Of a stretch of 64,000 nt of DNA, positions 1 through 64,000 are shown one piece after another. This DNA is from Candidatus Thorarchaeota archaeon (GTDB lineage Archaea > Asgardarchaeota > Thorarchaeia > Thorarchaeales > Thorarchaeaceae). A program made the translations under genes and the position numbers. The first letter of the stretch is position 1; each line of letters starts with the position of its first letter. The stretch lies in the NCBI GenBank assembly GCA_963726195.1, contig CAVSBO010000016.1, positions 1-64,000 of the forward strand. The letters are read 5' to 3'. Below the pieces are notes generated by a model. That model ran no database searches, was not told where the DNA came from, and saw nothing but the letters and a program-made list of their open reading frames with translations.

Positions 1-104
1 TACACAATGCTTTTTTCCACGACGCTGGGACCAGCGCCTGAGATGCTGGCCTGTAACATCGGGGTCTCTTGATGCTCTGGGCTCGGTCATGATGAGGTAT
101 TGAA

Positions 105-2134
105 ATGAAGTCGCTAAAACACAATGGCATTCTGGTCATTCGTCCTCCCGAAGCCCATGGTCTCACTATACGTGCACGTGGCAGAGAGCTGACGTTGAAC
201 CCACTCCAAGAGGAAATGGTGGTGGCTTCGGTGAAGAAGCTTAGGCACGCCATATGTCGAGGACCCTGTTTTTGCCAGGAATTTCCTGGCTGATTTCAGC
301 AAAGAATTGGGTATCAGGCCGCCCCTGAAGCTTGAGGGAAGTCGACTTCACTCCTGTTGTACAATTCGTTGAGAAGGATCGTCAGCGAAAGGAGAACATG
401 ACAAGCGAGGAAAAGAAGGCAGACCTAGAGCGGAGGAAAGCCGAGCGCGAGAGGATGAAACAACTCTACGGCTATGCTACCGTCGATGGAGAAGCGATGG
501 AGCTGGCAAACTACACGACTGAACCCTCGGGCATATTCATGGGACGAGGGCAGCATCCCCTCAGAGGTCGCTGGAAGCACGGTGCTCTTGAGAAGGACAT
601 CATCCTGAACCTTGACCCGAACTCTCCGGACCGAAGGGCGATTGGGGCCAGATTGCTTGGGCGCCCGATTGTATGTGGATAGCAAGGTGGACTGACAAGC
701 TTACAGGCAATGGGAAGTACATCTGGCTACACGATGCGACGCCGATAAAACAGGAACGAGAAGAGGCGAAGTTCGACAAGGCCCTCAAGATGGAAGTCAA
801 GAGGGAGGAAATCCGTGCCCACATAATGGATGGTCTTCATTCAAGTGATCCCAAGAGGAGAGAGGTTGCAGCCGCGTGTTATCTGATTGATAGGCTGAGC
901 CTGCGTGTCGGTGATGAGAAAGACCCCGATGAAGCGGACACCGTAGGTGCCACTACACTCAGGGCTGAGCACCTCGCATTCAAGAAAGATTCCGTCCTGT
1001 TCGACTTCCTAGGCAAAGATAGTGTTCCTTGGCACAAGGAGCTTGAAATGCCTCCGGATGTCTATGCGGTCTTCAAAGAGCTGCATGACAAGGCGGTTGA
1101 GAGAGTTGATTCCTTCAAGACCCGCGCGAGCAGCAAGACCAGCAGCGACCCAAAGAAGGTTGCTCAGGTATTCTCGCGTGTGCGCAGTACTGATGTTAAC
1201 AAATTCCTTGGTGAGATAGATCCAGACCTGACTGCCAAGGTCTTCAGGACTCTTCGTGCGACCGTCACGATTCGAGATGAGCTCGGAAAAAGCGGTGTCA
1301 AGCGCAGCGACATGGATTTCATCAAGCGGACAGCGTTCAAGCGAGCGAATCTTGAGGTTGCTCGAGTAATGAACCACACGAAGCAGGCCCCAAGAGGCTG
1401 GGCTGCGACTGCGAAACGCTATGAATCAAGAATCGGGGTCGCCGAAGAAAGGGTCGCCAAAGCGAAGAAACAGTTCGATGAAAAGAAGCGCCGGCTAGAC
1501 TGATGTGAAAAGAAAGCAGGCACCCGGGCTCGCGAGGGCTGACGAGCTTGTCTCAAGGCAGAAACAGCTTGTCGAGAAGTACAAGGACTCTGTCTCTCGA
1601 TGGAGAGAGAGGCGCGACAAAGCAAAGGTTGCTTGGGATAACGCTCGAGACGACAAACATCGTACGAGAGTCAGTAGGCGCAAGGGCAAGAGGACCAAGA
1701 AGGAGCGACTTGAAGAAGCTGAAAACCGGGTGGACAATCTGAAGCTGAGGCTGGACAAAGCCGAGGAAGGGCTCGTGAAAGCACGCGAAAGGTACGAGAA
1801 GAGCCGAGCTGCTCTGGAGAAGAAAACGGCGGCCCTTGCTTCCTCCAAGCAGAAGTCAGCTGAGCAGGTTGGCCGAGTCGAGAAGACGGTGAACACGTTC
1901 AAGAATCGAGTCAAGAAGGCCGATGCTGCAAGACAGAAGCTTCAAGATGATTACGACATTGCAAAAAGCACACGCACGTGGAACTTGGGTACATCGCTCA
2001 AATCGTACATCCATCCCAGAGTCGTCTATGACTGGTGCAGAAAGGTGGACATGGACTGGCGGTCCGTCTACTCAAAGACACTCCAAAGGAAGTTCACATG
2101 GGTCGAGCAACCTCGCATCCGTGCCGCCTCATGA
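105..2134 (+). CDS. top1: DNA topoisomerase IB, eukaryote/TACK-Asgard type (split over four ORFs by probable sequencing indels)
   Basis: Motifs run through consecutive ORFs: SLKHNG, NYTTEPSGIFMGRGQHPLRGRWK, IDRLSLRVGDEKD..EADTVG, FDFLGKDS, LTAKVFRT, ARVMNHTK, and the catalytic-Tyr region LGTSLKSYIHPR. Frame breaks at about 243, 335, 630 and 1498. Confidence 0.92.
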
Positions 2135-2234
2135 TAATGAACAGGTGCTTGTGCCCTCGTACGGAGCACATCTAGCCCCTGACCGTATAGCAATGCCATC
2201 GTAATCCGAGGGCTAAGTGAGAAAGAGGATGAAG

Positions 2235-2357
2235 TGGTGCGTCTGCCGGGAATCGAACCCGGGCCCGAGCCTTGGAAGGGCTCAATCATAGCCCCTTAGT
2301 CTCACACTAGCCGCCTGTTGGATTGTCTTCAGGCTAATGTGACTAGACTACAGTCGC
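2235..2357 (-). tRNA. tRNA-Gly(TCC) with a 48-nt D-loop intron (2296-2343, position 14/15); CCA encoded
   Basis: Anticodon arm GAGCC-CT-TCC-AA-GGCTC and T arm CCGGG-TTCGATT-CCCGG. The BHB motif has central helix AGTC/GACT with TA|G and AA|G bulges. The acceptor stem has an A4-A69 mismatch. Confidence 0.88.
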
Positions 2358-2443
2358 GCCATTTCTGCCCATAAGCCAGCCGGCGTGATTTAAAGTTATT
2401 CGATGGTCATCATTGTCATGCTGAAGAAAAACTGCATGTCTCA

Positions 2444-3157
2444 CTAGCTTGAGAACCGCTTTCGGCTGATGCCCGTCCTCAATGAATAGGTCCATAGTAC
2501 CTCCGCACAAACGTGCCATGCCATCATGACCTCACCATCAAGGCTCACGTGTTCTTTGAACAGCTGTGGTATGGACTTGTCGAAATCGCCGTGAGGAAAG
2601 GCTCCGATACCAACAACGACTGACGTGTCTAGATTCTCTGGAAAAAGCGACACGAGAGCGTCAATGGTAGTCTTCTTTCCGTCCTCGACGGCCAGGATTG
2701 TCAGCGCATCATTCTCTTTCCCTGACAGTTGTGAGATTAGCTCTGGCAGTCTCTGGCTGGTCACCCTCATCAGGGAAGGTCCCTCGGGCGGAACTGAACC
2801 CACAGTCAGAAGCTGCTCCACAAGTCCCACGAATCTTTCGTAATTGCGCGGCAGTCGGACATCCGGTCTTATCTCAACAATACGATTGTCCTGCAGATGC
2901 AGGTGAATAGTGAGCAGTCCTTCCTTGCACAGGGGCGACTCAAGCATTGACATCAGGCTAAGAAAGACAATGTCAGGTCTGCCACGGCGATCGAAATCTT
3001 GGAGCCGCGTCATCGACCGACCATGGTGCGTTTGATCGAGCAGGACCTCGGGAGGCTTCTTTCCCTTCAGCGATGCGAATCTCTGTATCTCCTTGAGCCT
3101 AGTTAGCTCTGGCGGAACGAGTTCGAGTGGGCACTCCAACAACACAATGTGCAGCAA
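2444..3157 (-). CDS. nep1: 16S rRNA pseudouridine N1-methyltransferase Nep1/Emg1
   Basis: RRGRPDIV, RLPRNYERFVGL and IGAFPHGDF motifs. Confidence 0.93.
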   Translation of the reverse strand: MLHIVLLECPLELVPPELTRLKEIQRFASLKGKKPPEVLLDQTHHGRSMTRLQDFDRRGRPDIVFLSLMSMLESPLCKEGLLTIHLHLQDNRIVEIRPDVRLPRNYERFVGLVEQLLTVGSVPPEGPSLMRVTSQRLPELISQLSGKENDALTILAVEDGKKTTIDALVSLFPENLDTSVVVGIGAFPHGDFDKSIPQLFKEHVSLDGEVMMAWHVCAEVLWTYSLRTGISRKRFSS

Positions 3158-3231
3158 TTCGCTAGCCGTCGGTACTCTTTCTGGCGAATGATTTAAGGAG
3201 TGCGTCCGCTTTGAGTATTTGGCATGACTTG

Positions 3232-3564
3232 ATGGCTAAGAGAGCTCCACCAAAGGCCGAGATAAGAAAGCTGGCCCAAGATAGGATCGAGATACTCTGG
3301 GCGCAGTCTCTCAGTGTAGCGGAGACTAGACCTGATCTTGCACGCCGCTGGATGAGCATCGCCAAAGCCCTAGGTCGGAGAACACGCGTAAAGATGCCAC
3401 GTCATATCAGCAGGAGGCTCTGCAAGAAGTGTGGCTCGGTACTTATACCGGGACAGACCTGCAGAGTTCGCGTGAGAAATAACAGATCTACTCATGTTTC
3501 GGTGACCTGTCTCAATTGCGGAGCAATCAGAAGATTTCCTGTGACGCGTGCGGCGTCTGCTTGA
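3232..3564 (+). CDS. rnp4: Ribonuclease P protein component 4 (Rpp21/Rpr2)
   Basis: AQDRIEIL followed by CKKC..LIPG..CRVR..CLNCG..RRFP zinc ribbon. Confidence 0.93.
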   Translation: MAKRAPPKAEIRKLAQDRIEILWAQSLSVAETRPDLARRWMSIAKALGRRTRVKMPRHISRRLCKKCGSVLIPGQTCRVRVRNNRSTHVSVTCLNCGAIRRFPVTRAASA

Positions 3565-3598
3565 AACTTGGGCAAATCGTTTTGTGATGAGAGATAGG

Positions 3599-4405
3599 CT
3601 AGGCAATGATGCTTAGAAGCATCATGGCGCCTAGGACTATGAAAATCATTGCAATAATCCTACCGAGCGCTTCCTCACCCAGTCTATTTGCCGCCACAGC
3701 GCTGAGACGAACTGAAATCAGAGCCCCTACACTAATGATTAGCGCCGCGACCAGTTCCAGATTACCGCGAATGTAGTAGCCAGCTGCACCTGACGCTGCG
3801 GTAATCGCCATGATGAGTGTTGATGTTCCAATTGCGACGTGGAGTTCGTAACCTAAAACAAAAAGAAGAACAAGAAGAAACAGATTTCCGCCCCCTGCGC
3901 CGACAAAGCCGCTTGCAATCCCAATTCCAAATCCAAGCAGAACGGACGCGACAATCGCTCCTCTTCGTCTGGCCATGTCCTTGTTTCCATCGGAAGGTCT
4001 GCTGCTTCTGACTCTGTGTACTCCTCTCTTCAGGATGTATGCGCCATTTATGATGAGGAAAGCTCCGAAGGCCCAAGTTAGGCCGAAGCCGGGCGTCGAA
4101 GCCGCGATGAGGCTGCCGAGTTGCGCGCCGACAACCGCTGCGATTGCCATCCCTACTCCTCTAGACATGTCGAGGTTCTTGTTTTGATGGTATGTGTAAG
4201 AGGCGAGCAGCGAGGCCATGACGTCAACGAAAAGACTCGTTCCTATCGCTAGATGCACAGGAAAGCCCGCGAAAAAGATCAGCGCGGGAACTACAACTGA
4301 AACTCCACTTCCGCCCATTATCCCAGTGATTGCCCCAGCGCACAGCCCAATTGAGACGAGCAAGGAGATCCAGAACAGAGGATTAGCCAGTATATCCAAA
4401 GCCAA
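3599..4405 (-). CDS. TSUP / TauE-SafE family membrane transporter
   Basis: About 8 TM helices; repeated G..GG.G and AIGTSL/AIGTST motifs. Confidence 0.85.
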   Translation of the reverse strand: MALDILANPLFWISLLVSIGLCAGAITGIMGGSGVSVVVPALIFFAGFPVHLAIGTSLFVDVMASLLASYTYHQNKNLDMSRGVGMAIAAVVGAQLGSLIAASTPGFGLTWAFGAFLIINGAYILKRGVHRVRSSRPSDGNKDMARRRGAIVASVLLGFGIGIASGFVGAGGGNLFLLVLLFVLGYELHVAIGTSTLIMAITAASGAAGYYIRGNLELVAALIISVGALISVRLSAVAANRLGEEALGRIIAMIFIVLGAMMLLSIIA

Positions 4406-4486
4406 CCACCGGTAAGTAACACATCTTGTTCATTTTTGCGGTTTCCTCCGCATTATGAATGCATCTCCACCGTCAGAAGAAGAAGC

Positions 4487-5659
4487 TTAGTCAACTACCT
4501 GCGACCAAAGTCGCGGGCTTGCCACTGCGATCCGCGGTAGGAATTCCACCTCGTCATTTCGCGCGACGTTCGGGCGGTTGACTTTCGCCCTCCCGACCAC
4601 AGCATTGCCATGGTCGGATATGTTCCTTGCGGCATTCAAGTCTGCGTGAATCGAGAACCCACATTGCTTGCACACGAACTCGGAGCCGTGCCGATTGCTC
4701 TTGGCAACGTGCCCGCATCGCGTGCACCGCTGGCTCGTGTACTTCGGGCTTACGAAGAGGACCATTTTGCCCCTTTCGAGTGCCTTGTTCTCCAGAATCC
4801 GCTGGAGCTGATAGTATGCCCAGTTCGCAAACTTCTTGCGGGCATGCTTGCCAATGCGATGTTCTTTCCTGCTGTTGGTCTTGATGCCCTTCAAGTCCTC
4901 TAAGACGATACAATCGAACGGCTTGGCCACTAGCCATGATGCAATCCTGTAATTCTCTCCAGTCATGAACCGTCTTTCCCGCCCCGCGAGCGCCTTGAGC
5001 TTTCGCTTGCAGCGGCGGGTGCCTCTTGATTGGAGAGATTGCCGCAAATACTGGTACTTGTATTTCATGTTCTTGATGTGGTTAGAACTGTAGAAGGTGT
5101 TGTCCGACGCTACGACCGCGTTGTTGATGCCGCGATCCACGCCTAGGAACGTGACCGGGTGGTCATTCACGGCGGGATCGGGTATCTCGATGTTTAGAAA
5201 CGCGATGACCTTGTCTTTCTTTACCTTGAGCACTACCGCGTTCACGGTCGAGAATTGATACTTCCTGAAATACTCTGGAATGAGGAGCGGATACATCTTG
5301 CGCCCATTAATGGTCGAAATGGAGATTCCTCCGCTCTCCAAGAACGGAGTGAATGTGCGCTGGTTCAGCCGTATCGAAGACATCGGTCTCTTTACTGGCT
5401 TCTTGCATTTCCAGTTCTTCTTGTTGGCCAGTTTCAGCGATGCCGATGCCATGTCACGCGCACATTGCACAAGAGATGATTGCAGGCGCGGCAGTCGTTC
5501 CCGGATGGATGCGTAGGTCGCCGCGTGGAGGACCTTCTTGTTGTACGTTCTCCGATTCCATCCGGCACCGATAGCATCGTTCGCCGCTTCGTTGTACTGG
5601 CGGATGGTCTCGGCCAGAGACGGGTCGAGCGGCAACGGACATTGGATAGTGCGTATCAT
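4487..5659 (-). CDS. tnpB: RNA-guided endonuclease TnpB (390 aa; start MIRTIQ)
   Basis: RuvC motifs GVDRG / VLEDL / HADLNAARNI; zinc finger CTRC..CKQC. Confidence 0.93.
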   Translation of the reverse strand: MIRTIQCPLPLDPSLAETIRQYNEAANDAIGAGWNRRTYNKKVLHAATYASIRERLPRLQSSLVQCARDMASASLKLANKKNWKCKKPVKRPMSSIRLNQRTFTPFLESGGISISTINGRKMYPLLIPEYFRKYQFSTVNAVVLKVKKDKVIAFLNIEIPDPAVNDHPVTFLGVDRGINNAVVASDNTFYSSNHIKNMKYKYQYLRQSLQSRGTRRCKRKLKALAGRERRFMTGENYRIASWLVAKPFDCIVLEDLKGIKTNSRKEHRIGKHARKKFANWAYYQLQRILENKALERGKMVLFVSPKYTSQRCTRCGHVAKSNRHGSEFVCKQCGFSIHADLNAARNISDHGNAVVGRAKVNRPNVARNDEVEFLPRIAVASPRLWSQVVD

Positions 5660-5760
5660 GGCTTGGTTGTTACCGTGTACTTCATTAGAGCTTAAATCCT
5701 CGTATCCCGCAGCGGCGATTCCTCCTCCGAAGTCGGAGGGTCTCTTCGTCGTGTTTCTTT
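4490..5760 (-). mobile_element. IS200/IS605-family non-autonomous element #1 (tnpB only)
   Basis: LE hairpin CCTCCGA-CT-TCGGAGG (about 5723-5738). RE reads CAAG, hairpin CCCGCGAC-TTTG-GTCGCAGG, then TAGTTGAC. No intact tnpA. Confidence 0.85.
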
Positions 5761-5792
5761 GTGAAGGACCTACGTGTGGGCAGCGGAACGAT

Positions 5793-6089
5793 ATGACCAC
5801 GAACAAGCCAGACCCTGTCAAAGTGGGAATCGCTTGGCAAGACCCAGCCATGATGCAGATAGGCAAGTCCGGAATGACGGACGGGGTAATTGAAGAAGCC
5901 AAGCGCCTTCTGAAGAAGCACAAGTACGTAAAGGTTCGGCTTCTTCACAGCTCGATAGGGGAGACCGACTCCAAGCAGGCCCTGTTTGAGAGCCTCTGTG
6001 CGAAGGCAGGAGCAATGCTGATCGGCATTAGAGGAAACACGGCTGTCATGTTCAGAGTTCGCTCGATGCCTCTCAGAAAGAAGCAGTAA
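5793..6089 (+). CDS. yhbY: YhbY/CRM-domain RNA-binding protein
   Basis: MQIGKSGMTDGVIEE..LKKHKYVKVRL..IRGNTAVMFR; usual neighbour of rpp21 and rps19e. Confidence 0.88.
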   Translation: MTTNKPDPVKVGIAWQDPAMMQIGKSGMTDGVIEEAKRLLKKHKYVKVRLLHSSIGETDSKQALFESLCAKAGAMLIGIRGNTAVMFRVRSMPLRKKQ

Positions 6090-6334
6090 TGGACGCGCCG
6101 GCCCGGAGCCAGATGATTTTCGAGCAGGGATGGCGGGCCTACGGGTTACAGGCTGATAGTGAAAACATAGAGAAACTAGGCCATCAAGTACCGAGTCTGT
6201 ACATGCATTGAACAGTACAGCCGCCGGCATCGAATTAGGCCTTCCAGCACAAACACGGCGAGGCAGACGAATCAACAACGCTTCGAGGCATCTTAATAAG
6301 ACGAAAACGTGGTGACCAGAAGTGAAGGGGAGGG

Positions 6335-7276
6335 ATGTGTTCTCGTATGGAACAGTCAGTCGTTGAAGCCGCAGGACTATCGAAGAGGTATGGTCAGGTT
6401 CAAGCCCTTGATGGACTTTCACTCAAAATACCCCCGGGAATATCAGGAATTCTTGGACCCAACGGTGCAGGAAAGACGACACTGTTGAAGGTCCTGTTGG
6501 GGCTTGTCAGGGCGGACGCGGGTGAAGCTCAGGTCCTAGGTTTTGATGTTCGACGCGACTCTTTGGAAATCAGACGCAATAGCGGGGTGCTGCATGAGCG
6601 ACCTTTCTACCCAAAGGATTTGACAGTATCTGAGTATCTCAGGAAGGTATCTCTTCTCTACGACGAGTGTATTGACACTGAAGAGGTTCTTTCGGCTGTC
6701 GGACTCACAAACGCCAGCGAACGCCCGATTCATGCGCTGTCAGCCGGGATGTACCAGAGGTTGGGGATTGCCCAAGCGATGATTGGACGACCCAAGCTGG
6801 TGTTTCTCGACGAGCCCACCTCGAATCTTGATGTTATTGGGCGCGACCAGATACTGAACATGATTCTTGAGACCTACAACCAGAGCCATGTATCGTTCAT
6901 CATTTCCTCTCATATTCTGTCTGAGGTCGAGCGACTGTGCCACTATGTCGCTTTTGTTCGGAACGGGCAAGTAATCGAGAGCGGCACTGTTAAGGACATA
7001 ATCGACGCTCGAACATCGAGGAGATACAGGGTCTCGCTCTCTGATCCTGCGAGTCTTCTAGGTCAGATGGAGAGCTTGGATTCGGTGTCAACGGCTAGAG
7101 TGGACGGCGCCCATTCAATCTCCATCACGATTGATTCAGGAGAGATGCAGCATGTGGAGATGGAGATCAGACAAATCGCCCAGCAGATGGGCATCGAAAT
7201 CTATGGTTTCGTACGCGCATGCACACTGGAGGACGCCTTCAGGGAGGTCATGACGAATGACAATTCGAATTCGTAA
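6335..7276 (+). CDS. ABC-2 type exporter, ATP-binding subunit
   Basis: Walker A GPNGAGKTT, signature LSAGM, Walker B VFLDEPT, SSH loop. Confidence 0.93.
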   Translation: MCSRMEQSVVEAAGLSKRYGQVQALDGLSLKIPPGISGILGPNGAGKTTLLKVLLGLVRADAGEAQVLGFDVRRDSLEIRRNSGVLHERPFYPKDLTVSEYLRKVSLLYDECIDTEEVLSAVGLTNASERPIHALSAGMYQRLGIAQAMIGRPKLVFLDEPTSNLDVIGRDQILNMILETYNQSHVSFIISSHILSEVERLCHYVAFVRNGQVIESGTVKDIIDARTSRRYRVSLSDPASLLGQMESLDSVSTARVDGAHSISITIDSGEMQHVEMEIRQIAQQMGIEIYGFVRACTLEDAFREVMTNDNSNS

Positions 7277-8063
7277 GAGTCTGGCCCTCCTTAGGTTTGA
7301 GCTTGGTACTCACTATCGTTTTCCCATCGTAGAGTCTGTGATTGCCTTTGTGCTCGGACTGTCTTTGGTAGTCATCATTGCTTCTGCGCAAGACCTTCAT
7401 CTATCAATCACCCATGGTCCTGCTTGGAATGGCAGTGAACAGGCTGACTACTTTCTTGAGATTGCTCGAACAACTGCGGTATCGGTCTTCTCCGTCACAG
7501 GCGATTTGCTATCATACGTCGTAGCCTTCGTAGTACCAATGATTGTGGGATTCAACTTGGGCAAGGGTATAGAGAATGGGTTTGCTGAAACGACGGTGTC
7601 ATACCCTGTTAGCAGAAGAAGCTTGATTGCCGTCAAGGCTGCCGCCTTGATTAGTCTGGTGCTGATCTGTGGCTTAGGCATTCCCTTCCTGTGCAATCTG
7701 CTGTTCATACCCTCGGAAAAGCCTGCCGACTCATTTCTGCTAGTCGCATTCTCGTTCTCTGCTTACACCGTGCTCGTGGCATCAACTTCCCTGCTCCTAT
7801 CAATCATAGGAAGGAGAGCATCTGCATCTGCAGTTGGAGGCACGGCAATGTGGCTTCTCCTACTTCTAATCGTCTCCACTACTGATCGGTATCCCCTAGT
7901 TCGCGGAATCATAAACCCAGTACAGATAGCAAGCGACTATCTTTTCCGAGGCACGACAGGCCCTCTCTTTGCAGATGTGTTGATATCCAGTGCAATGTGT
8001 CTGCTGCTTGGCGTCTTGGTACTCGTCGCGTGCATTCTGCTTTTTGAGCGAGCAGACCTGTGA
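7257..8063 (+). CDS. ABC-2 type transporter permease
   Basis: Six TM segments; ENG..ETTVSYPVSR motif; overlaps the ATPase gene. Confidence 0.85.
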   Translation: MTIRIRKSLALLRFELGTHYRFPIVESVIAFVLGLSLVVIIASAQDLHLSITHGPAWNGSEQADYFLEIARTTAVSVFSVTGDLLSYVVAFVVPMIVGFNLGKGIENGFAETTVSYPVSRRSLIAVKAAALISLVLICGLGIPFLCNLLFIPSEKPADSFLLVAFSFSAYTVLVASTSLLLSIIGRRASASAVGGTAMWLLLLLIVSTTDRYPLVRGIINPVQIASDYLFRGTTGPLFADVLISSAMCLLLGVLVLVACILLFERADL

Positions 8064-8076
8064 GGAGAGTCATGAC

Positions 8077-8613
8077 ATGCGGCTTGGAAAGGCTTTGATC
8101 GTAATTGGTGTGGTCCTTATAGCGGCATCTTTCTCACGGCTCACGACCTATGAAGGGTTTGGCGGAAACGTGGCACACGGTGATTATGAGGGGATTATAG
8201 TGAAAAATGCGGGCTGCTTTGGACTGGAGGTGCACCTTACCGATGGCCACCCCTTCAATCTCTATGTATTAGGCTTCGAAGAGGCAATCTCTGTAGTCAA
8301 GGGCGGCAACATATCTGGCGTTTCCTCATTGTACAAGTGGGAGAACATTACGGGGTTCTCTGGGAGCATATCGGTTATGGAACCCGGATGGTACGCTGTT
8401 CTTCTCTCACCTTTTTGGAATGAAACCGTCGGTTATGAGGTAACCGTCTCAGGAGCAATTCCCAACCCCAGCATAATCCTGACGGGCGTTATTGCTTGTG
8501 CAGCTGGGGTTGTGACTATCGTCTTGAACAGAATGCTTCACGCACGAAAGAAGGCTAGAGCTGGAATCTCCGGGCTGCCGAGTACTTCACTAAATCAACC
8601 AAGACAATCATGA
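8077..8613 (+). CDS. Hypothetical membrane protein (N- and C-terminal TM helices flanking a small beta-rich domain)
   Basis: ATG after GAGGAG RBS; operonic with the ABC genes. Confidence 0.65.
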   Translation: MRLGKALIVIGVVLIAASFSRLTTYEGFGGNVAHGDYEGIIVKNAGCFGLEVHLTDGHPFNLYVLGFEEAISVVKGGNISGVSSLYKWENITGFSGSISVMEPGWYAVLLSPFWNETVGYEVTVSGAIPNPSIILTGVIACAAGVVTIVLNRMLHARKKARAGISGLPSTSLNQPRQS

Positions 8614-8682
8614 ACAGTTTGCGGGCAGTAATGCTGCGCTGACTGATGGTAATGCTTTTATGTGCTCTCAGGGGTGGAGTGC

Positions 8683-8740
8683 CAGCCTTCTGAGATAGGC
8701 AACCGGCCCAGTCCGGGTCTGGTGACCGTTTCTCAGGCTG
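8683..8740 (+). promoter_or_regulatory. Long hairpin in the putative 5' leader of rps19e
   Basis: Nested pairs CAGCC/GGCTG, TGAGA/TCTCA, ACCGG/CTGGT and CCC/GGG lie between a TATA-like TTTTAT (about 8656) and the SD GGTGA (about 8745). Confidence 0.45.
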
Positions 8741-8756
8741 ATGTGGTGACAGACCC

Positions 8757-9209
8757 ATGCCCACTGTATATGACATACCCGCCAACATTCTGATACGTCG
8801 TCTGGCTCAAGAGCTCAGGTCTCGAAAGGATATTCAGCCTCCCGAATGGGCTCCTTTCGTAAAGACAGGAGTACACCGTGAGAGACTCCAGATGACCCGG
8901 ACTGGTGGTATGTGAGATGCGCCAGTGTTATGAGGAAAGTGTACATCGAAGGCCCCATCGGCGTAGAGAGACTCAGAATCGAATACGGCGGAAGAAAGAG
9001 ACGCGGCGACAAGCCAGCTGAGGGAGAGAAGAGGTGGAGGATCGATTGTCAGACTCAGTATCCAACAGCTGGAGAGAGCCGGTTTCATCAAGAGACGCGC
9101 CAGCAAAGGACGCGAAATGACGGATATAGGCAGATCATACATGGATAAGTTGTCAGGCACTCTGAAGAGTGAGCTGGCAAAAGCAATACCAGGTCTTGAG
9201 AAGTACTAA
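8757..9209 (+). CDS. rps19e: 30S ribosomal protein S19e (two frame breaks in GA-rich tracts, probably sequencing errors)
   Basis: Manual translation: [24 protein letters not shown] / [27 protein letters not shown] / [21 protein letters not shown]. Confidence 0.92.
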
Positions 9210-9225
9210 TCGAGGACTGGTTTCA

Positions 9226-9558
9226 ATGAGTGACGAAGAAGAGCTCGAAGCGATTCGTCAGAAGAAAATCGCAGCGATGAGAGATCAGGCACTGCAGGAA
9301 CGGTTTCAGGAACAGCAAATCGCAGAAAGAGAAGCCAAGAAGGAGAGCATATTGCGACAAATCCTGACTCCAGAGGCCCGCTCACGGCTCACCAACATCA
9401 GGATGGTGAGACCCCAGTTCGCCGAACAGCTCGAAATGCAGCTTATAGAACTGGCTAGCGCAGGGAAGCTCAAGGAGCAAGTCAGCGACGAACAGCTCAG
9501 AGCACTGCTGGCTCAGATACAAGGGCGCGAAAGAGAAAGGAAAGTGACATTCAGATAG
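9226..9558 (+). CDS. PDCD5/TFAR19-like DNA-binding protein
   Basis: ELEAIRQKK..ILRQILTPEARSRLTNIRMVRP; conserved position after rps19e. Confidence 0.92.
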   Translation: MSDEEELEAIRQKKIAAMRDQALQERFQEQQIAEREAKKESILRQILTPEARSRLTNIRMVRPQFAEQLEMQLIELASAGKLKEQVSDEQLRALLAQIQGRERERKVTFR

Positions 9559-9582
9559 TGCTGCTGCAAAGAGGTGTGTACT

Positions 9583-9738
9583 ATGACAAGAACCAAGACA
9601 CTCGGAAAGAAACTCAGGCTCGCACACGAATTGAGGACCAACAGTAGTGTGCCGACATGGGTGGTAATGAGGACTGGGGGACAGGTCAGGAGAACTCCAG
9701 CGCACCGGCATTGGCGCGAATCGAAGATCAAGCCTTAG
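9583..9738 (+). CDS. rpl39e: 50S ribosomal protein L39e (51 aa, not in the ORF track)
   Basis: MTRTKTLGKKLRLAHELRTNSSVPTWVVMRTGGQVRRTPAHRHWRESKIKP*, with RBS GAGGTG. Confidence 0.92.
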   Translation: MTRTKTLGKKLRLAHELRTNSSVPTWVVMRTGGQVRRTPAHRHWRESKIKP

Positions 9739-9749
9739 TCAGGTGATTA

Positions 9750-10178
9750 TTGATGAGCAGACGATGGAAGAAACAACCTAAGGCTACAGAGGAACCGGCA
9801 GAGACTTCGGAACCCGAAGAAGAGACTGCTGCAGCAGCTGAGAAGATAGAAGAAAAGGAAGCAGAAGCACCAGCTGAGAAGGAAGCCGCCGCACCAGCCG
9901 AAGCAGGAGCGGAAGAAGAGATTATCGATGAGAGAATCTATACCGTGCCCTTCCGCAGGGTGTACTGGGCGCGTAGCCGCCGTAACAGGGCAAAGAGAGA
10001 GGTCAGAGTTCTCAGGGAGTTCGTGCAGAGGCACATGAAGCCCGAGGGACTGCTGATACAGCCCGAAGTGAATGAACGGATATGGGCTCGCGGCATGCAG
10101 AGACCACCACGCAAACTTAGGATTAGGGCAACCAAGAATTCTGAGAATGAAGTGAAGGTCTATCTAGCGGAGGCGTAG
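9750..10178 (+). CDS. rpl31e: 50S ribosomal protein L31e with an acidic N-terminal extension
   Basis: ERIYTVPFR..RAKR..VNERIWARGMQRPPRKLRIR; exact start uncertain. Confidence 0.92.
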   Translation: MMSRRWKKQPKATEEPAETSEPEEETAAAAEKIEEKEAEAPAEKEAAAPAEAGAEEEIIDERIYTVPFRRVYWARSRRNRAKREVRVLREFVQRHMKPEGLLIQPEVNERIWARGMQRPPRKLRIRATKNSENEVKVYLAEA

Positions 10179-10184
10179 CCCACC

Positions 10185-10850
10185 GTGATCGCCCGGACTG
10201 ATTTCGAGGGCGATTCAAATGTCGGTGTTTTTGGAATCGCCACTGACAAGTTCGTGGAAGTATCCCCACGTATGTCAGACAAGTCACTTGAGACTATCAG
10301 TCGTACATTCAATCTTCCATTGGTGAAATCGACTGTAGCAACTCTTGATGCAGTGGGCATAATGTGTGTGGGAAATTCAAATGGACTGCTGGTGCCCTAT
10401 ACGATTACGAGTGACGAGCTTGCGCGATTGAAAGCATATGGCGATGTCAGAGTCGACTGGATAGACAACAAGATGACTGCACTCGGTAACATAATCCTTG
10501 CAAATGATAGAGGCGCAATCTGTCACTCTGACTTTGATGCCAAAGCCCGACGCAAGATATCGGACACGCTAGGAGTGGAAGTCGTTCCCGGAACTGTAGC
10601 TAACCTGCCGATTGTTGGTGCAAACACGGTGGTAACGAGCCGCGGCGCAGTGGTTCATCCCCTCGCCACGACTGAGGAGATTGAGCAGATAGCGGAGCTG
10701 TTAAAAGTTGATGTTGAAGTTGGAACAGTCAACAGAGGCTGTCCGTACACAAGACTAGGAGTGCTGGCCAATAGCGGTGGCATGATAGCGGGCACTGACA
10801 CGACTGGTGTTGAGCTTGCCCATATTAGCCAGGTACTTGGCTTCGTGTAG
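10185..10850 (+). CDS. eif6: Translation initiation factor 6 (aIF6)
   Basis: NVGVF, GNSNGLLVP, TALGNIILAND, GTVNRG, TTGVEL. Confidence 0.95.
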   Translation: MIARTDFEGDSNVGVFGIATDKFVEVSPRMSDKSLETISRTFNLPLVKSTVATLDAVGIMCVGNSNGLLVPYTITSDELARLKAYGDVRVDWIDNKMTALGNIILANDRGAICHSDFDAKARRKISDTLGVEVVPGTVANLPIVGANTVVTSRGAVVHPLATTEEIEQIAELLKVDVEVGTVNRGCPYTRLGVLANSGGMIAGTDTTGVELAHISQVLGFV

Positions 10851-10864
10851 TGAGGTGTTCTTGA

Positions 10865-11104
10865 ATGGACGAAATAGCATGGTCAGTAACTGGAACGTAC
10901 CGGAAGAACAAACACACATTCAGGTTTGAGAAGGAACTGATTGGAGAAAAAGAGGCGCATATTCGAGAGAGAATCCTCTCAGACCTAGGCAGTCGTCACA
11001 GGATCAAGAGAAGGGACATAGTAGTCTCTGAAATCAAGAAGCTTAAGCCAGCCGAAGTCAAGAGTCTCGAACTGCGCCGACGCCTCGGTGTGGAGAGCGC
11101 CTAG
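10865..11104 (+). CDS. rplX: 50S ribosomal protein LX (eL20/L18a)
   Basis: ERILSDLGSRHRIKRRDI motif; synteny. Confidence 0.88.
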   Translation: MDEIAWSVTGTYRKNKHTFRFEKELIGEKEAHIRERILSDLGSRHRIKRRDIVVSEIKKLKPAEVKSLELRRRLGVESA

Positions 11105-11106
11105 TA

Positions 11107-11550
11107 ATGACTGAGGATGTGCAGGGGCGCGCCCAGAAGCTCCTTGAGCAGCAGAACGTGCTCGAATCCAATGCAGAAGCTGTACAACAGCAGTTGGAGA
11201 TACTTGGTGCATTGCTAACGAACTACAGGAACGGACTAGCCGTCCTTGAAGAGTTAGAGAAGAAACAGGGAGCGGAGGAGATACTAATCAGCATTGGCGG
11301 CAACGCATTCGTCCAAGCTCAATTGGCTAACCCAGGGGAAGTCGCCCGAGAGATTGGAAATGGAATCAGGATAACCCAAGGTCTGCAAGACGCAAAGACG
11401 GATCTTGAAGAGGTTATTGCCAGTCTTGAGCAGCAGTATTCGCAGTTCGCCAAGGAGTACCGAAACATACTTCTGCAGGCCGCCAGCGTTAATGCCCAAC
11501 TCCAAGAGCTTGCACAGAAACAGGCTCAGGAGGAGCAAAAGGGTGTTTGA
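11107..11550 (+). CDS. pfdA: Prefoldin alpha subunit
   Basis: Coiled coils flanking EILISIGGNAFVQA and IGNG beta hairpins; synteny. Confidence 0.88.
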   Translation: MTEDVQGRAQKLLEQQNVLESNAEAVQQQLEILGALLTNYRNGLAVLEELEKKQGAEEILISIGGNAFVQAQLANPGEVAREIGNGIRITQGLQDAKTDLEEVIASLEQQYSQFAKEYRNILLQAASVNAQLQELAQKQAQEEQKGV

Positions 11551-12454
11551 CAAGCTCCGTGGTGCTTTAGATTCTGCTATAGCGAAAGCTGTCACCAAAG
11601 AGCTGAATGAAAAGAACCTCACCGAAGCAGTCTGGCAACTGCAACTCGTTCTAATCCAGAATGATGTGGCGATGGAGGCAGCCGAATACATATCCGAGCT
11701 CACAAAGAAGAAGCTCATTGGAGGCAGAGCAGGCAGACTTGAGAACCTCACAAAGGTATTTAGAAACGCAGTTTACGAGTCCATTCTTGAGGCCCTGACG
11801 CCGAAAACCCCGCTAGACCCCATCCAGTTTGCAGCACAGAGGAAGAGCCAAGGTGATACAACTGTAATCCTCTTTGTCGGTGTTAACGGCACCGGAAAGA
11901 CGACCACACTCGCAAAGGTCGCCAACTTGTACAAGAAGAACGGCTTCTCTATAGTCATCGCTGCGAGCGACACATTTCGTGCTGGTAGCATCGAGCAAAT
12001 CGAACTCCATGCTCAGAAACTTGGTATAAGAGTAATAAAGCAAGACTATGGGTCGGATGCGGCCGCCGTGGCATATGACGCCGTCGCTCATGCGAAAGCG
12101 AAGCACATCAATGTCGTACTGATTGATACCGCTGGAAGAATGCAGAGCAACAAGAATCTCTTGGCTGAGATGGCGAAGATTGCCAAAGTGGCAGAACCCG
12201 ACATCAAGCTGTTCATCGGAGATGCGCTCACAGGCAACGATGCCTTGTCTCAGGCAAAGGAATTCAATGAAGCAATCGGAATAGATGGCTCAATATTGAC
12301 AAAGATTGATGCGGACCCATCCGGCGGGTCGGCTCTTTCCATCGCTTATGTCACAGGCAAACCGATAGTGTACGTGGGCACAGGACAGACTTACGACGAC
12401 CTCCAACGCTTTGACCCCGAATGGTTTGCGCGCAGACTTATTGGAGAAAAGTAG
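11543..12454 (+). CDS. ftsY: SRP receptor FtsY
   Basis: GVNGTGKTT, DTFRAG, DTAGR and TKID motifs; GTG start (VFDKL). Confidence 0.95.
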   Translation: MFDKLRGALDSAIAKAVTKELNEKNLTEAVWQLQLVLIQNDVAMEAAEYISELTKKKLIGGRAGRLENLTKVFRNAVYESILEALTPKTPLDPIQFAAQRKSQGDTTVILFVGVNGTGKTTTLAKVANLYKKNGFSIVIAASDTFRAGSIEQIELHAQKLGIRVIKQDYGSDAAAVAYDAVAHAKAKHINVVLIDTAGRMQSNKNLLAEMAKIAKVAEPDIKLFIGDALTGNDALSQAKEFNEAIGIDGSILTKIDADPSGGSALSIAYVTGKPIVYVGTGQTYDDLQRFDPEWFARRLIGEK

Positions 12455-12522
12455 GCAGTGAACAGTTTTATTACCGGGTGCCTGTGAAGCCGCGTTGGGT
12501 TATCTTCACAGAGGTGCTTCTA

Positions 12523-13446
12523 TTGAGTCTAAAGGGTCGAGACTTCATCGATCTCTCGGATTTCGAGAGACGAGATCTTAGAACGATATTGGATACTGCG
12601 TACGACCTGAAAGCTGAGCTCAAACGTGGCAAGCCGCATGAGCTCCTGAAGGGTAAATCCCTTGCCATGATATTCATGAAGTCGTCCACTCGTACCAGAG
12701 TTTCATTTGAAGTTGGAATGACACAACTAGGAGGGCACGCGCTCTATCTGGAACAAGGAGGAATGCAGCTCTCACGCGGCGAAACTATCGCAGATACAGC
12801 CCGTGTACTAAGCAGGTATTGCGATGTAATCATGGCGAGAGTGTTTGCTCACAGTGATATCATCGAACTGGCGAAGTACGCCAATGTACCCGTAATCAAC
12901 GGCCTGACCGATTCCTCACACCCATGTCAGATAATGGCCGACTTAATGGCAATCGAAGAACACAAGGGGAAACTTGAGGCACTCAAGATTGCGTACGTTG
13001 GGGATTCAAACAACGTGAGCAATTCCATCATGGAGGGTTGCACGATACTCGGTATGAACGTGAGTATAGGATCACCCAAGGGATACACCCCCAACAAGGA
13101 AATCACGAAAAGAGCGACGGATCTCAGTCAGAAGTATGGGACCGTTCTGCAGGTCACGAGCAATCCTGTCGAAGCCGTAAAGAATGCTGATGTGATTTAT
13201 ACTGACACCTTCTTCAGCATGGGGCAGGAAAGGACCAAGGAGAAGGAAGCGGCCTTGATGCCGTACCAAGTGAATAGCAAGTTGGTCGATGCAGCCAAGA
13301 AGGACGCAGCGATTATGCATTGTCTACCAGCACACAGAGATGAAGAAATCACCGGCGAAGTTCTCGATGGCCCTCATTCTATCGTGTTCGACCAAGCCGA
13401 GAACCGGTTGCATGCTCAGAAAGCGATTCTCGCATTGATTGTCTAA
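12523..13446 (+). CDS. argF: Ornithine carbamoyltransferase
   Basis: SSTRTR, HPCQ, HCLP, QAENRLH motifs. Confidence 0.95.
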   Translation: MSLKGRDFIDLSDFERRDLRTILDTAYDLKAELKRGKPHELLKGKSLAMIFMKSSTRTRVSFEVGMTQLGGHALYLEQGGMQLSRGETIADTARVLSRYCDVIMARVFAHSDIIELAKYANVPVINGLTDSSHPCQIMADLMAIEEHKGKLEALKIAYVGDSNNVSNSIMEGCTILGMNVSIGSPKGYTPNKEITKRATDLSQKYGTVLQVTSNPVEAVKNADVIYTDTFFSMGQERTKEKEAALMPYQVNSKLVDAAKKDAAIMHCLPAHRDEEITGEVLDGPHSIVFDQAENRLHAQKAILALIV

Positions 13447-14429
13447 GGGGTATCTGCAGTTGTCCCTCGAGGTTGTAGCAGTGGGACGCGCAAACATAGA
13501 TGTGTTACTGAGGGTCGAGAAGCTTCCAACGAAGAACGAGCACCTCATGTGTCAACAAGGGCACGTGTCTTTCGGTGGTTCCGCCGCAAACTTCGCGGCA
13601 CAATCAGCTCGCCTCGGGGTCAAGACTGGCCTTGTTTGTTGTATAGGAGACGACTTCTATGGCCAGACGTATCTTCGGGAGCTAGCCCGAATTGGAGTGG
13701 ATACCGATTCAGTCCTTGTACTGGCAGACCAATCAACTGGTGTGTTCGTAATTGCTGCTACCCCTAATGATGAGCACATAATCATGGTTGACCCAGGTGC
13801 CAACAGGTTTCTAGAGAAGCATGTGCTTGAGGAGGAGTACTTGGCAAAGGCTAGGACGATACATGTTGCGGGCGGTCTGCCGATGACTACCAGCAAAGCT
13901 GTAGAGATTGCAACAACGGAAGGACTGCTTCTGTCTCTCGACCCTGGAAAGACCGCAGAGGCAATTGATTACTTCAGCATACTGCGTCACACGGACCTTC
14001 TCTTCGTGAATGAACATGAACTCAGAGAATACTTCAAGATAGAACCAACAGAAAGCGCAGTACGAGCCCTTGCAAAGACCTTTCCGGGCGTCGTCATAGT
14101 AAAGAAAGGAAGCGAGGGCGCAATCGCGACTGACGGCTTCGAGTTCTGTTCGTCACAGGCCTTTGATGTTCCAGTTGCAGACACTACCGGTGCCGGAGAC
14201 GCGTTTGCTGCAGGGTTCCTGACTGCGTGGACAAGATTGGAGAAGATTGAACAAGCACTTCATATGGCAAACGCCGTAGCAGGCTCTCAAGATCATGAAG
14301 ATCGGAGCACAGAATGGGCAGCCGTCCCTAGAAGAGGTTGCGAAACTGCTCAACAAACATGGGATATCCATCGAGCCTGTTCTCAGGAGCTTCAAGGCAG
14401 GAAAACAGGAAAGAGGAAGACGGAAGTAG
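13439..14429 (+). CDS. PfkB/ribokinase family carbohydrate or nucleoside kinase (probable frameshift at about 14282)
   Basis: GGSAAN and DTTGAGDAFAAG motifs. The family-like C-terminus (ALKIMKIGAQNGQP..) continues in another frame to TAG at 14429. Confidence 0.88.
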
Positions 14430-14453
14430 CGTTCTGCTGACATACTCCCACGG

Positions 14454-15491
14454 TTAAAGCGTGTGAAATTCTGAGGTTGGTGTCATTCTCACTATTGCCT
14501 CTCTGGGGGTATCAGTGCTCCCGTTGCATGCATCTCTGTCTGCATGCAATCGACCTGCGCCACGACACAACGCTATGTTGAATGAAGCGTTAGAGTCAGC
14601 GTGGTCAACGTGCCCGCAGTTGGGGCACCTGAATTCCTTGCCGCTCCTGATACCTATGAGACCGCACCTTGAGCATAGCTGGCTCGTCAGTGCAGGTTCG
14701 TCATAGGATACCGGTACTCCTTGCAGTCTGGCCTTGTAGTCGACGAATGTCTGTTGCCGATAGAAGGACCAGCTGTTCAGGGAGTACCTGAACGACCTTG
14801 AGTGTCTCCCGTTCTTCGTTATCCCTGTGAGGTCTTCCATTCTGATCATGCAGTTGTTCTCTTTCGCAGACTCCACTATCTTCTTGCTGATTCTGTGGTC
14901 TATGTTCTTGACTATGTCTCGCTCCCGACGGCTGACCTGCTTGAGTTTACTGTACTTCCTGAGCCTCTGGTATCTCCGCCTCAGTCTGGAGTACTTCTTA
15001 TGAATGTGCCCAGCGCTCTTCCCGAGCTTCCATACCTTGCCTGTCTGGGGACAGGCGATGGCCACGCAGTGCTTCGTTGTGTTCCTATCCACGCCAATTG
15101 CGCCCCGGACCATGATTTCTGGCGGTTCCGCTATTGATACAGAAACACAGGCGTACTCGCTATCGATTTCTATCTGGTTTACCTTTTCAAAGTCGTTCCT
15201 GAACTGGTAATTGAGACCCAGTCTTAGATACGGTACTGTTATACATCTCGACTTTCTGTCGATCCTGATGGACTGTCCTGGAACGGTAAGTGGAACGCTT
15301 CTTACTCTCATGATGCTCTTGCGCGAATACTTCTTCAGAATCTGGTTCGAGATCGCGGACTTCAGGCCTATATGTCTCACGTCCGCAGAACTCCTCGACC
15401 TTGTCACTATCGCAAATTCGGTCACCTTCCGGGCGAGCGCCAGCTCCTTCGAGAAGTCAGTCCCATGCTTGATCCTGAAGGTCAGTATCAT
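14454..15491 (-). CDS. tnpB: RNA-guided endonuclease TnpB (start MILTFRIKH)
   Basis: RuvC motifs GVDRN / RMEDL / HADSNASFNIA; zinc finger CSRC..CPNC. Confidence 0.93.
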   Translation of the reverse strand: MILTFRIKHGTDFSKELALARKVTEFAIVTRSRSSADVRHIGLKSAISNQILKKYSRKSIMRVRSVPLTVPGQSIRIDRKSRCITVPYLRLGLNYQFRNDFEKVNQIEIDSEYACVSVSIAEPPEIMVRGAIGVDRNTTKHCVAIACPQTGKVWKLGKSAGHIHKKYSRLRRRYQRLRKYSKLKQVSRRERDIVKNIDHRISKKIVESAKENNCMIRMEDLTGITKNGRHSRSFRYSLNSWSFYRQQTFVDYKARLQGVPVSYDEPALTSQLCSRCGLIGIRSGKEFRCPNCGHVDHADSNASFNIALCRGAGRLHADRDACNGSTDTPREAIVRMTPTSEFHTL

Positions 15492-15568
15492 CGTCCCTTC
15501 TGCTCCTCGATACACTTCTTGATTGTCTGTTCCGACATATGGCCGCATGATTCGACATAATAACTCCT
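15488..15568 (-). pseudogene. tnpA: Remnant of the Y1 transposase tnpA C-terminus
   Basis: Reads RSYYVESCGHMSEQTIKKCIEEQKGR*, matching the TnpA motif W..SYY..S.G......I..YI..Q, with the catalytic Tyr replaced by Cys. Confidence 0.8.
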
Positions 15569-15660
15569 ACACTTTGCATTCATCCCAGGAGTGAACTCCT
15601 GGGCTTTCTGCTCAACATTACGTAATACGTCGAGAGTATTCCACTTTTTCTTTAGACAAT

Positions 15661-16833
15661 ATGTACGTGATAGCAGAGACTAGAAGGTGTTTTGAAGAGT
15701 TGCACCCACTGCTTGAAGACGTACTAGGTGGAGCGGGATCTAACCGTGACCTACCGGGTATCAAGCCCGTAAGAAAAGCCAGCAAAGGCGCCATTACTGA
15801 TGAAGAACTCGCGGCCATCCTAGAGTCTGCCACCGCGAAGATACTCGTGGTTGGAATCGGTGGAGCAGGCAATAATGCTGTAACCCGCTTGATGGATGTG
15901 GGGATTCAGGGAGCAGAGACGCTGGCCATGAATACAGACGCTCAGGACCTGTACTACTGCAACTCTCACCACAAGCTTCTGCTTGGTCGCGAGATATGTG
16001 GAGGTCTTGGTGCTGGCAATAACCCTGACATTGGTGAAAAGGCCGCGCTGGAATCGTACGAACAGATCAAGGATGCAGTCAAAGCGGACCTCGTGTTTAT
16101 TGCAGCCGGAATGGGCGGCGGAACCGGAACAGGAGCATCAGGACATGTTGCTAGGGCGGCAAAAGAAAACGGTGCACTCACTGTGGCTATCGTTTGCCTC
16201 CCATTTGAAATCGAAGGTGCGATACGGAAAAGCAATGCGATGAGAGGACTAAAGAGCCTGATGGAGCATGTAGACACTCTGATTGCCATACCAAACGAAA
16301 AGCTGCTTGAAATTGCTCCCGACCTGTCCCTTCCCGAGGCTTTCATGGTAGCTGATGAAGTGCTAGTACGCGCAGTGAAAGGAATCTCGGAACTTATCTC
16401 AAGACCTGGCCTCGTCAACCTAGACTTCGCAGACGTGCGGACCACGATGAAGAATGGTGGCGTATCGATAATCGCTCTGGGCGAAGGGCAAGGCGAGAGT
16501 AGGGTCGAAGAGGCAGTCAACAACGCGCTGCGAAACCCGTTGATCGATGTTTCGATAGAAAATGCACACAATCTTCTCATCAACATAAGCGGCAGCACCG
16601 ATCTCCAACTCAGAGAGGCAAAGCGCGTCGTCGAGCTCGTGACAGAACAGGTGAATCCGGGTGCGGAGATTATCTATGGTGCGGTAATAATCCCTGAACT
16701 CGAAGACAGAATCAGAGTCACAATAATAGCCTCCGGCGTCAGCTCGCCCTATATCTTCGATGCCGAGTCTATGCCGGTGACACCCCTCGCAGAAGACCTG
16801 AAGAAGGAACTGGGACTGCCGAAACTGAGCTAA
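15661..16833 (+). CDS. ftsZ: Cell division protein FtsZ (true start may be slightly downstream)
   Basis: GIGGAGNN, GMGGGTGTG and NLDFADV motifs. Confidence 0.96.
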   Translation: MYVIAETRRCFEELHPLLEDVLGGAGSNRDLPGIKPVRKASKGAITDEELAAILESATAKILVVGIGGAGNNAVTRLMDVGIQGAETLAMNTDAQDLYYCNSHHKLLLGREICGGLGAGNNPDIGEKAALESYEQIKDAVKADLVFIAAGMGGGTGTGASGHVARAAKENGALTVAIVCLPFEIEGAIRKSNAMRGLKSLMEHVDTLIAIPNEKLLEIAPDLSLPEAFMVADEVLVRAVKGISELISRPGLVNLDFADVRTTMKNGGVSIIALGEGQGESRVEEAVNNALRNPLIDVSIENAHNLLINISGSTDLQLREAKRVVELVTEQVNPGAEIIYGAVIIPELEDRIRVTIIASGVSSPYIFDAESMPVTPLAEDLKKELGLPKLS

Positions 16834-16934
16834 CATGGTCTTGGTCTGTCAGCAAGGGTTAAAAGTGCACCAAGGGTGTCAGGCACTGTTTCCGGCGATA
16901 TCGGACACAGATTGAGCAAGGATGTGCCGCACCA

Positions 16935-17117
16935 ATGGGCGTCGGTAGTTTCATCAGAGAAAGCATGCGAATCCTGAGGCTTGCCACAAAGCCATCGCGT
17001 AAGGAGTTCTGGTCGAGCACCAAGATTAGCCTCATAGCGATGTTCGCCGTAGGGTTCCTGAGCTTCATAGTCCAATTGCTAATGACCGCACTGACCAATT
17101 TGTGGGGAAAGAGCTAG
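16935..17117 (+). CDS. secE: Protein translocase SecE/Sec61-gamma
   Basis: RILRLATKPSRKEF plus one TM helix; lies between ftsZ and spt5. Confidence 0.92.
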   Translation: MGVGSFIRESMRILRLATKPSRKEFWSSTKISLIAMFAVGFLSFIVQLLMTALTNLWGKS

Positions 17118-17154
17118 AGACGGTCAGACATAGGACCTTGAAGGAGGGTCTGAT

Positions 17155-17820
17155 ATGCAGTCAAAGACGAGCATCTATGCCATAAGGACAACCATCAGTC
17201 AAGAAAGGTCTGTCGCAGATCTGATTACGACAGCCGTGACAGGAGAGACTGACCTGTGGCAGTGCCCGTACTGCGGTGAACAATTCTCTTCAGAGAAGAG
17301 CACAACGAAGCACATGGAAAGCTGCAGCAAGGCTGGTAAGAAAAAAGGTGAGGCCAAGCTGGTGTCCAAGAACCAGTTGCTAGGCAGAGTCATGGCAATA
17401 CTTGTGCCAGAGACCCTCCGTGGTTATGTCTTCCTTGAAACAATGGAGTTCAGGGACGTTGAAATAGCGATATCCGGTGTGCCACATGTCCGAGGACGTG
17501 TGGGAGGAAAAGTTAGTTTAGATGAAATTGATAAGTTCCTTGCTCCGCCGCCAGCCGCTGAGGGCATCTCAATCGGAGATGTGGTCGAGATCATATCAGG
17601 ACCGTTCAAGGGCGAGAGAGCAAAGGTTTCGAGAGTGGATACATCTAAAGAAGAACTCATACTCGAACTACTTGATAGCCCGCACACTATTCCTTTGAGA
17701 GTTCATGCAGACTTCGCCAAGATTGTTGAGAAAGGCAAGGCAGTCGGAGAGATAGCGCCGGGTGAGAAAGGTGAGGCCCCTCGTCCAGAAGAGGAAGAAG
17801 ACTCTTTCTGGTCACATTGA
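17155..17820 (+). CDS. spt5: Transcription elongation factor Spt5 (NusG) with an inserted CxxC..HxxxC zinc finger
   Basis: NGN domain (YAIRTT..QE, LRGYVFLE) and KOW domain (GDVVEIISGPFKGERAKV). Confidence 0.93.
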   Translation: MQSKTSIYAIRTTISQERSVADLITTAVTGETDLWQCPYCGEQFSSEKSTTKHMESCSKAGKKKGEAKLVSKNQLLGRVMAILVPETLRGYVFLETMEFRDVEIAISGVPHVRGRVGGKVSLDEIDKFLAPPPAAEGISIGDVVEIISGPFKGERAKVSRVDTSKEELILELLDSPHTIPLRVHADFAKIVEKGKAVGEIAPGEKGEAPRPEEEEDSFWSH

Positions 17821-18222
17821 TGAGAAGTCATAATTTGCCATGAATGGATATGGGCTTTGGAATCAGAAGCCGTTGTTCTCGCCGATACTCGAAGTCATTC
17901 CAGCATTCCGTCGGTGCAGAATCTATGAGAGTCCTGGAATCTGATTGAACAATTGATGCGTGGCTCTCATCTTATTTCATCCTACGACCAAACTCACGAG
18001 CGAGTACTGCAAGCCCCTTCGGAACACTTAAAAAGTGACTCTGACTGGGAGGCGCTGCTCCTTAATCAGACACAAGCGCGTTGACGCTGTGCCAGGGGTG
18101 AAAACGAGTGACTTGTAATGCAGTAGACCAATCTGGACGTATCGCTCCTTGTTTCCAGACGGTCGACCCTACTGGTTGCGCATCAAAGAACCACGTTTAC
18201 TGCATCAGGAGTCGTGATTTGA

Positions 18223-18729
18223 ATGAGTGAACAGAAGACCAAAGTCTCTGCGATGGTTGAGGGAGGCAAGGCTTCGGGAGGACCACCAATTGGGCCAGCC
18301 CTAGGGCCAACCGGAGTCAATGTCTTTCAGGTTGTGCAGAAAATCAATGAGGTCACGCAACCCTTCGCCGGCTTGAAGGTGCCCGTAACAATCATCGTGG
18401 ACACGATAAAGAAGACTTTCGAGATTGAAGTCGGGATTCCGCCTACGAGCGCCTTGATTCTGAAGGAAATAGGTGCTCCTAAGGGGTCCGCGACTCCGAA
18501 TACACAGATTATTGGCAATATCACAATAGATCAGCTGAAGTCGATTGCGAAAGCGAAGGAAGGGGATCTCACAGCTCTCACGATGAAGTCGGCTGCATTG
18601 ATAATTGCTGGTACTTGCGTCTCAGTGGGCGTCACAATCGAGGGAAAGCCCGCAAAGCAATTCCAGCAGGAAATCAAAGAAGGAAAATGGGACCAACAGC
18701 TCAACGAGCCTCTTAGGGGGAAGAAGTAG
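18223..18729 (+). CDS. rpl11: 50S ribosomal protein L11
   Basis: GGKASGGPPIGPALGP. Confidence 0.96.
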   Translation: MSEQKTKVSAMVEGGKASGGPPIGPALGPTGVNVFQVVQKINEVTQPFAGLKVPVTIIVDTIKKTFEIEVGIPPTSALILKEIGAPKGSATPNTQIIGNITIDQLKSIAKAKEGDLTALTMKSAALIIAGTCVSVGVTIEGKPAKQFQQEIKEGKWDQQLNEPLRGKK

Positions 18730-18732
18730 AGA

Positions 18733-19389
18733 ATGTCGTACAATCTTGAGACCATTGAAGCAGCTGTGTCTGAGGCGAGAGCGAAGGGGACGGAAAGAGG
18801 CATCAAGTTCGAACAGAGTTTCGACATTGCTGTCAACTTCAGAAGAAAGGAGTTGGATGTATCAAAGTCTGAGAACAGGCTCAATCAAGAACTGATTATT
18901 CCAAATGCCCTGATTCCTCCCGCAAAGGTTTGTGCCTTTGGTGACGGGGAATTTGCAGAGAAAGCAACTGCTGCAGGTGCAGAACATATCGTCTCCAAAG
19001 ACGAAATCCCAAAGATGGGCGAGGATAAGAAGACTCGCAGAACACTGGCCAAGAACTACGATTTCTTCATCGCATCGACTGACACGATGCCCCTCGTCGG
19101 TCGGTACCTAGGTCAGGCACTCGGTACAAGAGGCAAGATGCCCAGACCCTTCCCTCCACAGGCAGACCTGAAGGGCGTGATAGGGCAATACCGTCGAACA
19201 GTAAGAATACGGATGAGGAACACCCCCACATTCCACGTGAAGGTCGGTCACATTAAGATGAGTGACAAGGAGATAGCCGACAATATATTGGCAGTGCTCC
19301 GCTTCGTTGAGAGCAAGGGTCATGCGTCGAAAATCACTACTGTGAAAGTCAAGACAACAATGGGCCCGCCCGTTCAGATATCTGTCTAG
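18733..19389 (+). CDS. rpl1: 50S ribosomal protein L1
   Basis: FEQSFDIAVN, LGTRGKMP and VKTTMGP motifs. Confidence 0.95.
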   Translation: MSYNLETIEAAVSEARAKGTERGIKFEQSFDIAVNFRRKELDVSKSENRLNQELIIPNALIPPAKVCAFGDGEFAEKATAAGAEHIVSKDEIPKMGEDKKTRRTLAKNYDFFIASTDTMPLVGRYLGQALGTRGKMPRPFPPQADLKGVIGQYRRTVRIRMRNTPTFHVKVGHIKMSDKEIADNILAVLRFVESKGHASKITTVKVKTTMGPPVQISV

Positions 19390-19401
19390 AGGTGAGCATG
19401 G

Positions 19402-20301
19402 ATGGCAGGATATGAACACGCCGTACCACAATGGAAGAAAGATGAAGTCACCCAACTTGTCACGATGATCAAGAAGAGCAAGATGGTGGGCCTCGTCATA
19501 GTGGGAGGAATCGGCGCAAAACAACTGCAGGCAATCAGAGATAGCTTGCGCGGCTCAGCAACCTTGAAGATGACACGGAACACACTCATGATTCGGGCCA
19601 TCAAGGAAAGCAAGGCTAAGGGACTTGAGCCTCTGGCCGATCATGTGAAGGGACCTGTTGCTCTCATTTTCAGCGACAAGGACCCGTTCACACTGAGCAA
19701 GTTCCTCAGCGAGAATAAGTCAAAGGCGCCCGCCAAGGCAGGTCAGACTGCCACAAACGACATCAAAATTCCTGAGATGAATACCGGTGTAGCGCCGGGT
19801 CCTTTCATCAGTGAACTTGCGGCGCTCAAAATTCCAGCACGTGTCAAGACAGGAGTCATACATATCACGGAAGACACTATTGTGGTTAAAAAGGGTGAGA
19901 CAGTATCAGGTGCAATGGCATTGGTACTGAGTCGACTGGGAATCGAGCCCATGGAACTACGGCTCAGGCTTGCCGCGGCTTACGCAGAAGGGTCTGTTAT
20001 CACTTCCGAAGCCTTTGAAGTCGACCTTGAGAGTCTACTGAAGGAGCTTGTTCTGGCCCACCAATACGCGATGAATCTCTCGGTCAACATCGAGTATCCG
20101 ACCGCAGAGACTATTCCGCTCATGTTAGGGAAAGCGAGTCTCGAAGCCAAGAATCTGGCAATGAAGATAGGCTACTTAGTCCCAGACTTGCTCCCCCAGT
20201 TCTTGGCCAAGGGAAACTCGGACGCACTCGCACTGGCTTCTGAGCTGTCCAGTAAGAGTCCGGATGCGGTACCCCCTGATGTGCTAAAGAAGACTAAGTA
20301 G
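19402..20301 (+). CDS. rplP0: 50S ribosomal protein L10 (P0)
   Basis: VPQWK, LQAIR..LR, KAPAKAG and LGIEP motifs. Confidence 0.95.
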   Translation: MAGYEHAVPQWKKDEVTQLVTMIKKSKMVGLVIVGGIGAKQLQAIRDSLRGSATLKMTRNTLMIRAIKESKAKGLEPLADHVKGPVALIFSDKDPFTLSKFLSENKSKAPAKAGQTATNDIKIPEMNTGVAPGPFISELAALKIPARVKTGVIHITEDTIVVKKGETVSGAMALVLSRLGIEPMELRLRLAAAYAEGSVITSEAFEVDLESLLKELVLAHQYAMNLSVNIEYPTAETIPLMLGKASLEAKNLAMKIGYLVPDLLPQFLAKGNSDALALASELSSKSPDAVPPDVLKKTK

Positions 20302-20315
20302 TGAGGTAATGAAAC

Positions 20316-20618
20316 ATGGAGTACGTATACACAGCACTTCTTCTCCACAAAGCAGGTCAGCCAATCAATGAGAAGAACATGGATGCCGTTCTTACAGCAG
20401 CAGGTGTGAAGACGGATAAGTCCAGAGTGAAGGCTCTGCTCGCAGCACTCGAGGGCGTAGACATCGACGAAGCCCTAAAGAGCGCCGCCGTGGCTGTCGC
20501 AGCCCCGGCTGCTGCACCAGCTGCAGCTGGACGACCCGCAGCTGGAGAGAAGAAAGAAGAGAAAGAGGAAAAGAAGGAAGAAGAGTTCACTGCAGGTCTT
20601 GGAAGTCTATTCGGTTAG
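20316..20618 (+). CDS. rpl12: 50S ribosomal protein L12 (aP1)
   Basis: [18 protein letters not shown]. Confidence 0.96.
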
Positions 20619-20661
20619 AACAACATCGCTGCTCCGCACTCTTTCCTCTAGATTCACCAAG

Positions 20662-20704
20662 GACAGACAGGTCGCGAGCCTGCCTGTCTGATGCTATCTT
20701 TTAT
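20662..20704 (+). terminator. Possible terminator after the ribosomal protein operon
   Basis: GACAGACAGG..CCTGCCTGTC imperfect hairpin followed by TCTTTTA. Confidence 0.35.
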
Positions 20705-20791
20705 CTGCAAGCGCCAGTGTTCTCCTAGATACTCGTCTCGACTAATGGACAGGTCGGATGTTCAAGTCATGCACAGTTGAGATGTTGAGCC

Positions 20792-21628
20792 TTGAAGATC
20801 ATCTTCCATCCGCTCATGAGGGAATCCTATGACGATACACCAGCTGGGGCGCCGGGAAGACTTGATTCAGCCATCAGCGTTTTTCGTGGCCATCCCGGGT
20901 ATCAACTGATAACTCCTGAAGCCGCGTCCGAGAGCGACATCCTCCAGGCACACTCTTCGGCCGTTATTGAACGCGTCAGAGAGAGAAGTTTGACATCTCA
21001 AGGCGGCGAACTCTACAGGACAGCGGCTCTTGCCGTAGGCGGGGCCATTCTGGCTGCAAGCATAGCGGTCAAGGGAGAACCGTCATTCGGTTTGATTCGA
21101 CCTCCCGGCCATCATGCATCGCGCAACAGTCATTGGGGCTTCTGCTACTTCAACAACATGGCAATCGCTCTGCTGCATCTCCTGTCCCAAGGTCTAATCA
21201 GCTCTGCATTCATTCTTGATTTTGACCTGCACTTCGGAGACGGAACGGTCGATATTCTTGGCGGAGATAGAAGAGTGATCATCTACAACCCGCAGGGGCA
21301 AGGCGATGGCAATTACCTATCTGATGTCAAGCTTGCTCTCGACAATAGCCCCGATGTTGACATAATCGGTGCTTCAGCGGGCTTTGATGAGTATGAGCAT
21401 TGTTGGGGCCACAATCTGACGACTGATGCGTTCAGGCGCATAGGATGGTTGGTCTTCGAATTCGCGCGGGAGCGGTGTGACGGACGACGCTTTGGTCTAT
21501 TGGAAGGAGGATACAATCATGAGGACCTCGGGAAGAATATTCTTGCTTTTTGTGACGGACTGCAGGGCACATCCAAGATAGGAGGGCTGCTGCAGGGTAT
21601 TGAGACATCGTTGGATAGGCCGCTATGA
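20792..21628 (+). CDS. Histone deacetylase / AcuC family Zn hydrolase
   Basis: RPPGHHA, GFCYFNN, DFDLHFGDGT, SAGFD and LEGGY motifs. Confidence 0.92.
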   Translation: MKIIFHPLMRESYDDTPAGAPGRLDSAISVFRGHPGYQLITPEAASESDILQAHSSAVIERVRERSLTSQGGELYRTAALAVGGAILAASIAVKGEPSFGLIRPPGHHASRNSHWGFCYFNNMAIALLHLLSQGLISSAFILDFDLHFGDGTVDILGGDRRVIIYNPQGQGDGNYLSDVKLALDNSPDVDIIGASAGFDEYEHCWGHNLTTDAFRRIGWLVFEFARERCDGRRFGLLEGGYNHEDLGKNILAFCDGLQGTSKIGGLLQGIETSLDRPL

Positions 21629-21688
21629 TTGAGGGACAGCGGCTGTCGGCCTTACGTATACAGTATCTGGTGCTGCGACCGTTCTCTC

Positions 21689-24600
21689 TCATCCCTCCTC
21701 TGGGACCGGCAGGCCCGCCTTGTCTAGCAGAGCCATGGTGTCTCGGGTGGCTTCCAAGAGATCATCCTTCACAACGCCTTGTTTCTTGAGATTGGCACTG
21801 ACTTCTTCTAACAAGCCTTCATAGTTAGCTCCAGTGAGACCTTTCTCCCACCTCACTGTCATGAGCTCTACAACTTTCGCGTTTTTCCTATCATGGACCG
21901 GAACCAATGTGACTTGCACGCGATATTCTATGACCATCTTCCGCCTGCCAACGATTACCTTGGCTGACACGTACGCCATTTGACCTTCTTCTTCTCCAAC
22001 AGGGCTCTTCTTTTCCTCCTCACCTGAGTAAGAGCCCGGCCCCTCAGCCGAGTCATAGCTTTCCTCCTCCAACTCCGAAAGCAGCTCCACAAGTCGGGAG
22101 TCTGATATGTCGTCAGGAGCTCCAAGCCCGACCACGTTCTTGACATTGACTTGCACAGGATGTACCAGACCTGACCTGACATCGATGAGCTGCTCGCAGT
22201 CTGTCAGGAGAGCCACATCCCGGACATTCATCATTCTCTTCTCTAGGCCCTTCAAGTCAGACTCCTCGTCGAGACCATCAATGGTGACCCTGAGATGTCT
22301 GAAGTCTTGGTCACTTCGTTCTCTATTCCACGGCAGGACTCTGATTGTCACCCGCTCCCCCATCTCAAGGGTGAACAGCTGAGCCGCATTGTATGGGAAC
22401 ATATAATCTCGGTCAAAGAACCGACTGCGATGAACAAGAGGCCTGAGGAATGACAGCCTGATGTCCACCTCACCCCTTCGAGTTGGTACTGTTGCAACAC
22501 CGTAATCGATATCCTTTAGATGGTCCCAAGTGAGGACTGCTCCGTCCTTTGTGACCACCTGTTGTTTGCCTGTGATGGGCGACCTCAGCACGGACACGAT
22601 TTCAAGGGTGTCTGCACTCTCAAATCGCTCGCGTGTCTCACGGCTGGGCAGCACAGGATCGCGAAATGTAATCACATACGCTCTCTTCCTAGTGTCCAAT
22701 GAGACCTCACACTTCACATTCTTGACTTCGACATTCCACTCTGCAATCTTCTTGAGAGGGCCTAGTAGCCGCGACACCGACTCTGAAGACGGTGCGTCAA
22801 CAGGTGTGTTCTCAGATACGCCCAGCGAGGTCTTCAGGTCCAATTGTGATATCTTCAGCCATGGTATGGTTGCGACTCCTTCTCGTTCGTTGATTTGATA
22901 CTCGAGTCGTCCCAGAAGCATCCAGCCGCGGGCGCCTTCCTCGGGTCGCTGCCAGAGTATTTCGGATTTGCCCACGGTGGTCACGGCCAAGCGCATCTGA
23001 ATGTCGTCGGTGCTCTTGTGAAGAATGTCCTCAGCAGCCTCAGACATCTGTGCAGGATTGGTCGAACATCGATACCAGCCTGTGCCCAGCCTGCCACCGG
23101 GACTCTCTAACAACCCGCATACAACCCTCCCATCATCTGTTTTGAACAGGAGCCAGCAGGAAGACTCCTCCTCACCAACAACTATCCCCTCTCTATACTG
23201 ATACGCCTGAGGCCTCCTCGGTGTGGCCTGTGATTCTTCTTTCTGAGATACGAGGTTCGTCGTGCGGAAGAGCAGGTTGCCATAGATTGACGCGAAGTCG
23301 TATCTGGAACAAGCCATGTATGGCGGCCTATCTGCGGGCTTGAAGCCCATCTGATATAGCTCCCACTCTGCAACCGCTCTCCATAGAGCGAGTATCCCCA
23401 GATCGACGGGGTCATCCACGATTCTCGTGATGGCAACGATTGCGGCAAGGAACAGGTTGTTGCCATATAGTGTCAACAGATCAGGGTCACGAGAGATCGC
23501 TTGTTGAACCGCGGCACGGTTCTCAAGACTCAGAACGTCGCCAAGGGTGTTTCGCTCTTGCTCTATAAGAGCCCATGCACCCCGTCGTCTCGTGTTCCCG
23601 AGAATCATATCGCGAATCTTGAGCAAAGCCTCAAGATACAGTGGACCATCTTTCGGACCTTCAAGCGCGGAAAGGCAGCAAGCAACTATGTCTTCGAACA
23701 GGATCTCCAAATCTTCGCCGGGGTCGAGTCGGTGCTTGAGATAGTTGGCCGCATGCATCAGTCGTCTGACTTCACGCCTTCGAGTTGAGTCGGAGTCGAT
23801 TCTCTGAGACATGGTCACAGCATAGAGTGGAGGCCGCCGGATGATGCGCTTCCTTTTGAGGTTCTCCTTGTCCGTCTTTCTGATTCTGTGCTGCCATCCG
23901 CGTGTTATCCGCTCCGGGTCCGTGTATCTCAGCTTGGACCGCCCGGGCTCAGGAGGGGGATGACAAGGCTGGAGATGCAATCTATCACTAAGGGTTGGAG
24001 ACGAGGCGTCTGTGACCATCACGGAAACCATGGTCATTGATGGCTGTTTGGCGTCCGGTATGACTTGTTGTTCTTCCTTGTTTCTTGATCTGAGGAGGCT
24101 GGGAGCGAGACCCATCGCTTTCTCTTGAATGTCCTTGATTGTCTCACCAGAAAGCTGCTGCATATCGGCTTGGATAGAAGAAAGCCGGACAGACCGACCG
24201 TACATGTCTTCGTCTGTCAGAAGACTGGACCTGACTTCATATTCCTGGATTGTCACTTCCCTGTTCGATAGACCTCTGAACTTCTGCGGCCAGTGTCTTA
24301 ACATAGGCACATCAATTACCGTTGACCAGAGAGGTGCTGAAGTGGCAGTGTCCTGAATGATTACCCTCTTGTCGTCAAACCATGGTGCCTGCCATCCGAA
24401 TCCCTTTGGCGGCAAGGGCATGTTCCATAATATCTCCCCGAGACGAAGCCTGCGGAGTGAATCTGCCTCTAGCGGATGCACGCATGGTCTCTGGTAAACC
24501 AAGTTCATCTTTGTGTGCTGAATTCCACTGTCAACCCATAAGACTTCGTTATCTTCTGTGACAAGCTTCTCCACGAGAAGCTGTTCAAGGGCTCTGAGTC

Positions 24601-26815
24601 TCTGCCTTTCAGAACCGTGGACCATTTGGCGGAGTTCGCTCCATCCATCAATGACGACGATGAATCGGGAGCCGGGCTGCCGTGATTGCCCGATACTGGT
24701 CAGCTCCCGTGCTATGTCTGGATCAGCCCTGCCTGCAAGGTACTCTCGCACCGTATTTCCCATGTCACGAAAATCGACTTCATCTAGAATCTGTCTAAGT
24801 GTAGCTAGAAGCGGCCCCTTCTTGCTGTCGATGTTCTCCAGTCGAAGGGCATGTCTGCGAGACCCTTCAGGAAAAGAGCTGGTCAAATCCAGCCAGACCA
24901 CACCAGCGACGTCCCGGTCTCTTTCGCGCAGTTCTTGGATATGGTTGAGCAAATGCCAGTTCTTGGAGTGCCATGCAGCGGCTCTTCCTCCGGATGTTGC
25001 TGATGCGACAGGTATGTAGAGCGTCAGATTCCGCTGATGCTCGGTACTGCCTTTGAACGGGTCCTCTATGAAGATGGAGTCTGGAAATGTGGTCCGACTG
25101 AGCAAGTGGGACGGCCCCTCGGAAGGTGACATCAGCAATGCGACTCTCGGACTCCTGTCAAAGAGGTCTTTCATGCTTATCGAAGACCATCTTCCCTTTC
25201 CTGATGGTAAATGACGAAGCTGCACGAGGTTCTGAAGGAGAGCAGAGAAGGCTTCGAAGGTCTCTTGGTATCGTTGTGAGCTGTCAATCACTATGACACC
25301 TTTCCACAGAGAGACTGGCGGCGAATGATCTTCAGGAACCAGCCGTCGGTACTCCTCTATTAGCCCTCGTTCATAGAGCTCTAGCTGTCGCAGGTTGCTC
25401 TGCGGCGGTTCTGACGAGACGATGCTCTCCCACTCTTTCTCTGAAAGGGAGACCTTCCAAGGGCAAAGGGCTGGCACAAACGCGTTCATCATCTTGGTTC
25501 GTGGTCTTATGCCGTAGAGTGCAAAATCGAAGGAGCTTCTCGTCTTTATCTCCAGAACCATCACAGGAGTCCAGACTATTCGGGGGCCCACTTTTCTCCT
25601 CAGAAACAGGACAATGTCGGCCTGCCCCTGATTTTCAGAATCTTTCATTGACACTTCGGCCAAGAACTGTCTATCGGAGACAGTCTCAAGCATCGAGTCA
25701 CCGCTCAAAACAGCATCGATGAGAGAGCAGTGATGCAGGCCTGATAGAAGCACCCTGTGCCAGTCATTACCCTCCTGTTTAATTAGAGCGACTATGTGCT
25801 CCCTGAGCCGCCTCACGTCCTTCTCGGTGAGAATCTCTTGGTCCATACTGTCAAGTATGCGCTCGCACGCCTTCCGAATCTCAGGGTCTTCGGTGCTCTG
25901 GAGTAGTCCAAGGGCCTTCTCTCTGAGCGCAGCGATACTCACACTCGGAGTTCCCTCTTGCTGAGCCATCTCAGATGTCCTACGACCCTGTCCAGCTCTT
26001 CTGCCGTAAGTGGACCGTATCTCGAGGACAAGATGCCTGAGTTCCTTTTCACCGTCGGGACAGAAGTTCTTGCGACCTGTCTTTCCTCCCGTGTAGACCC
26101 AGTCGAGGAAAGGCGTCAACCGAGCAACCAAGAGTCGGATGTACCTATGAGCATCATCGCGAGGCACGTTGTAGATAAACAACTGACGAGACAGCTCGAC
26201 CAGATGCGCCCGGATCATGTCCACGAAATCCATTTCTGGAAGAGTTGGGTGTGCTAGCAACACCCGCGGGGCTCTCGATGTCCCTGGGTATCCTGCCTTC
26301 CAGTATCTCTTTACTGAGCCGTCAGTGGGAAACTTGGATACAACGGATGCTGCGAGAACCTTCTTGGAGCCATCTGGGTACACTCTCACCTGATAGCGGT
26401 GGGGTGTTGGAAAGGAATAGCGGGTAGCGGCTAGGTCTCTAAGCCTTGCTCCAAGGTAGTTCAGAAGGCCGTTAAGCGGGCCAACAGAACCCTGTCTCCA
26501 ATTGTAGACCCGTTTGAATTCGCGGTTTCCGTAGCGTTTCGTGCTGTACCAGAGGAACTTGAGATGAAGCTGTCGAAGACTGTGCTCTATGGCCGCGATT
26601 CGTGACACGATTGCAGATGCTCCGTAGTGCGTCGTGGGGAGCATTTCGCCCAGTTTGGTAGATGCTTCAGACCAACACTGTGCTATCGAGTCGACGTACT
26701 TCATCACAGCGGAATTGGAGCGACACCTTGTCAGTCTGACTATGGCGGCTAGGCCCATTGACAATGAATCTCTCAAGACCTCACTTGGTGTAACATCGGT
26801 TTCACGCTTGGACAC
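21689..26815 (-). CDS. Giant (1708 aa) uncharacterised protein with a PD-(D/E)xK nuclease domain and a degenerate RecA/KaiC-like NTPase domain
   Basis: Uninterrupted 5.1-kb ORF. Nuclease-like E..GQADIVL..VLEIKT..QLELY; NTPase-like ASATSGGRAA, VVWLDL, FIVVIDGWSEL. TTATAA box 24-29 nt upstream. Confidence 0.75.
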   Translation of the reverse strand: MSKRETDVTPSEVLRDSLSMGLAAIVRLTRCRSNSAVMKYVDSIAQCWSEASTKLGEMLPTTHYGASAIVSRIAAIEHSLRQLHLKFLWYSTKRYGNREFKRVYNWRQGSVGPLNGLLNYLGARLRDLAATRYSFPTPHRYQVRVYPDGSKKVLAASVVSKFPTDGSVKRYWKAGYPGTSRAPRVLLAHPTLPEMDFVDMIRAHLVELSRQLFIYNVPRDDAHRYIRLLVARLTPFLDWVYTGGKTGRKNFCPDGEKELRHLVLEIRSTYGRRAGQGRRTSEMAQQEGTPSVSIAALREKALGLLQSTEDPEIRKACERILDSMDQEILTEKDVRRLREHIVALIKQEGNDWHRVLLSGLHHCSLIDAVLSGDSMLETVSDRQFLAEVSMKDSENQGQADIVLFLRRKVGPRIVWTPVMVLEIKTRSSFDFALYGIRPRTKMMNAFVPALCPWKVSLSEKEWESIVSSEPPQSNLRQLELYERGLIEEYRRLVPEDHSPPVSLWKGVIVIDSSQRYQETFEAFSALLQNLVQLRHLPSGKGRWSSISMKDLFDRSPRVALLMSPSEGPSHLLSRTTFPDSIFIEDPFKGSTEHQRNLTLYIPVASATSGGRAAAWHSKNWHLLNHIQELRERDRDVAGVVWLDLTSSFPEGSRRHALRLENIDSKKGPLLATLRQILDEVDFRDMGNTVREYLAGRADPDIARELTSIGQSRQPGSRFIVVIDGWSELRQMVHGSERQRLRALEQLLVEKLVTEDNEVLWVDSGIQHTKMNLVYQRPCVHPLEADSLRRLRLGEILWNMPLPPKGFGWQAPWFDDKRVIIQDTATSAPLWSTVIDVPMLRHWPQKFRGLSNREVTIQEYEVRSSLLTDEDMYGRSVRLSSIQADMQQLSGETIKDIQEKAMGLAPSLLRSRNKEEQQVIPDAKQPSMTMVSVMVTDASSPTLSDRLHLQPCHPPPEPGRSKLRYTDPERITRGWQHRIRKTDKENLKRKRIIRRPPLYAVTMSQRIDSDSTRRREVRRLMHAANYLKHRLDPGEDLEILFEDIVACCLSALEGPKDGPLYLEALLKIRDMILGNTRRRGAWALIEQERNTLGDVLSLENRAAVQQAISRDPDLLTLYGNNLFLAAIVAITRIVDDPVDLGILALWRAVAEWELYQMGFKPADRPPYMACSRYDFASIYGNLLFRTTNLVSQKEESQATPRRPQAYQYREGIVVGEEESSCWLLFKTDDGRVVCGLLESPGGRLGTGWYRCSTNPAQMSEAAEDILHKSTDDIQMRLAVTTVGKSEILWQRPEEGARGWMLLGRLEYQINEREGVATIPWLKISQLDLKTSLGVSENTPVDAPSSESVSRLLGPLKKIAEWNVEVKNVKCEVSLDTRKRAYVITFRDPVLPSRETRERFESADTLEIVSVLRSPITGKQQVVTKDGAVLTWDHLKDIDYGVATVPTRRGEVDIRLSFLRPLVHRSRFFDRDYMFPYNAAQLFTLEMGERVTIRVLPWNRERSDQDFRHLRVTIDGLDEESDLKGLEKRMMNVRDVALLTDCEQLIDVRSGLVHPVQVNVKNVVGLGAPDDISDSRLVELLSELEEESYDSAEGPGSYSGEEEKKSPVGEEEGQMAYVSAKVIVGRRKMVIEYRVQVTLVPVHDRKNAKVVELMTVRWEKGLTGANYEGLLEEVSANLKKQGVVKDDLLEATRDTMALLDKAGLPVPEEG

Positions 26816-26838
26816 GATAGTGCTAGCGCCTGTTGAAC

Positions 26839-26844
26839 TTATAA
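26839..26844. promoter_or_regulatory. Palindromic TATA box (TTATAA), potentially bidirectional
   Basis: Spacing fits leaderless transcription of the giant gene; the box faces the intergenic region before the Cas12-like gene. Confidence 0.5.
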
Positions 26845-27052
26845 GGAGCTTGTGACTTTATGGCTAGACATCCAAGGAATATGACAGGCAGTAATGGCAA
26901 GGATGGTAAGCATAAGTCTCCATTATTCAACTTGGATGATAAATATGATTGGTGCTCCTTATATGGACCGGAAAAGACAGACATGTTGAGGAACTGCCGT
27001 GAAACGACCTGTCCAGCGCCACCCCCGGACGCAACAGAACATGCATATAACA

Positions 27053-29167
27053 ATGGGCGGCAAATATGATTGTGCTCACGGTCCAAGATATCTTGTCGAG
27101 TCCTTCACTCTGTGTTCTGAAAGTTACACGCCCTCGCGCAAAGGTCTTGGAAAGCGGCCAGACCCAGCCTTCAGCAGAAGGAGCGCCTTTCTCCCAAACG
27201 CGCCCACCTCTTCTCAGAGAACACTACGTACCTTATTCGTCGGCTTCGGCAGGAAGATCGGAGACCTCGAGTTAGTCACCATAGGCAGTCACCTCGACAG
27301 GTATGTGAAAGCAGTCAATCTTGCACTTGACCGGGTCTATTCTGATTCTGCGAGAGCAAAGAGGCTAGGTGAAGAGCTGAGCAACTACAGAGGGCAGGGC
27401 TATACCTTGCTGAAGAAGGAACGGGATCTCTCTTACCAGCACAACGAACAATTCAGACAGCTTGTGTTCGAAAGACTTCATAGGAACGCGCTGGAACAGG
27501 CTGCCCGGACGATTCAGGCTGACCACACTCGACGAAGGCTTGTGGAATCTGCCCTCTCTCTTCTGGATGCCTCGATTACTGACCAGCTCCGCCTGCTCAG
27601 GAACAGATACATTCCAGCGGACCTGATACGAAAGGTGAGAGACTCCTGTGAGGGTGCAAAGAACAATGGTACAGGGTATCACTATGCCTTGGGTGCCCTT
27701 AGGCAAGTCAGGAGGGCTCTTGACGAGCACATTCTCTCCTCACTTGCTCAGCCCCTTGGGTCGAGATCGGCGCAGAGGAAGCGGGTCGCTGACCACCTGC
27801 AGACCAACTCTCCCGAGTTCGGGCAAGTGACATCGCTCGTAGCTGAGCAAGTCGGTCGCTGGCACAAGGAGGGCTATCCCTTTACAGTCCCTCAGCTCAG
27901 AAAGTGGAGCATTGACTACTCAGCATCGACAGAGAACAGCATCGGGCAGGGTTATTGGTTCACAATCGACAACGATAGGGAGAATGAGGTTCTTCTCCAC
28001 ATCAAGCTCCCTCCCGGACTCGATGGGACACCCAGCGACCGTTCTCCATATGGCACTCAGACTCTGACCTTCAGGTTCCTCGACTGGCTCCCTCGTGCTG
28101 CCGCAGACGCCGGTATTAGAGCGGTGGCAGCCGAGAAGGAGGGAAGAATCGCTCGTGCAACACAGCTGAGGTTTAGGGCAGCGAAGCTTCAGGACCAACA
28201 CCAACAGCTCATGAACACCATTCGAGTCCAGCACGTAGCCTACGCGCTCTCACGACTCAGACAGAAGAGAGACTCCGACCCCGAAGAGGTGGCGAGGCTC
28301 GAGACCGACATGAAGAGCTTGAAGTCCTCAAGGAGAAGTGCTCCGCCCCGCCTGCTTCTGAGAGGCCACCGCGTCACACTCCAGATCCCCTTCCTTTCTC
28401 CTGATAGAAGAATCCTGCTGCAGGTCTTGGGACAAAAGGAGTACACTGCGCTAGCCGGCGTCGATAGGGGTGTCAGAGTCCCCGTTACCCTGTCAGTTCA
28501 ACAGGATGACAACTACGTGGACGAGCTGCTCAGAGTGGAGTATCTGCTGGAGAAAAGGGAGAGGCTCAGAGAACAGGCCTCGCTGCTCAGATCCGAAGTG
28601 GACAGGAGAAGGAACAACTGGGACAGGAAACGGCTGGGGCTGTCGCGTCCCGCCTTCCTGTTGAAGAAGGAAAGGCATCAGGATGCTGTCTGGCAGAAGG
28701 TGTGTCGCCTCGACCGTGAAGTATCCCGGTTGCTCGCTTCGCACACTGTCTGGTTCTGTGAAGAGTACGGTGTAAAGACCGTTTACTTCGAAGACCTGAG
28801 GAACTACCAGACCCCGGGTGGTCAAGGAGCCCTGTCGTGGAAGCTCTCCACCAACCTGTGGGGAGAGGTTATCGACACAGTCCGGTACATGCGAGAGGCC
28901 CTTGGTCACAGTCCGTACAGTGTGTGGACAGTGAACCCCGCCTACACCAGCCAGACATGCCACGTATGCAGACAGAAAGGCATACGTGTCGATAGTTGCA
29001 GGTCAAAGGCGGAACAGAAAGGCGGAGAGTACTTCTACTGTCCAAACTGCGACTCACACATTCATGCGGACATCAATGCTGCACGAAACATAATTCATGT
29101 CCAGAGACCCAGTGCCGTTCCTGGGAGGACAAAGAACGTATGTCCAACTTTGTCCAACTTACAATGA
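27053..29167 (+). CDS. Large (~704 aa) TnpB/Cas12-like RuvC nuclease
   Basis: RuvC-I LAGVDRG, RuvC-II YFEDL, zinc finger NPAYTSQTCHVC..CPNC, RuvC-III HADINAARNI. About 300 aa longer than the three TnpBs in this window. Start uncertain (26999, 27041 or 27053). Confidence 0.88.
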   Translation: MGGKYDCAHGPRYLVESFTLCSESYTPSRKGLGKRPDPAFSRRSAFLPNAPTSSQRTLRTLFVGFGRKIGDLELVTIGSHLDRYVKAVNLALDRVYSDSARAKRLGEELSNYRGQGYTLLKKERDLSYQHNEQFRQLVFERLHRNALEQAARTIQADHTRRRLVESALSLLDASITDQLRLLRNRYIPADLIRKVRDSCEGAKNNGTGYHYALGALRQVRRALDEHILSSLAQPLGSRSAQRKRVADHLQTNSPEFGQVTSLVAEQVGRWHKEGYPFTVPQLRKWSIDYSASTENSIGQGYWFTIDNDRENEVLLHIKLPPGLDGTPSDRSPYGTQTLTFRFLDWLPRAAADAGIRAVAAEKEGRIARATQLRFRAAKLQDQHQQLMNTIRVQHVAYALSRLRQKRDSDPEEVARLETDMKSLKSSRRSAPPRLLLRGHRVTLQIPFLSPDRRILLQVLGQKEYTALAGVDRGVRVPVTLSVQQDDNYVDELLRVEYLLEKRERLREQASLLRSEVDRRRNNWDRKRLGLSRPAFLLKKERHQDAVWQKVCRLDREVSRLLASHTVWFCEEYGVKTVYFEDLRNYQTPGGQGALSWKLSTNLWGEVIDTVRYMREALGHSPYSVWTVNPAYTSQTCHVCRQKGIRVDSCRSKAEQKGGEYFYCPNCDSHIHADINAARNIIHVQRPSAVPGRTKNVCPTLSNLQ

Positions 29168-29262
29168 ACGATGTATGAGCCAAGCACCGATGACAAGAAA
29201 CGATTGGGACTGTCTTCAGGAGTTTATATCGCATTTGCACGCACGAGTCTTAGGATGACATC

Positions 29263-29514
29263 GTGCCGCTATTGCAGATTCTAAGCCCACTAACAGATTT
29301 CATCGGCGTAATCGCAGGCTACTTGGCAGACGTGTGGAGCTTCGTTGTATTCGTAGGCTCGGTCTCTTCGGTAATCGTGATTCTTGTGGGAGCAATACTC
29401 TGGTTCACCGATGTAAACCAAATGAGGGGAAAGGCACTCGTCCTTAGTGGAATAATCTTGGCCGTTGTCGTGCAGTACTTCATCATGTATCCACCCAACT
29501 TTCTGCTTGGATAG
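29263..29514 (+). CDS. Small two-TM membrane protein, TrbC/VirB2 pilin-like
   Basis: Amphipathic helix, TM, short basic linker (NQMRGKA), TM; TTTATA box upstream. Confidence 0.55.
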   Translation: MPLLQILSPLTDFIGVIAGYLADVWSFVVFVGSVSSVIVILVGAILWFTDVNQMRGKALVLSGIILAVVVQYFIMYPPNFLLG

Positions 29515-29648
29515 AAGCAATGAGTGATAGCTCAACCCCGAGCTGACAGGTCACCGTGAGAGCAATGCACTGCTGTGCACCGAAGTGTCTATAAGAAATG
29601 TCTATGGGGAGAAGTCTGCGTCAGTCTCGGCGAGCCGAGATTGGTCGT

Positions 29649-29758
29649 GGGCCCGTTGCCCAGCCAGGACAGGGCGCTAGCCCTCTATAGGCCATGTCTT
29701 CAGACAGGCTTCGTTGGAAAGCTAGAAGTCGCGAGTTCAAATCTCGCCGGGCCCGCCA
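29649..29758 (+). tRNA. tRNA-Arg(TCT) with a 32-nt intron at 37/38 (29688-29719); atypical C33
   Basis: Acceptor GGGCCCG/CGGGCCC-G-CCA, Arg-type D loop, CTAGC/GCTAG anticodon stem, TTCAAAT T loop. Confidence 0.8.
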
Positions 29759-29800
29759 CGACTCATTCTTGTTAATTCGTCTTTGGTGATGCTGCCACGC

Positions 29801-31525
29801 TCAACTCGACTGGAAAGACAAACACCTCTTGAACCAGTCAGGTAGCTCCATTGAAAGACGCTCTTCCATATGCTGCACGTCATGCCACGGTCCACCACTT
29901 TTCATGCTCGCAGCTCTTTTATCCCCAATTCCCGGCACTGCCTTCCATTGGGCTAGACTGGCATGATTGGGCATGAACGGATAGGGCAGAACGGTAACAG
30001 ATCTTGGTCCGTGGTCCACGACGAATACATCTGCTGCCTCGGATACTTCCTGCACCATTGGCATGTGACAAAGCAAAGGATAGGTAGCTAGCGGGCGAAG
30101 TAACTGAAGATTTCCCTCACGTTGTTCCGGGTATGCAGAATGGATGATTGTGCCAAAGGGAGCTACTCTTGCAATCATCACTTGATCGATTTGTTCTCTG
30201 ATTTCGTTTTTGTGTCGGATGAAATCATTGTGCTTCAGGCGCCCCTTCTCGGCCCGTGAGATTGGGGTGTCAGGAAACCTAATCACCTGTCTGATGTTGA
30301 TTCTCCTCACTACTAGACCCTCGGCTACCAGTTCCTGCAAGAACTCCATGTTGTACTCCAACGTCCGATTGCTCTCGCCCGGAAGACCGTAGAGCAGGTT
30401 AATTCCAGGAAGCAGGTGTGGAAGCTCCCAGTCTGGTCTCTGGCCGCCCACTTCATTCAGAATTCTAATCGCGGTCATGGCCTCGTCACTAGTAACCTTC
30501 AGGTTGTTCCGCCTCTTCACTTCGGGATCCAACGATTCGATACCGAACGCGGCGACATCTCCAACCGTATGGTACTTCATGATAATGCGGGTCACCTCCT
30601 TACTTTCCTCAGGATGTTCCGCAATCGTTCCCGGATTCACATTGTCGATATGCAGTACCTGCAGCTTTGGAGCAACGGCACGTATTCCAGAGAAGAGAGC
30701 CTCGATGACATGTGGGGCAGGAGTAGGAAACTCGGCCTCTCCCATTTCGCTGGAACCGTAGGTAAACAGATCTGCCTGTCTGCCGATTCGGAATGCCCTC
30801 ACGCCGTGGTTGTAGAGTGCCTCAATCTCTTTTACAATATCCTCGGGCTCACGTTGTGCTGGCAGTCCATAGAGGGGTTCAACACAGAAGGAACACCCAC
30901 CTGTTATGTAACGAGGACACCCTCTGTAGGTTTCGATTTCGCAGATGAGATAGCCTTTCGAGTGACCGGGATGTTGGTCTACAATTGCGCTTCCTCTAAC
31001 TGCGTATTCAGTGATGTCTTGAGGGCTGCTTCTGCTCTCGGCCAGATTGACAGCTGAGAAGTCCCAACCGTTTTCTACAGCCCTGCCGATTACTATCTCA
31101 GCGTCTCCTCGGACAATGTAATCGAATGGAGGAGACAGGACATCTGAGCCCAGAGCAAGCCTTCCGCCCTGCAGCCCGCAACCAAATCGTGCCCATGGGC
31201 CGACCAAGAGCTTTGGGACGTTGATCAATTCGGGTGCTGAGAACAACTCTCTTGCTTCCCTGACGGAGATTGGAGTCCCGCCGATGTACTTGCCCGGTAC
31301 GATCATTCCGGCAATCAGTATCACCGCTCCTGCATGAACCCAAGTGGAACGGATTTCGTCTTTGGCTTCTCGCAGCTGATCGATAGTCTGGTAGAGAATC
31401 TGGGTATGAGGAGACTGCGTCCATATCGCTCCTGCTATGTATCGGGGGTACGGACTGATGTAGGGCGGGACGCCTAGGCACGTGGGCTCATCGACATAGC
31501 CATCTACCATGACAATACGGTCCAG
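29801..31525 (-). CDS. Archaeal radical SAM protein with C-terminal helix-hairpin-helix (in frame with thiL in this sequence)
   Basis: DGYVDEPTCLGVPPYISPYPRY, ETYRGC..GGCSFC and VPGIGDKRA motifs. Confidence 0.85.
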   Translation of the reverse strand: MDRIVMVDGYVDEPTCLGVPPYISPYPRYIAGAIWTQSPHTQILYQTIDQLREAKDEIRSTWVHAGAVILIAGMIVPGKYIGGTPISVREARELFSAPELINVPKLLVGPWARFGCGLQGGRLALGSDVLSPPFDYIVRGDAEIVIGRAVENGWDFSAVNLAESRSSPQDITEYAVRGSAIVDQHPGHSKGYLICEIETYRGCPRYITGGCSFCVEPLYGLPAQREPEDIVKEIEALYNHGVRAFRIGRQADLFTYGSSEMGEAEFPTPAPHVIEALFSGIRAVAPKLQVLHIDNVNPGTIAEHPEESKEVTRIIMKYHTVGDVAAFGIESLDPEVKRRNNLKVTSDEAMTAIRILNEVGGQRPDWELPHLLPGINLLYGLPGESNRTLEYNMEFLQELVAEGLVVRRINIRQVIRFPDTPISRAEKGRLKHNDFIRHKNEIREQIDQVMIARVAPFGTIIHSAYPEQREGNLQLLRPLATYPLLCHMPMVQEVSEAADVFVVDHGPRSVTVLPYPFMPNHASLAQWKAVPGIGDKRAASMKSGGPWHDVQHMEERLSMELPDWFKRCLSFQSS

Positions 31526-31526
31526 C

Positions 31527-32518
31527 TCACTCCACTCCCTGAAGTCATCATAACCCTTCATTGGGATGGGAACGGGGCCCTTCGGGCTCTTCCAAGTCAC
31601 ACCGCTGCCATCTTGTGCGCGGCCAATCGGAATGAGCTCGGCATGGGTTCGTCTGGCGACAGATAGTGCCTTCTCCAATTTGTCTGCGGGCAGAGTAAGC
31701 ACCATACGAAACTCTTCTCCGCCGCGCATTATCAAATCGAGAAGACCGATGCTGTGCGCTTCTGCAAACTCAGTGACACCCTGCGCTACCGGAAGCTGGT
31801 CGATGTTGAACGCAAGATGAGAGTGAGAAGCCATTGTGTTAAGCGTGATTCCAAGGCCGTCGCTACTGTCCATTGATGCGGTGATTGCCCCTTCCCTCGC
31901 AAGCATTGGGACTAGGGTCAGGTCGAGTTCAGGCTTGTACGCCGCCGCGAGTGCTATCTCCCTCAGAGGATTTGGTGCTTCCAGGCCACCTAGTAGTATC
32001 TTGAACGCGACGGATGTTAACCCAAATGGCCCAGTTACTGCAATGATGTCGCCTTTCTTCGCTCCACCTCTCGGCACAATTCCGTTATGAGGTGCAGTGC
32101 CTAGTCCGACGCCAGTAAGAACGGTTCCGCAGGAGACGCCCATGTCACCACCAACGAAACTCATTGCACATTGTGTGCAGTACTGAGAGAAACCCCGAAT
32201 CATGTCCCGAACACCAGCTGCATCGCGGTCTCCCGGAACGCACAGCGACAGCATGCTTGCAACTGGAGTTGCACCTTTGGCTACGAGATCACTGATTACC
32301 ATGACCGCGGTCTTCCTCCCGACTTGAGCCTCCGTCATGCCAGGTAACCAATCGGACCCACTATTGAAAGCATCAACCTTGACAACCATGTGTGTTCCGC
32401 CGGGGAGAGGTATGTCTGATGCGTCATCATCAAATTCAAGTCGTGCGCCCTTTACTTGCTTGACCATGCTTGCTATACTCGCAAGAAAATCGCGCTCACC
32501 CACATCACGGATTGTCAA
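31527..32518 (-). CDS. thiL: Thiamine-monophosphate kinase
   Basis: GERDF, DDA, SDLVAKG, VGGD, MDSSDGL and GGEEF motifs. Confidence 0.9.
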
Positions 32519-32598
32519 GGACCATGCCTCCGCAACTTCCTACGCTGATTGATGATAAACCTTTATTAGAGAACCGGACGGGTCTTCGGCTTAGTCGG

Positions 32599-32710
32599 GC
32601 CTCCGTGGCTTAGTGGCTATAGCGTCCGCCTCGTAAGCTTTGCAGCAACACAACAGCCTGTAGGCCAAAACAGCGGAAAGTCGCGGGTCCAATTCCCGCC
32701 GGAGGCTCCA
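32599..32710 (+). tRNA. tRNA-Thr(CGT) with a 36-nt intron at 37/38 (32636-32671)
   Basis: Acceptor GCCTCCG/CGGAGGC-T-CCA; anticodon arm TCCGC-CT-CGT-A..A-GCGGA; TTTATTA promoter upstream. Confidence 0.9.
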
Positions 32711-33163
32711 TCTCAATTCTGAGCCTTGGTCCAATACCTGCAGCAGAATCGTCCATGGGCGGACTCAAGATACAGCCAGCACATTCTCAAGATTACTGGA
32801 CATGATTTCTGCACGCTTCATTAGCCTTTTAGGAGTTCAGACACCAATTCTCTAGAGGCGGGGGCGGAGGTGAAATGGAATGAAGCATAACAAGAAGGAA
32901 GAGCAGAAGAACAAGCGTGATAGACCACTCCCTCCTTTCGAGTGGTATGCAGCGGCCACAAGGTAGTCTGGTACTGCCTGACTGCGTGGCCAACCAATTG
33001 CATGTCTGAAATCTCGTTTTCTCTTGGATGGTCATGTTGATTTATCAACAGACGACGGGGTGGCATCCAGCAAAGGCTGCTGTCATGAAAGACCCCCGAC
33101 GACTGCCGAAAAGATAAAAAGTGCCGCACATGGCTCTCTGCTTGTTCAGGCATTCAATTCCTT

Positions 33164-33251
33164 GCGGAGGTTGCCAAGCCAGGTCAAAGGCGCAGGCCTG
33201 AGGCGCCTGTCTCGCAGGGGTTCGAGGGTTCAAATCCCTCCCTCCGCACCA
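33164..33251 (+). tRNA. tRNA-Leu(GAG), intronless
   Basis: Acceptor GCGGAGG/CCTCCGC-A-CCA; anticodon arm CAGGC-CT-GAG-GC-GCCTG; long variable arm. Confidence 0.95.
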
Positions 33252-33440
33252 GACTTCTTCATATTCAGACACTGTTTGTTAGTCAGCCCGAATGAAGCAC
33301 GAGTCTGATTCACTTGACCAGATTGAAATCAGAGGTATGCAATGTAGAACTGTCCTCTGAGCATGAAGAGAATGCGCCGTGGTGGTAGTTATAAAGGACA
33401 TACAGTATCTTGAAGGTGCAGCCCAAAGGAGCCTCAAGCC

Positions 33441-34454
33441 ATGGTCTCAGTAAAGATTGGAATAATCGGCGTCGGTAGCATGGGTCAGATACATGCGAGA
33501 GTGCTCGGAAACATGCGGGCACTCACTGCGGTCGCAGACAGTGATTTCGAGCGAGCAAAGAAAGTAGGCGCCACCTACAATGTGAAAGCGTTTGACAACT
33601 TTGAATCCATGATTGAGGATGCCGAACTGGACGCAGCCATAATATCTACTCCTACGCCCACACATGCGGCTATTGCAGAGAAGGTTGCCAAGAACTACGA
33701 CTCCATCAAGGGCCTTCTTATTGAGAAGCCACTTGCCAGCAATCTCGAGGACGCAATCAAGGTCGCAGGTCTGTTACGCTCGAAAGGTATCGCCGCTGTC
33801 GTCTCGCACTCCGAGGTTTACAATCCTGTGGTCGACAGAGCGCTATCTCTGATACAATCGGGTGCTATTGGTACCCCTAGGAACGTCATCCATGATAGAC
33901 GAGGCTTTGTCCTAGTATCCAGAATTCCTTCACTTGGAGATGTTCTCGAAGACATAGGCGTACACGACTTCGACATAATGGCTAGGATAAGCTCAGGTCG
34001 AGCCAAACTCTATGCTCAAGGCAATTCCGATGGGGGAATCCTAAACTCAGCTACGGTGATTATCAAGTTCGAAACGGGCACAGAGCATACCTTCCACCTG
34101 TCAAGGCAGTACGCAGGAAGAAGAAGATACATGGACATATCAGGTACCAAAGGAACGCTTGTGCTAGATTTGTTCGCTCAAATCATAACAGTACAGGACA
34201 TGGATCAGGCACCTTCTTCGGACAGTAGGACGCTACAACTCCCTGAGAGAGGCCTAACAATAAAGGCATATGGTGAACCAGTGCAGGAAGTGGTGAACGA
34301 CTTCTTGAAATGTGTGGAGACCAAGGCAGCCCCGAAGGTAGGACTTGAAGATGGCGTGGCGGCCCTACGCATTGTGGAGGCCGCAAGGGCCAGCACAAAA
34401 TCTGGGAAAGTCCTTGATATCACGGTTCAGGCCAGAGGTGCAGCCGTGAAATAG
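33441..34454 (+). CDS. Gfo/Idh/MocA family oxidoreductase
   Basis: IGIIGVGSMG, IEKPLA and DIGVHDFD motifs. Confidence 0.92.
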   Translation: MVSVKIGIIGVGSMGQIHARVLGNMRALTAVADSDFERAKKVGATYNVKAFDNFESMIEDAELDAAIISTPTPTHAAIAEKVAKNYDSIKGLLIEKPLASNLEDAIKVAGLLRSKGIAAVVSHSEVYNPVVDRALSLIQSGAIGTPRNVIHDRRGFVLVSRIPSLGDVLEDIGVHDFDIMARISSGRAKLYAQGNSDGGILNSATVIIKFETGTEHTFHLSRQYAGRRRYMDISGTKGTLVLDLFAQIITVQDMDQAPSSDSRTLQLPERGLTIKAYGEPVQEVVNDFLKCVETKAAPKVGLEDGVAALRIVEAARASTKSGKVLDITVQARGAAVK

Positions 34455-35722
34455 GTTCGATTAGCAGAGATTATGCGAACCTCCACGTCTTCGCCCAAGT
34501 GCAACGAATCGTGAATTACTATTCGTCGATATGCCCAGTTTCTGCAAACAACCCCGCCTTTTGGTCCAGCCTCAGTAGCAATCACGCGACCAGTCCAGCC
34601 AATCCAACAAGTGTTTGCCTTAAGAGCAGACTTAGCCACCACCGTTGACAACCTTCGGCTTCTTGCTTTCTTGATTGACGTGTCCACCTTTTCGGACGAC
34701 GCCAACGCCGGGGTGCCGGGACGGTCGCCATACTTCGATATGTTCACTATCTCAGGAGTCGTGCTCTGGATGATGTCAACGGTTTCCTGAAAATCATCGT
34801 CTGACTCTCCAGGGAACCCTACGATGATATCCGTTGCAAGCGTCGCGTGAGGAAAGGCCTTTTTGATGCCGTGCACGACAGACATCCAATCTGCTGCCAA
34901 GTAGTCGCGGCCCATTGCACGGAGCATTCGATCACTTCCTGATTGCAGAGGAACATGGAAGAACTTGAAGAAATGGTCGGATTGCATTACATCAAGCAGA
35001 TCATGCAGCTTGTCAGAAGCAAGATTCGGATTCAACATGCCGAGCCGGAAGAGGTGTCGACCTTCAATACCATCCAAGGTTCGTAGCAGTTCTACAATGT
35101 CCTCATTCGTATCATGTCCGAATGCTGAGGCATCTTGAGCTGTCAAGCGTATTTCGCGATATCCTTGATGTACACAACGCTCAATCACCTGCTGCAACTC
35201 AGATATCCTATAGCTCTTTACATGCCCTCGGGCAAATCTAACTGCACAATAGGTACAGTGACCAAGACATCCCTCACAAATCGGCACCGTGCACACAACA
35301 CTGCCGGACGGTCCTTCGAAGAAGCTCAGCTTTGATCCGGAGTCTGCTTCAAGATGAATGATACCCCGTTCGCCCTCAAGGACGCGCTTTACGATTGATT
35401 GAATTGAAGCTATTGACTGAGGACCAACAATAGCTGCAAACCGGGCATCTGCGCGTTTCACGCGTTCAAAGGATATCTTGGGCAGACATCCTGCGATAAC
35501 CAAGGGAATGCCCTCATGCGACAGTTCCTCAATTCTATAGACTATCCTGTCCTCTGTTCGCTCCTTCACGCCACAGGTGTTGATTATGAGAACGTCCGCC
35601 TCTCTTGGTAGCTCGATTCTGGTAGCTCCGATTCTTCGCAGCTGACTCATAATGAGGTCGGAGTCCGCAGAATTCAGAGAACAGCCATAGGTCTCGAGAT
35701 AGAACTTGGAGCCCACCTGCAT
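34427..35722 (-). CDS. mtaB: tRNA t6A37 methylthiotransferase (archaeal MtaB/CDKAL1-like)
   Basis: ETYGCSLN, INTCGVK, AGC, CLGHCTYC, TDIIVGFPGE motifs and a TRAM domain. Confidence 0.9.
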   Translation of the reverse strand: MQVGSKFYLETYGCSLNSADSDLIMSQLRRIGATRIELPREADVLIINTCGVKERTEDRIVYRIEELSHEGIPLVIAGCLPKISFERVKRADARFAAIVGPQSIASIQSIVKRVLEGERGIIHLEADSGSKLSFFEGPSGSVVCTVPICEGCLGHCTYCAVRFARGHVKSYRISELQQVIERCVHQGYREIRLTAQDASAFGHDTNEDIVELLRTLDGIEGRHLFRLGMLNPNLASDKLHDLLDVMQSDHFFKFFHVPLQSGSDRMLRAMGRDYLAADWMSVVHGIKKAFPHATLATDIIVGFPGESDDDFQETVDIIQSTTPEIVNISKYGDRPGTPALASSEKVDTSIKKARSRRLSTVVAKSALKANTCWIGWTGRVIATEAGPKGGVVCRNWAYRRIVIHDSLHLGEDVEVRIISANRTYFTAAPLA

Positions 35723-36004
35723 CTACCCACCCTGCACATGAGGCAAAACAGCAAGTTCGTCTCCAGCTTTTACTATTGTATCTTCTCCGGCAAGTGTGTC
35801 GATGTCTCTCTTATTCAGCAGTAATATTAGATTCCCAGACACACGATCCCCATCCATGATGTACCGTTCTAACTCAGGCCCACCTAGTGTGATGATTTTC
35901 TCAATGACGCTCCTAACTGTTGATCCCTCGGGTAGGTCGACTTCGACTATCTGTTTACCGAGAATTCCACGCAGCTGACCAAAGGACTTGAAAATGACAC
36001 GCAT
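35723..36004 (-). CDS. MoaD/ThiS/SAMP ubiquitin-like sulfur carrier
   Basis: Beta-grasp pattern ending GDELAVLPHVQGG. Confidence 0.9.
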   Translation of the reverse strand: MRVIFKSFGQLRGILGKQIVEVDLPEGSTVRSVIEKIITLGGPELERYIMDGDRVSGNLILLLNKRDIDTLAGEDTIVKAGDELAVLPHVQGG

Positions 36005-36025
36005 CCTGCTCGCCCCACTGCAGCT

Positions 36026-36397
36026 CTAGGTGGGCTTCCCTTGCAGAGATATCATCTCGTCCACCATCATACCCGCAGTCTTCACGGCCCCGTCAATCTC
36101 GTCCCGTGATGCTTTGTCCATGTGTATTCCGGCTACGACCGTCGTGACGACTCCAAAAGCATTGCATATCTTCTCTGCCGCTGAGTTGGCCACGACGTAG
36201 TCCTTGTGGCCGGGCACAGTTATTGAACTGAGGCTCACGGTTGTGTCCCCTCTATTCGGACTCTTTGTTGGATATGCAATTGAAACGGCACCTATGTGGT
36301 GCTCATCGCCACCATGAATCACGACCAAGATATCCCTGCCAATTGTGCTCGCATCCAGAACAATGGAGTGGCGCCCGACTTTCTTCTCGATTCTCAT
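36026..36397 (-). CDS. LpdD-like protein (prenylated-flavin chaperone / PAC4-like fold)
   Basis: GRDILVVIHGG..HIGAV, PGHKD and VVAGIH.D motifs. Confidence 0.7.
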   Translation of the reverse strand: MRIEKKVGRHSIVLDASTIGRDILVVIHGGDEHHIGAVSIAYPTKSPNRGDTTVSLSSITVPGHKDYVVANSAAEKICNAFGVVTTVVAGIHMDKASRDEIDGAVKTAGMMVDEMISLQGKPT

Positions 36398-36422
36398 TGC
36401 TACTAGAGTCTCCTCCGAATCT

Positions 36423-37489
36423 CTAATGCTTTCGCTGACATACTCCCACGGCCAAAGCCCGGGGTTTCAAGGTCTGCATCGTCCTTGCAGTTGCCTCTTG
36501 GGGCGTGCCAGTGCTGCCCTCCGACATATCCCTTTGTACGTCGGATCGAGAAATGCCTGTCTGACGCAACGCTATGTTGAACGAAGCGTTGACGTCGGCA
36601 TTCTCTACGTACCCGCACGTTGAACACCTGAAGCTTTTGCCGTTCCTGTTTCCTATATGGCCGCACCGGGAGCACATCTTGCTCGTGTATGCTGGCTCGA
36701 TACCGACTACAGCTACTCCTCGCAGCTTGGCTTTATACTCTACGAACCTTCGTAGCTGGTGGAAGGACCAACTGTTCAAGGAATAGTTGAACGACTTAAC
36801 ATGTTTCCTGTTCTTCCGGATACCTTGAAGCTGTTCGAACTTGATACCACATTCCGAAGCCTTGGCTATCTCGACTATCTTCCTGCTCATTTTGTGGTTC
36901 AGGTCACGCATGATGCGTCTCTCCCGGTCCTTAATCTTCTTGACCATGCCGTACTTCCCAAGTCTCTGGAGCCTTCGTCGGATGTTCCTGTGTTTCCTAT
37001 GGATATGCTGGCATTGTTTACCGAGCTTCCACACCTTGCCTGACTTTGGGTCGCCAACCACGACAGCGTGCCCCGTGGCGTTCAGGTCCACGCCGATGTA
37101 ATGCTTCGGCTCCACAATCTCCACTTCGGGTACCGTTACCGATATGTAGGCCCACTCCTCATCCAGCTCGATTTGGTTCAGGTGCTCAAAGTCTGGAACT
37201 GATAGGATAGAACCAGCTTCAGAGAAGCCACCATGATGATTCGTTTCTCATGGTCGGCCTTTATGCTCTGCGAGGGCACGATGAGGTTGACGTTCCGAGC
37301 TTTCTTGATGGTCTTGTTCCGACCGTATTTGCGGAGTATCTGGTTCGCTATTACGGATTTGAGACCAATATACTTCACATCCTTGCTCGTGAAGGTTCGA
37401 TACCTGATCGCATGGTCGGCCACCTGCTTCGCCTTTCTCAGCTCTTCTGAGAAGTCGCGGCCGTGCCTGACCTTGTACGTCAGTATCAT
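36423..37489 (-). CDS. tnpB: TnpB with a single -1 frameshift at about 37195
   Basis: MILTYKVRH..YQF / DFEHLNQIELD..GVDLN..KFEQL..CSRC..CSTC..NADVNASFNIA; colinear with TnpB #2. Confidence 0.88.
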
Positions 37490-37614
37490 TGATTCTTCTG
37501 CTCCTAGAAGTACTTCTTGGCGCTTACCATAAAAACCCACTATCTCTCTGTATGTCGACTACGTGTGCGAATTCTTCCCACGACTGAAGTCGTGAGCCTT
37601 CACCTGCTTTCATC
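36435..37614 (-). mobile_element. IS200/IS605-family element #3 (tnpB only, degraded tnpA tail), related to element #2
   Basis: LE: TCAC|..GAAG followed by hairpin CTCACGAC-TTCA-GTCGTGGG. RE ends CCGTGGGAGTATGTCAG, identical to element #2. Confidence 0.88.
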
Positions 37615-37644
37615 GTGATCTGCCGGAGCCACGACTGATACGAC

Positions 37645-39210
37645 CTAGCTCTCGTCTTCCTCTTGACCGCGTGCTAGATGCATGCGCCATGACAGAGTCA
37701 ATGTCTTCGGATGAGCGGCTCTGTACTCGTCAAGGCGTCCACGAGCGGTTGAGTGGGGCGCACTCATCACTAACTCAGGGTTCTGGTGCGCTTCTTCAGA
37801 TACCTGTTTTATGTCATCGATGAGCGCGTCGACTTCCTGCTTTGATTCCGACTCGGTAGGCTCGATCATCAATGCCTCAGGTACTATCAGAGGAAAATAG
37901 ATTGTCGGGGCGTGAATTCCAAAATCTAAGAGACGCTTGGCTACATTCATGGCTGCAACTCCTGTCTCTGCCTTAAGGCTCTCGGCGGAGAGGACACACT
38001 CATGCATTCGTGGTGTATCTTGAGAATAGGGCAGACTGAACCCGGGAATACGGCTGACATGGTACGCACAGTAGTTGGCGTTGAGAACTGCAGTCTCAGA
38101 TGCTCTCCTGAGGCCCTGTCGGCCCATGGCATATATGTACGAGTAGGCTCTGAGAAGGATACCGAAGTTGCCATAGAAGCCATGAACCTTCCCAATTGAA
38201 CGAGGAAGTTCATAGTTCAAGTCGAAAGCCCCATCCTTCTTCCTGATGATGCGCGGCACTGGCAGGAACTCTGCAAGATTCTGTTTCACTCCCACGGGAC
38301 CGGCACCAGGACCGCCACCTCCATGAGGAGTTGAGAATGTCTTGTGAAGGTTCAGATGCACAACGTCGAATCCCATGTCGCCTGGCCTGACGACGCCGAC
38401 GATAGCATTGAAATTGGCACCATCATAGTATAGCAACCCGCCTGCATCGTGCACAATCCCGGCAACCTCCTCGATGTTGCTTTCGAACAGTCCAATCGTG
38501 TTGGGATTGGTTAGCATCAGGCCGGCAGTGTGAGGACCCGCCGCACTCTTCAATGCGTCAAGATCAACAAGGCCCTCCTTGCTCGAGGGTATTACGACGA
38601 CATTATACCCAGCCATTGCCGCAGAAGCCGGATTCGTGCCATGACCTGCATCAGGTATCAGCATCTCATTTCGTTGGCTGCACTCATTTGTGACACACTT
38701 GTGGTACTGTCGGATGACGAGAACGCCCGTAAGTTCTCCATGAGCGCCTGCAGCTGGCTGGAGTGTAACTGCATCCATTCCGGTTATCTCTGCCAACCAT
38801 TGCTCGAGTTCCCACATCATTTCCAGCGCGCCCTGCGCTGTAGTAACATCCTGCAATGGATGAAGAGAGGAAAAGCCCGGATTTGCGGCAGCCCACTCGT
38901 TCACAGCCGGGTTGTACTTCATTGTGCAGCTTCCGAGTGGGTAAGTTCCAACACTGACAGCGAAATTCATCTGAGACAGTCGCGTATAATGACGTGTGAC
39001 TTGCAGTTCGGAAACTTCAGGCAATCTGGGACTCTCAGCGCGTTGCATTTCCTTGGGGAGAATAGTGTCTATCGAGCCAACTGCGTTCCTTATGCCTTCC
39101 TCCACAGACGGAAGGACGTGTCCAACGACACCGGACACCGACTTCTCGAAAATCAAAGGCTCATCCCACTTGGCTTGACGACCAGTACCACTGATAGTAT
39201 GATCAGCCAT
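37645..39210 (-). CDS. gcvPB: Glycine dehydrogenase (decarboxylating) subunit 2
   Basis: YPLGSCTMKYNP, QPAAGAHGE and LNLHKTFSTPHGGGGPG motifs. Confidence 0.96.
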   Translation of the reverse strand: MADHTISGTGRQAKWDEPLIFEKSVSGVVGHVLPSVEEGIRNAVGSIDTILPKEMQRAESPRLPEVSELQVTRHYTRLSQMNFAVSVGTYPLGSCTMKYNPAVNEWAAANPGFSSLHPLQDVTTAQGALEMMWELEQWLAEITGMDAVTLQPAAGAHGELTGVLVIRQYHKCVTNECSQRNEMLIPDAGHGTNPASAAMAGYNVVVIPSSKEGLVDLDALKSAAGPHTAGLMLTNPNTIGLFESNIEEVAGIVHDAGGLLYYDGANFNAIVGVVRPGDMGFDVVHLNLHKTFSTPHGGGGPGAGPVGVKQNLAEFLPVPRIIRKKDGAFDLNYELPRSIGKVHGFYGNFGILLRAYSYIYAMGRQGLRRASETAVLNANYCAYHVSRIPGFSLPYSQDTPRMHECVLSAESLKAETGVAAMNVAKRLLDFGIHAPTIYFPLIVPEALMIEPTESESKQEVDALIDDIKQVSEEAHQNPELVMSAPHSTARGRLDEYRAAHPKTLTLSWRMHLARGQEEDES

Positions 39211-40614
39211 TATCGTCGACCTCCTCGTGCCACGATGTCCTTGACCGCTTTGACAAGCTCGTCAATGACTGGCTTATTGTGCACCTCTGTTACACTGAAT
39301 AGCATTGATTCGCCAAGAGCCGGGAATTCGTTTGTCAGAATCGTACCGCCGTGCAAGTTCCGTGCAAGGAGACCCTCATGCACGGCGCGGGCCGACAGTC
39401 CCTTCTCGAATCTAACGACGAATTCTTTCCAGATGGATTTCCCAAGAGCGGGGGCCACGACGCCGGGTATGGAACCAAGTTCCTTAGCCGCGTAATTCGA
39501 TCTGTAGGCGATTGTCTCACCGACCTGTCGTAGTCCGGCAGGGCCAAGAAGTGAAAGGTAGATAGCACTGGTCACAGCAGCCAATGCCTCGTTCGAACAG
39601 ATGTTGCTGGTAGCCTTCTCTCTGCGAATGTGCTGCTCACGAGGGCTCAGAGTCAACACAAACCCGCGCTCGTACGGTTCTTCCATCGTCCTAGTCATGC
39701 CAACAAGCCGGCCGGGCATTTGGTAGACAAGCTTCCTATCCATGTTGCATCCAAACACTCCGAGGAGAGGGCCTCCATACGAAGTCGCCGACCCGAGTTC
39801 TTGGCCCTCGCCCACAACAATGTCCGCGCCATAGCTGCCCGGCGGCCTCATGATTCCCAGCGAGAGAATATCTACCCCAGCAATGAGCAGTGCACCTGCA
39901 TCATGTGCAATGTTGTTGATTGAATCGACTTGAGTCTCGATGAAACCCAAGTAGCTCGGGTTCTCAATGTAGACCCCTGCGACGCTTTCATCAATCTTCG
40001 ACTTGAGATCATTTGTTGACATCAGTCCTGTCTTGGGGTCGTAATCCACCTTCTGAACCTCGATATTGGCGGGCTCTGTATAAGTCAACAGCACCTTGTA
40101 GTGGCGGGGGTTGATTGTACCCGGGACCAGAATTCGTGAACGATGTGTGCCGATTCGGACTGCCATTCTTCCCGCTTCTGCAAGACCACTGGCCATGTCA
40201 TACATGCTGCTGTTCACGACATCAATATCCAAGAGCTCTGCCATGAGACTCTGATACTCAAACAGTGTCTGAAGCATTCCTTGGCTAATCTCAGGCTGAT
40301 AGCTGGTGTATGCAGTGACAAACTCCGACCGCCCCGCAAGGGCCCTGACAGCTGCAGGAATATAGTGTATTCCAACTCCTGAGCCAAGGAACATCCGGCC
40401 GTCTCCCATCAACCGGTTCTTGCTTGCCAGCTCTTGGATTCTTCGTGTTACATCAGAGCTCGCTGTGTGAATCAGGTATCTTGAGTTCTCTTCTGAGCCG
40501 GTATTTCTCCGGAATAGTGCTGAAGAGCTCTTCTATCGATGCGCGTCCAATCGACTTGAGCATCATCTCTTCATCGTCTTGCGTGATTGGGAGATAGGGA
40601 TGCCTGAAATCCAT
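39210..40614 (-). CDS. gcvPA: Glycine dehydrogenase subunit 1 (frame break at about 40456)
   Basis: MDFRHPYLP..IEELFSTIP upstream; TAYTSYQPEISQG and REQHIRREKATSNICSN motifs. Confidence 0.93.
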
Positions 40615-40757
40615 GATGGTGCACCAAGCCTGTTCTGATTTGATTTACGGCGCAATTCACAAACCAAATACGTCTTTGGATTAGTCGATGGGGGCCGCAA
40701 GCGATTGGCTTTAAATCGTCATGACTAATCCAGCAAGCGTCAGCGGGGATGATAGAA

Positions 40758-41078
40758 ATGAAACGCTGGTTGATGGACATCATTGCGTGTCCGCGTAGTG
40801 ACTGCAGAAACAAGCTCAATCTAGACGTATACAAGTCACGCAAGGTGGTTGTTGAGGGACAAAGCAGCGAGGAAATCGATGAGGCACTAATCACCTGTCC
40901 CAAATGTGGCCGCTGGTACCCCGTCATTGATGGAATTGCATGCATGCTTCCGGACGATTCAAGATTACAGGGACGACAGAAAACCGAAGAGACAGCCTTT
41001 CTAGAGAGGTGGAAAGACCGAGTGCCAGTCGATATCCTCAAGAAGGGAATACCTTTTGGTCTGGCATCCCAAAGCTGA
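40758..41078 (+). CDS. trm112: Trm112-like methyltransferase activator
   Basis: MKRWLMDIIACP..CPKCGRWYPVIDGIACMLPD. Confidence 0.88.
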   Translation: MKRWLMDIIACPRSDCRNKLNLDVYKSRKVVVEGQSSEEIDEALITCPKCGRWYPVIDGIACMLPDDSRLQGRQKTEETAFLERWKDRVPVDILKKGIPFGLASQS

Positions 41079-41110
41079 TATATCCAGCGCGAAATGCGCG
41101 TGGTAGCATT

Positions 41111-41215
41111 AGCCCCGTGGTGTAGTGGTCCAGCATCCCGGGCCTTGGAGTCTCATGGCTTCGCGCTATGCGATGAAGAACCCCGGAAACCAAGGTTCGA
41201 ATCCTTGCGGGGCTA
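41111..41215 (+). tRNA. tRNA-Gln (probably TTG; anticodon loop one base short) with an intron at about 41148-41180
   Basis: Gln-type A1-U72 acceptor AGCCCCG/CGGGGCT-A and TTCGAAT T loop. Intron GAAG would pair with CTTT, implying one T was lost. Confidence 0.75.
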
Positions 41216-42082
41216 TCCTCCCCGTCCTTCTCTCTCTTTGACGCTCATTTCCGGCGGCGAATCCGTCATCTGGACCTTGAACAGCCTCTTGACTTGAGAA
41301 AGAACAAGCCGATCGCCGTTCACCAATACCTCTATTGCAACGTAGTCGACCAATCCAGAAGTCGATACCTTCTTCTCAAGAACGGCTTCGACCTGAAAAA
41401 CCCCTGCGGGATTGTCCATATCAACTGATATCGAGAGCGGTTTCTCCGTGCCATGTTCCAAGATGACATCATTGATTGCCATGGCACTCACCGAGTGTAT
41501 GTCGACCTTGCCTTGCTGATAAGGTATCGATGTCCTCCCTTTCGTCATATCGCAGCCATCACCCAATTTGGTAACGCCGGCCTCGAAAGTCAGACACTGT
41601 GTGTCGTCATCGTGTGCATATACGCCGTGAAGCACGAAGGAGAGTATGTCAGTCGCTTTCGCGGGATCGTCGTAGAGTGCTCCAAGCTTCTCTTCTAGGA
41701 TACTGCTAGCAAGAAAGACCCCAGCTTGTGGATGTTCGGCGCGATGAACAACCATGCCTATGTCGTGGAGGTAGGTCGAAGCAAGAACAACCGTGCGAGC
41801 ATCGTCAATATCGCCTATTCCTTCCGCGACAACATTGGGCTGGAAAGTTTCACTCAATATGTCGAAAGCCGTGAGAGCATTCCATGTGCTGACCTCTGCA
41901 TGAGTTGGCCCGTGGTCAGTGTACCCCAAACGCGAGACCGCCATTCGGTTCGCACTTCGCAGATACGTCTGGACCTTTGGTGACATGCTTAGGTATTGAT
42001 ACATTTCCAGCGCCTTGGTACCGGGACTCAAGAGACTGCGGACGCTGACCCTTTCCCTGTCGAATGCTGTTCCTCTTCCCAT
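41213..42082 (-). CDS. HD-domain metal-dependent phosphohydrolase
   Basis: RLGYTDHGPTH, YLHDIG, HR..H, AHD, DGCDMTKGR and DIHSVSA motifs. Confidence 0.88.
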   Translation of the reverse strand: MGRGTAFDRERVSVRSLLSPGTKALEMYQYLSMSPKVQTYLRSANRMAVSRLGYTDHGPTHAEVSTWNALTAFDILSETFQPNVVAEGIGDIDDARTVVLASTYLHDIGMVVHRAEHPQAGVFLASSILEEKLGALYDDPAKATDILSFVLHGVYAHDDDTQCLTFEAGVTKLGDGCDMTKGRTSIPYQQGKVDIHSVSAMAINDVILEHGTEKPLSISVDMDNPAGVFQVEAVLEKKVSTSGLVDYVAIEVLVNGDRLVLSQVKRLFKVQMTDSPPEMSVKEREGRGG

Positions 42083-42151
42083 GGCTTTACTCCCCGTGCA
42101 GCTTGTTAGATATTCGCCAGATTTGATAAGAATTGCTGAACGGCTCTGATA

Positions 42152-45109
42152 CTAAACCTCACCTGCTTCCTCCTGAATGGTGAGCAGTATCCGGTCTGTG
42201 GCAGCTACGGCTTTCTTGACTGCTTTGAGGTAGTCCTGACGTGTCCTTTCGAAAGCACCAGAACTAATCTTCTGCTTCTTTCTGCGAAGTAGGAGTTGCC
42301 TAAGACCTGCTTTAGCACCAGCAATACGTTCGTCTTGAAGATCCAACTGAGCTATCATGTCCCTGTACTTGGGTCCATACGAAACAACCTCATTCTTGAG
42401 CTCAATCAGGTCCTTCTCGACGGTGTCTGTTTGTGACTTGATGTCGCCTTCGCGAATCATGAACTCTCTCTGACTGACCTTGCCCCTCTTCCGTCCGTCT
42501 TCCAGCTTTTCAAGTTCTAGCTCAAGTGATGTCTTCTTCGAGTAGGTTGTAGCGAATTTCCGCAGAAGCTCAGGCGGGGCTTGAGCTTGCTTCGTCGTCG
42601 CGGCAGATGTCTCTTTCCCGGTCTCAGCTGTGGTCGCTGTCGCCGCCCAGAGTTTTCTGTAAGACACGTAGGCTATCGCCACGAGACCCACAATCAGTGA
42701 GAATGCCAGCGGTCTTGCTATGGTCCATACAGATATGTCATAGCTCAGCAACAACGCCGGGACATTGTACGCCGTCGTGTTGTATGCTGTGTACCTGAAT
42801 ATAGTGCTGAAAATACCGTAAAGGAGTCTGTAGCCCGGAGATATGTCTCGTACACTGGCCGAGAGTGGCAGAATCAAATTGATGATATGGCTAGTGACTC
42901 TCATATCGCCCAAATTGGTCATGGGGATTGTCAGGACATCACCGTTGGGAGTTGAATTGTAATGAGCTGAGGACAACACTCTGTATGAAAGCTGGAAAGT
43001 ATAGTGTTCTCCGGGCAGGAAGGCGTCCCCAAATCGGTCGGTCTTGAGGTCGACCGTTAGGTGAATCGTACTATTCCACGACTTGCTCTGAGCAGAAATC
43101 TCTGTCGATGTGAGGAGACCTACCACATCGTAGATCTTGATGTCTGAAGAATATGCAGGCATAGTAATGTCGAATGTGGTCTCAGTTGCAGGTCCAGTGT
43201 TGTCAATTGATACGGTCTCTTGGTACGTCAACCATCCCCAAGGATCCACCGTGATATCGGTCTCTCTAGTAGCAATCAGCAACGGAGAATACGAAGTCAT
43301 TACAAACGCAAATGGCTCTATTGTCATGGGAGGTAGATAGCTGACGTGGCCCTCGGGAGAAGACGAGACGGGAGTATCGCCGCTCATAAGAGCAAAAGAC
43401 AATGTGGCGTACAGAATAACGTACGGAACGACAGGATACTTCAAGAACGATATCTGGTAGGTATTTCCACTGAAGGATACCAGAGTATCGATAGAGTGGA
43501 AGTACATCGTGGTTTTGACAGTGGACGACTCTTGGAATCCGGCGGGCTCAAAGAGATAGATTCTCCAATGCATCAGCCCGGCACTATCATTGAGTTGTAT
43601 GCTGCTGAGCATCCTGTTGGACCCATCAACAGCGGTCAGGGATAGGAAATGCGATGCAAAGGTGACGGGCAGATACACTTCGAACGCGCCAATCGGGGCT
43701 GAGCCGTTGTTCGTAATTGTGAAAACATCTACAACCCGTGTCGTGTGATACGACAAATCGGCAATTGTTCGACTGACACTGAGATGCATTCCCAACAACG
43801 AAACGTACGGCCGATTGATGGTGAGATTAAGCATGAGAACTGCTGTTAGATTTGACGGATCGGTCGCATTGAATCTGAACAGGTGAGTTCCATTGGCGTA
43901 CTTGGTCAGTTCGAACGCCGACTCCCACATTGATGTCTGGAAATTGTAATTCAGCCTCGTCCAGTTCCCTTGGTCAATCTTGCAGGAAGCCCTCCTGACA
44001 TATGTGTTGTCAGTCGCGTTCAGCAATATGGTAGTGACCCAGGTAAGCGATTCATTCGCTTTTGGACTCTGAAGCACGAGCGTTGGCGCAACATTGGGTA
44101 TCATCTGAACTCTCAGAGGGAAGGACCAATCACTGTGCTGAGTAGGCAGAGCAGTAAAGTCCTCACTGTTAGAGAACATGAGAACAAACGGGAACCTTAA
44201 GCTGGTTGAATTCAGTAATGGAACACCGGCTGAGCTCGTCCTGTTCATCTTGATGTAGTACTCGACCTCAGTGGTGACGCCATCGTCACTGGCGTTGGCC
44301 GATAGTACTCTGCTCTGATTTGCGTAGCTCAGGTGCTGTAATGTGCTTATTCCGTGATGATAGCTGTAGGAAATTCGACTGGCGTGAGCAGGGTTATCAA
44401 AGGTCGAGCCGATTCGAGTAACTTGAACGATATACTCCAGATCCTGACCATACAATGTGTCTGTCGGATCTGTGTAACCTTTGGATGCAGGAATTATGAA
44501 ATGCCGTACTTCGCCTATTCGCATGCCGATAATGTTGTCCTTGTAAGCCTGAAGAAGTGATTCGCTGCTGAATGCTGTCGTGGAGGAGTCGTCAGGTGCA
44601 TTTCCTTCCTGGATGAGGGTACCGTTCCTCATGAGTAGCTTGTAGTGTACCGTAATCGGTTGAGCACCTGTCACCCTCTGGTAACTTGAATGGGGGGTTC
44701 CGGGTGCACACCCGAAGACCAAGTCACTCCCGTTGATGCCCTCTGTTGCGAAGTCCAAGGTGCTGTTCTTCCACCCAAAAGCAATCCATCCAGAAGTGTG
44801 AACAGACAAGCCGACGAAGAGGACTGTCGAATTGTGCTCGAGATAGATGGTTATTCCCGTGACAGAATCGGTATAGTTGTAGGCATACTCAGTCGGGTCT
44901 ATAATCCCGTCCGCATTACCATAATGAGCATCCACATAGGGGACCGAGGCGTTCAGCGAAGATCCAGCTACAGTTACGCCTCGTTGTGTGTTCCGAGCTT
45001 GTGCTTGGGAAACAATAGACTCTCTCGATGGTACCATTATCATGATGCAGCTCGTAACGAGCAGCACAAGGAGCATCAGGGTGCTAGCCCTTCTACACAG
45101 CAGGCTCAA
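42152..45109 (-). CDS. Ribophorin I (Ost1)-like type I membrane protein with an N-terminal DOMON-like domain containing an FKBP-like insert and an Ig-like domain
   Basis: Signal peptide; GWIAFGW..GSDLVFG (DOMON); VHYKLLMRNGT..IGMRIGEVRHFIIPASKGY (FKBP); ITVDPWGWLTYQE (ribophorin); TM helix; cytoplasmic coiled coil. Confidence 0.72.
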   Translation of the reverse strand: MSLLCRRASTLMLLVLLVTSCIMIMVPSRESIVSQAQARNTQRGVTVAGSSLNASVPYVDAHYGNADGIIDPTEYAYNYTDSVTGITIYLEHNSTVLFVGLSVHTSGWIAFGWKNSTLDFATEGINGSDLVFGCAPGTPHSSYQRVTGAQPITVHYKLLMRNGTLIQEGNAPDDSSTTAFSSESLLQAYKDNIIGMRIGEVRHFIIPASKGYTDPTDTLYGQDLEYIVQVTRIGSTFDNPAHASRISYSYHHGISTLQHLSYANQSRVLSANASDDGVTTEVEYYIKMNRTSSAGVPLLNSTSLRFPFVLMFSNSEDFTALPTQHSDWSFPLRVQMIPNVAPTLVLQSPKANESLTWVTTILLNATDNTYVRRASCKIDQGNWTRLNYNFQTSMWESAFELTKYANGTHLFRFNATDPSNLTAVLMLNLTINRPYVSLLGMHLSVSRTIADLSYHTTRVVDVFTITNNGSAPIGAFEVYLPVTFASHFLSLTAVDGSNRMLSSIQLNDSAGLMHWRIYLFEPAGFQESSTVKTTMYFHSIDTLVSFSGNTYQISFLKYPVVPYVILYATLSFALMSGDTPVSSSPEGHVSYLPPMTIEPFAFVMTSYSPLLIATRETDITVDPWGWLTYQETVSIDNTGPATETTFDITMPAYSSDIKIYDVVGLLTSTEISAQSKSWNSTIHLTVDLKTDRFGDAFLPGEHYTFQLSYRVLSSAHYNSTPNGDVLTIPMTNLGDMRVTSHIINLILPLSASVRDISPGYRLLYGIFSTIFRYTAYNTTAYNVPALLLSYDISVWTIARPLAFSLIVGLVAIAYVSYRKLWAATATTAETGKETSAATTKQAQAPPELLRKFATTYSKKTSLELELEKLEDGRKRGKVSQREFMIREGDIKSQTDTVEKDLIELKNEVVSYGPKYRDMIAQLDLQDERIAGAKAGLRQLLLRRKKQKISSGAFERTRQDYLKAVKKAVAATDRILLTIQEEAGEV

Positions 45110-45295
45110 GACTTGTCACCGTGGATTAGATTGTGAGCGACGGGTCGCCTCTGGCCCAAGGTGTCGCAAACAATGCGGTCGAGTTTATGGATTCGTTAAA
45201 TACGTTTCGTAGATACGAAAGTTGTACTTTGAAGGCCACGGTCCGAAAAGTGTAATAACCGGACAAAAGGCCACTCCGCCGTCGAAGGTTTCTAC

Positions 45296-46330
45296 ATGGT
45301 CATGATACTCATAGCTTTCGTGGTGTCATTCCTGATTGTAATCACAGTCATCCCTAGGACCATAAGGATGTTTATAGAGAAGGGATGGACAGGAATCGAT
45401 GTCCACAAACCGCACAAGCCTGAGATCCCAAAGGGGGGAGGAGTAATAATCCTCTTTGCAATAGTGACGAGTCTGCTGTTAGTCGTAGGCATCACCACAT
45501 TTCAGGAAAATGTGGCATCCCCGTTTCCTTTGGCTGCCCTCGTGTCCATTCTAATGGCGGGCATGATAGGAGTTCTGGACGACAATCTGAATTTCAGGAA
45601 CAGAACAAAAATAGCGCTGCCTATGCTTGCATCGATTCCGATGGTAGCGATGGCAGTCGGCAAGCCCACGATGACGCTGCCTATTATCGGGACAGTGAAT
45701 CTAGGTGTCCTTTACCCTCTTGTCGTCGTACCCCTCTTCATGACCTTCATTATCGACGCAACAAATATGTACGCAGGCATGAACGGTCTGGAAGCTGGAC
45801 TTGCCAGTGTCAATTCCTCGGCACTCATCGTCTATGTGATGCTAACACCCTTCTTCACCGGTGAGACCATGACAGAAGCAGGCACCTACGCTGCGACGAT
45901 TGCGGCAGCACTGTTTGGGGCGTCGATTGCGTTCCTCGTTTTCAATAGGTATCCGGCAAGAATCCTTTCAGGCGATGTCGGCAACTTGCCGCTCGGCGCG
46001 ACTATTGCGGCCGCACTCATCCTCGGAAACATGGACCGCCTTGCGGTGATACTCTTCCTTACATACTTTGTCAACTTCATGCTGTATATCTTCTACAGAA
46101 TACATGTCAGGCGCTCGGGCGGGAAATATGCCAAGTTCGCCTCTCCTCGAGATGATGGAACACTCGAAGTCGTGGGGCCGTACACGATGTACTGGATATT
46201 GCCGTACCTGTCAAAGACGATGACTGAGAAGAGAAACGTGAAGCTGCTTGTATTGCTTCAGGTCATAGTGGCCTACACGGGTGTGTTCCTGCTCCTATTC
46301 GCTAAACCATTGGGTTTAGCCTGGTTCTAA
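45296..46330 (+). CDS. UDP-GlcNAc:dolichol-phosphate GlcNAc-1-P transferase (AglH/DPAGT1, GT4/MraY family)
   Basis: GIDVHKP, IPKGGG, GVLDD, NMYAGMNGLE and FNRYPARILSGDVG motifs. Confidence 0.88.
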   Translation: MVMILIAFVVSFLIVITVIPRTIRMFIEKGWTGIDVHKPHKPEIPKGGGVIILFAIVTSLLLVVGITTFQENVASPFPLAALVSILMAGMIGVLDDNLNFRNRTKIALPMLASIPMVAMAVGKPTMTLPIIGTVNLGVLYPLVVVPLFMTFIIDATNMYAGMNGLEAGLASVNSSALIVYVMLTPFFTGETMTEAGTYAATIAAALFGASIAFLVFNRYPARILSGDVGNLPLGATIAAALILGNMDRLAVILFLTYFVNFMLYIFYRIHVRRSGGKYAKFASPRDDGTLEVVGPYTMYWILPYLSKTMTEKRNVKLLVLLQVIVAYTGVFLLLFAKPLGLAWF

Positions 46331-47385
46331 GCCAGCTTGCCGGCCAAGTACGTGTCGACCACGTAGTCCATACCATATCTGCTGAAGGCCTGCTGCTCCG
46401 CTTTCCTTCGCAGCTGTCTGAAAGCTTGTATATGCTGTTGCCATTCGGGTCCGGTGTATCTTGAATCGAGAGCCAACTCGTCAAGTCGCTTCAGATCTGC
46501 ATCAGTCATCGAGTCACAAGGTAGCGAGTACTTATTGATATCTTCTGGTGTGACACCAATCCATTTGGCATCAGGAATCGTGAGCCCCTTGATGTGGGCC
46601 GCGTTCGCGCTACCAGCAATGATTACCTGCGCAATGTGCATTCCCCAAGGGTCCCCATCTGTGAAGACGTAGACAGGCAAACCCAGTCTATCATGAAGAC
46701 CACGCATTAGTCGCCGAGTTGATCGCGGGGCCTGCCCTCCGAGATGGATTAGCACTGCTTTGAACCGTTCCCAAGCTCTCGTCTCGATTAGTCTGGCAAA
46801 CATTCCTCCGCACTCCACAGCAAGCACGATTTCCGCATCAGTCTTCACAGGCTCAGCTGTCATCAATGCAGGCCCTATTGGCAGACCATCCGGACTCATG
46901 GTAAGGTCAACTTCGCGTCCGCAATATCCGGGCACTGTGTACCGCATTGTCACTTGGCCATATACCGATGAATGCTCTTCCGGAAAGACACCAAAGTCTT
47001 CTCGAGCTATCCCGGTAAGAGATTCAAGGTCAGCCACTATGCGGTCGGACTCGGCTTGATCAACGAACTTGACACCGAATGCTTCGCTTGAGTAGTAAAG
47101 GTCTCTCAATGAGCTTGTCCGTGAAGAATCCAACAGATTCTTCGCAAACGATGCAACCCAGACCAGTTGAGCAAAGCTCCTGACATGTCGTACGTTGCTT
47201 GAGTCTCGCAATACGCGAGCACTACCCAGGACAAACTGCCCCTCTTCTGGGTCGAAGATTATGTTTCCCGTACTCCTGTCAGGTATCTCAAGTCGTGGAA
47301 AGTCATCATTAAGTATGCTCTGAACGACCTGCTTCCCTAGTTGAACAAGAGTGTCACGACTGCTATTCGACTCGGTCATCACCAC
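46327..47385 (-). CDS. top6A: DNA topoisomerase VI subunit A
   Basis: LRDLYY, toprim FTDGDPWG and KAEQQA motifs. Confidence 0.95.
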   Translation of the reverse strand: MVMTESNSSRDTLVQLGKQVVQSILNDDFPRLEIPDRSTGNIIFDPEEGQFVLGSARVLRDSSNVRHVRSFAQLVWVASFAKNLLDSSRTSSLRDLYYSSEAFGVKFVDQAESDRIVADLESLTGIAREDFGVFPEEHSSVYGQVTMRYTVPGYCGREVDLTMSPDGLPIGPALMTAEPVKTDAEIVLAVECGGMFARLIETRAWERFKAVLIHLGGQAPRSTRRLMRGLHDRLGLPVYVFTDGDPWGMHIAQVIIAGSANAAHIKGLTIPDAKWIGVTPEDINKYSLPCDSMTDADLKRLDELALDSRYTGPEWQQHIQAFRQLRRKAEQQAFSRYGMDYVVDTYLAGKLA

Positions 47386-48886
47386 TCACCTCGAAAAGGT
47401 CTGCTATCAGACTCTCTGTGGGCGGGACATCAGTCCCTGCGAGCGACGCACCAAACTTTGCTACTAATCCGAACGACTTGGCGAACTCGTGCATCCTCTT
47501 CCTATTGCGACTCTGATGACCCAATTCCTTTGCTGACTTCGACAAGTCCCTGACAAGTCCCTTGAGAAGAGCAAGCGCTTCGGCCTCAATCTCGGGTACA
47601 GGAGCAATTGACTGCTTTCCGGCGGCCCTGTAAGGTATCCTAGTTGAAGACAGGTGAAAGAAGACATAGATTTGGTGAAGGCTACGAGAAGAGTATCTCG
47701 ACCAGTCAATCTTCCTTAATACCTTGGTAAAGACATCCTCGCTTGCATCATATAGAAGGGGAACCTTGTTCGCGAACCTATACAGAAGGGGAACATCTGA
47801 CTCCGCGCCATGACCGCCTAAGGCCAATACCCCTTCGATGATGAAGGGATTACCTTCCCATTCGGACGGCCCCCTCTGACCATAGCTGCAGAATGATACA
47901 GGAAATATGGACTTCACCGATGTTAGAAATGACTCTCTACCCAGAGGACTTAGGCAAGTACCATCCGGGCGTGCAAACCCGTCGAAGTTCCTTAGAGCCG
48001 TGCTGAGTCGCGAGATTTCCTCACGGTCGAGAGAACAACCAGTCTTTCGCGAGTCAAGTGCTGCGTGTCTTAGTAGTCGCGTAGCAGTATGATCACCGAT
48101 TTGCTGGAAAGAGCCTGTCAGAATGCTTCGTATAGGTTTCTCCCCGTTCTTCGCTATCAATCTCCTGAGCATTTCCAGGTCTGCGGCCCGGGGATGCGGC
48201 TTCGAAACCATAGGAACGTACGGAGGCTGTTCGGTCCACCGTCCTAACTCAGCTTGTGTGATGCCATTGACTCTGAGTATGATCCTCGCATGAGGACTGG
48301 AAACCGTAGTCATGCGCAGGTACTCAATGATTCTGTCTTGAGCGCGTTTCAAATCGCCTTTGATGTGTATGGTCACAGTGGTCCCCGGACCCTCCCGATC
48401 CAGAGCAGTCTCCGATTCCACGACTGGTTCATTGCGTTCTATATCAATCAACAACCTGAACACACGACCTCCGGTACTTCCAATCTGAGTGTGCACCTCT
48501 ACAGCATGCTCTGTCGTGATTTGGCCATACAGAACTGCCATTGTGGCCCCGAGGCCGAAGGTACCACGTTTCTGGCGAGCTTCATACTTGCTTCCGTACA
48601 GCATTCTTGCAAAAGCTTCTGGCACATGTTCGTAAGGGACTCCAGTTCCGTTGTCAGCAGCAGTAACGGAGACAAGACCTGGAGATTCATCAACCAAGTC
48701 GATTAAAATGACTGGCAGACGGCCGGAATCCTCACAAGCATCAAGACTATTCTCTACAAGCTCTCTCATAGTTGAGTACACAGCTAGGGTGGCGTTCCCA
48801 AAGCCGGCCATGTGGCGGTTTCTGTAGAAGAACTCTGCAGGCGATATGCTATTGAAGCTACCCGCCAACTGCACCTCTTCATTCAT
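47363..48886 (-). CDS. top6B: DNA topoisomerase VI subunit B
   Basis: ELVENSLDA, DNGTG, RGTFGLG and RFANKVPLLY motifs. Confidence 0.95.
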   Translation of the reverse strand: MNEEVQLAGSFNSISPAEFFYRNRHMAGFGNATLAVYSTMRELVENSLDACEDSGRLPVILIDLVDESPGLVSVTAADNGTGVPYEHVPEAFARMLYGSKYEARQKRGTFGLGATMAVLYGQITTEHAVEVHTQIGSTGGRVFRLLIDIERNEPVVESETALDREGPGTTVTIHIKGDLKRAQDRIIEYLRMTTVSSPHARIILRVNGITQAELGRWTEQPPYVPMVSKPHPRAADLEMLRRLIAKNGEKPIRSILTGSFQQIGDHTATRLLRHAALDSRKTGCSLDREEISRLSTALRNFDGFARPDGTCLSPLGRESFLTSVKSIFPVSFCSYGQRGPSEWEGNPFIIEGVLALGGHGAESDVPLLYRFANKVPLLYDASEDVFTKVLRKIDWSRYSSRSLHQIYVFFHLSSTRIPYRAAGKQSIAPVPEIEAEALALLKGLVRDLSKSAKELGHQSRNRKRMHEFAKSFGLVAKFGASLAGTDVPPTESLIADLFEVSGDDRVE

Positions 48887-48948
48887 GATGCTCGCGGCGA
48901 GGATTCGCTTGGATATCTTATTAGAGCCGGTATTACGAGATGCTCAAA

Positions 48949-49527
48949 TCATTGCTCTGATTTTTCCCATATCTCTGCCCTATCCCGATTCATGGCCCTT
49001 CGCATGCTTTCGAGGTATTTGTACACGTTGGCGTGCGGCAGCCCCTCAATCAGCATATTGATGGCTCGCGCGGCATACTCGATACCGGGGTCAATTCCTA
49101 TTATGGAAACCGTGTGACCATACACCGATATCTTGGCCTCGGTGATTTCCTCCACGGCTCTCCTTGTACGACCTCGCTCCCCGATTATTCTGCCAGCGAC
49201 TCTCTTCAACTGATCTGGTGAGGCGCCGACGCTATCACGCAATGATATTATGAGTAGTCTCGAGTCCTCGTCGACCAGAGTTAACGCATTGCTGGGACTG
49301 AAACCCCTTGCCATAGCACGCACAATATCTCGAGCTTTCCAAGCAAGGACTGGATCAGCAGCATCCGGTGCCGCTGTAATCGTTACAGCGCCATCCGGAT
49401 CAACTTCAAGCTGAACATTGGTAAGCTCCTCAACTCTTCTCTTGACTCTGCCATCGTGGCCTACTATGACGCCGATTCTTTCCACCGGCACCTTGATGGT
49501 TTCACGAAATGCCATTGTCATGCTCAC
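48949..49527 (-). CDS. KH-domain pre-rRNA processing protein Dim2/Pno1
   Basis: RIGVIVG, ARGFSP and GRIIGERGRTR motifs. Confidence 0.9.
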   Translation of the reverse strand: MSMTMAFRETIKVPVERIGVIVGHDGRVKRRVEELTNVQLEVDPDGAVTITAAPDAADPVLAWKARDIVRAMARGFSPSNALTLVDEDSRLLIISLRDSVGASPDQLKRVAGRIIGERGRTRRAVEEITEAKISVYGHTVSIIGIDPGIEYAARAINMLIEGLPHANVYKYLESMRRAMNRDRAEIWEKSEQ

Positions 49528-50326
49528 CAGAGGATAGGATGTATTTCATTATTACACGAGGATCTTCAGGTTCGACTCCTAGCTTCGCGAAGAAACTTGT
49601 TATGTTTTGAAGGTCTCGGTAGAGATATCGTTGTGCATTGGGGTGACTAGTCAACACAGCCTGCGAGACGTCGATTATCACAGGCCCATCATGCCACAGG
49701 ATATTGTACTCACTCAAATCGGCATGGACCAAGTCGGCCTTCTTGTAACCGTTCTCAATCATCTGCATTATTTCGTCGTATGTGTCCACTGGCGAAGGGA
49801 TTGTAACGTTCTTCAAGAGAGGGGCAGCGGTACCAGTTTCGATATCGCCGATAAACTCCATGACAAGCACATTTCGTTCTATGTCGATTGGTTGGGGTAC
49901 TCTGACTCCGGCTTCGTGGTACCGCCGAAGATTCTTGTACTCTTTGAGCGCCCACATAGGTATTAGTGACCTGTGCCTGCGCCGAACATTCTTGAAACGT
50001 GGATCGCCAATGATGTAATCAAGCATGAAGTCCGACTCAGCGGTAGTCACTCTGTATATCTTAACTGCCACAGACCTTCCATCTCGGTCTTCTCCGCGGT
50101 AGACACCCGCTTCCTTGCCGGTACTGATCGCACCGTGGAGAGCACGAAGGGTGCCGCGGCTGAGCAGTCTGTAAACAGCCTTAAGCGTTGGAGGGTCTAT
50201 GACACCTTCTACAACCTTGAACTCGTCATCGTCCTTCCGCCTTTTCATCTTCCGGCGATCAAGGTCGGACTCAATCTGTCTGTACTTAGTATCGTCGCGC
50301 TTCAATTTCCGGCCCCGCATGGACAC
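49502..50326 (-). CDS. rio1: RIO1 Ser/Thr kinase
   Basis: ISTGKEA, AVKIY, LVHADLSEYNIL and IIDVSQAV motifs. Confidence 0.94.
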   Translation of the reverse strand: MSMRGRKLKRDDTKYRQIESDLDRRKMKRRKDDDEFKVVEGVIDPPTLKAVYRLLSRGTLRALHGAISTGKEAGVYRGEDRDGRSVAVKIYRVTTAESDFMLDYIIGDPRFKNVRRRHRSLIPMWALKEYKNLRRYHEAGVRVPQPIDIERNVLVMEFIGDIETGTAAPLLKNVTIPSPVDTYDEIMQMIENGYKKADLVHADLSEYNILWHDGPVIIDVSQAVLTSHPNAQRYLYRDLQNITSFFAKLGVEPEDPRVIMKYILSSGEHDNGIS

Positions 50327-50385
50327 TCTGGTGATAAGCCAGATGCTGCAAATTAAGCGGTCTTACATCCAAAAAGCAGTTGGTG

Positions 50386-50718
50386 TTAGAACAATTTGAG
50401 GATGCCGCGCTTCTTCAACCAGTCTCACTCGTTGTCCTTGTATCGCCAAACCACATCACATTTCTGATCTGACTGGAAGTCCCATGGTACCACTAATACC
50501 GTATCTCCTACTCTCATCCAGACTCTCTTCTTCATTCTCCCGGGAATGCGTCCGACACGGACCTCTCCATCCTCGCATCTGACTCGGACCCTGTCGAATC
50601 CGAGCATTTGGACTATTGCTCCAAACATCTCGCCTTCATTCCGCTTTGGAGCCCTCACTCTCGCGAGCTCTTCAGATGAGGAATCCGCATCGGTCTTAGC
50701 ATTCTGTTCCTTAGACAA
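50386..50718 (-). CDS. eif1a: Translation initiation factor aIF-1A (in-frame TGA at 50425-50427)
   Basis: RIPGRMKKRVWMRVGDTVLVVPWDFQ..WRY; the same frame continues past TGA as DWLKKRGILKLF*. Confidence 0.92.
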
Positions 50719-50916
50719 TATGATCCTCCGTTTCGCGGCCGGCCAGCACGGTCTTGGGCCTTTTACGTCGAATCCCTAAGACGGCATTTAAGCGTACCGA
50801 CAGGTTGCGAACTGCGACCACCACAACGAGTCTGTAGGCGACTCAGTGCGAGCGTGCTGACGAACATACTTGTCAAAGAGGCTCTTGGCTGAACTACTGG
50901 TCTTGCATCCGGCCTG

Positions 50917-52024
50917 CTATTCCGAACTCAATGGGGCAGACTTGGAGCTATCTTTAGGCAAAGCGTAGAGTCTGTTGTCAATGATAACGAAAAAGGCTGT
51001 CTCACCGGGGGACAAGTCAGGGTCTAGTTTGTCTTGATCGACTTCTGTGATTTGGAAAGTCTTTGCGTCCATCAATTGAGCCGGCTGTCCATATGAGCGT
51101 GATAGAACTTGATATTGACGCTTCTCCGACTCCGGGGCAGCGTAGGTCAACAAGCGCCAACTAGAGCTCTTTGGCGTAATCGTGAATCTCTCGCTACTTG
51201 CAAGGTCATGGCATGTTAAGCTCCCTCTGCGAACATATACAACTTGACAGGGTCGGTCACCAACCTTCACGAAGTCGCCGACAGACCATCGGGGTAGTCT
51301 GACAAGTATTGTTACGCGGTACTTCCTTTTTCCCCCCTTATCTTGGCCGGTCAATTTGTAGTTCTCTTTTCTCTCGGCCAAGTAGACATACTGAACCTGA
51401 TCTGCCACAAGCCGGCACATATGTTCCGATCCCAGTTCGAGGTCAAATCCTTTCCGCGTTCTATCTTTCTCAGTGGCATAGGCCTTTGAATCACGGCCGT
51501 ATTCATTCGCTGCGATACGGGTCACTATGGCAAGTATCTCTTCCTCCTCTTCTTCGGTGACGTCCCGGCCGTCAGCCCTAATCTGAAGGATTGCCTCGTG
51601 GTACCCGCCACTGATCATCCCACAGGTGTCACATGTGGAATAGCTGAAACGCACCTCTACAGGATAGACCTCTTCATGCGGCGCTAACGAAGGATGAGAC
51701 TGACCGAATGCTCTGAGGCGGATGTGTACTACACGGTCGAGCCTTTTTTCGATTTCATACGAAATCTCAGCTGTGTTAATCAAGCGCTTGACTTGTTGAG
51801 AAAGGAGCTTGTCTGATCTGCCGCCTCACAAGCTCATCGTCTTCAGAGGAGGAGAGAGTGATTGTTTTCCATCCGCCTGGCACCTTTATCGAACCACACC
51901 GTTTACAAGTCTGGATTTCCAGAGGTGATGTCACGTGGACTAGCTTGTGCTCGTTATTGTAACACTCGTTACAAAGACCGTCGAGCACTGCCGGCTTTCC
52001 ACAGATGTAGCAAGGAGCCGCCAG
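50917..52024 (-). CDS. nmd3: NMD3 family 60S/50S maturation protein (frame break at about 51815)
   Basis: CYICG..LCNEC, CKRCG, CDTC..GGYHEAILQIR and YRVTILVR motifs. Confidence 0.88.
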
Positions 52025-52142
52025 ATCATCACCCTATGCCCGATATCGATTTGCGCTTAAAACGTGAAGCATTCTGTCTTATCAACCGACAACGTCGGTT
52101 TGTATTCAGGTCACACTGTTGGAAGAGGACAAGGACTGATGC

Positions 52143-52442
52143 TCATAGACGGACCCACTGTGCATGTGGATGTCCGTCAATGTATATCACCGCCTGTTCA
52201 TGGACCATTCCCGCGTCAATCGCAGCCTTCACTGTGTCATTGCCAATCATGTTGGCGATTGTAGCCTTCTTGAGATGTTGGAGACATGTGTCTAACTCAA
52301 CAAGCTCTCCGCCGTAGAACTCCTCGCTGACCTTGAATTTGATTTTGCCCTCTACTAGCGTTCGACCTAGTAGATTCTTATCGCATATCGCAACTACATA
52401 GTGCTCCGATGTTTCTCGAACGCGCATATATACGGACGCCAA
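52143..52442 (-). CDS. DUF424 family protein
   Basis: VVAICDKNLLG..VSEEFYGG..ANMIG..V..AI. Confidence 0.88.
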   Translation of the reverse strand: MASVYMRVRETSEHYVVAICDKNLLGRTLVEGKIKFKVSEEFYGGELVELDTCLQHLKKATIANMIGNDTVKAAIDAGMVHEQAVIYIDGHPHAQWVRL

Positions 52443-52634
52443 TATGTGACCTCCAATGATTAGACCAGTCAGACACGTTCATGGGTGCTCACGACTGTTA
52501 AACACCAGTCACGGTCCTAGCCAACATCGTGCTTATGGAAATGCCATTACTCTCAGAAGAGATTGCTCTAGTCTGCTATAAAGTATTGTGGACCAGAACT
52601 CTGCAAGGAAAGCATTGACTGTTCAGTGCCCGCC

Positions 52635-53048
52635 CTAGACAGGCCGGATTGAAGTCCTTGCTCCACATGCGGAGCAACTCAGCCAGTACGCACTCTCGTC
52701 TCTCAATTCGCTAGTATCGGGGCGTCCGCAGACTGGGCATATCACATAGTAGTCGATATAGTGAGCCAGAACATCATCCACCGCATCGGCAGTGAACTTG
52801 CCCTGAAAGACAGCATTGCTACCCTCGAAACCGCCAGCCGTCGCAAGCTGCCCTGAGATGTACTTAAGGACCTCCTTGCCTGGTCTATTCAGGACTTCTA
52901 CGATCTCGTGAAAGTTCTGCCAGAGGCTCCTGTTTCCCTGTACCATCAACTGAACCTTCGGAACCTGAAAACGCTCTCCGGAGCGCTTGAAAGCATCAGC
53001 AGGTACCTGGGACCTAGCTCTCTGGAGAATCTTCTCGTAGTCGTCCAT
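52635..53048 (-). CDS. eif2b: Translation initiation factor 2 beta subunit
   Basis: YEKILQRA, ERFQVP and CPVCGRPDT..CSACGA motifs. Confidence 0.93.
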   Translation of the reverse strand: MDDYEKILQRARSQVPADAFKRSGERFQVPKVQLMVQGNRSLWQNFHEIVEVLNRPGKEVLKYISGQLATAGGFEGSNAVFQGKFTADAVDDVLAHYIDYYVICPVCGRPDTSELRDESAYWLSCSACGARTSIRPV

Positions 53049-53139
53049 GCTGTTGGCCAGACCGCTAGCGCTATTGAACCTTCTGCTACAACAGCACCTG
53101 CCGCAGGCTGCGTCTGGCTGAATATGAGCCGCACCATTG

Positions 53140-53850
53140 TTAGGTATCGGTCAATACATACCGTCCGACCTTCACTTCCCTGATTCTGTCTTCTCCCTGA
53201 AGGTCGATTACCTTTAGTTGGATATGAGATTTGGAGTGGCCCTTCTTCTCAAAGTATGCGACAATGTCTTCAATCGGCACCCCATCGGGCTTCGCATGTT
53301 TCTGAATGAATTGAAGAATCTGCTTCGATTTCAGTTCAGATGAAGTATCCTCAGCAGGAGCCTCGGATGAACTTACTGTAGGGCGGGCTTCAACAGAGAT
53401 GGCAGTGCCTATCACGTCTTCTTCTGCCAGACCAGCTTCTGCAGTAGATATCCCGCTGCGAGTAATCATAGCCCTAAGACGTTCCAGCTTATGAAGTGTG
53501 ATGTAGTTCGGATCCGTCAGTTCACGTACAATCTCGGGAACTATGTAAACCTCGTTGTCGTATTGCCTGACTTTTCCTATAATCATAACTAGTGTGTTGG
53601 GCGTAACCTTCTCCAGCGACACGGACTCGGCACCCCAAGCCTTGGCTCTGATAGTCTCCGTCCCGTCATCAATCGTCACACTCGCGTAGTTTCCTTGGCC
53701 AGTGTATTGATTCACGATGACCCCAATAAGGACCACACGCCTCAGCTCAACTCCGAATGGAGAGACTATCTTTGGTCCATCGTCCTCACTGTATGTGCCG
53801 TTAACTATGTCTGCAACAGACGTTCTGACGGCGACCAGTCGCTCTCTCAT
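53140..53850 (-). CDS. RPA32-like OB-fold protein with C-terminal winged helix
   Basis: TIDDGTETIRAKAW..IIGKVRQY; acidic linker; wHTH-like end. Confidence 0.82.
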   Translation of the reverse strand: MRERLVAVRTSVADIVNGTYSEDDGPKIVSPFGVELRRVVLIGVIVNQYTGQGNYASVTIDDGTETIRAKAWGAESVSLEKVTPNTLVMIIGKVRQYDNEVYIVPEIVRELTDPNYITLHKLERLRAMITRSGISTAEAGLAEEDVIGTAISVEARPTVSSSEAPAEDTSSELKSKQILQFIQKHAKPDGVPIEDIVAYFEKKGHSKSHIQLKVIDLQGEDRIREVKVGRYVLTDT

Positions 53851-53932
53851 GATTGCAATTCACCTGCTGGTAAGCGTTGATGTTCGAGTTGGTATTTATC
53901 GTTCTCGGAACGCAGCGACCGAGGATTGTTTG

Positions 53933-54946
53933 CTAGAAGTAGTCCGTCAACGACCTCTGGTCTGACGAACCTGCAAACTGCTTCATAGACCCTTCAACTC
54001 TGTCAAGACTGAAGTTATGGTCGTCGCAAAGGATTTTGACTATCTTCTCAGGCTCCAAAGCGGACCACCTCGGAGCTTCGAGATGTATCTTTGGCGGATT
54101 CAGGAATATGCTGCGAATCTCTTGAAACGGGAACTCCAATTTCGTGTCTGTTTCTGCCATGATTTTCTCAAGTGTGCCATGCTTTCGCACTAGCTTTAGT
54201 GCGGTTTTCTGTCCGATTCCCTTCACACCCGGGTTGTAGTCAGTACCTACTAGGATTGCTATGTCAATGAGCTGTTCTCTGGTTATGCTCAGCATCTTCA
54301 GGTTCAGGTCCAAATCTATCAGCTCGGGCTCGATTGTCTTGTACGCGTTCGATCTCGCAATGCGACGCCGCCCGCTGATTGTCAGATTACGTATCATTCT
54401 GGGGCAGTTATAGAGAAGTGAATCATTGTCTTGGCTCGCGCTGGCCCATGCATGACCTTCTCTTGCCATCTGTGCGGCAACTGCCTCGCCCTCCGAGGGA
54501 GCTTGAACGACGGGAATGCCAAGTGATGAAATCAATACCTTACTCTCGTCCACCATGTCTGACGTAAGCCTAGAACTAGCCTGCGCCGCCTTTCGAGCAT
54601 CTTCGATGCGCCCCTCCTCCTTGGCTTGCTGCCATGCTTCGTAAGCGGCGTCACGCACCTCGCGTCTGCGTTGGACCTCTCCAGCCTTCAAGACAGGAGG
54701 CGTGCCGTCGAAAACGTATACAGGACGTACACCGTTTTCAAGCAGATTGAGGTTTCTATAGAACAACCCACTAAGATGGCTGGTCACGCGGCCTTTGCTG
54801 TCCATTAGAGGGGTTCCGTCAGGCTGGCGAATTGTCGATAAGAAAGCGTAGATCGTGTTGTAAGCGTCAATTGCAATAGCACGACCTGCCAGTTGACGCA
54901 ACGATATTACATCGGCGTTGATGATATCGCCAAGCTTGGTGCCCAA
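53933..54946 (-). CDS. fen: Flap endonuclease 1
   Basis: AIDAYN, VFDG, APSEGEA and GTDYNPGVKGIG motifs; C-terminal PIP box QRSLTDYF. Confidence 0.96.
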   Translation of the reverse strand: MGTKLGDIINADVISLRQLAGRAIAIDAYNTIYAFLSTIRQPDGTPLMDSKGRVTSHLSGLFYRNLNLLENGVRPVYVFDGTPPVLKAGEVQRRREVRDAAYEAWQQAKEEGRIEDARKAAQASSRLTSDMVDESKVLISSLGIPVVQAPSEGEAVAAQMAREGHAWASASQDNDSLLYNCPRMIRNLTISGRRRIARSNAYKTIEPELIDLDLNLKMLSITREQLIDIAILVGTDYNPGVKGIGQKTALKLVRKHGTLEKIMAETDTKLEFPFQEIRSIFLNPPKIHLEAPRWSALEPEKIVKILCDDHNFSLDRVEGSMKQFAGSSDQRSLTDYF

Positions 54947-55141
54947 TGTATCAACCCCAGAATAGGGCTGCCACGCTACTCTCAGGCCGTGCATATATGG
55001 TTTGGGCGTGTCTCGCCGTGTTCCGGATATCCGTAGAGGGATTGCCAATCATCGACTCTTCGGTAGATTTATAAAAAGCACCCCGCTCGAGGCCGAAGAC
55101 CAGCACTCTCTGCCATTTCCTTGGTGATTATCTTGTCAATC

Positions 55142-55309
55142 ATGAGAGCATTCAGGTGTACTTCGTGTCACGGTTCAATCTCCCCGAGGGAGAACAGCGT
55201 CAAGTTTCAATGCCCGTCTTGCGGCAGTTTCACAATATGGCGCTGCGAGTCTTGTAGACGCTTCTCGAACAGATACAAATGTCCCAGTTGTGGTTTTGAA
55301 GGACCTTAG
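55142..55309 (+). CDS. Small double zinc-ribbon protein (DUF1610/HVO_2753-like)
   Basis: [28 protein letters not shown]; conserved position upstream of EF-1beta. Confidence 0.9.
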
Positions 55310-55330
55310 ACACGAGAGAGTGTGATAACC

Positions 55331-55597
55331 ATGGCCAGAGTAGTGATTACCCTCAAGATTCTGCCAGAAGACGTCGATGTAAGCCTCGATGGTCTGCTCA
55401 AGCGGATAAGAAAGGTGATCCCGAAAGGGACTGAAATACGAGCAACAGAGATAGTGCCCGTGGCATTCGGCCTGAAGGCGCTCAGAATGAATGTGACCAA
55501 GGATGAATCGCTAGGCGGTACAGACGACGTCGAGGAATCAATCAAGGCCCTGAAAGGCGTGGCACAGGTCGAAGTTGAAATGGTCTCGAGGGTCTAG
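55331..55597 (+). CDS. ef1b: Elongation factor 1-beta
   Basis: KILPED..PVAFGLKAL..GGTDDVE. Confidence 0.94.
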   Translation: MARVVITLKILPEDVDVSLDGLLKRIRKVIPKGTEIRATEIVPVAFGLKALRMNVTKDESLGGTDDVEESIKALKGVAQVEVEMVSRV

Positions 55598-55812
55598 GTC
55601 AAGGGCGCTCTTTTCTTCATCTCAGAGTTTATATGAGATTTCTGCCGCGACCAGCATGACGACGCCTTATCCCCGTCCGCAATTCATTGTGGGCAGAGAA
55701 ATGCTCAAGAGAGCAGAATAGGAACAGATAACACGAAGGCGCTGGGGATACAAATTCATGCCATCGTGGTTTCTGGGAATGGAACCGATATTTCGGAGGA
55801 TGTGTCAAGCCA

Positions 55813-58005
55813 GTGGTTGAGATTGTACTCAAAGTGGCTGAGGCCGAACATAGAGACATTGGCAGATTCATCGTGAGAATTGATGCCGTGTCCATGGAGA
55901 AACTCGCGGTAAGAACAGGAGATATCATTCAAATCAAGGGTAAGAGGATGACCGCAGCCATTGCTTGGCCCGCATATCAAGGGGACAAGGGTCGCGAGAT
56001 AATCCGGATGGACGGCCGAATAAGGAGAAATGCTGGCGTAAGCCTCAGTGAGAAAGTGACGGTCGCAAGGGCAAACGAAGAACCCGCCAGAAATGTGACA
56101 CTGGCTCCAACCTCGGTGCCAATCCGTCCCGAGCCGAGATTCGAGGAATTCGTCAAACGCAAACTCCTGAACTGCCCAGTCAGTGCTCAGGATACTGTCT
56201 TTATACCGATTCTTGGACGAGCCATTCCATTCAAGGTTACATCAACAAAGCCCGCAGGCACGGTTGTGGTACAGCATTCAACAATTCTTGCAATCGCAGA
56301 GAAGCCAACTGGGGAGACAGCCGGTGCTTCTCAAGTTACATACGAGGAAATCGGCGGGCTTGCAGAGCCAATTCAGAGAATCCGAGAGATGGTTGAGCTA
56401 CCCATGCGCCATCCCGAGATTTTCAAGCGACTTGGAATAGATCCACCGCGAGGACTCATTTTGCATGGACCGCCTGGTACTGGGAAGACGCTTCTTGCCA
56501 AGGCTGTGGCCAGCGAGTCTGAAGCGAACTTCACACATATCAACGGACCGGAAATCATGTCCAAGTTCTACGGCGAGTCTGAACAAAAGCTGAGGAAGAT
56601 ATTCGAGGATGCTGAAGAAAATGCACCGAGTATTATCTTCATCGATGAGCTTGATGCCATAGCGCCGAAGAGAGAGGAAGTTCAAGGAGAGGTGGAGCGT
56701 AGAGTAGTTGCCCAGTTGCTCGCCACCATGGATGGGTTGAAGTCCAGAGGGCAAGTTGTGGTCATTGGAGTGACAAACAGGCTAAATGCGTTGGACCCAG
56801 CCCTAAGGCGGCCAGGAAGATTTGACCGGGAGATAGAGATTGGAGTTCCTACCGAGGCAGGCAGGCTAGAGGTTCTCCACATTCACTCTAGAGGTATGCC
56901 GCTGACGACCGAAGGCGACAACCGAGTTGATTTGCAGGAATTGGCCAGAGTCACACACGGTTTCGTGGGAGCTGACTTGCAGGCTCTCTGCAGAGAAGCC
57001 GCCATGAAAGCTCTGAGAAGATACCTCCCACATATCAATCTCGCAGAGGAGGAGATACCTCAGGAGGTCCTCGATCAACTCGAAGTCAATTCCGAGGATT
57101 TTTCGGGAGCACTAAGAGAAGTGCAGCCTTCTGCCGTCAGGGAGGTATACATAGAGATACCCAATGTCAGATGGGAAGAGATAGGCGGTTTGGCTGCAGA
57201 GAAGCAGGAACTAATCGAAGTGGTCGAATGGCCTCTGAAGAGACCCGATGCGTTTCGGCGCATGGGTATCAGTCCTCCGAAGGGCGTCTTGATATTTGGA
57301 CCCCCAGGATGTGGGAAGACTCTGTTGGCAAGGGCTGTAGCAACAGAGAGCGAAGCAAACTTCATCAGCGTGAAAGGGCCAGAACTCCTCTCCAAGTGGG
57401 TGGGTGAGAGTGAGAAAGCTATTCGGGAAATCTTCCGGAAAGCTAGAACTGCGGCACCAGCAATCATTTTCTTTGACGAAATCGATGCCATAGCTCCCAC
57501 AAGGGGACTCAATGCCGGTGACAGCCATGTAACCGAGAGGGTAATCAGTCAGCTCTTGACTGAGATGGATGGGTTGGAAACCACAAAGGACTTGCTTGTG
57601 CTGGCTGCCACCAATAGACCAGACCTTATTGATACAGCCCTGCTTCGTACCGGCCGATTCGATCGTTTTGTTTACGTCGGCGCGCCCGATGACAAGGGCA
57701 GGGAGGAGATATTCAAGATTTACACTGCCAGTATGCCTCTAGAGTCGGATGTTGACATCAAGAAGCTTGTCGAACTCACTCCGTATTTCGTTGGAGGAGA
57801 CATCGAAGCTCTGTGTAGAGAGGCAGGAATGCGCGCACTGAGAGACAATATGGATGCCGACAAAGTTTCTTGGAAGAACTTCGATGATGCATTGAAGTCG
57901 ATTCATCCGTCGGTGAAGCCTGAAGACCTCCAGCGCTTCCAGAAGATTAACCAAGAATTGCGCAGGACCACGACAATTTCTGTCGGGCCTCCGGGATACA
58001 TATGA
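55813..58005 (+). CDS. cdc48: CDC48/VCP family AAA+ ATPase
   Basis: N domain plus two AAA modules (GPPGTGKT and GPPGCGKT; FIDELD and FFDEID). Confidence 0.96.
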
Positions 58006-58025
58006 GAAATGGGAAGTGATAGGAA

Positions 58026-58286
58026 TTGTCAGGTTGGAATGCAGTACCGCTCAGGAGCCTAGTAGTGACCATACTGAAGAAGCGTCACGGCGTAACGCTT
58101 GATGACGAACTGATACGCGCGCTCAAGAAGGAACTTGGAGCTGAGCCAAGCGAAGCCGAGTTAAATTCTGCGCTGATGCAGCTCGAGATTAATGGGCTCA
58201 TACACGTAAGCCAAATCACAAAGACAAAGCGGCGCATCGAGATAATCGGAGAAGGTACAGAGTTTCTGGCCGTGGACGAGGATTAG
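58026..58286 (+). CDS. Small winged-helix-like hypothetical protein
   Basis: ELNSALMQLEINGLIHV pattern; lies directly after cdc48. Confidence 0.7.
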   Translation: MSGWNAVPLRSLVVTILKKRHGVTLDDELIRALKKELGAEPSEAELNSALMQLEINGLIHVSQITKTKRRIEIIGEGTEFLAVDED

Positions 58287-58315
58287 GTGAGACTGCACCT
58301 AGGGGGCGCTTGCCT

Positions 58316-58819
58316 ATGACCGCCAAGAAAGTGCTGACTGCTGGCAAGTTCGATATCCTTCACCTTGGTCATCTGGCATATCTCGAGCAGGCAAGAAAGC
58401 TCGCCGGACCGGATGGCGAACTCATCGTTGTTGTTGCTTTGGACAAGACCATAGAGAGAGAAAGAGGGGCACCGCCCGTTTTTCCTCAGGATCAAAGGCG
58501 TCGGCTAGTCGAATCTTTGAAAATCGTAGACAAAGCAATTCTAGGTTATGATACCGATGACCACACTACAATTGTGGTTGACAACAGACCTGACATTGTC
58601 GCCTTGGGTTACGACCAAAAGACAAACATCGAAGCTTTGGAGAGAAGCATAAAGGAACACGGCCTGAATACGAAAATAGTGCGGCTCGAAAAGGGAAAGG
58701 TGAGCGGACTCTCGTCTTCCACTGTCATCAGGAGGAGAGTAATCGAGTTCTACAGCGACAATGGGCGGGAGCGACCACTCAAATCACAAGCTCGCCCCGA
58801 TCCTGAGCCTCGTGAATGA
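58316..58819 (+). CDS. ribL: FAD synthase (cytidylyltransferase family)
   Basis: GKFDILHLGH and PDIVALGYDQ motifs. Confidence 0.88.
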   Translation: MTAKKVLTAGKFDILHLGHLAYLEQARKLAGPDGELIVVVALDKTIERERGAPPVFPQDQRRRLVESLKIVDKAILGYDTDDHTTIVVDNRPDIVALGYDQKTNIEALERSIKEHGLNTKIVRLEKGKVSGLSSSTVIRRRVIEFYSDNGRERPLKSQARPDPEPRE

Positions 58820-60119
58820 GACGCGCTTTCAGTTCTCTGCGTTCAAAAGTCCACTTCCACACGCGGTATGACACAAATGTGAGCATTCCCATAAGGGCTA
58901 GCCCTCCTAGCGTTTCCCAACCAGAAGTGAAATGACCCATGAAATCAGGAAGTGGACCACTTATGAAATACCACCAATTCACGGCTAATCCGTACGCGTA
59001 GAGCAGACCCACGACCGTCACTTCCTTCAAGTAACCGATAGCTTGCCTATCGTTTTCGAAAGAGAATATCGCGATGCCGAGCCAGAAGAGATACCACGGC
59101 ATAACCCAGCGATAGACGAATAGCAAGGAAGGAAGAAGGTACACATACAAGGGCACCAGGACCTTGATTTTCTCGAGCGTCGTCTTGCCCTTGAACTCGC
59201 TTCTCTTGGGAATGTAAAGACGAACTGTGTAGAGCATGAATGTGACGTAGATAATCAGCGGTATCAATGCCGGAGGCCATATGTAGTAGATCACCGGATT
59301 GTGTGTCAAGTCAGGAGTTCCGAAGTACAAGCCTGGATACATCGGATTTACGATATATGACGAGTAGGTTGCAGTGTTCAGGAAGTGGGATAACAGTGAG
59401 TCGAAATTGGCGCTTAGGAACAGAAACGGAATCACAGTGAAGAGCATGGACAGAAAGAACCAGATAGATGATATTGGCGAGTCTAGGAACAAAAGCGGAA
59501 AAGCCACTCCCGGGTATATCTTGGTCTGAACACCAAGACCAAGAGTGAACATCGCCTTTCCCATCTGACCCTCCCTCCATAGTACAAGCGCCATCAGCAT
59601 CAAGCAGTCAGCGAGGGGTTCGTTCTTGCCGCCCCCTGCAGACATCAAGAGACCGTAGACATAGTATCCGCCAAAGAACATCCGCGCCCAATTCTGGGTG
59701 TATATCTTGTCCTTGAGCAGAATCGCTATCAGGACGAGATTGAGGTTAAAGACAAGAACCAACAGGAAGTTCAGCCACCAATGCTGTAGTGCACTCTCTT
59801 GGCCGGGGAACAGCCAAGTCGCTATAGCAAAGAAAATCAGACTGAACACGGGGTACTCGTATGTGACGGAGCCAAGATAGGGAGGTAGTGTGTGTCTAGT
59901 GTCATTGAATACTGGCAGGGCATGAACGACCTGTGTGTCCGTCATGTTGTAGACTCCGAAGCCAAAAACCCAGAATGCCTCTCCGTACATTTCATTCCTG
60001 TTGCGATCGCGCTCGATTACAAAGGAGTCCGCTATCGGAATAGCAATTATCGATATGATTAGGCTTAGCACCAAGTACTTCCGCATCTCGTATATCTTGT
60101 AGGAGATGGCGCTAAGCAT
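58779..60119 (-). CDS. Multi-pass GT-C glycosyltransferase (GT87/PIG-M-like)
   Basis: YEYP, KNEP, TKIYP and PWY motifs; about 11 TM helices. Confidence 0.65.
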   Translation of the reverse strand: MLSAISYKIYEMRKYLVLSLIISIIAIPIADSFVIERDRNRNEMYGEAFWVFGFGVYNMTDTQVVHALPVFNDTRHTLPPYLGSVTYEYPVFSLIFFAIATWLFPGQESALQHWWLNFLLVLVFNLNLVLIAILLKDKIYTQNWARMFFGGYYVYGLLMSAGGGKNEPLADCLMLMALVLWREGQMGKAMFTLGLGVQTKIYPGVAFPLLFLDSPISSIWFFLSMLFTVIPFLFLSANFDSLLSHFLNTATYSSYIVNPMYPGLYFGTPDLTHNPVIYYIWPPALIPLIIYVTFMLYTVRLYIPKRSEFKGKTTLEKIKVLVPLYVYLLPSLLFVYRWVMPWYLFWLGIAIFSFENDRQAIGYLKEVTVVGLLYAYGLAVNWWYFISGPLPDFMGHFTSGWETLGGLALMGMLTFVSYRVWKWTFERRELKARLIHEAQDRGELVI

Positions 60120-60290
60120 TCTAGGAGACCGCCGTGATTCTTACTGCGAAAAAGCAACGTTAACGAACTCCGAGCTGAGGTTTTAATTAACCTTTTGTCG
60201 AACGTGAATCCCGAATCGGCAAACTAGGAAACTAGCAGGACTGGTGTCTCGATATTGGCCCTGATTCCTCGAACATAGAGGCAGCGAAGA

Positions 60291-62252
60291 CTACCCCAAG
60301 TACGTCGGGCATGGCCAACTGTCGCATTTCATGCAGTGAATGCACTTTGCCTCATCTACCGATATCTTGCTCTCCTGCAGGTTGAGTGCGGCCTGTTCAC
60401 ACTGCGGCACACACGAACCACAGGCCTGACAAAAGATGGCGCGTCGGATTGCGCGCTCCAGTTGCCTAGCTACTCGCCCAACCGTTTCTTCATTCTCGCC
60501 ACGCACGATTAGAGAACCTGAACTGAAGAGCGTTATACCAGTTTCATCCACCTTTGTCCTTAGAGCACCGATATCCTCAGAGAAGTGAGTGGTGCCAAAG
60601 ATTGGCAATACCTTTGAGACCCTGGCAAGGTCAACCCCTGCCGAGAACTGGCCCTCAAGACTGAAACCTGAAGATGTGCATGGAGAGACCCCTTTTACGA
60701 TGTGGAGCTCCAAGGCCTGCGATGGCGCTTCTCTATCAGATTCAATCTTCAGTCCCATCTCGTTGATCACATTCATCTGACCGCTTGGCAGTTTCTTCCA
60801 TCGCCAGAAGCCGAGCTTAGCCCATTCCTCTGGAAAGCCGTACCTCTTGGCCCACTCCCGGAGCTTCTCGTGCCACCTTTCGTAGAGAAGAGGATGTGTT
60901 TCCGCAAGGCTCTCAAGCTCAGCCAAGGGAGTAGCAGGACAGAGATAGCAGCCCATCCTGAGAAAACCTCTGTTGTAGAGCGGATTGAATTCCGCTTTCT
61001 CTTTGAAGATGTACAACCACACTTCGAGTGCATTCCAGTTGTGAATCGGGCTTGCAGAGACCTGCCCGGGAACCCAAGGGTTTGACGCTACTCTGGGCTC
61101 GACGGATCGCTGAAAGGATTCTAGTTTTCTCTGGCCCATAAGGACCAAGGCCTTGCCGCCCAGCTCTTCAGCTATCGACTTTGCTGCTGGACCAAGCTTG
61201 AGCACTTTGCAGCACCAGCGGAAGTCACGGGCAGGAGGGCCGAAGACTTCAACTGAGTCCCAGAACTGATTGCCAGCGTTGTGCCCGATAATTCTAACAC
61301 CGCGGCCCTTGGCAAACTCCTTCACATAGGATACTGTCTCAGGCAGTTCTAAGCCAGTGTCTGTGAAGAAGACTGGAGGGCTCTTGCTCAACGCCTTTTC
61401 TGAAAGCAAATAGGTTACGAGAGAATCCTTGCCCCCGCTGAATCCCACCACTACGCCAGCGTCGTGCTCCTCAGATGTACGCCGGATAAAGCCCATAGCT
61501 TCTGCTTCTATCGAGCGCAAGTCGTCAGAATTTGCTTTCACGGCGTAGTCCCAAGTAGCGTCTATGTTGTTTACGGATGCATCCTTAGGATCGTCAACCT
61601 CTCGCACCTTGACGGCATAGCCGGTCTTGGATTCTTTGATTTCCAATCCTGTCATCCGGGCTACTCCGACGCCTATCACATGCCCCCGTAAGTCTGTGAG
61701 CCAAACCTCGTCGCCAGCGGCAATGTCTGTGTCACAGTCACCGATACCGGGAACTAGTAGGTTCGAGCCCTTCTTGAGATACTCAAGAACACCATCTTGG
61801 CAAGAGACCCATTTCCGCCTGCTCAGTGAGCTAATCCTACGCCCCCCCTCAAGCGAAAGCACGAATGTGTAGTCACACTCAGGAATATCATATCTCAAAC
61901 GCCCTATTACATAGCCGTCAACGATGATTTCGTACATGGCATCCAGAGATGATACCTTGTTCATCACGATGGTCTTGGTGGGTGGCAACAGAGTTTCGCC
62001 AACGCCCTCACCAAACTGCTTGTCGACAGCGCTCTTTGCGCGTTTGAGATGCCCGTCCATCGCTGGGTACGGATCACCGGGTGGGGATAACCCAACAGGC
62101 CTTGGCGGGTCTCCACAAACAGTGCACTGTGTATTGGCAATTCTGGGGACATTGCATTTGTCACACCAATAGAATCTGATTCTTGTCAGGTACGGTGCGT
62201 GCCCACGGCGGAACTTCCTTCCTCGATTTGGTGCTCTTGCCAGTTGAATCAA
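60291..62252 (-). CDS. PAPS-reductase family protein with PUA and C-terminal 4Fe-4S domains
   Basis: FSGGKDS, RWCCKVLK, RMGCYLCP, CQACGSCVPQC and CIHCMKC motifs. Confidence 0.9.
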   Translation of the reverse strand: MIQLARAPNRGRKFRRGHAPYLTRIRFYWCDKCNVPRIANTQCTVCGDPPRPVGLSPPGDPYPAMDGHLKRAKSAVDKQFGEGVGETLLPPTKTIVMNKVSSLDAMYEIIVDGYVIGRLRYDIPECDYTFVLSLEGGRRISSLSRRKWVSCQDGVLEYLKKGSNLLVPGIGDCDTDIAAGDEVWLTDLRGHVIGVGVARMTGLEIKESKTGYAVKVREVDDPKDASVNNIDATWDYAVKANSDDLRSIEAEAMGFIRRTSEEHDAGVVVGFSGGKDSLVTYLLSEKALSKSPPVFFTDTGLELPETVSYVKEFAKGRGVRIIGHNAGNQFWDSVEVFGPPARDFRWCCKVLKLGPAAKSIAEELGGKALVLMGQRKLESFQRSVEPRVASNPWVPGQVSASPIHNWNALEVWLYIFKEKAEFNPLYNRGFLRMGCYLCPATPLAELESLAETHPLLYERWHEKLREWAKRYGFPEEWAKLGFWRWKKLPSGQMNVINEMGLKIESDREAPSQALELHIVKGVSPCTSSGFSLEGQFSAGVDLARVSKVLPIFGTTHFSEDIGALRTKVDETGITLFSSGSLIVRGENEETVGRVARQLERAIRRAIFCQACGSCVPQCEQAALNLQESKISVDEAKCIHCMKCDSWPCPTYLG

Positions 62253-62298
62253 TCCCCATCATGAGAGTTCTATTCATTCGTTGCTTGACTAGTTCAGT

Positions 62299-64000
62299 CT
62301 AGGCCTTGTCCAGACCAACACGTTTGAGCCGCTCCTTGGTTGGACGACCTTCTTTGTCCCAGCCCCGGAGAGAGTAGTACTTCGGCAACATTTCTTCCAA
62401 ATGTACCACCCGATTTCTTGAGCCTCCTTCGGGCAAAGGCTTGAAGAAACGCGTTGGCAACTGGTCATCTAGAGCAGTGAAACCTTCACGGTTATTGAAT
62501 AAACGCTCCAAATTCCAGATACGTTCTCCGATGTTGAGAAGGCCGGGACCGTTGATACGAAGCCCGCTGCAACTGCTCAACATTTCAGCGTAGTCATCCA
62601 CGCTCCAAGCGAAGCTTGTGAATCTGCAGAGCACCATCGAGTCCATTGCGGCAGACAGATTCTGAAATAGAATAACCAGACCGGGCTTGCCCTCCGTCCG
62701 ATCTCGATCTACGAGAACCGGTGCACCCATAATCTCAGGTCCGATTAGATATGATCTTAGGTGACAACCACCGCGATTGGAGGTTGCAGAACCAAGTGCA
62801 TGTCCCTGAACACCTCGAAGGTCATAGGCTGGCAACTCAAGACCTTTGACCTGCATAGCCAATTCGGGCGAACCATGGTTTGAGGCGAAGGCCCGAGACC
62901 CTTCACCCAACTCAGCTCCGAGTCCTCTACCGAATGCAATGTCATCGATGACTTCGAGTACTCCCTCGGTCTGACCGAACTTGAGTGAAGAATCCAGTTT
63001 GCCCTTCTGAGCTAATTCCATCGCACAGCCGATTGTGCTTCCAACAGATATTGTATCCAGACCTAGAAGATTGCAGCGGTTGTTTGCAGTGATAATCCAC
63101 TCAAGGTCGTTTATGCCACACTGGGGGCCAAGAGCCCACATGCTCTCATACTCCGGTCCTCCAACTTCCTCTCCACGAACTCGACTTATCCGCCCACAGC
63201 CAATGGGGCATCCGAAGCAGTGGTACTGGCGAACCGAGAATCGTTCTAGCAGCTTCTCTCCGGATACGCCCTCGGCGTCGTTAAAGGTACCCTCTTGGAA
63301 GTTGTATGTAGGGAGCATTCCATGCTCGTTGACCAGACTAACCAAGACCGGAGTTCCATAGATTGGTAATGATTTGTCCGTCACTTGGTTCTTCTTTATG
63401 AGTCGGCGGGCTCGCTCCACAGCACTACTCAGGGCCTGCTCATCACTGACAACAACCTTGCCTGTGCCTCGGACAACCACAGCTTTGAGATTCTTGGATC
63501 CCATGACAGCGCCGACGCCACCGCGTCCTGCAGCACGGTGTCGGTCAGTAATGATAGCGGGAAGTTTGACTTGATGCTCGCCTGCAGGGCCGATACATGC
63601 AACTTCCGCTTGCGAGTCGGTGTCCTGTAGGAGCTGACTGGTAGTCAGGCTAGTGTCCTTTCCCCAGACGCCAGAAGCATCACGTATCTCGACTCTGTCA
63701 TCGTTGACCCAGATATACGCGGGTGATTTTGAACGGCCCTCCAGCAGGATAGCGGCATATCCGGCGCGCCTCAAATGTGCGCCAAATGAACCGCCGGCAT
63801 TGGAATCAAATATCGTCCCGGTCAAGGGTGACTTCGTAATTACTGCAAAGCGGCCTGCTGTTGGCACACTCGTTGCGGTGACAGGTCCTATGGCGAACAC
63901 CAACAGATTGCTGGGTGACAATGGATCAACATGCGGTCCCAGACGATCGTACAGAATCTTGACACCTAAGCCACGACCCCCAAGAAACCCCGTGAATAGG
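62299..64000 (-). CDS. aor: Tungsten aldehyde:ferredoxin oxidoreductase (5' end beyond the window)
   Basis: GGRGLG, KSPLTG, GRGGVGAVMGSKNLKA, CFGCPIGC, PEYE and DTIS motifs. Confidence 0.94.
   Translation of the reverse strand, partial: LFTGFLGGRGLGVKILYDRLGPHVDPLSPSNLLVFAIGPVTATSVPTAGRFAVITKSPLTGTIFDSNAGGSFGAHLRRAGYAAILLEGRSKSPAYIWVNDDRVEIRDASGVWGKDTSLTTSQLLQDTDSQAEVACIGPAGEHQVKLPAIITDRHRAAGRGGVGAVMGSKNLKAVVVRGTGKVVVSDEQALSSAVERARRLIKKNQVTDKSLPIYGTPVLVSLVNEHGMLPTYNFQEGTFNDAEGVSGEKLLERFSVRQYHCFGCPIGCGRISRVRGEEVGGPEYESMWALGPQCGINDLEWIITANNRCNLLGLDTISVGSTIGCAMELAQKGKLDSSLKFGQTEGVLEVIDDIAFGRGLGAELGEGSRAFASNHGSPELAMQVKGLELPAYDLRGVQGHALGSATSNRGGCHLRSYLIGPEIMGAPVLVDRDRTEGKPGLVILFQNLSAAMDSMVLCRFTSFAWSVDDYAEMLSSCSGLRINGPGLLNIGERIWNLERLFNNREGFTALDDQLPTRFFKPLPEGGSRNRVVHLEEMLPKYYSLRGWDKEGRPTKERLKRVGLDKA

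Follow-up and report, generated by a model that had tools for sequence, protein, structure and literature searches.

A divergent pair of an aCas1-type giant protein and a large TnpB between IS607-type ends in a Candidatus Thorarchaeota archaeon

Organization of the locus and its host flanks

The window (the whole 64,000-nucleotide, 64-kb stretch of Candidatus Thorarchaeota archaeon DNA analyzed here) contained a divergent gene pair, a giant aCas1-type protein and a large TnpB, within an element extending from ~21568 to 29170 (~7.6 kb; Table 1). An earlier sequence-only reading had described a 1708-aa ORF head to head with a RuvC protein, and this arrangement was borne out by the ORFs and by conservation of the RuvC and zinc finger residues. 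Its RuvC protein of ~704 aa and its gap of ~240 bp correspond to a start at ATG 27053, which is possible. From sequence comparison, the start is most likely GTG 26999, giving 722 aa and a 183-bp gap to the giant gene, because homologues are longer at the N-terminus, by ~20 aa, than a protein begun at Met 27053. A separate putative TATA-like box precedes each gene, so the one palindromic TTATAA box read between the genes was rejected as a single shared promoter.

Table 1. Positions of the element copy, its parts and the neighboring host genes in the window.
Feature	Coordinates	Strand	Remarks
Histone-deacetylase-family (HDAC) host gene	20792..21567	+	Pfam PF00850; stop of relatives 1-2 codons past LQG
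Inner remnant of left end	21568..21688		Outer end kept by three siblings (C8 x2, C15) before the same inner sequence; G002 empty site
Giant aCas1-type protein, 1708 aa	21689..26815	-	dN/dS 0.26 against the C8 sibling
Second, degenerate Cas1-like helical domain, aa ~997-1179	23279..23827	-	8 of 9 top VIA rows Cas1 or casposase
RecA/KaiC-fold domain, aa 593-840	24296..25039	-	Foldseek RAD51/RadA, E 1e-4; VIA Z up to 11.5
PD-(D/E)xK motif set, Cas4/RecB type, aa ~380-510	25286..25678	-	E387, GxxD400, (E/D)422xK424, Q477xxxY481
Cas1 catalytic helical domain, aa 5-257	26045..26803	-	E77, N115/N119, H189, D196, D199, R202; AlphaFold and VIA structure match
TATA-like box of giant gene	26838-26845	-	~25 nt ahead of giant gene; from sequence, predicted function
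TATA-like box of tnpB	26958-26965	+	From sequence, predicted function; similar box in mini-copies
Large TnpB, 722 aa, "type A"	26999..29167	+	RuvC D489/E598/D691 and 4-Cys zinc finger; PF07282 6e-14
Right end and predicted omega-RNA 3' scaffold	29108..29170	+	Hairpin, TGTCCAAC x2, terminal AATGAACG
Predicted guide source, host flank directly past right end	29171..29190	+	Predicted from IS607 TnpB biology (10.1101/2023.11.20.567912)
83-aa membrane/pilin-like gene	29263..29514	+	Host gene outside the element; found at the G002 empty site

The flanks were as the sequence-only reading had given them: the HDAC gene to the left, and the pilin-like gene and an intron-containing tRNA-Arg(TCT; 29649-29758) to the right. 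In three congeners (G001-G003) the site was empty, the HDAC gene being followed directly by the right-flank sequence. Both the 83-aa gene and the tRNA-Arg occur at the empty site and are thus host genes. The former was rejected as a component of the module on this ground, and the latter was rejected as the insertion target, as it lies ~480 bp outside the element and is unaltered at the empty site. The HDAC stop codon is gone at the left junction, where the ORF now runs into the element up to 21628. This loss was attributed to the insertion, since HDAC is joined straight to the right-flank sequence in G001-G003. The GC content of the region was not atypical.

Three further TnpBs were present within the window, in agreement with the sequence-only reading. 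No CRISPR array was found in 20500-30500, and an ORF survey found no cas2, tnpA or serine recombinase inside the interval of the window copy. Genome-wide, no canonical Cas1 was found (PF01867 had no match), and a crude pattern search returned no Y1 transposase.

Ends, empty sites and copies of the element

BLAST of the locus against its own genome revealed a sibling copy (C8) with 87.6% identity over 7,626 nt, from ~21557 to exactly 29170, together with broken or partial copies and 16 short matches to the final 63 nt. The ORFs of the C8 copy contained 11 single-base indels, which may represent decay or assembly error. In total, ~17 mini-copies of 187-191 bp carried both ends of the element, and the congeners contained about 15-30 matches to these mini-elements.

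Left ends start with AGGG and bear TTGGACA twice; right ends bear TGTCCAA twice and terminate in AATGAACG, with G as the next base in 20 of 23 copies. The termini differ between the two ends, and the sub-terminal repeats are inverted between the left and right end. A shuffled-sequence control gave no such end matches.

Insertion junctions were read from the empty sites of relatives. Three empty sites in G002, corresponding to two mini-elements and the full C3 copy, have the sequence AAGGGT, against AG[GG]...AAC[GG]T at the junctions of the occupied sites. All three had a common GG core and no target duplication, i.e., a scarless insertion in AGGG. The C3 copy (G000:C3:854969-863117; 8,149 nt) was complete, comprising the left end, tnpA, the giant gene, tnpB and the right end; it contains frameshifts, which, as in the C8 copy, may not be genuine. 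Its TnpA scored 172.5 bits, and the TnpA of another locus (L076) 173.6 bits, on NF033518 (IS607 transposase; cut-off 110). Solo elements composed of a left end, tnpB and a right end, with no giant gene, were found at L089 and L090 and, together with tnpA fragments, at L105 and L106.

These sequence comparisons show that the element is mobile, with IS607-type ends. Comparison with relatives lacking the locus, which the sequence-only reading had proposed, thus yielded both the empty site and the ends. The absence of a recombinase held for the interval itself, but the element has defined ends and the sister C3 copy carries a serine recombinase. The IS607-type ends, the GG core and the IS607 TnpA of sister copies place the element in a known family, which the sequence-only reading had named as evidence against its proposal.

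History of the window copy

Compared with its three siblings, the window copy is short of ~45 nt at the true left end (AGGG...TTGGACA x2); relative to G002, a host segment of ~28 nt is absent as well. The left junction lies in a TGCAGG microhomology common to the host and the inner left end. At the right junction, host ATGAA is in register with the right end, as other targets likewise resemble the right end, and the junction reads GA, not GG. Measured against this 80%-identical relative, the simplest history would be an insertion ~28 nt past the end of HDAC followed by one microhomology deletion. The copy is non-autonomous, with no tnpA and with both ORFs intact, and from its ends it is probably stranded, no longer movable by TnpA.

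The large TnpB and its predicted omega-RNA

The TnpB is a TnpB/Cas12f-like nuclease in which the RuvC D-E-D residues and four Cys were invariant across 15 homologues. It scored 61 bits on NF040570 (cut-off 100) and lay under every curated TnpB/Cas12 cut-off; the IS607-type TnpB profile NF038280 was not reached (28.4 bits, cut-off 350), the protein being enlarged and divergent. Its dN/dS against the C8 sibling was 0.18 (range 0.14-0.20).

The right-end sequence was common to ~23 places in the genome. Two hairpins of this end are conserved in the mini-copies, whose alignment gave three hairpins with little covariation (-0.86 kcal/mol), and the last 230 nt of tnpB folded no better than shuffled sequence (z -1.35). 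Apart from its own position, the predicted guide had no genome match within 3 mismatches behind GG. Homing or retention, the role that the sequence-only reading had given to the RuvC protein, is its most likely function, by analogy with IS607 biology.

Domain composition of the giant protein

At the sequence level the giant matched nothing in Pfam, NCBIfam, PADLOC, PDB sequences or the ESM Atlas, and its Cas1 domain was revealed by structure only. AlphaFold models had a mean pLDDT of 88.8 for aa 1-915 and 88.7 for aa 935-1608. A shape search of the ESM Atlas returned mostly RecA/FtsK folds, and Foldseek of the C-terminal model returned no match at E<=0.001.

VIA structure comparison of aa 5-257 gave Z scores of 12.7 to 8flj, 12.3 to 4n06 and 10.6 to the casposase 6opm. 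The alignment covers Cas1 residues from ~80-115 onward, i.e., the helical half of Cas1 only. Among 97 diverse homologues of the giant, E77, H189, D196, D199 and R202 were kept in 92-95 and N119 in 76; we take E77, H189 and D199 to be the Cas1 catalytic triad, from the motif and general knowledge of Cas1 rather than from a residue-level superposition. One distant homologue (P0201) matched a Cas1 HMM at 1.8e-5. The listing of cas1 among the absent genes in the sequence-only reading was consequently in error in substance, since the first 260 aa of the giant adopt a Cas1 fold, while the absence of an array, cas2, tnpA and a recombinase from the interval stood.

The next region carries a putative PD-(D/E)xK nuclease, assigned by its motifs. 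D400, K424, Q477 and Y481 were present in 97 of 97 homologues and position 422 was acidic in all 97; the region had no Pfam match, and the fold lists were occupied by other domains. The RecA/KaiC-fold domain had no conserved Walker A lysine, position 611 being variable across the 97 homologues, and is probably a pseudo-ATPase. The match of the second Cas1-like domain was graded weak because its Z scores were just 5.1-6.2, and beta-rich domains without a clear match follow it. Over the domains of the giant, dN/dS against the C8 sibling was 0.16-0.29, indicating purifying selection. The description of the giant as a PD-(D/E)xK nuclease and pseudo-NTPase agreed with the motifs and the lysine-less RecA fold and had missed the N-terminal Cas1 domain.

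Defence proteins commonly join a PD-(D/E)xK nuclease to an NTPase-like fold. The element could accordingly carry the giant as cargo, namely as a nuclease for toxicity, addiction or defence that the TnpB ribonucleoprotein triggers or holds in check; the intact motif set of the giant, its fusion to an NTPase-like fold and the purifying selection would speak for this. The lack of a PADLOC match, the invariant Cas1 integrase residues that such a role leaves unexplained, and the dispersed multicopy elements with mini-copies, which resemble selfish DNA, argue against it. We consider this role very unlikely, and the suggestion of a defence system in the sequence-only reading has no support, given the dispersed multicopy elements, the mini-copies and the lack of a PADLOC match.

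Distribution of the giant and its TnpB partners

Of 76 genomes of this family, 43 contained the Cas1 domain of the giant, as did 3 of 11 genomes of one other Asgard family; it was not found in the other families sampled. Several copies per genome were common. The named homologues were nearly all from Ca. Thorarchaeota, with a few labelled Loki- or Promethearchaeota.

Among 46 giant loci, 44 were classifiable and all 44 adjoined a TnpB: 21 of type A (~720 aa) and 23 of type B (~580 aa). The orientation was divergent in every locus for which orientation was listed. Chance adjacency was thus rejected, and the co-occurrence search that the sequence-only reading had called for supported its view of the two genes as one conserved divergent module, here within a mobile element and not confined to this genome. 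The Cas1 and nuclease residues of the giant were intact alongside both TnpB types. On a quick IQ-TREE phylogeny of the first 1250 aa, with duplicate loci omitted, well-supported branches required at least five switches of TnpB type. The giant has thus changed partner repeatedly and was never seen without a TnpB.

Of the 21 type-A giant loci, 8 carried tnpA or a remnant of it, and these 8 fell on four separate branches. The gene was not found in the remaining 13 type-A loci or in any of the 23 type-B loci, within searched flanks of ~1.5-2.5 kb. Several copies of the element adjoin tRNA genes. For one type-B copy, the corresponding empty site in G001-G003 was highly diverged.

The loci without tnpA in these flanks make the giant a possible transposase of type B. 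In the corresponding alternative, the giant is itself a casposase-like transposase, as proposed in PMC10691335, and the IS607 ends and tnpA of type A are a later graft, so that both routes may work. Its Cas1 fold near that of casposase (Z 10.6), its intact catalytic residues and the 23 type-B loci with no tnpA in the fetched flanks favor this alternative, which is most plausible for type B. The copies beside tRNA genes fit as well, since casposons are known to sit beside tRNA genes. Casposases create target duplications, however, and the type-A junctions bear the signature of a serine recombinase, a GG core of 2 bp with an unduplicated target. The same ends also occur on solo and mini elements without the giant, and only the helical half of Cas1 is present (aa 5-257). 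Overall, we regard a giant transposase as rather unlikely. The mobilizer role assigned to the giant by the sequence-only reading is doubtful for type A, given the IS607 ends, the GG core and the IS607 TnpA of sister copies, and the published guess of aCas1 as the transposase is questioned, at least for the large-TnpB group.

The two types also differed at the right end. Of 15 type-B loci, 14 contained the motif GTTCACTCA when one mismatch was allowed, and a short hypervariable stretch (~6-13 nt) preceded it. Neither the motif nor a variable slot was present at type-A right ends, including that of the window copy, and these run directly into host DNA. The stretch preceding the motif, called possibly spacer-like in section 9 of PMC10691335, would suit a guide-writing giant, whose Cas1 and Cas4-like domains would take up short pieces of DNA and alter the omega-RNA guide or the hypervariable segment. 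Cas1 and a Cas4-like nuclease are the adaptation pair, and such a protein would represent CRISPR adaptation in minimal form, either as its precursor or as an analogue. The bare type-A right ends, the absence of an array and of Cas2, and the shortness of the variable stretch weigh against this possibility, to which we would give little credence.

Proposed mechanism

The explanation that we favor, with somewhat better than even confidence, is an IS607-family RNA-guided transposon that owes its movement to TnpA, with TnpB policing empty sites and the giant kept by selection as an accessory in break repair or insertion. Its first step is seen in the comparison of filled and empty sites, where the mobile unit inserts scarlessly at the GG core in AGGG targets. 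In the second step, an IS607 serine transposase acting in cis or in trans would excise and insert the element, as IS607 biology and the cis gene of sister copies suggest. In the third step, TnpB with an omega-RNA ending in ...AACGG would cut empty AGGG-adjacent sites, and repair would restore or spread the element.

The fourth step, which concerns the giant, is the least certain. The giant would be dispensable for moving and would act as a partner of TnpB that processes the TnpB break, biasing repair toward insertion of the element. The activities drawn upon would be Cas4/RecB-like trimming, DNA binding by the RecA fold and Cas1-type strand transfer. Action on the TnpB break is suggested because the ends also serve derivatives that have no giant, whereas the giant itself always occurs with TnpB and keeps both active sites.

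Movement of the solo elements and the ~17 mini-copies without the giant speaks for the accessory explanation. The mini-copies could also be moved in trans by the giant rather than by TnpA, which would count against it, as would the GA at the right junction of the window copy and the inverted repeats at the ends, which are unlike classic IS607.

A bolder variant, which we hold to be quite unlikely, makes the giant a single-chain machine composed of Cas1, a Cas4-like nuclease, a RecA fold and a pseudo-Cas1 that serves as dimer partner within the chain; this machine would integrate DNA where its partner, TnpB with omega-RNA, has made a break. The window copy, with in-register microhomology to the empty site at both junctions by an AGGG motif, could be such a guided-integration event, although a normal insertion and one deletion would be a simpler history. 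If true, this variant would amount to RNA-guided, TnpA-independent integration by a compact two-gene counterpart of CRISPR-associated transposons, repeatedly moved between two TnpB vehicles, and a giant integrating DNA at TnpB cuts would be a compact guided integrase.

What a test would require is available in this family: the ends are known exactly, the target is AGGG/GG and a guide is predicted, an autonomous copy with IS607 TnpA exists in this very genome, and single residues of the giant can be targeted.

Relation to known systems

Loci of aCas1-associated TnpBs in Asgard archaea (Cas1H-Asgard-1/-2) were described by Altae-Tran et al. in 2023 (PMC10691335) and reportedly by Makarova and colleagues in the CRISPR Journal in 2020. 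According to section 9 of PMC10691335, aCas1-associated TnpBs occur in two Asgard groups and are flanked by repeats, aCas1 replaces the Y1 or serine recombinase and is likely the transposase, and a GTTCACTCA motif lies downstream of tnpB, with no statement on whether this applies to one group or to both. The present loci share with these an Asgard-restricted, diverged Cas1 beside TnpB, two TnpB groups and flanking repeats. The giant family is tied to the published aCas1 because GTTCACTCA accompanies it in 14 of 15 type-B loci, and type A, in which the motif was absent, presumably corresponds to the other published TnpB group.

The pair is therefore not the undescribed system that the sequence-only reading took it for; its match is with the aCas1-TnpB loci in section 9 of PMC10691335, here in an IS607 form not described in the accessible literature. 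The type-A elements depart from the accessible text of that paper in their IS607 ends and in the IS607 tnpA that they often carry in cis. The four-domain anatomy of the giant, the exact ends, the AGGG target, the mini-copies and the partner switching likewise go beyond that text. In the literature searched, aCas1-TnpB elements were catalogued computationally and bench tests were not found.

Classic IS607 elements insert at a GG core with no target duplication and are without terminal inverted repeats (PMC6188088), and work on IS607 TnpB gave TGGG as target and TAM and an omega-RNA ending in UCGG (10.1101/2023.11.20.567912). With the IS607 family (IS607, IS1535 and CboIStron; PMC6188088, 10.1101/2023.11.20.567912) the present elements share a serine TnpA with an N-terminal HTH, the GG core, the lack of target duplication, short directly repeated end motifs, an NGGG target and a predicted omega-RNA ending in ...CGG. 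They differ in their size (7.6-8.1 kb), in a Cas1 fusion of 1.4-1.9 kaa between tnpA and tnpB, in a 722-aa TnpB, in end repeats that are mutually inverted and in a target of AGGG instead of TGGG.

A Cas1-fold enzyme on a mobile element is shared with casposons (casposase 6opm). Unlike casposons, the present elements lack PolB and leave the target unduplicated, and of Cas1 they have only the helical half, which is fused to a nuclease and a RecA fold and paired with TnpB; no family-B DNA polymerase ORF was found between the ends of the window copy, and the C3 copy consists of tnpA, the giant gene and tnpB. CRISPR type V systems (Cas12f/Cas12g) with Cas1-Cas4 similarly combine a RuvC effector with Cas1 and Cas4-like activities, here predicted, in one locus. 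They differ from the present pair, which has no array, no Cas2, an effector under all Cas12 cut-offs and a guide expected from the flank. The role of a Cas1 enzyme tied to TnpB bears on the origin of CRISPR adaptation and of type V systems, and the 722-aa TnpB adds another candidate to the programmable nucleases.

Elements adjoining tRNA genes

The type-B giant-TnpB element L114 (TnpB of about 580 aa), which shares its genome with the window copy, had a tRNA gene just downstream, and its site was empty in G001-G003, three genomes of the same genus. In the type-A elements (TnpB of about 720 aa) L071, L072, L081, L082 and L083 the right flank resembled a tRNA 5' fragment with an intact tRNA gene adjoining, and the right-end repeats were degenerate or absent. 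These elements possibly represent a tRNA-targeting sub-lineage. The intron-containing tRNA-Arg(TCT) beside the window copy was called neither by ARAGORN nor by Rfam at the gathering threshold.

Two further observations concern protein-coding genes of the window. In a single ORF, a ThiL/AIRS-like kinase domain and a radical-SAM/HhH protein are combined, through a genuine fusion or because a stop codon was lost, and the Spt5/NusG gene encodes an N-terminal domain with a zinc-finger-like insert (CxxC...H...C).

Feature coordinates
Feature	Location	Strand	Remark
tRNA-Arg(TCT)	window 29649-29758	+	intron after position 37
Kinase/radical-SAM ORF	window 29801-32518	-	905 aa
Zinc-finger-like insert, Spt5/NusG gene	window 17245-17375	+	
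L114	G000:C16:216164-223445		
L088 repeat	670-690 and 9289-9305		~13 nt
Giant C-terminal-only frames	G004:C28:16160-17500		
	G019:C57:7844-9046		
	G024:C231		
	G007:C12		

Mini-elements and other copies

In the mini-elements of the source genome G000 (L116-L125; 187-191 bp), a further conserved hairpin stood ahead of the right end, and a TATA-like box was also present; each could therefore produce a guide RNA for TnpB in trans, drawn from its own flank.

Scattered single-base frameshifts occurred in most other G000 copies (contigs C8, C3, C13, and C16), reflecting either assembly error or real decay. At L088, some 13 nt from the start of the left end recurred directly past the right end; they could be what is left of a tandem arrangement or of a circle junction, or else an atypical duplication. 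Open frames of ~430-520 aa matching only the beta-rich C-terminal part of the giant protein (aa ~1216-1700) were found in four genomes and are perhaps stand-alone genes.

Follow-up and report, generated by a model that had tools for sequence, protein, structure and literature searches.

With short guides, Cas12 enzymes bind their targets without cutting them. Among transposons of the IS607 family, CboIStron uses a TGGG target, inserts without duplicating it and carries a guide scaffold that ends in CGG (10.1101/2023.11.20.567912). RNA-guided promoter binding has been described for Cas9, where the long-form tracrRNA brings about autorepression by directing the enzyme to its own promoter with a truncated natural guide, and for TldRs, which are nuclease-dead, guided repressors of host genes (10.1101/2023.11.30.569447). 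In addition, two Asgard groups of aCas1-associated TnpBs (Cas1H-Asgard-1/-2) have been catalogued in silico (Altae-Tran 2023, PMC10691335); that paper gives a GTTCACTCA motif for aCas1-associated TnpBs, does not say that it holds for both groups, and proposes aCas1 as the transposase.

The locus described here lies in the window, a 64,000-nucleotide stretch of a Candidatus Thorarchaeota genome (Table 1). As judged from sequence, its tnpB gene encodes no CRISPR enzyme but the RNA-guided DNA nuclease of a Thorarchaeota transposon, intact and enlarged, and the locus is likely best explained as an IS607 TnpB that would act both as a homing nuclease and as an RNA-guided repressor of itself.

Table 1. 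Features of the window element and of the two proteins that it encodes (nucleotide positions refer to the window; TnpB residues follow the 704-aa numbering).
Feature	Position	Strand	Remark
IS607-family element, 7.6 kb	~21568..29172	+	left end truncated; no tnpA in window copy
Left junction	21561..21567	+	host deacetylase-like gene runs into element interior
aCas1-type giant, 1708 aa	21689..26815	-	divergent from tnpB
Giant, Cas1 catalytic domain	aa 1-257		
Giant, PD-(D/E)xK nuclease domain	aa ~277-567		
Giant, RecA-fold domain	aa ~591-895		no Walker A Lys; followed by unassigned C-terminal half
Self-target	26937..26957	+	TAM-like TGAT 26937-26940, protospacer 26941-26957
Predicted TATA box of tnpB	26959..26964	+	putative; conserved TTATAT block in 35 intergenic regions
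Enlarged TnpB	26999..29167	+	722 aa from GTG; 704 aa from ATG 27053
TnpB, WED strand	aa 13-22		
TnpB, REC	aa 42-273		
TnpB, WED	aa 280-448		helical insert 346-426 within WED
TnpB, RuvC	from aa 466		
TnpB, Zn finger	aa 636-666		
Internal (5') scaffold copy	27012..27061	+	5-bp hairpin 27012-27029; loop pairs with 27055-27061
Short promoter-matching guide	27062..27077	+	11 nt exact, 1-nt bulge, then 5 nt
Right end and terminal guide-RNA scaffold	29108..29172	+	hairpin 29108-29125
Right-end 10-bp tandem repeats	29141-29160	+	putative TnpA sites
Terminal pseudoknot strand	29166-29172	+	one C-A mismatch in window copy
Predicted terminal guide	29173..29192	+	host flank; length assumed

The 704-residue ORF (27053-29167, forward strand) contains the intact GVDRG, FEDL, zinc-finger and HADINAARNI motifs that a sequence-only reading of this DNA had reported, with the RuvC triad at D471, E580 and D673 and the zinc-finger cysteines at 636, 639, 663 and 666. 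The same reading counted about 470 residues ahead of RuvC-I, and exactly 470 precede D471. TnpB is probably 722 residues long, with 488 ahead of RuvC-I, because in a 46-protein alignment the homologs have a conserved N-terminal extension that begins where translation from the in-frame GTG at 26999 would. The seven triad and cysteine residues are invariant in this alignment and in 82/82 intact homologous ORFs, and the median dN/dS of tnpB is 0.11 (183 pairs); on these comparisons, the triad and the zinc finger are under purifying selection. A TldR was rejected on account of the intact triad in all 82 ORFs. A 69-aa ORF (26860-27069) that overlaps the tnpB promoter and leader matches no known family and is probably not a real gene.

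The structure prediction for which the sequence-only reading had called, an AF2 model with pLDDT 80, yields a TnpB/Cas12f layout with an enlarged REC lobe, in agreement with the helical REC-like segments expected in the N-terminal half. The helical insert, put at ~85 residues beforehand, is genuine and comprises 81 residues, with helices 346-426 located between WED strands 337-343 and 433-448. The best structural matches are to Cas12f (AsCas12f: Z 17.4, rmsd 3.9, 374 aligned), and ISFba1 TnpB, ISDra2-type TnpB and Fanzor2 score near Z 14. PF07282 is matched with 52.4 bits (cut-off 26.3), whereas the curated NCBIfam TnpB models stay below their cut-offs (NF040570, 61.3 versus 100; NF038280, 28.4 versus 350), which weakens the naming of a subfamily but not the mechanism. 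The size falls within the compact type V range, as had been pointed out, and is comparable to that of Cas12g/m/j. Together with the Cas12f matches and an adjoining gene with a Cas1 fold and a nuclease domain, this size would suit an intermediate on the way from TnpB to Cas12, or a compact CRISPR effector of type V, with arrays supplied in trans. We consider this reading highly improbable, since the window contains no CRISPR-like array, a simple exact-repeat scan finds none in the genome or in 159 homologous loci (1.77 Mb), PF01867 Cas1 was not found in the 89%-complete genome, the Cas12f2 model scores 48.6 against a cut-off of 450 and transposon ends are present throughout.

The TnpB search returned 212 homologs, mostly of 690-730 aa; the best 120 of these share 51-86% identity, and the named ones are almost all from Thorarchaeota. 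Strong matches occur in 37/76 genomes of the window's family and in 0/224 other genomes searched in the phylum; in the scan of genome contigs, matches were obtained with an alignment as the query and not with a single protein. When 1.8 billion representatives are searched with a profile, the matches fall off steeply from this family to proteins of ~520 aa that match the RuvC half only, the best-scoring outside relative checked (527 aa) being located behind a MerR-resolvase TnpA. The family was absent from the viral contigs searched, and a Fanzor, against which the sequence-only reading had also argued, is rejected because the host is archaeal and the family is found in Thorarchaeota only. That reading had proposed an intermediate or independent expansion of TnpB, of which the independent, lineage-specific enlargement stands, but not the intermediate toward a type V effector, given the family of uniform length and its IS607 right ends. 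It had also named membership of a characterised family of the same length as the observation that would count against it; such a family exists and was very probably catalogued in silico, but bench characterisation was not found. The window holds three further TnpB genes of ordinary size (4487-5923, 14454-15548 and 36423-37621), the latter two being ~70% identical copies (repeats D1, D2 and D17). The earlier placement of the RuvC-I Asp at 130-175 in these other TnpBs is correct for a 364-aa ORF (154) but not for a 478-aa ORF (263, counted from the first TTG). tRNA genes are located at 32599-32707, 33164-33248 and 41111-41215, two of which are long enough for introns, and an Rfam search matched only three tRNAs.

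The element that carries tnpB can be delimited from its copies. The window's genome (G000) contains a second copy, 87.6% identical and frameshifted (C8:106586-114230), and three same-genus genomes show the empty site, with the host genes from either side of the element lying next to one another. The genome contains about 25 occurrences of the 64-bp right end. Most of them belong to mini-elements, ~15-18 of which are gene-less, 187-190 bp long and bounded by both ends, with the left ends bearing the same 10-bp tandem repeat, inverted relative to the right end. Right-end conservation stops one base past AACGG (90 distinct loci), and the left junctions follow the consensus D-GG-GT. The sole resolvase of the genome, a serine TnpA with a MerR-type HTH, exceeds the IS607 transposase cut-off (NF033518, 174 versus 110 bits) and is encoded on C3, just within the left end of a sister element of 8.1 kb. 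This sister element interrupts a methyltransferase gene that is whole in G116, without target duplication. In about 17 loci some 47 nt separate TnpA from the repeat of the left end, and complete LE-tnpA-giant-tnpB-RE elements of 8.0-9.4 kb are present in other genomes; no Y1 transposase was found in the 89%-complete genome. Short repeats inverted between the ends, a G-rich target and the lack of duplication are traits of the IS607 family.

In the window copy the outer left end, which would bear the TnpA repeats, is missing together with ~27 bases of host DNA and the stop codon of the host gene, and a 6-bp microhomology is present at the join, which suggests that a microhomology deletion removed this stretch. 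The copy is probably immobile because its left-end repeats are lost. Since its stop codon is gone, the host deacetylase-like gene (20792-21628) reads on across the junction, and element DNA adds a tail of ~17 residues to its product. Other derivatives are found in the same genome: a 4.1-kb element with both ends and remnants of the giant and of tnpB (L043, C8:55358-59492) carries in between two unrelated genes, of 609 and 406 aa, whose products are probably secreted, and C15:124420 bears an intact left end and then ~130 bp that resemble the window element, near which no right end, TnpB or TnpA was found. In L098 and L170, unlike other copies, the left end opens with ~10-12 nt that are almost the same as the right flank. 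The mini-elements, for example C16:77274-77460 and C3:337529-337715 (L207-L224), contain, besides the scaffold, a TATA-like box and an additional hairpin that covaries. They are possible guide donors in trans.

In the terminal scaffold, the loop of a hairpin of 5-6 bp forms base pairs with the 6-7 nucleotides that close the element. Across loci, 95% of the cells in hairpin and pseudoknot are paired, with 90 double changes, a level reached by 0/500 shuffles, although shuffle controls in general are inflated here by kinship among loci; the pairing score also exceeds all slid controls. Single-strand folding of the right end gives z -0.38, which is not significant, with a method that does not model pseudoknots. 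The seventh pseudoknot pair accounts for the conserved T after GG and sets the start of the guide at 29173. The guide sequence agrees with the empty site of G116, and no second 12-nt match is present in the genome. By analogy with IS607 IStrons, the serine TnpA, acting in trans for the window copy, would excise the element and insert it at D-GG-GT-like sites without duplication. Transcription at the right end would then yield the pseudoknotted scaffold followed by ~16-20 nt of host flank, with which TnpB, as described for IS605 and IS607 TnpBs, would cut the empty site beside a TAM ending in G-N-T, so that repair restores the element. We regard TnpA mobility and homing cleavage by TnpB, taken together, as highly likely.

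A second hairpin-pseudoknot module is present within the first tnpB codons in 69/78 loci. Its pseudoknot has a mean of 6.85 of 7 pairs, compared with 6.11 when shuffled (maximum 6.35), and shows compensatory changes (68 loci), although part of this conservation may be protein-driven since the scaffold overlaps coding sequence. The ~14-nt stretch that follows matches a site directly upstream of the TATA-like box, with 13.4/16 positions identical within loci, against 9.9/16 between different loci and 10.1 for the reverse strand, at an offset of 116-151 nt. Guide positions 2-13 match the target in 85-100% of cases, falling off past position 15, and a conserved T-T-G-N-T, close to the G-G-G-T of the insertion sites, precedes the self-target. 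The short guides are hypervariable (55/62 differ in sequence), and 77/93 guide changes are mirrored in the target (23 independent pairs) where 30.5 overlaps are expected, in a test that is partly circular because the target is the best match among anchored candidates. Between the C8 and window copies, two guide positions differ and the C8 target carries both changes. Two observations run against a self-guide: the broken copy C13 lacks the guide-target match (8/14), and 4/70 loci match only 9/16.

Covariation shows that the leading ~70 nt of the tnpB transcript fold into a hairpin-pseudoknot ending in the ~14-nt guide. By analogy with the Cas9 long tracrRNA and TldRs, TnpB with this short guide would bind upstream of its own TATA box without cutting, hinder TBP/TFB and thereby limit its own expression. 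The gene is probably self-silencing because, in dozens of related copies, the short guide matches the promoter of the very gene that carries it, and we consider short-guide self-repression quite likely. Alternatively, TnpB could be an ordinary enlarged IS607 TnpB whose 5' repeat pair is homogenised by gene conversion or serves as operators for a DNA-binding protein such as TnpA or the giant. Both copies are AT-rich direct repeats with a spacing of about 120-150 bp, and repression of tnpB promoters by a protein is known, as in the case of Arc. Yet the match starts right after a covarying pseudoknot that is homologous to the right-end scaffold and ends after ~14 nt, the conserved T-T-G-N-T precedes the upstream copy only, and 55 different sequences in 62 loci are ill-suited to a protein operator. 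Moreover, the internal scaffold and the promoter match persist in loci without the giant or TnpA. We consider gene conversion or an operator unlikely. Rather, we favour an intact TnpB that uses two natural guides, each attached to one copy of a duplicated scaffold, the flank guide for homing and the ~14-nt guide for binding-only repression of an archaeal promoter, which is probable in view of the element ends, the empty sites, the target consensus, the intact nuclease, the two covarying scaffolds and the guide-promoter covariation.

The sequence of the neighbouring giant has no match in Pfam, NCBIfam, PADLOC or PDB sequences, and its domains were assigned by fold alone. The Cas1 domain, which is mostly helical, aligns with AfCas1 (Z 12.7, rmsd 4.6, 193 aligned; folded residues 1-920) and with several further Cas1 or casposase chains, and the PD-(D/E)xK domain has a structural match at Z 8.2. 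The name aCas1 reportedly comes from Makarova 2020. The giant, and not TnpA, could be the transposase or the guide-acquisition enzyme of an aCas1-TnpB unit for which the IS607 ends are a secondary vehicle. This would fit the invariance of the Cas1 residues E77, H189 and D196/D199, the head-to-head arrangement with TnpB in 37 of 71 loci (7 further off), the co-divergence of the two proteins (Mantel rho 0.73) and the proposal in PMC10691335, and the giant is also shared by an unrelated second TnpB family (~530-560 aa, with GTTCACTCA on the 3' side), in 19 loci of which no match to an IS607 TnpA like that of the window family was found. However, the giant is absent from 27/71 loci, 8 of which contain TnpA, and it has swapped its TnpB partner at least five times on its own tree, whereas the boundaries and mini-elements are of IS607 type and plain flanking host sequence serves as the terminal guide. 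We judge such a role of the giant quite improbable here, although it may still hold for the second TnpB family. The giant moves within the element ends, yet the window-type TnpB can do without it; most likely it is co-mobilised, exchangeable cargo.

At ~216.8-223.4 kb of C16 in G000 (L047, L255), a frameshifted giant and a TnpB of the second family (563 aa) are arranged head-to-head. Behind this TnpB come a GTTCACTCA-like motif and, further downstream, a tRNA-like sequence, and an inverted copy of the motif precedes its start by ~50 nt. In the second family generally, nothing more than a ~10-nt inverted motif spoke for a self-matching guide, which is therefore unsupported. The Cas1 domain of the giant also occurs in 3/11 genomes (G148, G250, G298) of another Asgard family, f14, in which no window-type TnpB was found at E 1e-40.

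Because its neighbour folds as Cas1, PD-(D/E)xK and RecA-like domains, the window element very probably belongs to the published aCas1-TnpB groups, with which it shares the Asgard host, the position of TnpB beside a Cas1-fold giant and the existence of two distinct TnpB groups. GTTCACTCA is not enriched over 104 flanks of the window group but is present behind the second family, and since the same giant also pairs with this GTTCACTCA-bearing TnpB, the window family, matched by description, is very probably the other of the two groups. The TnpB family and its Cas1-fold partner have probably been catalogued already, and the IS607 boundaries refine this picture: unlike the published aCas1-TnpBs, the window group has IS607 ends, a serine TnpA and mini-elements, which challenge the published idea of aCas1 as the transposase of this group. 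It also has the promoter-matching guide, whereas none is mentioned for aCas1-TnpBs in the available part of PMC10691335. A literature search that included few subscription papers returned no paper on Thorarchaeota TnpB or on guide-based autorepression by TnpB.

The closest counterparts of the element are IS607 transposons such as CboIStron, with which it has in common a serine TnpA, short inverted end motifs, a G-rich target and a right-end scaffold closing near CGG. In contrast to these IS607 elements, it carries 5 kb of cargo and a second, internal scaffold, its conserved T after GG pairs in the pseudoknot, and no intron is seen. The fold of the window TnpB is similar to that of the IS607-family ISFba1 TnpB (PDB 8iaz; Z 14.2, rmsd 4.7, 371 aligned), whose chain has 384 residues compared with ~700. 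With AsCas12f (PDB 8dzj) it shares the WED-REC-RuvC-Zn layout but only 14% identity, being ~300 residues longer, far under the family cut-off and without an array. The scaffold core appears to be very small, with a hairpin and a 7-bp pseudoknot contained within 45-70 nt, which suggests that the extra ~300 residues may stand in for RNA structure, as occurred on the route to Cas12. The natural guide-target pairs offer a ready prediction of the TAM, the scaffold and the guide length that divides binding from cutting, and the protein, from its predicted activity, is a reasonable candidate for a compact editor. RNA-guided promoter binding without cutting, as proposed here, resembles that of the Cas9 long tracrRNA and of TldRs; however, the effector would be a transposon TnpB with an intact RuvC in an archaeal host, and its short guide lies inside the coding 5' end of tnpB on a duplicated scaffold. 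If this reading is correct, RNA-guided autoregulation was present in a transposon before CRISPR-Cas12, and guide-based self-control of the Cas9 type also exists in a transposon ancestor of Cas12, in Asgard archaea.
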